A DNA stretch of 40,307 nucleotides, from positions 1 through 40,307 of the forward strand of contig CAZVBA010000002.1 in the NCBI GenBank assembly GCA_964625325.1. The letters run 5' to 3'. Numbering within the stretch: position 1 is the first letter of the stretch; the number at the start of each line of letters is the position of its first letter. Positions 1 through 40,307 of this stretch are shown in pieces. This DNA is from an uncultured Candidatus Saccharibacteria bacterium (lineage in GTDB: Bacteria > Patescibacteriota > Saccharimonadia > Saccharimonadales > CAYVSP01). The notes under the pieces are model-generated. The model worked only from the letters and a program-made list of their open reading frames with translations. It was not told the DNA's origin and did no database searches. Both the position numbers and the translations under genes were made by a program.

Positions 1-612
1 GTGCAGGGATTCGGAAATGTCGGCTCTTTCTTCGGCATAGTAGCCGAGCAAGACCAGCCCAATTGGCGCCTGGTGGCAGCCACTGATTCCAGCGGTGGTC
101 CGCACAAACCCGGCGGCCTTAACGCCGAGGAAGTCGACAGTTACAAAAAACGCACCGGCCCGCTTAAGGACTACCAGACCAATGGGGCCAAAACCATCAG
201 CAACAATGAACTAATTGGTCTTGATGTCGAAGTGCTGGTGTTGGCGGCGCTGGGCGATGTTGTTACCAAAGACAACATGGACCAGGTCAAAGCCAAGATG
301 GTATTGGAGCTGGCCAACGGTCCGGTCAGCGAAGAAGCTTACCAGGCTTTGACGGCCCGTGGCACGGTGATAATCCCAGATATCTTAGCCAACGCCGGCG
401 GCGTGATAGTCAGCTACCTGGAGTGGCTGCAGAATAAAAGCGGCGAGCATTGGGACGAAGCCAAGGTTAATAAAGAGCTGGAAAAATACCTGGTCAAAGC
501 TACTCGCGACGTCTACGAGTACGCCGAAAAGGAAGAAGTATCACTTAAAGACGCCGCCCTGTCGCTAGCCATGCAGCGTATTCTCAACAATCGCCAAATG
601 CCAGCCGGTTAG
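1..612 (+). CDS. gdhA: Glutamate dehydrogenase, C-terminal fragment (5' end lies outside the window)
   Basis: The ORF is open to the window edge. It carries a GFGNVG dinucleotide-binding motif, ELANGP and PDILANAGGVIVSYLEW, typical of the Glu/Leu/Phe/Val dehydrogenase C-terminal domain. Confidence 0.85.
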   Translation: MQGFGNVGSFFGIVAEQDQPNWRLVAATDSSGGPHKPGGLNAEEVDSYKKRTGPLKDYQTNGAKTISNNELIGLDVEVLVLAALGDVVTKDNMDQVKAKMVLELANGPVSEEAYQALTARGTVIIPDILANAGGVIVSYLEWLQNKSGEHWDEAKVNKELEKYLVKATRDVYEYAEKEEVSLKDAALSLAMQRILNNRQMPAG

Positions 613-653
613 TCGCATGGTACAATTGCAGATATTGTTAAGAGGTATAAACC

Positions 654-1073
654 ATGGCCGATCGGGAACCGACTAAAGCAACCATTCTCAAAAGTGTCGA
701 AATTGCTCGAGATGAGCTCGACAAAATACCCACCGCCAAACTAAAAGGTCCGCTAAGCGGGTTTGTAAACTTTATACGTGAGCAAGGCGTTGTCGGCCTG
801 GCCGTCGGCCTTGTGTTAGGTGTAGCCGCCAAGAGTGTGGTTGATTCACTGGTCGATAACATCTTTAATCCAATTATTGGCGCACTCAGCGGTGGCCCGA
901 ACCTCAGCAGCAAATTCATCTGCCTACGGCACAATGAAGTTGGCACTTGTGCCAGCAAATTAGGTTACGGTAATGTCATTAACTCACTAATGAGCTTCCT
1001 GATTGTGGCCGCCGTGGTCTACTTTGTCGTCAAAAGCCTCAAACTTGATCGTCTGGATAAGAAGAAGGACTAG
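654..1073 (+). CDS. mscL: Large-conductance mechanosensitive channel MscL
   Basis: 139 aa. FIREQGVVGLAVGLVLGVAA (TM1) and NIFNPIIG are followed by a second TM helix and a charged tail. AAGAGG lies 8 nt upstream of the ATG. Confidence 0.85.
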   Translation: MADREPTKATILKSVEIARDELDKIPTAKLKGPLSGFVNFIREQGVVGLAVGLVLGVAAKSVVDSLVDNIFNPIIGALSGGPNLSSKFICLRHNEVGTCASKLGYGNVINSLMSFLIVAAVVYFVVKSLKLDRLDKKKD

Positions 1074-2331
1074 TGTCTACCCGGTCAGCCAGCGTCTGCA
1101 AACGTTTGGTGGCCGCGAACGTAATAATATGACCGGCCGCCCGCAACTGTGGGCTTAAGGTCATCGCCTCACGCCCATATGAAGCGGCTGCCTTTATAAC
1201 GGCTGCCGCACTATCGGCTTTGGCACGAACCTCAAAACCATCTTTCATCAAGATATCTTCGGCCTGACCAAGAATAAAACTGGGCCGACCTTGGACGACC
1301 TGTGTCGGCAACTGCCATGGGAAAAATACTGCCGTACCGCCCGGCTTTATGACACGATTGAGTTCGATAATAAAGTTCATCGGACTGACGCGGGCATCAC
1401 CTGTCGCGTGAAAGACATCATCATAACGTGGCCAATGGTTCACGAGCAGGCATGTGACCGACTTATCAGGTAGCGCACTGAGGTCAAACGGATGAGCCTG
1501 TTGCTGATGGTCTTTAAACTCGGCGGCCCGTTGCACGAGTTGGGTATCAAAAATGTCAGGGTGGTCAAGGGCCAGCTGAGCCGCAGCCCGTAAATCACTT
1601 GGATCGCGCCAGTCCAGGCTTGTTACTTTGAATGGTCGCATATGGGTATGGCTTAAATTAGTCAACTGACCTGCCAGATAGCGGATAAAGCTGCGGGCCC
1701 GCGTCTCGTTCATCATGGCAGCCGTCAATTCGTAGAGCAAAGTCGTTCCAACTGGCTCGGCCTTCAAGGTTTCCCAACGTCCTTCACCCGGTTTGGTTTC
1801 AAGCTCATATTCGCGCACATACTGTTTGTCGGTGTTGACCAGGGCAGTTTCATAACGGGCAATATGCTCATTGGTCGCTTTTGCATCGCCACTTATCTTA
1901 GGCGGTGCATTATACAAAGCGTCAACCAGGGTAGCTCGCACCAAAGGCCGGTTCGAGTGAACCGTTCGACGAGCCGCATCAATCATACCGGTCGAGACCC
2001 AGCTTTCCCCGAGAATGCGTTTCATTTTGCCAATGCTCATGGTGTCTAACGGCGTGTTTAGCGCCCGCTGCACACTGCCGGCGATACTATCACAGCGTTT
2101 GAGCTGTTCCAGTCGCTGCATCTCAGCCTGTAGAGGAAAGCCGGCGCCAACCGTAACAATATCTATTGGCCCGCTGGTGTTGTTAATAGATTCATCTACA
2201 TAACGGTTCGCCAAAAAACGCCAGACCCGTTCAGCACTCAAGCCAAACACGCCTTGGTCTTCAGGATTGAAAGGGACTTCGATGACACCATCATATGGTG
2301 GCGCCGCTGATTCACCTCGTTGATCACTCAT
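1039..2331 (-). CDS. Hypothetical protein with C-terminal class I methyltransferase-like motifs
   Basis: 430-aa ORF. The C-terminal part (LPDKSVTCLLVNHW ... NRVIKPGGTAVFF) resembles SAM-methyltransferase motifs, but no clear SAM-binding GxGxG with an acidic residue is seen. TTGTAA-17-TATAGT lies 10 nt upstream of the ATG. Confidence 0.5.
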   Translation of the reverse strand: MSDQRGESAAPPYDGVIEVPFNPEDQGVFGLSAERVWRFLANRYVDESINNTSGPIDIVTVGAGFPLQAEMQRLEQLKRCDSIAGSVQRALNTPLDTMSIGKMKRILGESWVSTGMIDAARRTVHSNRPLVRATLVDALYNAPPKISGDAKATNEHIARYETALVNTDKQYVREYELETKPGEGRWETLKAEPVGTTLLYELTAAMMNETRARSFIRYLAGQLTNLSHTHMRPFKVTSLDWRDPSDLRAAAQLALDHPDIFDTQLVQRAAEFKDHQQQAHPFDLSALPDKSVTCLLVNHWPRYDDVFHATGDARVSPMNFIIELNRVIKPGGTAVFFPWQLPTQVVQGRPSFILGQAEDILMKDGFEVRAKADSAAAVIKAAASYGREAMTLSPQLRAAGHIITFAATKRLQTLADRVDTSPSSYPDDQV

Positions 2332-2341
2332 GGCGAAACTG

Positions 2342-2370
2342 ACTATAAAACTAAACTAAGACTTTTACAA
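2342..2370 (-). promoter_or_regulatory. Sigma-70-type promoter for ORF 1039..2331
   Basis: On the minus strand: TTGTAA (2370-2365), 17-nt spacer, TATAGT (2347-2342). The ATG lies 10 nt downstream. Confidence 0.5.
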
Positions 2371-2393
2371 ACTTAAGCAGCGTAGCAAAACTA

Positions 2394-2423
2394 TTGTTGC
2401 ATATGTATCAGTAAGCATATAAT
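2394..2423 (+). promoter_or_regulatory. Sigma-70-type promoter for the small membrane protein / msrB unit
   Basis: TTGTTG (2394-2399), 18-nt spacer, TATAAT (2418-2423). The downstream leader carries AGGAGA before ATG 2454. Confidence 0.5.
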
Positions 2424-2453
2424 TAAGGGTAGTAATAATAGGAGAAACCTAAA

Positions 2454-2735
2454 ATGTACGTTGTAAAAGTATTAAAGCGCAAAGACGCGTCCTCTTTAAT
2501 AGTGGGCGTGGTCGTTGCCATGCTCGTTGGCCAATTTCTATCATTTAGTCTGCAAGATTTAGCCAGCAAAATTGCTCTCTGGAAGTGGAGCGGCAGCGTC
2601 GGCGGTTACGGCGGACCGGGCAACGGTTTTCAGGTTATGTACATTCAGCCGTTTGTCGGCATGATACTAGGCCTGATTGGTCTGGAAATTTTAGTACGGC
2701 TTTACGTCTATCTGCACGGCATGGTTAGCAAATAG
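2454..2735 (+). CDS. Small membrane protein (two predicted TM helices)
   Basis: 93 aa with two hydrophobic stretches (LIVGVVVAMLVGQFLSF and FVGMILGLIGLEILV). A strong AGGAGA lies 8 nt upstream. Confidence 0.55.
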   Translation: MYVVKVLKRKDASSLIVGVVVAMLVGQFLSFSLQDLASKIALWKWSGSVGGYGGPGNGFQVMYIQPFVGMILGLIGLEILVRLYVYLHGMVSK

Positions 2736-2750
2736 AGTAGGAGGTAAGCA

Positions 2751-3155
2751 ATGGCGGTCGTGCCAAAACCCAATCCTAAACTGAGCGACGCCCAAAAGGA
2801 TGTCTTGTTCAACAAGGCGACCGAGGCGCCGTTCACCGGCAAGTTCCTGCACAATAAAGACAGTGGCATGTACACTTGCGCCAACTGCGGCGCAGAACTG
2901 TTCGACAGTAAAGATAAATTTGACTCAAAAGCGCCGGGATTGCAAGGCTGGCCAAGTTTTGCTGATGTGGCTGACAAGGGCTCAGTCAAGCTTGTCGAGG
3001 ACAAATCATTTGGCATGCACCGTGTCGAAGTAACTTGCGCCAACTGTGGTGTTCACCTGGGTCATGTGTTCAATGAGGCAGGTGATTCGCCAAATGGAAC
3101 GCACTTTTGTGTGAACTCGTGCGCCCTCGACTTCAAACCAAAAACTAAAAAGTAG
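2751..3155 (+). CDS. msrB: Peptide-methionine (R)-S-oxide reductase MsrB
   Basis: 134 aa with two CxxC pairs (CANCGAELF, CANCGVHLGHVF), GWPSF, and the catalytic-region FCVNSCAL. Confidence 0.9.
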   Translation: MAVVPKPNPKLSDAQKDVLFNKATEAPFTGKFLHNKDSGMYTCANCGAELFDSKDKFDSKAPGLQGWPSFADVADKGSVKLVEDKSFGMHRVEVTCANCGVHLGHVFNEAGDSPNGTHFCVNSCALDFKPKTKK

Positions 3156-3156
3156 C

Positions 3157-3570
3157 TTATTCTTGAGGAGTGTTTTTTTCGGCCTTGAGACGTTTGTATT
3201 CTTTGTTTGTTTGCTCGTAAAAACGTTTCATAAGAAAACTCGGCAAAGGTTCACCGGTGTTTGGATCCAGAACGGCCGGTCGCTTAACTACTAACACCTG
3301 ATGATCTTTTTCAGTCTCGAAAGTATGAATGGCTTCACCTTCGGGCACTTCCTTTAGATTAACACCAATCAGTGTGCCACGATCTCTGGCATTACCGGTC
3401 CGGACACCAGCGCCTATTTCTGAAGTGTCGATGGTAACTAAATCGCCGGCTATAGCCACTGGCTCAATTGTTACGGCCGGCATTCTCGAAGCAACATTAA
3501 CATATGCCCGTAACCTTAGGTCATTAACGACTTCGGTGGTTGCTAAAAGTAGGGGATTGCCGTCTGGCAT
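3157..3570 (-). CDS. Hypothetical protein
   Basis: 137-aa ORF in an AT-richer segment. It converges on msrB with only 1 nt between the stop codons. No family recognised. Confidence 0.45.
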   Translation of the reverse strand: MPDGNPLLLATTEVVNDLRLRAYVNVASRMPAVTIEPVAIAGDLVTIDTSEIGAGVRTGNARDRGTLIGVNLKEVPEGEAIHTFETEKDHQVLVVKRPAVLDPNTGEPLPSFLMKRFYEQTNKEYKRLKAEKNTPQE

Positions 3571-3776
3571 GGTCCTTGAGTTACTCTTTCATCTAATAAA
3601 TAACACCTGATTTAGAGAGTATATTAACATAAATACACCAAAAAGTCCAATCTATTCTATGGTTGGCTTTGGGTTACTGTTTTTTTGCTGAGCAGTGTTT
3701 TGTAGGGCCTGACGTATGGACGCGACGGCACGGTCGACTTCAAGCCGAAAAGTAGAAAGTCAGATATAATCAAGCT

Positions 3777-4283
3777 ATGGTTAAAAGTCATGTACACATC
3801 ATAAAGATGGGCGGCACTATTGAATTTATTGACCCAGCCTATGATGCAATGAACAAGAAACTCATGCATCTTGATACCACTATCGAAAGCTATCTTCAGA
3901 ATCTTATCCAGCCCCACTTCAACTTTAGTGTTGAAACAGTCATAACGAAGGATAGTCGTGATATCGACGAGAGTGACCGCAACAAACTAGCTGAAGCTAT
4001 ACAGAGCACACCGCATACCAATATCATAGTCACACACGGAACCTTTACAATGAAACAGACGACCGAATTCTTAGAAAAACAGGGGCTAACTGACAAGAAA
4101 GTAATTTTGACCGGTTCAATGATTCCTATAACGGGCTTTACCGCGTCAGACGCAGGCTTCAATTTAGGTTTTGCGATCGCCTCATTTGCGAGTATTGACC
4201 CAGGTGTTTACCTATCAATGAATGGCGGCATATTTACTGCCGCAGATGTTGATAAAAACGAGGAACTCCTAAGGTTTGAGTAG
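3777..4283 (+). CDS. Asparaginase/glutaminase N-terminal-domain-like protein (short form)
   Basis: 168 aa. KMGGTIEF (GGT motif), VTHGTFTM (canonical HGTDTM) and LTGSMIP (canonical LTGAMRP). TATAAT 3765-3770 lies 6 nt upstream of the ATG. Confidence 0.6.
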   Translation: MVKSHVHIIKMGGTIEFIDPAYDAMNKKLMHLDTTIESYLQNLIQPHFNFSVETVITKDSRDIDESDRNKLAEAIQSTPHTNIIVTHGTFTMKQTTEFLEKQGLTDKKVILTGSMIPITGFTASDAGFNLGFAIASFASIDPGVYLSMNGGIFTAADVDKNEELLRFE

Positions 4284-4313
4284 TACTCTTTTGATACTGC
4301 TACAATAGAGCGA

Positions 4314-4877
4314 ATGAAGAATAAGGATGTAATCCCGACCAAGTTGCTGTGGGTGGACTTGGAAATGACCGGCTTGGACCCGCGCGAGGACGTTATTTTA
4401 GAGGTAGCGGCCGAAATTACCGACTTTGATTTGAAAACGCTGGAAAGCTACGAGTCAACAGTCAAACACAAGCGTGATGTAGTGACCGAGCGCATGCAAA
4501 AAAACACCTTCTGGCAGGATTTTCCGGGCAACCGCGAAGACTTCCTGAAAAACCTGGAAAACGGCAAGCCGTTGGCCCAAGTTGAGGCCGAACTGGTGGC
4601 GCTGGTGGACAAACACTTTGGCACCGAGCCGGCTGTGCTGGCAGGGAATACCATTTACAGTGACAAAAGCTTCATCAAGCAGTGGATGCCGCTGCTGGAT
4701 CTCAAGCTGCACTACCGCTTGCTCGATGTCAGCGCCTGGAAGATACTAATGCAGGGCAAATACGGCGTGGTTTATGAAAAAACCAACAGCCACCGCGCCT
4801 TTGATGACATCCAGGCTTCAATCGCTGAGCTTCAGTACTATCTTGATTGGTTCAAACAAAACACAAGCGGCTCTTGA
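4314..4877 (+). CDS. orn: Oligoribonuclease
   Basis: 187 aa with the DEDDh signature: WVDLEMTGLD, ...NTIYSDKSFI..., HRAFDDIQASIAELQYY. TACAAT 4301-4306 lies 7 nt upstream of the ATG. Confidence 0.9.
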   Translation: MKNKDVIPTKLLWVDLEMTGLDPREDVILEVAAEITDFDLKTLESYESTVKHKRDVVTERMQKNTFWQDFPGNREDFLKNLENGKPLAQVEAELVALVDKHFGTEPAVLAGNTIYSDKSFIKQWMPLLDLKLHYRLLDVSAWKILMQGKYGVVYEKTNSHRAFDDIQASIAELQYYLDWFKQNTSGS

Positions 4878-4946
4878 CAAACGGTTCAAACAGGATAAAT
4901 ATACTTACCAGACAATATTTAACGGTTCGATAAAAGGAAAAACAAC

Positions 4947-5198
4947 ATGGGATTATACGGAATCGAACACTGCGGTAATGATGGATTGAGCCGGGCGCAC
5001 ATAGCACCTGAATTGGATCTAAGGGAAGTTTGTTTTGTATCTTCAGATAGGGGTCATTTTAAAGTAGTGGACGGTAAGCCACTACTCCCTTTGCCAGTAC
5101 AACTTGAGCGAGTACCGGTGGAAGCGCCGTTGGAACCAACTGCAGAAGAAATGGTAAAACCAACGCTGACTTATCATCTAGGTGCCCTCTACCTATAG
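4947..5198 (+). CDS. Hypothetical small protein (uncertain)
   Basis: 83-aa ORF with AAGGAAA 6 nt upstream. No family recognised, and it fills the orn-yjbR gap. Confidence 0.3.
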   Translation: MGLYGIEHCGNDGLSRAHIAPELDLREVCFVSSDRGHFKVVDGKPLLPLPVQLERVPVEAPLEPTAEEMVKPTLTYHLGALYL

Positions 5199-5205
5199 AC
5201 CTGCT

Positions 5206-5562
5206 ATGCTGGTCCGTATGGACCACAAAACCGTTGAAGATTACATTTTAAGTATGACCAATGCCAAGCTGGACTATCCGTTTGGCGAGGATGTGGCGGT
5301 ATACAAGGTAAAAGATAAAATGTTTGCCTTAATCCAGGAAAAGAAGACGCCGGTGCGCCTTAGTTTGAAATGCGACCCGCAGCTGGCCGTCCTACTGCGT
5401 GAAAAATACGAAACCGTCATGGCCGGCTACCATCTGAATAAGAAACATTGGAATACCATTGTGCTGACCGGACAGTTGCCCTGGGAAGAAATCCAGGCCT
5501 TTATCCGCCACAGTTATGACTTGGTCGCCAAAAACGATTCCGAGATACCGACTTTTAAGTAG
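5206..5562 (+). CDS. MmcQ/YjbR family DNA-binding protein
   Basis: YPFGEDVAVYKVKDKMFALI ... LKCDP ... GYHLNKKHWNTIVL matches the YjbR-family pattern. The start was chosen at the first ATG after the upstream ORF; 5218 is also possible. Confidence 0.7.
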   Translation: MLVRMDHKTVEDYILSMTNAKLDYPFGEDVAVYKVKDKMFALIQEKKTPVRLSLKCDPQLAVLLREKYETVMAGYHLNKKHWNTIVLTGQLPWEEIQAFIRHSYDLVAKNDSEIPTFK

Positions 5563-6166
5563 ACTTGGTTGAGGCCAATAGAACGGTGGCTTGGTTGAAC
5601 TCGTTATTCAAAATTTGCTGCAAGACCCGGCTGCTAGTGGTATCGTAAGTCGCTTTGAGTAATTTTTGATAATCCACCAGTTGTTTTTGCATGACCTGGA
5701 TAAAGGCCTCATCATAGCGATTATTTAGTGCGGCCTCTGTAAGGGCGGCATCGGTCTGACTATTCTGCTTAAGTGCCAGTACTTTTGTATTAACCTTTTG
5801 ACCGCTTTTTTTCAGTTGGGCGAGAACATCCTTTTGATTGGTCATGACGGTGAGTTCGGTATTAACGGCCAGTTGGCTGGCAGCTGACGTTTGGGCCTTT
5901 TGAGCGCCGATAGTGCTGACACGGATGAGTTCTTGCTGGGTTTGGGCGATACCGACCAATGATTCATTCTTAGAACCGCCAAACAGCAGGGAAGACAACA
6001 GCACAATAATGATCAGTAAGACGGCGCCAGCCAGGCCGATTTTGATATAGCGCTGCCTACCGCTACCGCCAAAGCCGGGCAGTAATGAGCGTTTAGGGGC
6101 GTTGGCGCCATGATTGAGGATAAAATCGTAATCAGCTGGAGTAGGCGCCGGTGTATTCGGTTGCAT
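5555..6166 (-). CDS. Membrane-anchored hypothetical protein
   Basis: 203 aa. A Pro-rich N-terminus is followed by a single TM helix (IGLAGAVLLIIIVLLSSLLF) and a helical Q/T-rich ectodomain. Confidence 0.5.
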   Translation of the reverse strand: MQPNTPAPTPADYDFILNHGANAPKRSLLPGFGGSGRQRYIKIGLAGAVLLIIIVLLSSLLFGGSKNESLVGIAQTQQELIRVSTIGAQKAQTSAASQLAVNTELTVMTNQKDVLAQLKKSGQKVNTKVLALKQNSQTDAALTEAALNNRYDEAFIQVMQKQLVDYQKLLKATYDTTSSRVLQQILNNEFNQATVLLASTKST

Positions 6167-6219
6167 TCCTCTAGGATACAGAAACTTGAAACCTTAAACT
6201 AGAAGCATAAGCCACATCT

Positions 6220-6248
6220 TTGACAAATGAGCATAAGTATGATACACT
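6220..6248 (+). promoter_or_regulatory. Sigma-70-type promoter for ORF 6288
   Basis: TTGACA (6220-6225), 17-nt spacer, TACACT (6243-6248). Confidence 0.6.
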
Positions 6249-6287
6249 GACTCTAACGTAAATAACAAATACGAAGAAAGCAAAAAA

Positions 6288-6752
6288 ATGCCAGAAGTAC
6301 CCAGCCACAATCCAGAAGCGCAAGAAGCACAACTCGATAATAAAGGGTTTGCTAAAGAAGTTGAAAAACTACTTGCTGGTGAGATTGACCCCGCAACGGG
6401 TTGGTTTCGTTTTGGGACAGATGCTGTACGTCGTGTTCTAGATCAAAAATCTGGTAATCGAGCCATTGAAACGCTTAGCTTAGCCACCACTGATATCAAA
6501 ACAGGCGAAAAAGGTGTGGTATATAAGGCAGAGGGCGAAGTACAAGCTGGAGAGGGTCAATATAAAACTGATGTATATCGCAGAACTGAATTTAATCCTG
6601 ACGGTAAAATTATAGAAGTTGACTATGACGTGACGCCAAACGGTAGTATCGGTGCTATTGAAGCCTCACGAGTTGTAGAAGGCCAGGCTCAGATGGATGC
6701 TATGCGTGAAAGGCTCCACCAAAGCATACAATCTCCAAACAAAGCCGCTTAA
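6288..6752 (+). CDS. Hypothetical protein
   Basis: 154-aa ORF, AT-richer than its neighbours. It has its own promoter and is followed by a clean intrinsic terminator. Confidence 0.5.
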   Translation: MPEVPSHNPEAQEAQLDNKGFAKEVEKLLAGEIDPATGWFRFGTDAVRRVLDQKSGNRAIETLSLATTDIKTGEKGVVYKAEGEVQAGEGQYKTDVYRRTEFNPDGKIIEVDYDVTPNGSIGAIEASRVVEGQAQMDAMRERLHQSIQSPNKAA

Positions 6753-6773
6753 GCAAAGTATAAGTTCGAATAA

Positions 6774-6800
6774 GAGCCGGAGCAATCCGGCTCTTTTCTT
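6774..6800 (+). terminator. Rho-independent terminator
   Basis: GAGCCGG (6774-6780), loop AGCAAT, CCGGCTC (6787-6793), then TTTTCTT. Confidence 0.8.
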
Positions 6801-6804
6801 ATGC

Positions 6805-6833
6805 TTGCCACTTTACCCCTGATACTTGATACT
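6805..6833 (+). promoter_or_regulatory. Candidate promoter of the dnaG-rpoD operon
   Basis: TTGCCA (6805-6810), 17-nt spacer, GATACT (6828-6833), 8 nt before ATG 6842. It overlaps the tandem repeat GATACTT GATACTT GATA. Confidence 0.45.
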
Positions 6834-6841
6834 TGATAGAT

Positions 6842-8632
6842 ATGGATGCCGTCGAGGATGTTAAAAGTCGTCTAGCTATTGAGGATGTGGTTGCTGAGTA
6901 CGTCGAGCTTAAGCGTTCAGGCCGCAACTTCAAAGGCCTAAGCCCGTTTACCTCTGAAAAAACGCCCAGTTTTATAGTTAGCCCGGAGAAGCAAATCTGG
7001 CACGACTTTTCTAGTGGCAAGGGCGGCGACAGCTTTACGTTTGTAATGGAAATGGAGGGGCTGGACTTCAAGGGGGCTCTGGAATTGCTGGCCCGCAAGG
7101 CTGGCGTGGACCTCAGCCAGTACCAGCAGGGTGACGGGCAGCGCGGCAGGCAAAAAGAACGGTTATACGAAGCGCTGGAGCTAGCCACCAAGTTTTACCA
7201 GGTGCACTTTAGCAAGAGCCAATCTACATTGGAATACGTCTTTAAGCAGCGCGGTTATACCAAAGATACCGCCCTAAAGTTCCGGCTGGGTTATTCGCCG
7301 AACACCGGCAGCGCGCTGGTAACTTTTATGAAACAGAAAGGCTTTACTGCTACCGAAATCAAGCAGGCCGGGCTGAGCAACCAGCGCGGTAGCGACATGT
7401 TCCGCGCCCGCCTGATGGTGCCGCTGATGGACGCTACCGGCCGGGTCATCGGCTTCACAGCCCGGTTACTGGACGACGACCCCGATGCGCCGAAGTACAT
7501 AAACACGCCGCAAACCATTGTGTATGACAAGAGCCGCCACATTTTTGGCCTGAACCTGGCCAAAGAGGGCATTCGCAAAAGTAACTATGTGGTACTGACC
7601 GAAGGCAATCTGGACGTTATCGCCAGCCACCAGGCCGGCGTTACCCAAACCGTGGCCACCGCCGGCACGGCCCTGACTGAGTCGCAGCTCAAGGGGCTGC
7701 GCCGGTTCACAGACGATGTCCGGCTCTGCTTTGACGAAGACAAAGCCGGTGTGGCCGCGACTGAGCGAGCCATTCCGATTGCCGCCAAAGTCGGCGTCAA
7801 CCTCAGCATTATCACCTTGCCAAGCGGCAAAGACCCCGACGAACTTATTAAACAAGACCCCAAGAAGTGGGAAGCGGTCATCACCAAGCCGATTTACGTG
7901 CTGGACTGGCTGATTGACGAGTACAAAAAGCGCCTCGACCTAACCAGCGCCGTCGGTAAGCGGCAGTTCAGCGACGTGTTGCTGAAAACTATCCGCGAAC
8001 TGCCGGACAGCGTCGAACAGGACCATTACCTGACTAAAATTGCTGAGATTATCGACGTTAGCAAGAGCGCGCTGGAGACCAAACTGACGCGCGGTGGCCA
8101 GGCGGCTACTAGCCGGCCGCGCAAACACACCGCGCCGCCGCAAACCACCAGGCAAGAAGCCGACCAGATAAAGACTCAGAACCATCTGCTGGCCATCACG
8201 CTGTTGCGGCCTGATTTGCGGGAGTTTTTAGGTTCAATTGAAGCCGATATGTTAAGCGGCGATCAGGCCCAGGAAATGTCGGCCTATCTTAAAAAACACC
8301 CTGAAAGCACTGCTGAACAAATAAGTAGTCACTTTTCCCGCACCGCCGCCAAAGAAGTGCCTGCCACGTTGCAGAAGCTTAGCGATTATGTTAAAATGTT
8401 AGCATTACTGTTTGAGGAACTTTACCAGGACCTCGAGACTTTAGAGCTTCGTTACGAAGCCGCTCGACTGAAGGCCCGGTTAATAACACAATACGTCCAT
8501 CAGCAAAAACAACGTCTGGCTACAGCAATGCGTGAAGCCCACCGTGGCGGCAACGCCTCATTGCTAGCTGAAGCCAAGGCGCTCGATACACTACTTAATG
8601 ATGCTACCAAGGAGATAACGCATGGCGACTGA
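6842..8632 (+). CDS. dnaG: DNA primase
   Basis: The N-terminal zinc-binding-domain region is recognisable ([42 protein letters not shown]). The TOPRIM motifs are present ([18 protein letters not shown]). The ATG at 6842 is preferred over the TTG at 6833. Confidence 0.92.
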
Positions 8633-9746
8633 CAAAGCCAAACCAGCCGATGATAAAACTACCGATGATGCTCCCGACGCCCACGCCCTGGACGCGGTCA
8701 AGCAGGAGCTGTTCGACAAGGCCAAAAAAGACGGCAAGATTGACCAGCGCGATATCTTTGCCAAAATTCCCGACACACCAGAGAATGTCGACGTGTTGGA
8801 TTCGCTGTATACCGAACTGGCCGACGCTGGCTTGCAAATTGTCGGTGCCAATGACGAGTGGACAAGCGACGACACCGAAGAAATCGTCCTGGAAGAACAA
8901 GTTTATCTAGATGACATTGCCGACGACTCGGTGCGTCTATACTTGCGTGAAATCGGCAAGATTCCGCTACTCAGCGCCGAAGAAGAATTAGCCTTGGCCC
9001 AAAAAGTCGTCTCTGGCGATAAACGCTCCAAAGACAAGATGGCTGAAGCCAACATGCGCCTGGTTGTTTCGATTGCCAAGCGATACGTTGGGCGCGGCCT
9101 GGATCTGCTGGACCTAATTCAAGAGGGCAATACCGGATTGCTGCGCGCCGTCGAGAAGTTTGACCCGGACAAGGGCTTTAAATTTTCGACCTACGCCACC
9201 TGGTGGATTCGCCAGGCCATTACCCGCGCTATCGCCGACCAAGCCCGCACCATCCGTATCCCGGTGCACATGGTTGAGACCATCAACAAACTGCTGCGCA
9301 CCCAGCGTCGTCTGACCCAGGAGCTCAACCGCGAACCGACCAATGAAGAAATCGCCCAAGCCATGGAAATCGACGTCGACAAGGTTGAGCACATCATGAA
9401 GATCAAGCAGGACATTTCCTCGCTCGACGCCAGCGTGCGTGATGACGAGGAAGATTCTGTGCTGGGTGACTTCATCGTTGATGAAGACACCGTCAGCCCA
9501 GAAGAATCAGCTACTGGACAACTGCTCAAAGAACATGTCAAAGACATGCTAGGAAGCCTCACCGAACGAGAACAAAAAATACTGAAGCTACGCTTTGGCC
9601 TGGAAGACGGCAAAAGTCACACGCTTGAGGAAGTAGGGCAGGAGTTTTCGGTCACCCGCGAGCGCATCCGCCAGATTGAAGCCAAAGCTTTAGCCAAACT
9701 CAGGAAACATAAGGATGCAAAGAAATTACACGATTATATTAAGTAA
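8622..9746 (+). CDS. rpoD: RNA polymerase primary sigma factor (sigma-70 family)
   Basis: [40 protein letters not shown], and region 4 [20 protein letters not shown]. It overlaps the dnaG stop by 11 nt. Confidence 0.95.
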
Positions 9747-9780
9747 GAACTACTCCTAGAAGCGAAAAGGTGAAATTTCA

Positions 9781-10716
9781 CTAGGCGGCAAGGGCTAGAT
9801 CTGCTGAGGATGTAGCTTCAGAGCGTGCGTGGTCGCGTAGAGCAACAAATTTGGCAATTTGTTCGCTGACACCTTGTTCATATTGTTCGAATGGGGGAGG
9901 GTCTCCCATGTCCATATCCTCCATAAGTGTAGATAATTTTTTATAAGAACTTTCGAGCTCACTTTGTGAATATCCATATTGGTCACTAGTAATTCCTAAT
10001 TTTTTTGCATGAAAGGCGCCCAAAAAACCGCTAAGTCCATCAACTGATTTTGAAAACTTCGCTACTGGAGATTTTTCCGGATCTTCACTTGCAGAATAAG
10101 TTTCCTGAAGCCTGAGCGCTGAGTCCCCAGCTTCTTTAAGAAGCTCACCAACCGCATTAGGCATAGCAAACCAACCTAAGGTGTGGCCAACTGGCTGTCG
10201 GTCATGCGTTACTTCAATTAGGGGCTTGCTTTCAGAATTAGAAAGCATTGTAATTTTAGGTGCATCCACTTGTGTTTCTGCAGAGGTTGCAGTGTCTGCT
10301 AAAGGAATTTCTCCACGGCTGAAACTTTCTGCATACGTTTCATAGGGTATAAAACCAGTTTCAAGAGCTTTGAATTTAAGTGGGGTACCAGGGTCTGCTT
10401 CGGTTTTTACTTTATTTAATTGTTCGTTTGAGGGAAACCTGGTGGCAAAATACTCAGTGTTGCCAACCAATATTCGCTCTGAACCGAACGCTAGTAATGG
10501 TTCCAATACTTCCTCCGCTTGTTTCACATTTGGCACACGAGTATCCACCGATTCATTTAAGTAGATAGTGTCTTCAAGTGTGTCCACACGTAAAGTTCCA
10601 CTATGAAACAGCTCCTCACGAATTTCTGGTGTCAGAGCATTTGTAGCACGCTCTCGCCAAGGTTGTCTGGCAGGTTGCATACTTTCTGGGCTTTGTGACG
10701 TAAGTTGTTCTGGCAT
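9781..10716 (-). CDS. Hypothetical protein (AT-rich island)
   Basis: 311-aa ORF. The start is set at ATG 10716 because the upstream in-frame ATG (10749) lies inside the predicted promoter spacer. No family recognised. Confidence 0.5.
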   Translation of the reverse strand: MPEQLTSQSPESMQPARQPWRERATNALTPEIREELFHSGTLRVDTLEDTIYLNESVDTRVPNVKQAEEVLEPLLAFGSERILVGNTEYFATRFPSNEQLNKVKTEADPGTPLKFKALETGFIPYETYAESFSRGEIPLADTATSAETQVDAPKITMLSNSESKPLIEVTHDRQPVGHTLGWFAMPNAVGELLKEAGDSALRLQETYSASEDPEKSPVAKFSKSVDGLSGFLGAFHAKKLGITSDQYGYSQSELESSYKKLSTLMEDMDMGDPPPFEQYEQGVSEQIAKFVALRDHARSEATSSADLALAA

Positions 10717-10739
10717 TTTTATCTTATTCCAATACAAAA

Positions 10740-10768
10740 ATACTACCATAAAAGTAACAATTAGTCAA
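10740..10768 (-). promoter_or_regulatory. Sigma-70-type promoter for ORF 9781..10716
   Basis: On the minus strand: TTGACT (10768-10763), 17-nt spacer, TAGTAT (10745-10740). Confidence 0.55.
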
Positions 10769-10929
10769 TGGGAGACCCTGAAAACACGAGGTACTCGCTC
10801 AGTTTTTCAGGAACCTACAGATGTCTGACAAGGGTGGGGCTCGCTTCAGTTCTAATCATGTGCTCCTTGGGCCTAAAGAAACAAAGAATCAGCCCTTTTT
10901 ATTCGTAATTTATCTTTTACCAAGAAAAC

Positions 10930-11703
10930 TTATTGGGCTAGGATAGTATCAAAGCCGGCAAGTTTGCTCTCTACCATAGCCGGATCTACTGTTGTAGGTT
11001 TACCATTAGAGCCCATAGAGGTGGACATACCGGCGGTGCGGCCGGTAGCAACATCGGTGTAATCTGCGTTGTAACTGCCATCTTCGGCCCGGGTAATACT
11101 TATCGTATCCAAGGTCCTAAAACCATGCTGTTGTGGATCGTTAAACGAAGTTTCATCGGTGTAATCGTATTGAAAGAAGTCCAGTGTCACCAGCTTGCGA
11201 CTACCGTCGGGCAGAATATTCCATCTGAGCAAGAAGTTTGATTCTACGGTAGCGTCACCAGCTTTTATCGCCTTATATGACTCGACTAAGATATTCTGTT
11301 CTGTACCTACTGTCAGGCTATTCAGGCCATCAATATTCTCTTCAGGCGTACGAGTAGTTGCGTTACCACCTGTTTCATAAATGTCTATGCCATAGCCACG
11401 CCGTTTAGCGTATGCCAAAATACGTTCTGGTAAATCCCCCATTCGACTCTCAGCTGAGGCTAAGACTTTTTCAGCAACTTCTTTATTGTGCTGATTGGCT
11501 AATGTTTCGGGGTTGAGGGTAGTAGTGGTGCTTTCAGGAGCAGCGCTGGCTGAAGCGGTGCTTGGAGTGGTTGGTTTAGGCTCAGCACTACCTCCACCTG
11601 TGGTACAGGCTGCAACTAAAGCCAGTAGGGTGGCTGCAGCAACACCTGATGCTCGGGTATGGCGTTTCTTGTTGCCGCTGTGTAAACCAGGATCTTTATT
11701 CAT
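10930..11703 (-). CDS. Putative lipoprotein
   Basis: The signal peptide ends in the lipobox LVAAC, followed by a T/S/P/A-rich linker. The start is set at ATG 11703, which lies 7 nt after the -10 hexamer. Confidence 0.6.
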   Translation of the reverse strand: MNKDPGLHSGNKKRHTRASGVAAATLLALVAACTTGGGSAEPKPTTPSTASASAAPESTTTTLNPETLANQHNKEVAEKVLASAESRMGDLPERILAYAKRRGYGIDIYETGGNATTRTPEENIDGLNSLTVGTEQNILVESYKAIKAGDATVESNFLLRWNILPDGSRKLVTLDFFQYDYTDETSFNDPQQHGFRTLDTISITRAEDGSYNADYTDVATGRTAGMSTSMGSNGKPTTVDPAMVESKLAGFDTILAQ

Positions 11704-11710
11704 GAAGTAC

Positions 11711-11739
11711 ATTCTAACACATTATTGAATATAAATCAA
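11711..11739 (-). promoter_or_regulatory. Sigma-70-type promoter for the lipoprotein gene (leaderless geometry)
   Basis: On the minus strand: TTGATT (11739-11734), 17-nt spacer, TAGAAT (11716-11711), then 7 nt to ATG 11703. Confidence 0.6.
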
Positions 11740-11780
11740 TAGTTAATTGTAAAAGATTAATCTGCTAGAGTAACCTAGTG

Positions 11781-12386
11781 ATGACTGTGAAAATTGTTGG
11801 AATTGGCGGGTTGCCGCGGAGCGGCAAGGATACGCTGGCCGATTTGTTTATCGAGGCCGGCTACTTTGGCTTTTCTTTCGGTGATTTTACCAGAGACAAC
11901 GCCCGTAAACGGCACGCCGACAAGCCTGATCCCATCTCTGTTGCTAATATGACCGAGACTTCCAACTGGCTGCGCGAAACCGGTGGGCCGGACATTATTC
12001 TCAAAGAAGCGCTCAAAGAGTTTGACGAAGCCCAAGCGGCCGGCAAAGACTACAAAGGTCTGGTGCTTTTTAGCGTTCGCGTACCAGTGGAAGTGGACTG
12101 GATTTTGGCACACGGCGGGGAGCTGATTTGGGTTGAAGCGAGTGATGAGGTGCGTTATGCGCGTGATACCAAGCATCGGCGCGAAGGCGAGGTCGACATT
12201 CCTTTTGAAGAGTTTAAACGCCAGGAAGCGCTGCAATGGCAGCCCCAGCCGGGTATACCAGCCGATGCTCAAATGAATACCAGTTACGTTAAACAGCACG
12301 CCACCAAAATGCTGGTTAATGAAAGCAATAATCTAGATGGCTTCTTGGCCGAGGCTAAGAATTTAATCAATTCACTAGCCAGCTAG
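11781..12386 (+). CDS. P-loop nucleotide kinase, dNMP-kinase-like
   Basis: IVGIGGLPRSGKDTLADLF is a Walker A with the RSGKDT pattern seen in deoxynucleoside-monophosphate kinase-like proteins. About 200 aa. Confidence 0.55.
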   Translation: MTVKIVGIGGLPRSGKDTLADLFIEAGYFGFSFGDFTRDNARKRHADKPDPISVANMTETSNWLRETGGPDIILKEALKEFDEAQAAGKDYKGLVLFSVRVPVEVDWILAHGGELIWVEASDEVRYARDTKHRREGEVDIPFEEFKRQEALQWQPQPGIPADAQMNTSYVKQHATKMLVNESNNLDGFLAEAKNLINSLAS

Positions 12387-12387
12387 A

Positions 12388-12416
12388 TTGACCACACCAG
12401 ATACAGATGTTATAAT
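12388..12416 (+). promoter_or_regulatory. Sigma-70-type promoter for ORF 12437
   Basis: TTGACC (12388-12393), 17-nt spacer, TATAAT (12411-12416). The leader carries AGGAG 4 nt before the ATG. Confidence 0.7.
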
Positions 12417-12436
12417 ATGGTTCACGTAGGAGTTTT

Positions 12437-13465
12437 ATGCCTGATTTTGAGGAACTAAACCAAACTAACCCCGAATTTTTAGCGGCCGCCCAAGAACGCG
12501 CAACTGAAATTATAGCTATCGGGCTGGGAGTGGTTGAGTTAACCGAAACTATCTTGGGGGCACCGCTGCCTGAAACCGCAGAATTGCGCGATTCCACTAT
12601 CTTACCGCCTGATTCCGTAACTAGCCGGGCTAAAGAAAAAGCTATTAGAGCCGCACTGACGGAAATAGGCATCGGCATGACCGCTGATAGGGGTCTGGCT
12701 GAAGCTGGTTTATCAAACGATGCCGTCGTCTTACTTGAAGGCGGGCAAAGACATAAGGTTGTCGCCGAGACCCACCTGTTGGGTACCGGGCCAGTTATTT
12801 TCTCGGGTTCGCCTAACCGGCTAATTGCCGGCGATGAACGAGCTACCGTAGCGCGCATTTTTGAACTGGCGGATGAAGAAATAGGTGAAACTGAATATGA
12901 CATGGTTTACCATGTGGCCCAAAATCTCGACGGGTTTGAGCCGTTGCCGGAGGCGGTAGAAGTTGGCAAACTGACCGCTGAGGGTAATCTGGGCGAAGAC
13001 GAGGTGTTTGGCACTCTACTGCATATTGGTACGATCAAAGAGGGGATGCAACCTGTCTATATCTTTGATGTGCCGCGGAAATATCTCTTTGACGAAGAGG
13101 GCAATCCCATCTTGAATGCCAGGGAGATCCAGGAGTTCCAGCAACCCAGCGCCGGACAGCAAATAGTTGCCTTTACAAGGCTTCTAGGACACGCCGAAGG
13201 CGCGGTTGCTACAAGTTCAACATATTATCCCTCTAGGCTGGGAGAAATTGTCCGCGCCAGCTTCAGTGCTCTGAAACAAGGACAAATTGTTCCAAAGATT
13301 GATATTGTGGCCTACTGTCCAGAGAGGCTTGCGAAGGTTAAAGGAGAGGACGAGCCGGCAATTCCTACGCTGGCTAATATGCTTGGCGAAGCTTTCACTG
13401 CCCGTAAAACTTTCCTTAATCTTCACAGTGAAATAGCTCAAAGCTCAAGCGATATAACCGAATAA
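12437..13465 (+). CDS. Hypothetical protein
   Basis: 342-aa ORF with a consensus promoter and SD. No family recognised. Confidence 0.55.
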   Translation: MPDFEELNQTNPEFLAAAQERATEIIAIGLGVVELTETILGAPLPETAELRDSTILPPDSVTSRAKEKAIRAALTEIGIGMTADRGLAEAGLSNDAVVLLEGGQRHKVVAETHLLGTGPVIFSGSPNRLIAGDERATVARIFELADEEIGETEYDMVYHVAQNLDGFEPLPEAVEVGKLTAEGNLGEDEVFGTLLHIGTIKEGMQPVYIFDVPRKYLFDEEGNPILNAREIQEFQQPSAGQQIVAFTRLLGHAEGAVATSSTYYPSRLGEIVRASFSALKQGQIVPKIDIVAYCPERLAKVKGEDEPAIPTLANMLGEAFTARKTFLNLHSEIAQSSSDITE

Positions 13466-13524
13466 CACCAAAGATTTTTACGGCATATACAGCAGATCAC
13501 CGAAGTTAGCGTATAATTACGGCT

Positions 13525-16194
13525 ATGGATAAGGTGCCTGCGGCCAAGCTAAAAAAACTAGCAATTATTGATGGGAAGTCGGTTTTCTACCGTGGCTACT
13601 ATGCCATGCCCAATTTGGCGACACCTGATGGCACGCCGACCGGCGGTGTTTTTGGCTTTGCCACCATGGCTCTGGAAGTGCTGCGCCGGCTCAAGCCGGA
13701 TTACGTCTGCGTGGCCTGGGACAAGCCCAAAACTAACATCCGCAAACGCCTAAAGATTTATCCTGAATACAAAGCCGGCCGCAAGCCGGCGCCGGCTGAT
13801 TTCTACGAACAAGTGCCGGTACTGCACGAGCTGCTGGATGCCTTTGGCTGGCCGCTTTATGAGCTGGACGACTACGAAGCCGACGACATCATGGGTACTT
13901 TAGCCATTCAGGCGGCCGAAAAGGGCATTGAAACCATGCTAATTACCTCTGATTTAGACATGTTGCAACTGGTCCACCCCAAAGTCCACGTTTACGCCCT
14001 TAAAAAGGGCCTCAGCAACATAGAATTGTTCCGCCCGGAAACATTTATTTTGAAATATGGCATCACGCCCGAGCAATTCTTAGACCTAAAAGCCCTGAAA
14101 GGCGACAGCTCGGACAATATTCCGGGCGTGCCTGGCATCGGCGAAAAGGGCGCGCTGGAGCTGCTCAAAGAGTACAAGACGCTTGATAATGTTTATAAAA
14201 ACTTGGACCTTATTAAAGAAAGTGTGCGCAAAAAGCTGGAAGCCGGCAAGGACCTGGCGTACTTGAGCAAAAAATTAGGTGCGATTTGGACGGATGCGCC
14301 GATTAAGCTTGATTTGAAAGAAGTTGACGGCACCAAGGTGGACCCAGCGCGGTTGCAGAAACTGCTGCAAAAACTGCAATTCCGCAGCCTGCTGCGCCAG
14401 CTGCCGGAGGTCATGAAAGTCAGTCTGGAGGATCACGCCAAAGCGCAGGAACGGTTTGATGTCGAGCTCAACATCGGCAAAGGAACGGTAATAACCAACG
14501 ACGACGACCTTAGCAAGGTTAAACTGGCGGCCACACCAGCGTTGGTGGTGCATAGCCGGGCCGGTAGTAAGCACGGTCGTGACCCTCAACTCCTGATACT
14601 TTCCAGCGAAGCCAAGCAAACCGTGGTGCTGGACCTGGAAAAGCTTAGCCGCGACGCCGTGCGTGACGCGGTAACCCGTAACCTGTCACCTGTAACCAAA
14701 TTAGTCGGCTATGATCTGAAATACACCCTCAAAGTCTTGATTGAACTAGGCGTGGAATTGCCGCCGGTGGGACATGATGTGCTGGTAGGTGCTTTCCTGA
14801 TCAATGCCTTGTTGCGCGCCCAGAGCTTGACTGACCTGGCCACAGCCGACCTGGACTACGACGGCTCGCCGTTTGAAGACCTGGATAAGGATGAACTGGC
14901 TAACCGGGCGGCCGAGATTGCCGGCGTCCTGACGGCACTTTATGATTACCAGACCAAGCAACTGGCCAAGACACCTAAGCTCGTCAAACTGGCCCGCGAC
15001 CTCGAGTGGCCGGTCATTCCGGTGCTGGCGCGCATGGAGTACGAGGGCATCGAGCTGGACACTAAGTATTTGAAGAAAATGAGCGCCCAGCTGGACGATA
15101 TGATCCTGAAGATCGAACAAGAGATTTACGGCCACGCCGACCATGAATTCAATATTGGTTCACCGGCACAACTGGCTGACGTTTTATTCACCAAACTCAA
15201 CCTGCCGACGCAGGGGATTAAGAAAGGCAAGACCGGCTACTCTACCGCCGCCAGCGAGCTGGATAAACTACGCCCCGTCCATCCGATTATCAATCTCATC
15301 ACCAGCTGGCGCGAGGTTACCAAGCTCAAGAACACCTATGTTGACGTCATGCCGAAGATGGTGGATGAGAAGTCGCGGCTGCACACCACCTACGATCTAA
15401 CCGTGGCCCAAACTGGGCGGCTGAGTTCAAATGATCCTAACCTGCAGAACATTCCGGTACGCACCGACCTGGGCAAGCAAATCCGCACCGCCTTTGTGGC
15501 CGGTCCGGGCAAAATGTTTGTCAGTGCTGATTATTCCCAGTTTGAACTGCGCATTGCCGCCTATTTATCCAATGACCAGCGGCTGATAGATATGTTTAAC
15601 AAGGATGTGGATGTTCATTTGGCCACTGCGGCTGAGGTTTATGGCCGGGCCGAAGAGGATGTTACTAAAAATATGCGTCGAGAGGCTAAAGTCCTGAATT
15701 TTGGTGTCATGTATGGTCTTGGTCCGCACGGTATGACTCAGCAAACCAGCCTGAATTACGAACAAGCCAAGAACTTTATCGATAAATACTTTGAGATTCG
15801 ACCCAAGCTGCGGGTCTACATCGAATCGGTCCAGGAAAAAGCCAAAAAGGACGGCTATGTTGAGAATATTTTTGGCCGACGTCGCCCAACGCCGGATATC
15901 CATTCCAGCAATTTCGCGGTGCGCGAGGCCGCCATGCGCCAGGCCGTCAACATGCCCTTCCAGGGCAGCGCCGCTGACATTATGAAGCTGGCTATGATTG
16001 CCGTCGATAAAAAACTGGAGAGTAAGGACTGCAAGGTGCTGCTGCAAATCCACGACAGCCTGATTCTGGAATGCGACGAGAAAGAGGCTGAAAAAACCGC
16101 CAAGCTACTCAAAGAAACCATGGAGAATGTCCATAAACTGCCCGTAAAACTGACAGTCGACACCAGTATCGGCAAAAACTGGGGCGAACTTTAA
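13525..16194 (+). CDS. polA: DNA polymerase I
   Basis: 889 aa. The 5'-nuclease domain is present (GDSSDNIPGVPGIGEKGA). The polymerase motifs are present (DYSQFELRIAA, REAKVLNFGVMYG, QIHDSLILE). The central 3'-5' exonuclease motifs look degenerate. Confidence 0.95.
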   Translation: MDKVPAAKLKKLAIIDGKSVFYRGYYAMPNLATPDGTPTGGVFGFATMALEVLRRLKPDYVCVAWDKPKTNIRKRLKIYPEYKAGRKPAPADFYEQVPVLHELLDAFGWPLYELDDYEADDIMGTLAIQAAEKGIETMLITSDLDMLQLVHPKVHVYALKKGLSNIELFRPETFILKYGITPEQFLDLKALKGDSSDNIPGVPGIGEKGALELLKEYKTLDNVYKNLDLIKESVRKKLEAGKDLAYLSKKLGAIWTDAPIKLDLKEVDGTKVDPARLQKLLQKLQFRSLLRQLPEVMKVSLEDHAKAQERFDVELNIGKGTVITNDDDLSKVKLAATPALVVHSRAGSKHGRDPQLLILSSEAKQTVVLDLEKLSRDAVRDAVTRNLSPVTKLVGYDLKYTLKVLIELGVELPPVGHDVLVGAFLINALLRAQSLTDLATADLDYDGSPFEDLDKDELANRAAEIAGVLTALYDYQTKQLAKTPKLVKLARDLEWPVIPVLARMEYEGIELDTKYLKKMSAQLDDMILKIEQEIYGHADHEFNIGSPAQLADVLFTKLNLPTQGIKKGKTGYSTAASELDKLRPVHPIINLITSWREVTKLKNTYVDVMPKMVDEKSRLHTTYDLTVAQTGRLSSNDPNLQNIPVRTDLGKQIRTAFVAGPGKMFVSADYSQFELRIAAYLSNDQRLIDMFNKDVDVHLATAAEVYGRAEEDVTKNMRREAKVLNFGVMYGLGPHGMTQQTSLNYEQAKNFIDKYFEIRPKLRVYIESVQEKAKKDGYVENIFGRRRPTPDIHSSNFAVREAAMRQAVNMPFQGSAADIMKLAMIAVDKKLESKDCKVLLQIHDSLILECDEKEAEKTAKLLKETMENVHKLPVKLTVDTSIGKNWGEL

Positions 16195-16196
16195 CC

Positions 16197-16757
16197 ATGC
16201 AACCGGTAGAGGCCTTTAAGCCACTCGGAGTAATTACGATAACCTTAACATGGCTATCGCTAGGTTTCCTGGTCTATAAATGGCGCGGACACAAAAGCAT
16301 GTCTTTCAGTCGACACGCCGCTGCCAACAAAACCGCTTTTACTATGATGGCGATTATTGAACCCTTTTTATTGGGCGGGTTCTTCTTATTCGTTGATAAA
16401 TGGTTCGTGCCGACTTTCAATCTGCCCGCGTTATTCAGCGTACTGGTTGGCTTGTCGGCACTGGGCTTGCTTGTGGCGGCCTGGATTCCGGATGTCCCTG
16501 GTTTGAAACACAAGATACACGAATGGGCGGCCTATCCAGCGGCCGCCACCTTTGTGCCTCTTTCACTCATAATGTGCCTTGCGTCAGGTTTACCGACGCT
16601 CGTAAGAACAATGTGGATTGTCGCATTTACCTACGATACAGCGGTGGTACTCTTTTTCCTGATTAGCAAAAAAGCCAAAGAGTACCATCTCTACCTTCAA
16701 GCACCATATTTCGTGCTGTCGCACGCAGCTATTCTAATGACGGTATACATTCGATGA
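16197..16757 (+). CDS. Integral membrane protein, unknown function
   Basis: 186 aa with 5-6 hydrophobic helices. It starts 2 nt after the polA stop, and its stop overlaps the next start (ATGA). Confidence 0.6.
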   Translation: MQPVEAFKPLGVITITLTWLSLGFLVYKWRGHKSMSFSRHAAANKTAFTMMAIIEPFLLGGFFLFVDKWFVPTFNLPALFSVLVGLSALGLLVAAWIPDVPGLKHKIHEWAAYPAAATFVPLSLIMCLASGLPTLVRTMWIVAFTYDTAVVLFFLISKKAKEYHLYLQAPYFVLSHAAILMTVYIR

Positions 16758-17290
16758 GCAAATTCATCTTTGTGCGGCACGGACAGAGCCAGGCTAATGC
16801 CGATGGTATTCTGGCTGACCCGCACTCGCCGCTGACGGAGGAAGGCTTGAAACAGGCTCGCCGGACCGGCTATGAGTTGCGCGGCATGGGAATCAAGACC
16901 GTCGTATGCTCGCCATTCCTGCGTGCCCAACAGACGGCCGAAACAATTGCCGGCGAGCTTGGCATTGATGTGGCGCATATTAAAATTATTGAGGAACTGC
17001 ACGAGCGCCGGCTCGGCAAACTTGAACTAACGCCAAAGGTTCATGATTCCGAATGGTATGAAACGACCTATGGGGAAGAGGGCATGGAGCTGCGCCCGGA
17101 CATCATTAAACGCATGCAAAAATGCTTGAGTAAGATTAAGGCGGAATCCAAGAATGGTCTGGTATTAGCCGTCGGCCATGGAGGGTCAGGCCGGTATCTC
17201 GTGCAGGTATCGCACGGTAAAAAACGGTTTGAGGATTTTGACATCCATGCACCCATCAACAACGCCGACTTTATAGAGGTTGAATTTTGA
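16754..17290 (+). CDS. Histidine phosphatase family protein (phosphoglycerate mutase-like)
   Basis: FIFVRHGQSQAN (RHG catalytic motif), ...SPFLRAQQTA..., VGHGG. Confidence 0.8.
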   Translation: MSKFIFVRHGQSQANADGILADPHSPLTEEGLKQARRTGYELRGMGIKTVVCSPFLRAQQTAETIAGELGIDVAHIKIIEELHERRLGKLELTPKVHDSEWYETTYGEEGMELRPDIIKRMQKCLSKIKAESKNGLVLAVGHGGSGRYLVQVSHGKKRFEDFDIHAPINNADFIEVEF

Positions 17291-17853
17291 ACAAGGGTAA
17301 TACGCCTAAAGCGTTGGATAAAGACGGTCATGACACCGGCCTCAGGCTAGATTGGCAAGAAATTCATGGACCCCGCAGCCGTCCGGATTTGTACTGTGCC
17401 ACGGCGCACATCTGGGTTTATAACAGCAAAGGTGAGGTACTATTGCAAAAACGAGGCCGTAACGTGTTGTCGTATCCGGGACGTTGGGACATCGCGGCGT
17501 CTGGGCACATAGATTATGGCGAAACTCCACTGACTGGTGCCCGCCGCGAACTCGAAGAAGAGATTGGCATAAGCGGGGAAGTGCTTGAGTTTGTCGGCGA
17601 ACGAGAGGGACATAGAACGGTGAAGCCTGGCAACTGGCAGCATAATGAATTTGTCTGGGTGTATCTACTCAGACTCGATCGACCGACCTCAGAATTTGCC
17701 ATACAGCCTGAAGAAGTCGACGATCTGCAGTGGCTAACATTGGATAAGCTTGAGATGGAAATTCATAATCCAAAAACTGCTGAGCGTTATGTGCCCCACA
17801 GCGACTATTACGATTTTATTATTGCCAAAATCCGCAAACGGCTAAAAGCTTAG
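17287..17853 (+). CDS. Nudix hydrolase
   Basis: Nudix box GHIDYGETPLTGARRELEEEIGI. The only early start is a TTG overlapping the upstream stop (TTGA). Confidence 0.75.
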   Translation: MNKGNTPKALDKDGHDTGLRLDWQEIHGPRSRPDLYCATAHIWVYNSKGEVLLQKRGRNVLSYPGRWDIAASGHIDYGETPLTGARRELEEEIGISGEVLEFVGEREGHRTVKPGNWQHNEFVWVYLLRLDRPTSEFAIQPEEVDDLQWLTLDKLEMEIHNPKTAERYVPHSDYYDFIIAKIRKRLKA

Positions 17854-17856
17854 CCA

Positions 17857-17885
17857 TTGATTTAATAGCATAAATATTCTATAAT
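17857..17885 (+). promoter_or_regulatory. Sigma-70-type promoter (leaderless geometry) for ORF 17894
   Basis: TTGATT (17857-17862), 17-nt spacer, TATAAT (17880-17885), 8 nt before the ATG. No SD. Confidence 0.65.
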
Positions 17886-17893
17886 CAGCCGTT

Positions 17894-19522
17894 ATGGCTA
17901 CTGATCCAAGTGATGGGAATCTTGTTCAAGCTGTCGAAAATGGCGAATCGGCAGAGACAATAGTTGACGGCAAAGTCCTCGTCAATACTTTTGCAGACCT
18001 GGCTGAAGCATTCAGGCCAATAGCCGCTGACCTGGAAGACAGCTGGATAAGAAGTGAGCGTATTAAGAAGTTTGCTATCGAGGAACTGGCTGACCTAGCC
18101 CTGGCCGCCAGCCTTGATGACGAAAGCGCCCCAGCCATTAATCGCGAAGATAGGCGAGACGGCAAAAAACATTTGGACGAGCGGGCGATTCAAATTGGGG
18201 TGGAGAGTATGGCCTTGGTACTGAGGTATGGCATTTATGAACACTATGCCGCTAGGCATGATGGCGCAGCAAAACCTGACCCGCACCGGTTCCGCGGCTT
18301 TGGCCAAGTTTCCAAATTGATTTCCGCGCCGCTTGAAGCCAAGAAGGAGGCGCTAACGGATGAAGACGAGCAAGAGCGCTTTGATAGTGAGTTGAGTAGG
18401 GTTGCGACAGACGCCGCCCAGGACCTGCTAGGAGTCTATGATCATATTTATCGATTGAGCCCCAAGCTTTTGCGGGCCACTGCCGAGTATGTTCGGTTGA
18501 GCGTGGGTAAAGCAAAATCTTTTATAGGCTGGCTGGAGCAGGTTGACCAGGAGCAAGACGGCGATTTTAGGGCAATGCTGGAGTTGCTGGCACACGATTT
18601 GCTGGAAAAGAACGATGCCTCCAACACCCTCCGGGCGGCTATTCAACATTTAGAAAGTGAAGCCAACGACCTTTTTGTCAGGCCTTTTAGTGAGCACGCC
18701 CTCAAAGGCAACGTAGATATTGTTAACCCTGCTACTAAGAAAACCCTAGAGTTTATTAGCAAGCTCAGCGGCGTTGGCGAGAAAACAGAAGCAGAACAAG
18801 ATGAGTTTTATGACCGCTTTGCCGAAATGCGTAGTGAATGGCCACCGGAATTCGAAATCGAATATAAAGCCTTTAACCGTGGTATTACACAAGAGTTCGA
18901 TGCCAGAATGAAAACGGTGCTAAGCAAGTACGTGAATCGTTCACGGCAAACACCTACCAGGGTACACCTAGATAGAGTTCTCGCCGAAGTGTTACCAGAA
19001 CGAACCGGTTCGACAGCCAGACGGCGTGGCGCCAAAGGTGGACGGGTTACAGGTGGGGCTCGGGCTCAAACGGCACTTAAAGACGCTCTGGGGATTAGAC
19101 CCGAAGCTGAACCGGAGAAGGCAACTAAGGCCGTACTCAAACAGAAGCAAGAGACTTCCTTGGTTGAGACAGAAGGCTCCGAAGATGAAATAAACCGAAT
19201 GATAGCAAGGTATTGTAAAGCCAATCCTGAACCGGAGCTGGAGCGCAGCCTCAAAGATCTTGTTGAACATATTATGACTGCGCCGTTTGGTACTGGTACT
19301 AAAACGTTGGTAGGCAAGTTCGCTAGGGTTGAGGGTAAGAAATATGACCTACGGCGAGCGACAGTCCGGCATAATGATCAGGTGGAGTCCAGTGGATCGG
19401 TTGCTTTCCGGACCCGCATTATATACACGGTCGTAACCAATAACGGCGATGCCCCAATAGTGGCCGTCAAAGAAGTCTTGCATCATAACGTAATGGATAG
19501 AAAGTACAACAGCAAAGGCTGA
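17894..19522 (+). CDS. Hypothetical 542-aa protein with RelE/ParE-like C-terminal region
   Basis: The long helical acidic N-terminal region is followed by an Arg/Gly-rich linker (RRRGAKGGRVTGGARAQ). The C-terminus (LKDLVEHIMTAPFGTGTKTLVG..YDLRRA..FRTRIIYTVV..APIVAVKEVLHHNVMDRKY) follows the RelE/ParE toxin pattern. Confidence 0.6.
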   Translation: MATDPSDGNLVQAVENGESAETIVDGKVLVNTFADLAEAFRPIAADLEDSWIRSERIKKFAIEELADLALAASLDDESAPAINREDRRDGKKHLDERAIQIGVESMALVLRYGIYEHYAARHDGAAKPDPHRFRGFGQVSKLISAPLEAKKEALTDEDEQERFDSELSRVATDAAQDLLGVYDHIYRLSPKLLRATAEYVRLSVGKAKSFIGWLEQVDQEQDGDFRAMLELLAHDLLEKNDASNTLRAAIQHLESEANDLFVRPFSEHALKGNVDIVNPATKKTLEFISKLSGVGEKTEAEQDEFYDRFAEMRSEWPPEFEIEYKAFNRGITQEFDARMKTVLSKYVNRSRQTPTRVHLDRVLAEVLPERTGSTARRRGAKGGRVTGGARAQTALKDALGIRPEAEPEKATKAVLKQKQETSLVETEGSEDEINRMIARYCKANPEPELERSLKDLVEHIMTAPFGTGTKTLVGKFARVEGKKYDLRRATVRHNDQVESSGSVAFRTRIIYTVVTNNGDAPIVAVKEVLHHNVMDRKYNSKG

Positions 19523-19533
19523 GACAAGACCAC

Positions 19534-19563
19534 TTGACATAAGCGCATTAAATGTATTATAGT
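19534..19563 (+). promoter_or_regulatory. Sigma-70-type promoter for ORF 19574
   Basis: TTGACA (19534-19539), 18-nt spacer, TATAGT (19558-19563), 10 nt before the ATG. Confidence 0.65.
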
Positions 19564-19573
19564 ACTGTTTCTT

Positions 19574-20038
19574 ATGGCATTAGATGAACGCTTACAAGCT
19601 CGTGTTGAAACCGCCGCCGATGCGGCCTATACCTACGTGGCCGATTTTAAAGGACTCGATAAAGATTTGGTCCCCAGATCACCTGAGTGCCGACTAGTTA
19701 CCGCTTCCATTAGTTTTGCCCTATACAAAGCTGGCGTTAAATATGAAATTGTATCCAGGGGCGGTGAGCATGTCGATGAACACCGCTACCTGGTACTTGG
19801 CAATACCGTAGTCGACGCCACTTGGAAGCAGTTTATCCCTGAATCCGATGCCGACGACTTACCCGATGTCTTTATAGGCTCGCGTGAACACCTGCAGGAC
19901 ATGGCTGAAACTCACGGCGCCAAACCCTGGGCTGTCCGCCTCTGGGATGAAGAAGGTCCACGTCGAGCATTATCGGTTGAAGAACGTATTGCCGAGGCCT
20001 ACGACAAAGAGATGGGCCAAGCCGGCAACCAAACTTAG
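19574..20038 (+). CDS. Hypothetical protein, possible transglutaminase/papain-like Cys-His-Asp fold
   Basis: 154 aa. In ECRLVTASISFALYKAGV ... EHRYLVLGNTVVDATWKQF, C39, H70 and D81 are spaced like a transglutaminase-like core. Confidence 0.5.
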   Translation: MALDERLQARVETAADAAYTYVADFKGLDKDLVPRSPECRLVTASISFALYKAGVKYEIVSRGGEHVDEHRYLVLGNTVVDATWKQFIPESDADDLPDVFIGSREHLQDMAETHGAKPWAVRLWDEEGPRRALSVEERIAEAYDKEMGQAGNQT

Positions 20039-20829
20039 GCCATAAGTTCTTTGTACCAATCAACGTCATGGACTCGCAGATAAAGCGGGCGATCTTTGCT
20101 TGATTGCACGGCAATCGTAGCGGCTTCGAGGTTGCGCTCTTTACTTAATTTGTCTGCGCCGGGCAAGGGTTCGCCGCTGCTTTGGTCGGTGGCCAGGAAG
20201 CGCTTCCGGGAAAAGCCGATGACCACCGCCTGATCTTCCAGCACTAGTTGAGCAAAGCTGAGTAGCTCCCAGTTGAGACGCATGGTTTTACCAAAGCCGA
20301 TACCTGGATCGAGCATGATTTTTCCCGGTTTAACGCCGGCGTCGAGAAGTTTTTGGCGTTGCTGCATAAGCTCGTCTAAAACCTGTTGGGCTGAATCAAT
20401 TTTATAGTTTTGGTGGGCGTCTTGGATTGAAGTAGCAGCCAAGGGCAGGTGGCTGATTATACAAGCCGATTGGTGGCTGGCAATTACATCGATAAGCTTG
20501 GGATTCCTAAATGTCGTAACGTCGTTGATGATAATGTCACCAAGCGCCAGGGCCTTTTCAGCAACTTCCGGGTTGAAAGTGTCCAGCGACAGGCGGCCGG
20601 GGAACTCATTCAGCAGAGCTGGCAGTACTTGAGCTAGCCGGGCCCATTCCTCATCAGCTAAAATTGGTTGTACAAACGGATTGGTGGCCTGGGCGCCGAC
20701 GTCGATGAGGGCGGCGCCATCGGCGAATAATTGTTTAGCTTGAGTCAGGGCGTTTACGGGCGTAAAAAAGCGGCCGCCGTCGCTGAAGCTGTCCGGCGTG
20801 ACGTTTAGGATGCCGATTAAACGAACCAT
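20035..20829 (-). CDS. folP: Dihydropteroate synthase
   Basis: The protein begins MVRLIGILNVTPDSFSDGG. It also has IDVGAQATNP, ...INDV..., DPGIGFGKT and GFSRKRF. The start is at ATG 20829, not the longer 20910 extension. Confidence 0.9.
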   Translation of the reverse strand: MVRLIGILNVTPDSFSDGGRFFTPVNALTQAKQLFADGAALIDVGAQATNPFVQPILADEEWARLAQVLPALLNEFPGRLSLDTFNPEVAEKALALGDIIINDVTTFRNPKLIDVIASHQSACIISHLPLAATSIQDAHQNYKIDSAQQVLDELMQQRQKLLDAGVKPGKIMLDPGIGFGKTMRLNWELLSFAQLVLEDQAVVIGFSRKRFLATDQSSGEPLPGADKLSKERNLEAATIAVQSSKDRPLYLRVHDVDWYKELMA

Positions 20830-20858
20830 TGCTCCATGATACGTGATAGGATTGTCAG

Positions 20859-21344
20859 ATGGAAACGGTGTATCTGGCCCTTGGCTCCAATGTCGGTGAT
20901 AGCCGTGCATTTATAGCTCAAGCTATTGAGTCGTTGAGTGAATCGCTGAGTAACATACAGTCAGCACCGCTCTACCGTTCTAAAGCCGTCGGCTATACTG
21001 ACCAACCAGATTTTCTGAATACGGTAGTTCGGGGCCAGACTGATTTAACGCCGCTAGAACTACTGAAATTTGTTAAAACGGTTGAACAAAAAACCGGTAG
21101 AGTTAGGCGGTTCCGCTGGGGCCCACGCGAAATCGACATCGATATAATTTTCTACGGAGATAAGGTAATCGAGGAAGAGGGGCTAACCATTCCGCACGCC
21201 CGCTTCCGCGAACGTGACTTTGTCCTGCGCCCGCTCTGCGACCTCAACCCCGATGCAATTGACCCGGTCGGTAAGCTGTCTGCTCGCGAACTTCTGAATA
21301 AATTACCCGCCGAACAACATTCAATTATGGCTACAGTTGATTGA
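20859..21344 (+). CDS. folK: 2-amino-4-hydroxy-6-hydroxymethyldihydropteridine pyrophosphokinase
   Basis: VYLALGSNVGD, ...RWGPREIDIDII..., IPHARFRERDFVLRPL. Confidence 0.9.
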   Translation: METVYLALGSNVGDSRAFIAQAIESLSESLSNIQSAPLYRSKAVGYTDQPDFLNTVVRGQTDLTPLELLKFVKTVEQKTGRVRRFRWGPREIDIDIIFYGDKVIEEEGLTIPHARFRERDFVLRPLCDLNPDAIDPVGKLSARELLNKLPAEQHSIMATVD

Positions 21345-21346
21345 TA

Positions 21347-21766
21347 ATGAATAAAATGGTCCAACGAATCGCCATGAAGGCACTGATAGTCAAGCACGGC
21401 AAAGTCCTTATAATCCGTGAAGCGGCGACATATGGGGATGGTACGCAGCGTGGACGGTACCATTTGCCGGGCGGCAGGGTAGAGTCGGGCGAAACGTATA
21501 AAGCCGCCCTGAGACGTGAAGTCAAAGAGGAAACTGGCTTAGATATTACCATCCAACAACCTTTATATGTCGGTGAATGGCGTCCGGTTATCCGTGGTGT
21601 TCCTCACCAAATTATTGCCGTCTTTTTTGTATGCACTCCTAAGACAGACCAAGTAAAACTCAGCAGCGAACATGATGATTATCAATGGATTTATCCGTTG
21701 AAGCAGAAAGACTTTGACATTATGGACCCTGAAGATAAGGTAATTGACCTATACAAAGCCAGCTAA
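21347..21766 (+). CDS. Nudix hydrolase (possibly folate-pathway associated)
   Basis: Nudix box GGRVESGETYKAALRREVKEETGL. It starts 2 nt after the folK stop. Confidence 0.75.
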   Translation: MNKMVQRIAMKALIVKHGKVLIIREAATYGDGTQRGRYHLPGGRVESGETYKAALRREVKEETGLDITIQQPLYVGEWRPVIRGVPHQIIAVFFVCTPKTDQVKLSSEHDDYQWIYPLKQKDFDIMDPEDKVIDLYKAS

Positions 21767-21815
21767 TACTGAAATTATTGCCAAAATTGACAGTTAATGT
21801 TATTATATAGCTGTT

Positions 21816-22388
21816 ATGAGGTATTTTTTAGGCTTACTAGCGGTGGTGGCGCTGTTCATCCTGGTGGTGGTAATTGTCACGCATGGCGGTCCCAAAACCA
21901 CGACGCCCAAAACGGCTAATGGCAGCAAAGCTGTAGTGCTGACCGATTATATCGATAAAAACAGCGAAGTTCACCTGTTTACAGATGGCCAGATTAATGC
22001 CGAGGAAAACCACCGTGCTACGGAAATTATAGTCAGCAAAGACACACGAACCATGACCGTCTACAAAGGTTATAACCTGGAAGTCCTTAGGCAACAGACC
22101 TATCCCAACACGCCGGCCGCCTATGACAACTTTCTGCGGGCTCTAGCCCAGACCAATTTTATTAAAGAAAAAACCGGCGTCAAACAAACCGACGAGCGCG
22201 GCATATGCGCCAGCGGCTCACGAATTATTTATGAGTTGCGCGATAGCGGTAAAGACGTAACCCGATTGTGGTCGACTAGTTGCGGTACCAGCCAGGGCAC
22301 CTTTGGCGGTGCAGCTATCCGGGCCCAACTGCTATTCCAGAAGCAGATACCGGACTACAATAAGCTCCTCCTAGGCGTTTTTCTATAA
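21816..22388 (+). CDS. Membrane-anchored hypothetical protein
   Basis: 190 aa with an N-terminal TM helix (LGLLAVVALFILVVVIV) and then a soluble domain. TATATA 21804-21809 lies 6 nt before the ATG. Confidence 0.5.
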   Translation: MRYFLGLLAVVALFILVVVIVTHGGPKTTTPKTANGSKAVVLTDYIDKNSEVHLFTDGQINAEENHRATEIIVSKDTRTMTVYKGYNLEVLRQQTYPNTPAAYDNFLRALAQTNFIKEKTGVKQTDERGICASGSRIIYELRDSGKDVTRLWSTSCGTSQGTFGGAAIRAQLLFQKQIPDYNKLLLGVFL

Positions 22389-22390
22389 AC

Positions 22391-22972
22391 ATGAGCGAAG
22401 TTGATCCGCATCCGTCGGTCAAAGAAACCCGCACGCCCATTGGGCGACTGTTTGAGCATATTCTTTTGGAAGAAGAAGGGGCGGGCAGCATTGAGTTCGT
22501 GCGGCGCCCACCCGGCGTCCGCCTAATCATTGCCGATGTGGCCCAGGACCGCATCTTACTGACCAGCGAATTCCGCCGCGAGCTGCGCGACTGGGATTGG
22601 CGGCTGCCGGGTGGCAAAATCTTTGACAGCCGCGAGGCTTGGCAGGCCTACGAACAGAGCGGCGGTGATATAATCGCTGCGGCCAGCGCCCAAGGTATCA
22701 AAGAAGCCGCCGAAGAAGCCGGTATGGCGGTAGTCGAGCCGCGGTTCTTACAGCAAATGGTGGACGGCGCCACCGTCGAATGGGATCTGTATTATTTTGT
22801 GGCCACACAGTGGGCCGAACGCTCGCAAGGCCCCCAGCCGGAAGCCGGCGAACAGTTTAGGGAAAGCCGATGGTTTGATTATTCAATAGTAGAGTCCATG
22901 ATAGCCGACGGTGAAATGCATGAAGCCCGTAGCGCCCTGGCCGTGCTCCAATGGCTCAACACGTCCGACTGA
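22391..22972 (+). CDS. Nudix-family hydrolase (divergent)
   Basis: LPGGKI ... GIKEAAEEAGM is a Nudix-box remnant with an insertion. It starts 2 nt after the upstream stop. Confidence 0.6.
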   Translation: MSEVDPHPSVKETRTPIGRLFEHILLEEEGAGSIEFVRRPPGVRLIIADVAQDRILLTSEFRRELRDWDWRLPGGKIFDSREAWQAYEQSGGDIIAAASAQGIKEAAEEAGMAVVEPRFLQQMVDGATVEWDLYYFVATQWAERSQGPQPEAGEQFRESRWFDYSIVESMIADGEMHEARSALAVLQWLNTSD

Positions 22973-22988
22973 TTGTCCATAAAGCCTC

Positions 22989-23017
22989 TTGACTAAGCTC
23001 AACCGTAAGCGTATTAC
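22989..23017 (+). promoter_or_regulatory. Candidate promoter for ORF 23045
   Basis: TTGACT (22989-22994), 17-nt spacer, TATTAC (23012-23017). An alternative -10, TATTAA 23031-23036, lies 8 nt before the ATG. Confidence 0.4.
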
Positions 23018-23044
23018 GGTATTAGTGCTGTATTAAAAGCAAAC

Positions 23045-23698
23045 ATGAATAATATAAACCTTGCCTACTTTGAGGCCGACGCGGCCTATCATCTCGATCA
23101 GTTTCAACCAGTTCAACTGGTCGATGAAGCCCGCGAAGCGCAAGGTCGCCAGGGGTTGGACAAGTACGACACGACCTTTGACCATTTTTTCTACGACTAC
23201 GTTGGCGATATAAAAGATAGCCGTGAAGCACCGCTGGCGCTACGGGAACACGGCGACATGCTGATTAATTATCCAAACCGCATGTATCTCGGCTTTACCC
23301 AATCGGGCAAATTACTCTTGGTACGCAGCAGTTCCGAAGTCAGCCGCGAACAACCCGAAGCCTACTATATAGTTACAGCCAACCTGCAAACTGGTGAAGT
23401 GGTGCCGTGGTATGTCACGAACATGCTTGAGCGAACTAACAGCTTAATGGAGTTGAAGTTTGCACGCCAGCCGAAAGCTACCAGCGAAGAAATGGGTCAT
23501 TTGATCGTTTCTGCCGGTAAGGTTGAGCTGACATTACCGGGCGGGCAATTTGAGCGCGTGCCCAATCTTGACAGCCAGTTCTTCACGCTTCTAGAGCGCC
23601 GCCAGCGCTGGCTCCAAGCCGAGGCCATGGCCCGTTTATTAACATATATGGCCGCCCTGGGCGTCCGAGAGACCTTGCCAGCTCAGCTGATACACTAG
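23045..23698 (+). CDS. Hypothetical protein
   Basis: 217-aa ORF. No family recognised. Confidence 0.5.
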   Translation: MNNINLAYFEADAAYHLDQFQPVQLVDEAREAQGRQGLDKYDTTFDHFFYDYVGDIKDSREAPLALREHGDMLINYPNRMYLGFTQSGKLLLVRSSSEVSREQPEAYYIVTANLQTGEVVPWYVTNMLERTNSLMELKFARQPKATSEEMGHLIVSAGKVELTLPGGQFERVPNLDSQFFTLLERRQRWLQAEAMARLLTYMAALGVRETLPAQLIH

Positions 23699-23702
23699 TA
23701 AT

Positions 23703-24269
23703 GTGATAAAAGCCGTTATTTTTGATTGTTTCGGGGTGCTGACGGTTGATAAATGGAAAGAATTTGTCGCCACACTGCCGGAGGAGCACAAAGAACCGGC
23801 CCGTGGCTTTAATCATGATTACGATGCTGGCCGCATTACCGAGGCTGACTTTATTGAAAAGGTGAGGCAACTGACGGCTCGTGACCCAGGAGAAGTTGAA
23901 CAAATACTGGTTGGTGATAGTAACAAGAATGAAGAGCTCCTCAGTTATATCAAGCAGCTTCGCCCACGTTATAAAATTGGCCTTCTAAGCAATGTGGCCA
24001 GTAACTGGGTGCGCGATTACTTACTAGACGAAGAAGATCAGAATTTATTTGATGCATTTATCTTCTCCTATGAAGAACGTACTACCAAACCTGACCTTAA
24101 AATATACCAAGCGGCGGCTGATAGGCTTGGAGTAAAGCCATCAGAATGCGTATTCATTGATGATACCGAGCGCTATTGTGAGGCAGCGCGGGAGCTGGGT
24201 ATGCAGACTATCGATTATCAGGATTTCGCGCAGATGAAGCAAGAACTCGAGCAAATATTGGCCCGGTGA
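23703..24269 (+). CDS. HAD-superfamily hydrolase
   Basis: GTG start. KAVIFDCFGVL (motif I variant), LLSN (motif II), CVFIDD (motif IV). Confidence 0.75.
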   Translation: MIKAVIFDCFGVLTVDKWKEFVATLPEEHKEPARGFNHDYDAGRITEADFIEKVRQLTARDPGEVEQILVGDSNKNEELLSYIKQLRPRYKIGLLSNVASNWVRDYLLDEEDQNLFDAFIFSYEERTTKPDLKIYQAAADRLGVKPSECVFIDDTERYCEAARELGMQTIDYQDFAQMKQELEQILAR

Positions 24270-24270
24270 T

Positions 24271-24305
24271 ATATCACGGGCGGTATACGGACTGTGATAT
24301 TTATC
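24271..24305 (+). terminator. Possible weak terminator hairpin after the HAD gene
   Basis: ATATCAC (24271-24277), 16-nt loop, GTGATAT (24294-24300), then TTATC. The T-tract is poor. Confidence 0.3.
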
Positions 24306-24309
24306 AATC

Positions 24310-24338
24310 TTGACGCCAACGAACCATAGGCGTATACC
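24310..24338 (+). promoter_or_regulatory. Sigma-70-type promoter for ORF 24376
   Basis: TTGACG (24310-24315), 17-nt spacer, TATACC (24333-24338). The leader carries AAGGAA 7 nt before the ATG. Confidence 0.5.
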
Positions 24339-24375
24339 GGAAAGTATCCTTATAAAATAAAAAAGGAACCTCACG

Positions 24376-24648
24376 ATGCCGACTACATTTGAAGTTGGCC
24401 CATTCCGACCCGGATGCGACAGAGAAGCTACGCTAGGCTATCCTCTAATGAGCTTTGCCGCTTGGGCGGTTCGACACGGTTGTACCATCGAACACGTGGA
24501 TTGCTACACGGTTATCCATGATCCAAACATTCCGGCCAAGCAGCCCGTTGCAGATATTGGCGAGATGCAAACCCGAGCCATTGAAGCCCTAAGGCACCCG
24601 ACGACTCCCTATGCGGAGGCAGCGGCGCCATTTCTTCAAGTCGCTTAA
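24376..24648 (+). CDS. Hypothetical small protein
   Basis: 90-aa ORF with promoter and SD. Its stop overlaps the stop of the convergent gene (TTAA). Confidence 0.45.
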   Translation: MPTTFEVGPFRPGCDREATLGYPLMSFAAWAVRHGCTIEHVDCYTVIHDPNIPAKQPVADIGEMQTRAIEALRHPTTPYAEAAAPFLQVA

Positions 24649-24884
24649 CTAATTCGGATCACCAACCGCTTGTCTGTTTCGCAGAGTTCCTGTAGCTGAT
24701 GCAAGTGCAGCCGCAAGGCACCGGCTAGAGCCGCGCTGTGCACGCCGATGATAATTTGCTTGGGTCCAACCGCCACCTCAACTTCAGCCTTAAACTGTTC
24801 ACGAACATAGCCCTTAATCTGTTTTATCTCCGGCGGTTCGGCAAATTTGGATTTATCCAGTAAATCTCCCAGGTTAGTTGCCAT
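24645..24884 (-). CDS. Small protein, DUF721/DciA-like (tentative)
   Basis: 79 aa. The ...GPKQIIIGVHSAALAGALRLHLHQLQEL...RLVIRI pattern resembles DUF721 proteins. Weak, by eye only. Confidence 0.45.
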   Translation of the reverse strand: MATNLGDLLDKSKFAEPPEIKQIKGYVREQFKAEVEVAVGPKQIIIGVHSAALAGALRLHLHQLQELCETDKRLVIRIS

Positions 24885-24917
24885 GCTTCTATTGTACCTT
24901 TACCCACAAGATTCGCA

Positions 24918-25014
24918 CTTGGATGCAGTACAAGGAAGCCGTGAAGCACGGAATGAGACGTACAAATGGTACGTTGATTGAGTACTGGAACGGCTGACAC
25001 CGTAATGCGCCAAG
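24918..25014 (+). repeat. Copy A of a two-copy ~97-nt imperfect-palindrome element (candidate structured RNA)
   Basis: Ungapped 91-nt core alignment to the reverse complement of 36768-36858 gives 73/91 identities (hand count). Six compensatory pair changes preserve five helices. The strand given shows only the orientation relative to copy B; the transcribed strand is unresolved. Confidence 0.7.
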
Positions 25015-25075
25015 AACAGCAGCGGCGTGACCAGCTATGCTGGACAGCAGGCTGCTGTGGTGCGAAACTTGGGTT

Positions 25076-25957
25076 ATGCCGGAGTTACCAGAGGTTGAAA
25101 CAGTTCGACGTGGGTTAAGCGCGCTGCTGCCAGGGAAGACAATTGTTGGCGTGACGCACGATTGGCAGAAATCGTTTCCCAATGCCAAAGAAGATGTCCA
25201 ACAGTTTTTAATTGGCGCCAAAGTCATGGCGGTTGCACGACGAGCCAAGGTGTTATTGATCGAACTTTCCAGCAAATACAGCCTGGTGATTCACCTCAAA
25301 ATGACCGGACAACTGGTATTTCGCAGCAATGACGATCAACTGAAATTTGGCGCCGGTCACCCTAGTGGTTCGTTAGTCGGGAATTTACCGGATAAAAGCA
25401 CCCATGTGACACTTGATTTGGGTGACAGCAAGTTGTTTTTCAATGACCAACGCAAATTTGGCTGGGTGCGGTTAATCCCGACGGCCGAGGTGCCGCAAAT
25501 TGATTTTATGAAGCGGCTCGGACCGGAACCTTTGAGTGCAGATTTTACCCAAAAAGATTTCCGCGAACGGTTGGCCAGACGGCCGAACACAAATATTAAG
25601 GCGGCGCTGCTGGACCAAAGCGTCATAGCCGGCGTCGGCAACATTTACGCCGACGAAAGCCTGTGGGGCGCCAAGCTTCACCCGGCCACCTTGGTCAAAA
25701 ACATATCTGTTAAAAAGCTTAATCAGCTGTATGATTCGCTGCGCGCCGTGCTGGAGTTATCAATTGAAAAAGGTGGCTCGACCGACCGCAATTATGTCGA
25801 CGCCGAAGGCCGCAAGGGCAGCTATCTAAGCTTCGCCAAGGTCTTCCGCCGCGAAGGCCAACCATGCCCACGACACCCGGATACATTGATTCAGAAAATC
25901 CGTGTCGCCGGCCGTGGTACCCACATCTGCCCAAAGTGCCAACCCTTTATAAAGTAA
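25076..25957 (+). CDS. mutM: Formamidopyrimidine-DNA glycosylase
   Basis: The N-terminus is MPELPEVETVRRGL. It also has H2TH (GVGNIYADESLW) and a C-terminal zinc-finger region (CPRH...ICPKC). The start is at ATG 25076. Confidence 0.92.
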   Translation: MPELPEVETVRRGLSALLPGKTIVGVTHDWQKSFPNAKEDVQQFLIGAKVMAVARRAKVLLIELSSKYSLVIHLKMTGQLVFRSNDDQLKFGAGHPSGSLVGNLPDKSTHVTLDLGDSKLFFNDQRKFGWVRLIPTAEVPQIDFMKRLGPEPLSADFTQKDFRERLARRPNTNIKAALLDQSVIAGVGNIYADESLWGAKLHPATLVKNISVKKLNQLYDSLRAVLELSIEKGGSTDRNYVDAEGRKGSYLSFAKVFRREGQPCPRHPDTLIQKIRVAGRGTHICPKCQPFIK

Positions 25958-25983
25958 GAAAACATGATATTATATTAGAAATT

Positions 25984-26604
25984 ATGAGTATGTCGAAAGG
26001 TGAGTTTGACCCGGCATTGGTTACGAGGCCAAAGCGAAGACTTAATGACCCAACCAGGGCCCAGCTAAATGTTCCTAATGCTTTACGCCTATTAAACAAG
26101 TACCCCTATATTTTTGGTGAAAATGTCGAATCGGCGGAAAGCGTTACACCAGCCTTATTGGTACCAGAGAGTGATGGAACCGCACTTCTGGTCGGGAAAG
26201 CGGAAGACATCTTATCACCATACGCCCACGATGAGGTATGTGACAGACATAAAACCAAATCTTTTACCACGGTTTCGGCATATGTCGCCAAGTTGGCGGC
26301 GGGTAACGCCGTATACTACAATCCGGACCAGGCTTATAGATTGTCGTCACCACCGGAAGCAGATCAGCTAGATGGAGATATTTTTGATGTTCGGATTGGT
26401 GGAGTTAGTTCTGCAATCGACAGGGGTGCTCGGCTTGATTTCGTAGGTATTACAAACCAATTTATGCAGGTTTATCGGGCCGGCGTTGCAAACCGGTATA
26501 GCTATGAAGAAATCGAAACCGGCTGCGGGATTGCGTTAAATGGTTTACAGTCCGGATTGCCGTTTACATTAGCAGAAATCATGGAATACGCCGTTGGTGA
26601 TTAA
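25984..26604 (+). CDS. Hypothetical protein
   Basis: 206-aa ORF from ATG 25984. The longer track ORF from 25864 overlaps the mutM 3' end. TATATT 25971-25976 lies 7 nt upstream. Confidence 0.5.
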   Translation: MSMSKGEFDPALVTRPKRRLNDPTRAQLNVPNALRLLNKYPYIFGENVESAESVTPALLVPESDGTALLVGKAEDILSPYAHDEVCDRHKTKSFTTVSAYVAKLAAGNAVYYNPDQAYRLSSPPEADQLDGDIFDVRIGGVSSAIDRGARLDFVGITNQFMQVYRAGVANRYSYEEIETGCGIALNGLQSGLPFTLAEIMEYAVGD

Positions 26605-26641
26605 ATAGCGCAGCTTAAAGTTGCTGCTATGCTTTAGATAC

Positions 26642-27562
26642 ATGGTAATTACGTTAACGGGGAGTAATAGTTTTGCGCTGAAAGCCGAGCTGGATCGGCG
26701 GGTTGCTGCGTTTCTGAAAGAGCACGGCGATATGGCGCTGGAGCGCCTGGATGGGGAAGAGGCCGAGTTTAACCGCCTGACCGAAGCTTTGCAAAGCCTG
26801 CCATTTCTGGCCACCAAAAAGCTGGCAGTGCTGCGCTCGCCTGGTGCAAATAAGCAATTTGCCGAAAAGTTTGAAGAATTACTGCCGACAATTGCCGAAA
26901 CCACCGATGTTATTATCGTCGAACCCAAGCTGGATAAACGCACGCAGTATTATAAGACGCTGAAGAGCAAGACTGAGCTCAAAGAGTTTAATGAGCTTGA
27001 TGCGCCGCAACTGGCCCGCTGGTTAGTTGACGCGGCCAGGGAGCGTAAAGGCAGCCTAACCCTAGGGGACGCCAACTATCTGGTGGAGCGAGTTGGAGCC
27101 AACCAATTGATGTTACATAGCGAACTGACCAAACTGCTGGACTATGACCCGGCCGTTACGCGCAAAACTATAGATTTATTAACCGAACCGTCACCGCAGA
27201 GCACCATTTTTGAACTGCTCGATGCTGCCTTCAACGGTCGCACCAAACGGGCGATTGAACTGTACGAAGAACAACGCAAATTAAAAGTCGAACCAATTCA
27301 GATTATCGCCATGCTGGCCTGGCAGCTGCACACCATGGCCATCATCAAATCAGCGGGAGGTAGGTCGCCCGAACAAATTGCCAGGGAAGGCAAGCTGAAC
27401 CCCTACGTGGTCCGCAAAAACTTGCCGCTGGTCAAGAAATTAACCATGTCCGAGCTCAAAGATCTAGTTGCCCGAGTCCTGGAGTTGGATATCAAGCTGA
27501 AGAGCCAAAGTATCGACGCCGACGACGCCATGCAGCACTTGTTGCTCACAATTGCTCAGTAA
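26642..27562 (+). CDS. holA: DNA polymerase III delta subunit
   Basis: 306 aa. VITLTGSNSFALKAEL..., ...LPFLATKKLAVLR..., with length and helical C-terminal domain typical of HolA. Confidence 0.75.
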   Translation: MVITLTGSNSFALKAELDRRVAAFLKEHGDMALERLDGEEAEFNRLTEALQSLPFLATKKLAVLRSPGANKQFAEKFEELLPTIAETTDVIIVEPKLDKRTQYYKTLKSKTELKEFNELDAPQLARWLVDAARERKGSLTLGDANYLVERVGANQLMLHSELTKLLDYDPAVTRKTIDLLTEPSPQSTIFELLDAAFNGRTKRAIELYEEQRKLKVEPIQIIAMLAWQLHTMAIIKSAGGRSPEQIAREGKLNPYVVRKNLPLVKKLTMSELKDLVARVLELDIKLKSQSIDADDAMQHLLLTIAQ

Positions 27563-27619
27563 CTGCTCATGCTTGCAAACCGTTTGGGGTGTGCAAGAAT
27601 GTACACAACAGGAAATACT

Positions 27620-28087
27620 ATGACCACTGATACAGAAGCAGCCGAACTACAATTAGTCGCAGAAGCACGCGCTCGCATGAGGCAATTCCAGGCCGTTCTC
27701 AATCTAGGAAAAGCAGCGACCGCACTTGAAAAACAAGCAGAAGAAATACGTAAAAGCATCGATCTACTTAATCTAGAGGACTACCCAGTGCCCGAAGGAG
27801 CGGTGATTCTATTGGAAACAAAACGTTCCGAAGATCCTTTCGAGGCCGAAGTATTACATGAACTTCTTACTGGTGGCGCTACATGGGATAAGTCTGGTCC
27901 AGGGGGTATAGCTTATCGGGCAAATATCACAGAGGATTCAAATCATCGACAATTTTGGGGCCACGATGTTGGATATGACTCCATCAATGATGAAGTTTGG
28001 GTCTATAATGCAGCCGGCAATTTTCGCGTTCGTTTACTCGACGATATAGACTGGCATGCTCTATCCGATTCTAGCGGTGGCGACTAA
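27620..28087 (+). CDS. Hypothetical protein
   Basis: The ORF is open from 27569. ATG 27620 is preferred because AGGAAA lies 4 nt upstream. AT-richer than neighbours, and it overlaps the rpsT stop by 4 nt (convergent). Confidence 0.45.
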   Translation: MTTDTEAAELQLVAEARARMRQFQAVLNLGKAATALEKQAEEIRKSIDLLNLEDYPVPEGAVILLETKRSEDPFEAEVLHELLTGGATWDKSGPGGIAYRANITEDSNHRQFWGHDVGYDSINDEVWVYNAAGNFRVRLLDDIDWHALSDSSGGD

Positions 28088-28443
28088 GCTTTCTTCTTTG
28101 GGGCAGTCTTTTTGAGGGCGGTTTTGGCGGTAGTTTTCTTGGGTGCGACTTTCTTGACGGCTTTTGGTGCAGCTTTTTGAACCTTGGTGCCGGCCGCTTT
28201 GGCAGCCTTGGCTAGCTGGCGCTGTTTGCGAGCAATCTTATTCTTGTGCATTACATTCTTTTTGCCGGCCTTGGCTAGGGCGCTTTGGGCTTTGGACTGG
28301 GCTTCAGCCACTTTGCTACCGCCGCTAACAGCGGACTGAAAGCCTTTCAGGGCAGTTTTCAGGTTGCGCTTGGTCTTAGCGTTGAGACTGGCGGCCTTGC
28401 GGGCGACGCGCACTCGTTTCTTGGCTGACTTGATAATCGGCAT
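28084..28443 (-). CDS. rpsT: 30S ribosomal protein S20 with Lys/Ala/Pro-rich C-terminal extension
   Basis: MPIIKSAKKRVRVARKAASLNAKTKRNLKTALK is a canonical S20 N-terminus. 119 aa. AAGAGGA lies 9 nt upstream. Confidence 0.9.
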   Translation of the reverse strand: MPIIKSAKKRVRVARKAASLNAKTKRNLKTALKGFQSAVSGGSKVAEAQSKAQSALAKAGKKNVMHKNKIARKQRQLAKAAKAAGTKVQKAAPKAVKKVAPKKTTAKTALKKTAPKKKA

Positions 28444-28486
28444 TAGGGATTGTCCTCTTTAAACGTACTATTTTAGTCGAGGCTCA

Positions 28487-28514
28487 ACTATACAGAGGTC
28501 GTCGCTGTTTGTAA
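28487..28514 (-). promoter_or_regulatory. Candidate rpsT promoter
   Basis: On the minus strand: TTACAA (28514-28509), 16-nt spacer, TATAGT (28492-28487). Confidence 0.45.
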
Positions 28515-28597
28515 AGTGTTATGCCTATATGTTTATGTTTACTAACTGAGAGATTTATGATACCTTATGCGAGTAAGATATCTAAAATAAACACAAC

Positions 28598-30337
28598 ATG
28601 GATCAACAAGCCAAGCAACAGATTGCGGAGCGTTTAAAAACCGCTAATAACGTACTGGTTACGGTCAGTACCAACCCGTCGGTTGACCAACTGGCGGCCA
28701 CCATTGGTTTTACGCTGTTATTAAACAAGCTGGGTAAGCACGGTACCGCCGTTTTCAGTGGCAGCGTGCCTTCGACCCTGGAATTTCTGCGCCCCGAAGC
28801 CACCATTGAGAAGACCACTGACTCCTTGCGCGATTTCATAATTGCCCTGGATAAAACCAAGGCCGATAAGCTGCGTTACAAGGTTGAAGACAAGGTGGTC
28901 AAGATATTCATTACCCCGTACCGTGCCAGCCTTTCTGAAAAAGACCTGGATTTCAGCCAAGGGGATTTTAACGTCGATGTCGTTGTGGCCCTTGGCGTTC
29001 GTGAACCGAAAGACCTTGATACAGCTATTATCACTCACGGCCGGATTTTGCACGATGCTACGGTTATCTCAATCAACGTTGAGGACAAGGGTACCCTGGG
29101 CAGCATCAATTGGAGCGAGCCGCTCTACAGCAGCCTCTGTGAATTATTGGTTAGTTTGGGCGAAGAACTGGGCCCCAATCTGTTTGACGCCCAAATGGCC
29201 ACCGCCTTTTTGACCGGCATTGTGGCCGAGACCAAGCGCTTTAGTAATGATAAAACCAGTCCGCACACCATGACCGTCGCGGCCCGGCTTATGAGCATGG
29301 GTGCTAACCAGCAGCTGATTGCTACCAAACTGGAAAAATCACCGCCGCCACCAGCGCCAAAACAGCCGCCCAAGCCGCAACCTAAGGCCGACAAGCCTAA
29401 AACACCTTCGGCTGAGGAATTTGACAAGGTAAAATTGGACGAATTGGTTAAAGAAAAGCCTAAAACTGAAGAGAAGAAGCCCAATACTGACGGTTCGCTA
29501 AAAATAGACCACACACCACCGCCACCGGCGCTAAGTGAAGAACAAACTAATGACCAGATACGGATTGATACCCAGGGCACCCTCCATCGACTTGATGAGG
29601 AAGCCCAACGGGCGGCCGACAAGGCCAAAGAATCAAAGCAAGAGCTGCTTGACGACAATTTGGACGCTAAAGACGACGAGGCCCCCCGCCGAGTACTTGA
29701 ATCGCCGACATCGGACAGTAAACTGACAGCTAACACCGAACCAGAGCGCTACGATCCGAGCACCGATCCGCTTACTCTACCATTGGTTCCATCACCATTA
29801 CTGAACCGTTTTGCGCCTACCAATACGAAACCACTGGTTTCTAACGAGGCCTTAAGTGGCACCGAGGAACCGGCTGGTAATCCAATAGTATCTACGCCGG
29901 CCGCGCCGACGGTTCCCAGCCCGGACGCTGCTCGCGACGCCATCAACGAAGCTCTCCAGTCCGCGCCCAACCCGCCGCTGGAACCGATAGCCGCTCTAAA
30001 CGCCCAGACGGTTGACCTCGGCAAGGCTGATGTAACGACACCATCAAGTGTCACGCTGCCTACTCCAGCTGCGCCAGTAGGGAACCCGCCGACCCTGAAC
30101 CAACCATTTGCACCGCCAGCACCTTTGCCACCACCTGCGTCCACTCCCGCGCCGGTGCCTAGTGTGCCACTACCGCCGCACCTGACTGTGCCACCTAGCT
30201 CAAACGTACCGCTAACTAACGCTTCCGGCCCGGCCACGCCTCCTCCGCCAGTGCCGCCACCAATGATGCCACCAGCCTTCGGCCAACCGCCAACCGACGA
30301 CGAAAATACTCCATCGCAGCCACTGGCTCCGCTCTAA
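28598..30337 (+). CDS. Degenerate DHH-family (NrnA-like) domain protein with long Pro-rich tail
   Basis: The N-terminal ~240 aa are collinear with the DHH phosphoesterase layout (VLVTVSTNPSVDQLAATIGF ... FLTGIVAETKRFSNDKTSPHTMTVAARLMSMGA). The C-terminal ~330 aa are low-complexity and P/A/K/T-rich. Confidence 0.6.
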   Translation: MDQQAKQQIAERLKTANNVLVTVSTNPSVDQLAATIGFTLLLNKLGKHGTAVFSGSVPSTLEFLRPEATIEKTTDSLRDFIIALDKTKADKLRYKVEDKVVKIFITPYRASLSEKDLDFSQGDFNVDVVVALGVREPKDLDTAIITHGRILHDATVISINVEDKGTLGSINWSEPLYSSLCELLVSLGEELGPNLFDAQMATAFLTGIVAETKRFSNDKTSPHTMTVAARLMSMGANQQLIATKLEKSPPPPAPKQPPKPQPKADKPKTPSAEEFDKVKLDELVKEKPKTEEKKPNTDGSLKIDHTPPPPALSEEQTNDQIRIDTQGTLHRLDEEAQRAADKAKESKQELLDDNLDAKDDEAPRRVLESPTSDSKLTANTEPERYDPSTDPLTLPLVPSPLLNRFAPTNTKPLVSNEALSGTEEPAGNPIVSTPAAPTVPSPDAARDAINEALQSAPNPPLEPIAALNAQTVDLGKADVTTPSSVTLPTPAAPVGNPPTLNQPFAPPAPLPPPASTPAPVPSVPLPPHLTVPPSSNVPLTNASGPATPPPPVPPPMMPPAFGQPPTDDENTPSQPLAPL

Positions 30338-30354
30338 ACGCTATACTGTGGGTC

Positions 30355-31059
30355 ATGGACGGCCTACTTCTTATTGATAAACCTTCTGGTTGGACGTCGT
30401 TTGACGTCGTTGCTAAGGTTCGTGGCCTGTTGAAGCAATCGGGGGTTGCCAAGCCGAAAGTAGGGCACACTGGTACGCTGGACCCGCTGGCCACTGGTTT
30501 ACTGGTTTTAGTAATCGGTAATTACACAAAACGGGCGGCTGAATTCTCCAAACTCGATAAAACCTACGAAGTAACGATGAAGCTGGGGCAGACCAGTACC
30601 ACTGGCGACGCCGAAGGCGAACTCACAACAGTAAAACACTCCTATTCTGTGCTATCGCATCAAATAGAAACGGTTTTTAAGGAGTTTGAAGGCGAGATTA
30701 TGCAGACGCCGCCACAATATTCGGCTATCAAAGTTGACGGGCAGCGAGCCTATAAGCTGGCCCGCAAAGGGCAGAAAGTTGAGTTGGAACCGAGGAAGGT
30801 TACAGTTTACCGGTTACGGGTTACCGAATACGAATACCCGGAAGTGAAGTTTACGGCTAAAGTCAGCAGCGGCACCTACGTCCGCTCGCTGGTAGAGGAT
30901 ATCGGCACCAAACTGGGTACCGGCGCCTATATGTCCGACCTTCGCCGCACCAAAGTGGGCAAGTTTACAATAGAAGAGGCCCAGCAAATCGAGGGTATTG
31001 ACATCTCTAGGGTATTGACAAAAATAGATAAAGCTATTAAAATATATACTCATGAGTAA
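30355..31059 (+). CDS. truB: tRNA pseudouridine(55) synthase
   Basis: GLLLIDKPSGWTSFDVV, GHTGTLDPLATGLLVL, PPQYSAIKVDG. TATACT 30342-30347 lies 7 nt before the ATG. Confidence 0.92.
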   Translation: MDGLLLIDKPSGWTSFDVVAKVRGLLKQSGVAKPKVGHTGTLDPLATGLLVLVIGNYTKRAAEFSKLDKTYEVTMKLGQTSTTGDAEGELTTVKHSYSVLSHQIETVFKEFEGEIMQTPPQYSAIKVDGQRAYKLARKGQKVELEPRKVTVYRLRVTEYEYPEVKFTAKVSSGTYVRSLVEDIGTKLGTGAYMSDLRRTKVGKFTIEEAQQIEGIDISRVLTKIDKAIKIYTHE

Positions 31060-31351
31060 TCTTGGTCATGAGTCTGGCGAGTACCCTTTACCAATCTTAA
31101 AAAGTGATACTGTACACGGACTCGTTGGTAGTTTTGAGGATCTAGGCCCCAATGAAGCTTTTAGGGTTGCCTTTGAACGCATGGATAGGGCGAACCCAGT
31201 TTTAGGAAAAGCGGTAAAAAATTTTGCTGAAACCCAGTTACGCCTCAAGGATGAACGCGAAATCCAGATTGCATACAGAATTCTGGTTATTACCCACGAA
31301 CTTCTCTTAAAGCAGGCTGAAGTAGACGGATTGAACCAACACCTTGCTTAA
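31052..31351 (+). CDS. Hypothetical small protein
   Basis: 99-aa ORF. Its ATG overlaps the truB 3' end by 8 nt. No family recognised. Confidence 0.4.
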   Translation: MSNLGHESGEYPLPILKSDTVHGLVGSFEDLGPNEAFRVAFERMDRANPVLGKAVKNFAETQLRLKDEREIQIAYRILVITHELLLKQAEVDGLNQHLA

Positions 31352-31384
31352 CAGATGAGAGTGTGGTAAGGTACTTCTTAGCAT

Positions 31385-31648
31385 ATGGTAACTTCGGAAG
31401 ATAAAACTAAAGCTGCTCCTAAAAAAGCGGCTAAAGAGGATACGGGCAGCACCCCTGTTCAGATTACCCGATTGACCGCGCATATCAAGGAATTGACCGG
31501 CCACTTGAAGAAGAACCCTAAGGATTTCGCCGCCCAACGCGGACTGCTGCAAATGGTTGGCCAACGCAAGCGTTTACTAAATTATTTAGCCCGTAAAGAC
31601 AGTAAGGGATACTTGGCTCTTAAAGAGAAATTAGGCATTCGCCGCTAG
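31385..31648 (+). CDS. rpsO: 30S ribosomal protein S15
   Basis: GSTPVQITRLTAHIKELTGHLKKNPKDFAAQRGLLQMVGQRKRLLNYL is the canonical S15 pattern. Confidence 0.95.
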   Translation: MVTSEDKTKAAPKKAAKEDTGSTPVQITRLTAHIKELTGHLKKNPKDFAAQRGLLQMVGQRKRLLNYLARKDSKGYLALKEKLGIRR

Positions 31649-31727
31649 TTTTTAGATGTTAGAACGTTGGACGCTTTAACAAAGTTTCCAAAATCTAGAA
31701 TCTACATTTCTAGGGAACATTAAATTA

Positions 31728-31786
31728 TTCGGGCGTAGGACAGTAGGTTTTCGCTTCAATGCGGAAGCTTCAATCTTATTCCCGAA
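31728..31786 (+). promoter_or_regulatory. Candidate structured pnp 5' leader
   Basis: TTCGGG (31728-31733) pairs with CCCGAA (31781-31786). This encloses an inner hairpin GCTTC/GAAGC (31753-31768). It ends 4 nt before the GAGAGGA SD of pnp. Confidence 0.3.
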
Positions 31787-31799
31787 CAGAGAGGATAAC

Positions 31800-33947
31800 A
31801 TGGGAACAATTAACCCATTTGGTAAGAAAATCATAAAAGTAGAGACCGATTTGGCCGGGCGCAAGCTCAGCCTGGAAGTCGGCCGCGTCGGCTTTCGCAG
31901 TACGGCGTCAGTTTTGGCGCGCTACGGCGACACCGTCGTGCTGGCCACCGCCATGGTCAGCCCCAAAAGTATCAGTGGCATGGACTATTTCCCGCTGTCA
32001 ATAGACTATGAAGAAAAATTTTATGCAGCTGGCAAGATCAGCGGCTCACGCTTCATTAAAAGGGAAGGTCGCCCATCCGACGACGCCGTTTTAATCGGCC
32101 GATTGATTGACCGTCCTATCCGTCCGCTATTTCCAAAAGGCTACCGTCAAGAGGTCCAGGGCGTCACGACCGTGCTGAGTATGGACCCGGAATTCCGACC
32201 CGACATGGTCGCCATGATTGCCATGAGCGCAGCATTTTGTCTGACCGGCGCACCGTTTGATGGCCCGATTGCCGGCATACGAGTTGGCATGGTTGACGGC
32301 AAGCTCAAGGCATTTGCTTCAGCTGAGGAATTGAACACCGGTCTGCTCGACCTCGTCGTGGCCGGCACCAAGGAAGCCATTATGATGGTTGAAGCCGGTG
32401 CCAACGAAGTCAGCGAAGAACAGGTGATTGAAGCGCTGAGCTTTGCGCACACCACCATGCAGCCGGCTATCAAGTTGCAAGAAGAGCTAATTGCTAAAGT
32501 CAGTGTCAAACCGATTGAATACGAGCTTTTGAAACCCGATGAAGACATCCAAAAACGGGTCGACACCTGGCTGGCCGGCAAAATCGGTGCCGGCTTGCGC
32601 CGTCCATACCCGGAGCGCAATGATCTAGTTAATCAGCTCAAAGACGCCATGTTTGCGCACTTTGCCGACGAGATTGGCGACGAGTTCGACACACTGAAGG
32701 CCGAATACGACGAAGCTTTCACCATGTCGCTGCATAAAGACGTGCGCGACGGCATCGTCAAAGATAATATCCGCCCGGATGGTCGCAAACTCGACGAAGT
32801 CCGGCCACTGAGTAGCGAAGTCGGCTTCTTGCCCCGGGCCCACGGCTCCAGCCTGTTTACCCGCGGTGTTACACAAGCTTTAAATATAGTTACACTGGCA
32901 CCGCTGAGCTTTGCTCAGATGCTTGATACCATGGAGCGCACCGACAGCGAAAAGCGCTACATGCACCACTATAACGCCCCCGGTTACACGGTTGGCGAGG
33001 TGAAACGCCTGGGCAGTCCCGGACGACGTGAAATCGGCCACAGCGCCCTAGCCGAACGGGCCTTGTTACCGGTTATCCCGGAAGAAGGCGAATTCCCGTA
33101 CGCTATCCGCTCGGTTACCGAAATCATGAGCCAGAACGGCAGCACCAGCATGGCGGCGACCTGTTCTAGCTGTTTAGCACTGATGGACGCCGGCGTGCCG
33201 CTGAAGGCACCGGTCAGCGGTATTGCTATGGGTCTGATGGTCAATGACGGCAAATACTATGTGCTCAGCGATATTGCCGACGCCGAGGACTTTGCTGGCG
33301 ACATGGACTTCAAGGTCGCTGGAACCGCCAAGGGCATTACAGCCTTGCAAATGGACATGAAAGTCCACGGTCTGCCGGTGGACGTCTTGGCCAAAGCCCT
33401 AAAAGAGGGCAAAATCGGCCGTGCCCACATTCTCAAGCATATGATTGAGACACTGGCCGCACCACGGACTGAAATGAGCCCATTTGCGCCGCGCGTCGAA
33501 TCTATCAAGATTAACCCCGATAAAATCCGTGAAGTCATCGGCAAGGGCGGCGAGACTATTAATAAGATTATCGCCGAGACCGGCGCTCAGATTGATATTA
33601 AAGACGACGGCACGGTGTTCATTGCCAGTCCTGACAAGAAATCAATTGACGGCGCCCGCCAGTACATTGAAACCCTGACAGCCGAGCCGGAAATCGGCAA
33701 GATATATAAGAACGTACCAGTGGTAAGCGTCATGGACTTCGGCGCCTTCGTGCAGATCATGCCCGGCAAAGACGGCCTGGTGCACGTCAGCGAGATGAAG
33801 GAAGAGCGCGTCAACAAACCGAGCGACGTCGTCAAAGAAGGCGACTTAGTCACTGTTAAACTAGTGGCCGTTGACGAGAGAGGCCGCCTGAACCTCAGCA
33901 TGAGACAAGCAGCCCGAGAGGAAAGTGGTGAAAAGCCCAAATCCTAA
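31800..33947 (+). CDS. pnp: Polyribonucleotide nucleotidyltransferase (PNPase)
   Basis: 715 aa with two RNase PH domains followed by KH (GKGGETINKI) and S1 (VMDFGAFVQIMPGKDGLVHVSEM) domains. Confidence 0.95.
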   Translation: MGTINPFGKKIIKVETDLAGRKLSLEVGRVGFRSTASVLARYGDTVVLATAMVSPKSISGMDYFPLSIDYEEKFYAAGKISGSRFIKREGRPSDDAVLIGRLIDRPIRPLFPKGYRQEVQGVTTVLSMDPEFRPDMVAMIAMSAAFCLTGAPFDGPIAGIRVGMVDGKLKAFASAEELNTGLLDLVVAGTKEAIMMVEAGANEVSEEQVIEALSFAHTTMQPAIKLQEELIAKVSVKPIEYELLKPDEDIQKRVDTWLAGKIGAGLRRPYPERNDLVNQLKDAMFAHFADEIGDEFDTLKAEYDEAFTMSLHKDVRDGIVKDNIRPDGRKLDEVRPLSSEVGFLPRAHGSSLFTRGVTQALNIVTLAPLSFAQMLDTMERTDSEKRYMHHYNAPGYTVGEVKRLGSPGRREIGHSALAERALLPVIPEEGEFPYAIRSVTEIMSQNGSTSMAATCSSCLALMDAGVPLKAPVSGIAMGLMVNDGKYYVLSDIADAEDFAGDMDFKVAGTAKGITALQMDMKVHGLPVDVLAKALKEGKIGRAHILKHMIETLAAPRTEMSPFAPRVESIKINPDKIREVIGKGGETINKIIAETGAQIDIKDDGTVFIASPDKKSIDGARQYIETLTAEPEIGKIYKNVPVVSVMDFGAFVQIMPGKDGLVHVSEMKEERVNKPSDVVKEGDLVTVKLVAVDERGRLNLSMRQAAREESGEKPKS

Positions 33948-34116
33948 AAAACTAGTCATAGGTTTGGTCTTCCTGGTGCTGGCCTACATTGCCGGCTCTA
34001 GAGCTTTGGACACCGGCAGCTACTGGGAATACCTGGGCTGTCTAGTGGCCTTGGTACTTGGCATTAAGTTTATTGTTCACGCAGTTCGTAACCATAGATA
34101 TGGCAAAAAAGACTAA
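33925..34116 (+). CDS. Small membrane protein (uncertain)
   Basis: 63 aa, GTG start overlapping the pnp 3' end, two hydrophobic helices. It overlaps the UDG start by 17 nt. Confidence 0.35.
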   Translation: MVKSPNPKKLVIGLVFLVLAYIAGSRALDTGSYWEYLGCLVALVLGIKFIVHAVRNHRYGKKD

Positions 34117-34675
34117 GCAACAACAACTCGACGAGATTCGTCAGAAGATAATTGACGATAAAGTCTGCCCGCAGCTGGCGGCCACGGCCACGCAGCTAGT
34201 GTTTGGTGACGGCAGTGCCGACACCGACATCGTCATGATTGGCGAGGCGCCGGGTAAGAATGAGGATTTGACCGGCAAGCCGTTCGTCGGCGCTGCCGGC
34301 AAATTTCTGGACGAAATGCTGGCGATGATAAAGCTCAAGCGGCCGGATGTCTACATTACTAACATCGTCAAATACCGGCCGCCCGACAACCGCGACCCGT
34401 TGCCTGACGAAAAAGAGGCCTTCTTGCCATACTTAGAGGCCCAGCTAGAGGTAATTCAACCCAAACTGACCATTACACTTGGTCGGCATAGCCTGAATTG
34501 TTTCTTGCCGGATCTTTCAATATCCCAAGTCCATGGTCAGCCCAAACGGTACAAGGGCAGGGTATTCCTGCCGCTGTTCCACCCGGCCGCCGCGCTATAT
34601 AACGGCGGCATGCGGCAGACCTTAATTGACGACTTTGCCAAGATCCCGGTCATATTAAAGAAGATTGAAAATTAA
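34100..34675 (+). CDS. Uracil-DNA glycosylase, family 4
   Basis: GEAPGKNEDLTGKPFVGAAGKFL (family-4 motif A) and LFHPAAALYN (motif B). The start is at ATG 34100. Confidence 0.85.
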   Translation: MAKKTKQQQLDEIRQKIIDDKVCPQLAATATQLVFGDGSADTDIVMIGEAPGKNEDLTGKPFVGAAGKFLDEMLAMIKLKRPDVYITNIVKYRPPDNRDPLPDEKEAFLPYLEAQLEVIQPKLTITLGRHSLNCFLPDLSISQVHGQPKRYKGRVFLPLFHPAAALYNGGMRQTLIDDFAKIPVILKKIEN

Positions 34676-34704
34676 TAACTCTATAAAACCAAGAAAGGAA
34701 TTAC

Positions 34705-36708
34705 ATGAGTCCAAACAATCCCAAAAAACCAAATAACAACCCTAACCCTATGCGCAGCGCTAGTCGCGGCGCGGCGATACGCGCCCAACGGCGCAGCCAC
34801 GAGGACGCAACCACTAAAATGGATCAGTACCTCAGTACCAACGCGGCCCCAGAAGCCCGACGCGCCAACGTGATAGATGACAGCCCTCGGCTGCGCATTA
34901 TCGGTCTCGGCGGCATGGACGGCGGCGGCTCCAAGAACATGATAGTCGTCGAGTACATGAATGACGCCGTCGTCATCGACTGTGGCAACGACCTTGGCGT
35001 TGATTTACCAGGCATCAACTACGGTATTTGCGACACCAGTTACCTGGATACCATCGCTAACAAAATCCGCGCTTTCGTGATGACACACGGCCACCTTGAC
35101 CACATTGGTGGGTTACCGCACATCCTGCCTAAGTACCCGGGCATACCGGTCTACGGCAGCCGCTTTACTATCGGCCGTGTCGAGGAAATTTTCCAAAACT
35201 ACGGCCTGCCAATGCCGCAAGGCTTCGAGCTAAAAACCGTCATCATGAACGAAGACAACCACGAACGGTTAAAAGTGGGTAGCTTCTTCATTGAATTGGT
35301 ACGCGTAACCCACTCTATCCCGGGAAGCACCGTGGTAGTGGTGGATACGCCAGTCGGGCGAGTCATCAATACCGGTGACTTCCGTTTTGACCCTAACCCA
35401 CTAGACCACGAACGCACCGATACCGAGCGCTTAAAGCAACTCGGTACTGAAGGCGTGCTGGCGCTGCTCTCCGAGAGTACCACCAGCGAGCGACCAGGCC
35501 GTACGCCTAGCGAGTCGACCATTGAGCCGAGCTTCATTGACATCATGGATCGGGCACCGGGACGCATTTTTTGCGGCCTGTTCTCGACTAACATGAACCG
35601 TGTTCAGATGATCATCAATGCCGCCGTGCACCACAACAAGAAAGTGGCCATGGACGGTCGCAGCATGATGAGTACGCTGGAAATGGCCGTGCGCAACGGC
35701 TTCATTAAAGTGCCCAAGGGCACCTTTGTGCCGATTGCCAGCGTGCCAAACATGAAGGACCAGGATGTCGTCATCGTAGCCACCGGTAGCCAGGGCGAGC
35801 CCAACTCAGCGCTGGTGCGCATGAGCGAAGGCGACCACAAGCACATCAAACTCAAAGCCCAGGATACGGTGATTTTGAGTTCGACGCCAATTCCGGAGAG
35901 CGGCAACGACGCTTTGATTGGCAACATGGTCGACGATTTGATGCGCAAAGGCGTCCACGTCTACCGCCATGAAACCCACGAACTGGACGGCGCCGGACCG
36001 CTGCACGTCAGTGGTCACGCTAGCATCGAAGAGTACCGTGAGATGATTACCATGACCAAGCCGAAATTCTTCGTGCCTATCTACGGTGCCTACCGCTCTA
36101 AGCAGCGCCACCTGGAGATTGCCGTTGAAGAGGGCATTCCGCGCAAGAACACTATCAATGCCGAGAACGGCGAGGTGCTGGTACTGAGCAAAGACAAGAT
36201 GGAATCAGCCGGCCAGGTACCGCACGGTACGGTGCTGGTGGACCAAACCGGCGCTGTCGTCAGCAACATCGTCATCAAGGACCGATTGATGCTGGCTGAA
36301 GAAGGCCTGGTAGCGGTCGTCTTAACCTTAGACAAAAAGACTGGTGCCTTGCTAACCAGCCCGGATATCATCAGTCGCGGCTTCATCTACATGCGTGATA
36401 GTGAAGAGCTAATGAATGATTTTCGCACCGAGCTACGCCGTGCTGTCGGCCAACGCTTCAAGCGCATCGATTTAGACCGTTTCAAGCAAGAACTCAAAGA
36501 ACACGTTACGCATTTCTTGTTTGAGCAGACCGGCCGTAGCCCGATTGTCATCCCAGTGGTCAACGTGATTGGCAAGAACTCCGAGAAGCCGCACAGCCAG
36601 AACGGCAACGAGGCACCCAAGACCCATGAAGAGCAGGCTGAAGATTTGCAGAAGCGCTTCGCTGCCATGCGCGCCAAGTTACTCAACCAAGACGCCCGAA
36701 TAGACTGA
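34705..36708 (+). CDS. rnj: Ribonuclease J
   Basis: The metallo-beta-lactamase motif HGHLDHIGGLP is present. The beta-CASP region is present (GDFRFD, ATGSQGEP, HVSGHAS). Basic N- and C-terminal extensions are present. AAAGGA lies 5 nt upstream. Confidence 0.92.
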   Translation: MSPNNPKKPNNNPNPMRSASRGAAIRAQRRSHEDATTKMDQYLSTNAAPEARRANVIDDSPRLRIIGLGGMDGGGSKNMIVVEYMNDAVVIDCGNDLGVDLPGINYGICDTSYLDTIANKIRAFVMTHGHLDHIGGLPHILPKYPGIPVYGSRFTIGRVEEIFQNYGLPMPQGFELKTVIMNEDNHERLKVGSFFIELVRVTHSIPGSTVVVVDTPVGRVINTGDFRFDPNPLDHERTDTERLKQLGTEGVLALLSESTTSERPGRTPSESTIEPSFIDIMDRAPGRIFCGLFSTNMNRVQMIINAAVHHNKKVAMDGRSMMSTLEMAVRNGFIKVPKGTFVPIASVPNMKDQDVVIVATGSQGEPNSALVRMSEGDHKHIKLKAQDTVILSSTPIPESGNDALIGNMVDDLMRKGVHVYRHETHELDGAGPLHVSGHASIEEYREMITMTKPKFFVPIYGAYRSKQRHLEIAVEEGIPRKNTINAENGEVLVLSKDKMESAGQVPHGTVLVDQTGAVVSNIVIKDRLMLAEEGLVAVVLTLDKKTGALLTSPDIISRGFIYMRDSEELMNDFRTELRRAVGQRFKRIDLDRFKQELKEHVTHFLFEQTGRSPIVIPVVNVIGKNSEKPHSQNGNEAPKTHEEQAEDLQKRFAAMRAKLLNQDARID

Positions 36709-36721
36709 GGCACCAGCGCCG

Positions 36722-36767
36722 CGCCAACCTGACGCTCAGCTAAACTGAGCGTACTGTTGGCGTTTTT
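36722..36767 (+). terminator. Rho-independent terminator of rnj
   Basis: CGCCAAC/GTTGGCG outer stem and ACGCTCAG/CTGAGCGT inner stem, loop CTAAA, then TTTTT (36763-36767). Confidence 0.8.
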
Positions 36768-36861
36768 GGCGGATTGCGACGTCAGAATCTCCAGTACTCA
36801 CTCAACGTACCACCTGTACGCCTCGTTCCGTGCTTCAATTCTTCCTTGCACTCCATCCAAA
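36765..36861 (-). repeat. Copy B of the two-copy ~97-nt imperfect-palindrome element (candidate structured RNA)
   Basis: It is the reverse complement of copy A (24918-25014). Its closing-helix 3' arm, CCAAA, is the complement of the rnj terminator T-tract. Confidence 0.7.
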
Positions 36862-37019
36862 CGCTGGCGTCTCACGCTTCTTAATATGCTAGCCGGAAAA
36901 GGGGCTTGACGAGGGGGCGGGGATTTGCGAAGATACATCTCGCAAAATGTGTATCTCTTGGCAAAAAACAGGGCTATCCTTCGGGGGAGCAGAGCCTAAA
37001 TAAAAGCGACTAGCCTTAA

Positions 37020-37048
37020 TTGACAAAATGGCAAGCATTTGTTATACT
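37020..37048 (+). promoter_or_regulatory. Consensus-like sigma-70 promoter for ORF 37075
   Basis: TTGACA (37020-37025), 17-nt spacer, TATACT (37043-37048). Confidence 0.7.
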
Positions 37049-37074
37049 AGGTATTAGCTTTTAGCAGAATAAAC

Positions 37075-37338
37075 ATGAAAAACCACCCTACAAACCCTAA
37101 CTTTGGCAATATATTGCCCAGCGATCCTCAACTCGACAGTGCGATCGAACACTTGCAAGCGGCCGCCGGCCAGGAGCCGGGTTTTATTGCTGATATCGCC
37201 CGGTACGCTGCCGAGGCCCGCCAGCACCAGCCGCTTGACCCATATGCGAATGTGGTGCGCATCAGTCGGGCGCCAGGTTGGTACAAACGGGGACTGCCAC
37301 CTGTTCCTAAGCCGCCAACTAGCCCGACGGCTGCCTAA
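37075..37338 (+). CDS. Hypothetical small protein
   Basis: 87-aa ORF downstream of a strong promoter, with a Pro-rich C-terminus. No family recognised. Confidence 0.45.
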   Translation: MKNHPTNPNFGNILPSDPQLDSAIEHLQAAAGQEPGFIADIARYAAEARQHQPLDPYANVVRISRAPGWYKRGLPPVPKPPTSPTAA

Positions 37339-37341
37339 TCT

Positions 37342-37370
37342 TTGACAAACGGTGTAAAATCTGCTACAAT
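37342..37370 (+). promoter_or_regulatory. Sigma-70-type promoter (leaderless geometry) for ORF 37378
   Basis: TTGACA (37342-37347), 17-nt spacer, TACAAT (37365-37370), 7 nt before ATG 37378. Confidence 0.65.
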
Positions 37371-37377
37371 ATGGTTC

Positions 37378-37842
37378 ATGGATAACATCGTACCCGGCTA
37401 TCCGGCCGAAGCCCACATCCCCACTGAAATTCTGGAACGCCGCTATGAAGTACCGGCGTTACCGGAAAGTTTCGAGGACGAAATGCTCACCAGGGCTACC
37501 GAGCTAGCTGGAGGCGACCCTGAATTGGTACCAAAAGTCTACCAACACCTGCGGCGCACCTATGATTGTATCGTCTGGGTACACCAAAATTCTCGAGAAG
37601 CAGGCGACCTGCAGGATAAAATAGCCGCCGCCGGCCGTGAACTCGTAGAGGTAGAGCTAGCTGTTGATCGCCACCCGGCCAGCGGTTCTAAGAAATACTT
37701 TGAGTCGCAAGGCCCTCGCACTGAAGCGGAAGCCGCCTTGGCTCGAACGGCTTTGCCAGAAGTAAAGCGGAATATCCAACGTAGCCGCCGCCGCGCCTGG
37801 CTCAGAAAACGCTCGACATCCAACCAAGACGACCCTAGTTGA
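37378..37842 (+). CDS. Hypothetical protein
   Basis: 154 aa from ATG 37378. The upstream part of the track ORF is occupied by the promoter. Basic C-terminal tail. Confidence 0.45.
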   Translation: MDNIVPGYPAEAHIPTEILERRYEVPALPESFEDEMLTRATELAGGDPELVPKVYQHLRRTYDCIVWVHQNSREAGDLQDKIAAAGRELVEVELAVDRHPASGSKKYFESQGPRTEAEAALARTALPEVKRNIQRSRRRAWLRKRSTSNQDDPS

Positions 37843-37874
37843 ATCACCCAAGAGAGGGTATAATATAAACGCTT

Positions 37875-40073
37875 ATGGCCAAAAAGAAAAAGCAGTCTAG
37901 AAAAAAGAAGGTCGAAGTCAGCGAACAGTCCAGCTTCTGGCCGTTTGCCGGCGCCGTTTTGCTTCTGGTGGGCGCGCTGTTTTTGCTGCTCGGCGGTTTT
38001 GGTACCGGCGGCCCGTTGCCTAAAAACTTATTCCACGGAGCTTATTGGACACTGGGCTGGGGTGCCTATTTAACACCGTTAGCGCTGATATTTTGGGGTG
38101 TCCATAAATTTGTCAGCGAAGACCGCCAGATTCCGCTACCCAAGCTTATGAGTATGCTCGGTGTACTAGGCTTCAGTGCCAGTTGGCTGCATGTCGCCTT
38201 CGTCAGCAAAGATGCCAATGGTTTATTTGTTGGTGGCCACGGTGGCAGCGTTGGCAAGGCGATTGGTGGGGCGGCCTTGAATATCTTAGATAAAATGCCG
38301 GCCAGTCTGACATTCTTTATATTCGCGCTTTTTAGCTTCTTTTTTGCATTTGGTATCTCGCCTAAAATCTTTCTCAAGCTACTGGAAGCCCTTAAGCGGC
38401 CCGATAAGGACACTGACCTAAACGAACTTAAGGCCAAGGCGCCGGAACACGGCTTCCAGCTTAATGAGGGCGTACCAGTGGAGCATCATAGCCCGGCTCG
38501 CTTGAGTACCTTCAAAAACACCGCCGAAAAGCTGGCGTCCAGTGAAAGCCATCAGGCGCTGACTACCACCAGCGACCCGGACTGGAAGTTTCCATCGCTC
38601 AACCTGCTGAACCAAAAACAGGACAAGGCTGACGCCGGTGACGTCGAGGGCAACGCCGACATTATTAAAGAGACTTTCGCCAATTTCAGCATCAACGTTG
38701 ACATGGAAGGGGCTAACATTGGCCCGCGCGTTACTCAATTTACACTGAAGCCGCCGGCCGGAGTTAAATTGACCAAGATTGCTGCGTTGGAAAATAACCT
38801 GGCACTGGATTTGGCGGCTCAATCGATTCGGATTGAAGCGCCGATTCCGGGCAAAAAAGCCGTCGGTATTGAGGTGCCTAACCTGAAACCGGCGACGGTG
38901 CGGATGGCCAGTATCCTGAGTGCGCCGACGTGGGCCGAAACTAAAAGTCCGCTGAGTATCGCCATTGGTAAAGATATTTCCGGCGCGCCGGTCATCGCTG
39001 ACCTGGATAAAATGCCGCACTTGCTGGTGGCCGGCCAGACCAACTCTGGTAAAAGCGTTATGATCAACGCCGTGCTAACCAGCTTGCTGTACCGCAACAG
39101 CCCGTCAGACCTCAAACTTATTCTGGTCGACCCCAAACACGTCGAACTGACGCCCTATGATGAGATCCCTCACCTGCTAACCCCGGTCATAACCGAGCCG
39201 GAGAAGTGCATTAGCGCCCTGAAATGGGCCGTGGCCGAGATGGAACGGCGTTACCGCACGCTGGCCGAAGCCCACCGGCGCAATATTAATGAATACAATG
39301 ATCTTAAAAAGGACGAGGGCATGCCCTATATTATCATCGTGATTGATGAGCTGGCTGACCTGATGATGATGGCCGCCCGCGACGTCGAAGCGTTGATTGT
39401 GCGCATTGCCCAAAAGGCCCGTGCCGTCGGTATTCACCTAGTGATTGCCACGCAGCGACCGAGTGTGGACGTTGTCACCGGGCTGATTAAAGCCAACGTA
39501 CCGGCCCGGATTGCCTTTACGACCAACAGCCAGGTCGACAGCCGCACGATTATTGATATGATGGGCGCCGAGAAGCTGCTGGGTATGGGCGATATGCTGT
39601 TTGCGACGGCTGATATGCCTAAGCCCAAGCGCGTCCAAGGTGCCCTGATTGAAATCGACGAGGTCCAGAAGATTACCGATTTTCTACGCATGCAGCGGCC
39701 GCCGCAGTATGACGACGAAGTTATATCTCAGCCCGTCCAACTCAATGGCCGCGGTGGCGTAGTGGCCGATTATGGCAACAACGAGGCTAACGATGATATG
39801 TGGAAAGACGCGGTGCAGGTAGTCATTGAGGGCCGTAAGGCCAGCACCAGCTTGTTGCAGCGGCGATTGCGCGTCGGCTATGCGCGCGCCGCTCGCCTGA
39901 TTGAAACCATGGAAGAGCAGGGCATTGTCGGCCAAGCCGACGGCAGCCGGCCCCGCGAAGTCCTGGTCCAGAGTATGGACGAAGTCTTTGGCCGCGCTGA
40001 TGAGCCGGTCGAAGCTAAGTCGTCGTTAGGCGAAGAAGTCTACGATGACATGCCCGACGAACCCGAGGAATAG
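37875..40073 (+). CDS. ftsK: DNA translocase FtsK
   Basis: The N-terminal TM helices are followed by a motor domain with Walker A (VAGQTNSGKSV) and Walker B (IIIVIDELADL). The C-terminal winged-helix gamma domain is present (STSLLQRRLRVGYARAARLIETMEEQGIVG). Confidence 0.93.
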   Translation: MAKKKKQSRKKKVEVSEQSSFWPFAGAVLLLVGALFLLLGGFGTGGPLPKNLFHGAYWTLGWGAYLTPLALIFWGVHKFVSEDRQIPLPKLMSMLGVLGFSASWLHVAFVSKDANGLFVGGHGGSVGKAIGGAALNILDKMPASLTFFIFALFSFFFAFGISPKIFLKLLEALKRPDKDTDLNELKAKAPEHGFQLNEGVPVEHHSPARLSTFKNTAEKLASSESHQALTTTSDPDWKFPSLNLLNQKQDKADAGDVEGNADIIKETFANFSINVDMEGANIGPRVTQFTLKPPAGVKLTKIAALENNLALDLAAQSIRIEAPIPGKKAVGIEVPNLKPATVRMASILSAPTWAETKSPLSIAIGKDISGAPVIADLDKMPHLLVAGQTNSGKSVMINAVLTSLLYRNSPSDLKLILVDPKHVELTPYDEIPHLLTPVITEPEKCISALKWAVAEMERRYRTLAEAHRRNINEYNDLKKDEGMPYIIIVIDELADLMMMAARDVEALIVRIAQKARAVGIHLVIATQRPSVDVVTGLIKANVPARIAFTTNSQVDSRTIIDMMGAEKLLGMGDMLFATADMPKPKRVQGALIEIDEVQKITDFLRMQRPPQYDDEVISQPVQLNGRGGVVADYGNNEANDDMWKDAVQVVIEGRKASTSLLQRRLRVGYARAARLIETMEEQGIVGQADGSRPREVLVQSMDEVFGRADEPVEAKSSLGEEVYDDMPDEPEE

Positions 40074-40102
40074 TTGACCAACAGGGGTAAGTAAGTTATA
40101 CT
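40074..40102 (+). promoter_or_regulatory. Sigma-70-type promoter for rpsF
   Basis: TTGACC (40074-40079), 17-nt spacer, TATACT (40097-40102). Confidence 0.65.
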
Positions 40103-40171
40103 TCACCGGTCATAAAGACTTCAGCTTACATCACCTATAGAGTGTAGGCGCAAACCAATCGAAGGAGAGCT

Positions 40172-40307
40172 ATGAATCAGTATGAAATTGCTGTGTTATA
40201 TCACCCGGATTTAGAGATAGATCTGGATAAGGCCGAGAAGCGGGTGCTTAACATCTTCACCGACAACGGTGGTAAAGTTACCGCGACGGACAACTGGGGC
40301 AAGCGCA
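40172..40307 (+). CDS. rpsF: 30S ribosomal protein S6, N-terminal fragment (runs off the window)
   Basis: Own translation: MNQYEIAVLYHPDLEIDLDKAEKRVLNIFTDNGGKVTATDNWGKR, the S6 pattern (YE..... HP....., ..WG.R). GAAGGAGAG SD upstream. Confidence 0.85.
   Translation, partial: MNQYEIAVLYHPDLEIDLDKAEKRVLNIFTDNGGKVTATDNWGKR

Follow-up and report, generated by a model that had tools for sequence, protein, structure and literature searches.

A previously uncatalogued, structured and apparently mobile repeat family of Saccharibacteria, with copies beside mutM and rnj

Two intergenic spacers of an uncultured Candidatus Saccharibacteria bacterium, one upstream of mutM (copy A) and the other downstream of rnj (copy B, on the opposite strand), share a sequence that codes for no evident product, and the question is what this sequence is and how it came to lie at both sites. 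The window analyzed here is the whole stretch of 40,307 nt, and all coordinates refer to it unless a retrieved locus (L number) is named. The repeat formed by the two spacers is the longest in the window (145 nt, 72%, 24919-25063 versus 36716-36860), all others being 34 nt or shorter, and the similarity is far beyond chance. A first-pass annotation had described a two-copy element of about 97 nt, and had offered two readings, a structured RNA not yet described and a family of palindromic repeats.

With positions n numbered such that copy A is 24920+n and copy B is 36859-n, and with a core of 91 nt, copy A was aligned without gaps to the reverse complement of 36765-36861, and the recount reproduced the 73 identities and 18 differences reported for the core. 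The five compensatory pairs of the core (6:87, 10:83, 19:73, 20:72, and 21:71), the sixth outside it (-2:94), the wobble-compatible changes at 22:70 and 38:54, and the two differences in the loop of helix H5 were all recovered. The same hairpin was predicted for both copies, at -35.6 kcal/mol for A and -33.6 kcal/mol for B, with z-scores of -4.3 and -3.1 against shuffled sequences. Four differences do lie outside helices H1-H5 as had been counted, but they are not all unpaired, since positions 34 and 58 pair with covariation across the family. Similarly, the stretches n 23-33 and 55-69 are conserved as described, but they are not loops, since compensatory pairs occur there in paralogues.

The full unit is a three-way junction of about 165 nt, composed of an outer helix P1, a long arm P2, and a hairpin P3, because the similarity between the copies runs on 3' of the 97 nt and both P1 and P3 covary in the family alignment. 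The 97-nt unit is therefore correct as the long arm but not as the whole element. The features of both copies are as follows.

24905-25073, plus strand: copy A, whole element, about 169 nt (P1 covariation; terminal arms of the class found in the subfamily with target-site duplications)
24905-24918, plus strand: A, 5' arm of P1 and left terminal inverted repeat, CACAAGATTCGCAC (pairs with 25060-25073)
24918-25014, plus strand: A, long arm P2 with H1-H5, the 97-nt element annotated earlier (fold and covariation)
24943-24953, plus strand: A, 5' half of the conserved core, GAAGCACGGAA (search pattern; internal 5-bp helix covaries in diverged paralogues)
24979-24989, plus strand: A, 3' half of the conserved core, TGAGTACTGGA (same pattern and covariation)
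25017-25057, plus strand: A, second hairpin P3 with conserved internal loop GCGG... / ...GCAGG (stems covary)
25060-25073, plus strand: A, 3' arm of P1 and right terminal inverted repeat, GTGCGAAACTTGGG (2 nt before the mutM ATG)
36709-36871, minus strand: copy B, whole element, about 163 nt (directly after the rnj stop codon at 36706-36708, convergent to rnj)
36765-36861, minus strand: B, long arm P2 with H1-H5 (core halves 36826-36836 and 36790-36800)
36722-36762, minus strand: B, second hairpin P3 (covariation)
36862-36871, minus strand: B, 5' arm of P1, GACGCCAGCG (pairs with 36709-36718, CGCTGGTGCC)

The fold is kept by compensatory substitutions in more than 100 copies. When H1-H5 and two further pairs were tested in 36 sequences of the subfamily to which the window copies belong, 94.8% of cells could pair, as compared with 22-40% for slid partners; double changes were found in 20 of the 31 pairs, and the covariation score was reached by none of 500 shuffles. 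All of H1-H5 covaried in these homologues, bearing out the proposal that selection acts on a secondary structure. For the full three-way structure, represented by 21 diverse sequences, 87% of cells were paired and 42 of 54 pairs showed double changes. These included every pair of P1 (11/11 in the 21 homologues), 4 of the 5 pairs in the distal stem of P3 (96% of cells paired), and 6 of the 7 in its proximal stem.

Along the long arm, H1-H4 are followed by a pseudo-symmetric core, with halves GAAGCACGGA and GAGUACUGGA, and then by H5. Compensatory changes in diverged paralogues support a central 5-bp helix in the core and the pairs A29-U72, G30-C71, A32-U69, C33-G68, and A37-U65. The register, which follows from compensatory changes in paralogues lacking the exact motif, would read as tandem G.A pairs, a bulged G, the 5-bp helix with a central mismatch, a second bulged G, and again tandem G.A pairs; these would be followed by an A-U and an N-N' pair, a further tandem G.A, and H5. 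As in loop E/sarcin-ricin (bulged-G) motifs and in tandem sheared G.A modules, the core has AGUA opposite GAA and three 5'-GA/5'-GA steps seen in the sequence, which we take to resemble classic protein- or ion-binding RNA modules. A strict bulged-G (sarcin-ricin) register, with C71-G34, A70.G35, and U69.A36, was rejected, since the paralogues covary as A29-U72, G30-C71, A32-U69, and C33-G68.

The helices are also asymmetric between strands, with 81 G.U pairs versus 20 A.C mismatches, most of this signal being supplied by two near-fixed wobble pairs. The excess of G.U over A.C favors the plus strand of A and the minus strand of B as the folded strand, and together with the conserved tandem G.A motifs it fits selection on an RNA strand, or at least on a single strand. 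Several structural variants were seen among the copies: one with an apical insertion of about 80 nt (L063, 4340-4525), two with an extra hairpin in the 3' strand of the long arm (L010, 8505-8693; L037, 2485-2673), and a truncated 5' half-copy lying directly upstream of a full copy (L078, about 4180-4245).

The element is not restricted to two copies, as had been assumed, but belongs to a large multi-copy family. The 22-base pattern GAAGCACGGAA-N16-36-TGAGTACTGGA, scanned over metagenome and species-representative genome contigs, was found at 36 metagenome loci and 57 genome loci. The latter came from about 39 assemblies, all but one of which were MAGs of Candidatus Saccharibacteria, Saccharimonadales, or Patescibacteria, and a single MAG had as many as four copies with the exact pattern. 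A covariance model for the long arm, the check that the first-pass annotation had suggested for further homologues, was run on the retrieved loci and on the window. It gave 109 matches in the retrieved loci, with up to five copies per MAG and with tandem pairs among them; about 13 of the 109 were diverged copies lacking the exact pattern. Copies A and B were the sole matches in the window, even with the filters off. The GC content of the element is about 50%, and it is thus not AT-rich.

Two architectures were recognized, the three-way junction seen in A and B and a hairpin-only form with a longer basal stem. For the latter, adjacency to tRNA genes was considered on account of a 5' flank CGAACCC and was rejected, no tRNA genes being present. 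A shorter relative of about 135 nt, with P1, the long arm, a small hairpin, and an identical 22-nt core, was found in Paenibacillaceae-type contigs. It lies convergent to a 5S rRNA gene, in the gap between spoIIIAE and spoIIIAF, and in the gap between a histidine kinase and a response regulator gene, and the three different contexts indicate that the family is dispersed in the Paenibacillaceae lineage too. The Paenibacillaceae form occurs at L012 (1-95 and 208-246), L033 (4295-4333), and L077 (4430-4468).

No known RNA family accounted for these sequences, in agreement with the first-pass annotation. Neither the window nor any of 17 related loci reached the gathering threshold of an Rfam 15 model; with the limit relaxed to E<=10, the two spacers returned chance matches alone (ceN46, astro_FSE, and YrlB, 11-15 bits), and at E<=1 the matches of the Paenibacillus form were likewise at chance level. 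Likenesses to SRP domain IV, 5S rRNA, 6S RNA, the L11-binding region, and T-box stem I were considered and rejected because no model matched, and ARAGORN found no tRNA or tmRNA genes. A literature search for the core sequence, Saccharibacteria noncoding RNAs, and Saccharibacteria MITEs found no description of the element. Orphan motifs of Rfam (HEARO, raiA, and the Weinberg/Breaker sets) are also intergenic, with covarying multihelix folds and conserved internal loops; unlike them, the present element shows hallmarks of transposition and matches no Rfam 15 model even at E<=10.

Comparison with the closest relatives shows that copy A is an insertion. On one side of it a divergent 79-aa ORF begins (minus strand, 24645-24884) and on the other lies the mutM ATG (25076); the insertion is between a conserved TATTGTA motif and this ATG. 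At the mutM sites of relatives whose MutM is 76-87% identical, the spacer is about 27-40 nt long and lacks copy A in L002, L003, and L005, and in L001 and L004 other ORFs take the place of the element. A search of all five loci found no family copy anywhere in them. Several observations on this site stand by themselves. A hot spot of variation lies in the spacer before mutM (L001, 1380-1847; L004, 7479-8367; copy A in the window), with a 155-aa ORF in one relative and ORFs of 156 and 129 aa in another, none of which has a Pfam match. Close to the start codon of the 79-aa ORF, at a distance of 5-11 nt, there is a conserved TATTGTA(C) motif (window, 24890-24896; L002, 3664-3670; L005, 9980-9990), which in the relatives, but not in the window, is followed by TACAAT; the latter precedes the mutM ATG by 11-12 nt. 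This arrangement suggests that the mRNAs could be very short or leaderless on both strands.

Copy B is likewise an insertion relative to the closest relatives. It is missing after rnj in five relatives (L099-L103, RNase J 82-89% identical), one of which is a MAG with five family copies elsewhere. One of them, L100, has the adjoining 140-nt spacer and the promoter in common with the window, yet lacks B. Synteny after rnj among the window, L042, L055, and L086 had raised the possibility of vertical inheritance, which was rejected because the five closer relatives lack B. The recurrence after rnj could be due to chance or to an insertion-site preference. ACTGA/ATTGA around a 310-bp segment at B was considered as a target-site duplication and was also rejected; it is a coincidence of the rnj stop codon with the -35 box of the next gene, since L100 has the spacer without B.

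The region after rnj has further features. In the distant Saccharibacteria L042 (2492-2741) and L055 (2379-2688), whose RNase J is 38% identical to that of the window, rnj is closely followed in each case by two tandem elements, separated by 40-100 nt and convergent to it as B is. The closest relatives have a promoter for the next gene after rnj (TTGACA, 17 nt, TATAAT or TATACT), near consensus, and in L099, L101, and L102 the rnj stop TGA lies inside its -35 box (TTGACA). Its counterpart in the window is at 37020-37048 (TTGACA, 17 nt, TATACT, with TG), and copy B together with the spacer accounts for its shift of about 310 nt downstream. Beyond B there is also an inverted repeat AAGATACATCTCGCAAAATGTGTATCTCTT (36930-36965), which is 95% conserved in L100 (5040-5078) and whose sole Rfam match was a chance-level hit to YrlB (E=3.9).

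The flanks of older and younger copies offer further evidence on mobility. One subfamily, with P1 arms CACGAGTTTCGCAC and GTGCGAAACTCGTG, has been amplified recently: three of its copies in one MAG are 95% identical with unrelated flanks, and the boundaries of similarity between the young copies coincide with the ends of P1. Just outside P1, perfect 5-bp direct repeats were found (TCTTA, GGCGA, TAGGA, GGGGT, and ACTAA), and a sixth young copy has GCGTT/ACGTT, matching at four of five positions. Taking the six together, the flanking repeats at fixed offsets agree at 29 of 30 positions, far more than chance would allow; as judged from the sequences, this is the signature of a 5-bp target-site duplication. 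Such duplications indicate insertion events and not gene duplication. They were found in this one subfamily only. An unbiased scan of 92 copies across the family observed 9 duplications versus 1-9 in shifted controls, a nonsignificant result that is confounded by palindromic 4-mers inside P1, and in the hairpin-only form duplications were missing even from two copies of one MAG that are 98% identical.

The P1 arms constitute terminal inverted repeats of 10-16 nt, and outside the young subfamily many of them start with CAC(A/G) and end with (C/T)GTG. The left arm of A (CACAAGATTCGCAC) has at most two mismatches to CACGAGTTTCGCAC, and each P1 arm of A agrees with that of the target-site-duplication subfamily at 12 of 14 positions. 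The flanks of A match at three of five bases (TTACC/TTATG), leaving only TTA of a possible duplication, and those of B have no matching direct-repeat bases. Tandem copies were present in L042 and L055. A parent element with the same ends would carry the termini CACRAGNTTCGCAC...GTGCGAANCTYGTG. Neither the window nor the surroundings of the other retrieved copies yielded a transposase or an autonomous partner, and for a phage or plasmid origin blastn returned chance-level short matches alone (E>=0.1) and the scan of viral contigs was empty.

Prokaryotic MITEs have been defined as elements below 500 bp with terminal inverted repeats of 4-30 bp, situated between genes and giving transcripts with stable stem-loops, in which direct repeats are present in young copies only and are lost in older ones (PMC10969869). 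The properties of the present element match this published definition (PMC10969869), for it is noncoding and about 165 nt long, has terminal inverted repeats, and occurs as dispersed copies with insertion polymorphism. We therefore favor, with a probability of roughly 55%, the interpretation that A and B are old, independent insertions of a noncoding, nonautonomous, MITE-like element of about 165 bp whose terminal repeats are formed by P1. Between the two possibilities raised in the first-pass annotation, the insertion polymorphism at A and B and the 5-bp duplications in young copies favor the repeat family over a dedicated RNA gene. ERIC/IRU of enterobacteria, Correia of Neisseria, BOX/RUP of pneumococcus, and QMITE of Coxiella are MITEs that fold as RNA. 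The element has in common with them a noncoding length of 100-200 bp, terminal inverted repeats, duplications in young copies (here those of one subfamily), dispersed intergenic copies in either orientation, insertion polymorphism, and predicted stem-loop transcripts.

Several observations nevertheless sit uneasily with a MITE-like element. In a classical MITE, the terminal repeats are the conserved part. Here the reverse is seen: P1 varies between subfamilies, its arms drifting and covarying, whereas an internal, nonpalindromic core and the fold are conserved. Unlike the MITEs named above, the element is conserved phylum-wide and reaches the Paenibacillaceae, a depth that is unusual for a selfish repeat; it also differs from them in its GC content of about 50%, in the lack of a parent insertion sequence among the loci searched, and in having no sequence similarity to phage or plasmid records. 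The restriction of the duplications to one subfamily, the failure to find a transposase in the window or near other copies, and the fit of the G.U/A.C asymmetry and tandem G.A motifs to selection on an RNA strand also count against the MITE-like interpretation.

If the MITE-like interpretation is correct, a trans-encoded enzyme would integrate the element at a 5-bp staggered cut. The GA-rich core may serve as the recognition platform of a probably dimeric protein, either the mobilizing enzyme or a host RNA-binding factor, which would explain why the core is conserved while the stems drift. After insertion, the element would be carried passively in host transcripts. If transcription starts from the TATTGT box at 24890-24895, copy A would make up the whole 5' leader of mutM, with P1 closing 2 nt ahead of the ATG. 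At the other site, copy B would place the reverse complement of a stable hairpin, about 160 nt long, immediately behind the rnj stop, the hairpin itself being on the antisense strand; relatives have the -35 box of the next gene at this position.

The strongest competing explanation, which we nonetheless regard as unlikely, is a family of genes for trans-acting sRNAs of about 100-170 nt, whose GA core would bind a probably dimeric cellular protein and whose duplicates would be kept for a benefit to the host. The strong covariation, the invariance of the 22-nt core across the phylum and into Paenibacillaceae, and the strand asymmetry of 81 versus 20 are all consistent with it. Certain positions also recur in several genomes, namely upstream of gltX, whose start is abutted (L034, L043, L081), and behind rnj (L042, L055, L086), and several copies lie 16-20 nt downstream of extended -10 boxes (e.g., TGTTATAAT). 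The context as a whole, however, argues against a dedicated RNA gene. The intergenic elements tend to occupy their spacer completely, P1 reaching up to a start or stop codon; the -10-like hexamers enriched upstream are equally frequent on both strands, often just 5-30 nt of spacer remain upstream of P1, and terminators follow 7 of 55 and 6 of 33 copies, which equals background; sequence scans gave no convincing signal of an own promoter or terminator. The absence of both window copies from the closest relatives and the 5-bp duplications, which indicate insertion, argue against sRNA genes as well.

A broader possibility, to which we assign a somewhat smaller chance still, is that the element represents the nucleic-acid half of an undescribed CPR mobility or RNA-protein system, with the core bound by a dimeric protein whose gene lies elsewhere. 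It could then be the handle of a structure-recognizing, possibly RNA-mediated insertion machinery that produces the 5-bp duplications, or a self-spreading sRNA that titrates a host factor. As a mobile structured RNA, it would be expected to conserve its internal fold, and not its termini, from Saccharibacteria to Paenibacillaceae, which would explain the pattern observed.

It is rather improbable that the element acts as folded single-stranded DNA mobilized by an HUH or tyrosine recombinase, in the manner of REP/RAYT, IS200/IS605 repeats, or attC sites. Conservation of structure over stem sequence, the conserved mismatches and bulges, and the strand asymmetry would be expected for single-stranded DNA too, and the hairpin-only form lacks target-site duplications. 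REP/BIME with RAYT and IS200/IS605-derived repeats resemble the element as dispersed extragenic hairpins that are recognized by shape and have strand-specific structure. REP units are 20-40 nt, and the element is far larger. IS200/IS605 and REP/RAYT systems are not known to create target duplications; the three-way-junction form, by contrast, has 5-bp duplications in its young copies, and no Y1/HUH, RAYT, or TnpA gene was seen in the window or near the copies, so the combination of duplication-free insertion and a Y1/HUH gene that marks these systems was not found. Unlike attC sites, the copies are scattered in both orientations and end in CAC...GTG without R boxes, and neither the same-orientation arrays of integrons nor R/L boxes (RYYYAAC...GTTRRRY) were present.

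Still less credible is a cis-regulatory leader, that is, a riboswitch or protein-binding attenuator in which the 3' arm of P1 would occlude the downstream translation start. The position of A, ending 2 nt before the mutM ATG, and of the copies abutting the gltX start in L034, L043, and L081 would suit a leader, and the three-way junction, with its conserved internal loops, is reminiscent of riboswitch aptamers. However, the orientation relative to neighboring genes is essentially random: among 68 copies, the flanking ORFs were (-,-) in 26, (+,+) in 15, (-,+) in 14, and (+,-) in 13, and the downstream gene was co-oriented in just 29. A constant 5' UTR position before co-oriented, related genes, as in riboswitches, was not seen. 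The downstream genes have no common function, and in the flanks of the copies no conserved neighbor gene or cargo was found, no family recurring beyond a few loci. Moreover, B is convergent with rnj and has nothing downstream of it, and the same holds for the copies in L042, L055, and L086; the element is also missing upstream of mutM in relatives. The leader reading is thus largely refuted by the orientation statistics.

A small conserved protein encoded across the element deserves practically no credence: short ORFs do span both copies on both strands (for example, on the antisense strand MAHYGVSRSSTQSTYHLYVSFRAS... in A corresponds to ...DVRISSTHSTYHLYASFRAS... in B), but every frame has 21-25 amino acid changes among its 28 differing codons, the differences fall at 9, 15, and 16 by codon position with no third-position bias in any of the six frames (as the first-pass annotation had held), both copies have stops in four of six frames with minus-strand frames 0 and 1 open in A, conservation extends past the ends of the ORFs, and indels in the family break the frames.

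Apart from this family, the window has a 29-nt inverted repeat, 90% complementary, at 14669-14697 and 30798-30826, with GTAACC-like heptads (CGGTAACCCGTAACCTGTCACCTGTAACC); one of its arms is inside polA and the other inside an unannotated ORF.

The genomes of Saccharibacteria are tiny and densely packed, and are regarded as poor in selfish DNA. A family of elements of about 165 bp at several to many copies per genome would therefore be noteworthy, as would its insertions beside the core genes mutM, rnj, and gltX and the precise fold that it keeps. The invariant, pseudo-symmetric, GA-rich core of the element would imply a protein partner, and drifting termini around a conserved interior are not what the usual picture of MITE recognition would predict. 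The family was not cataloged before, is Saccharibacteria-wide and structured, and is apparently mobile. If this is true, it would provide a marker of recent genome change in Saccharibacteria and a well-supported candidate structured RNA motif for Rfam, and would supply leader and 3'-end structures with a possible effect on the expression of housekeeping genes.
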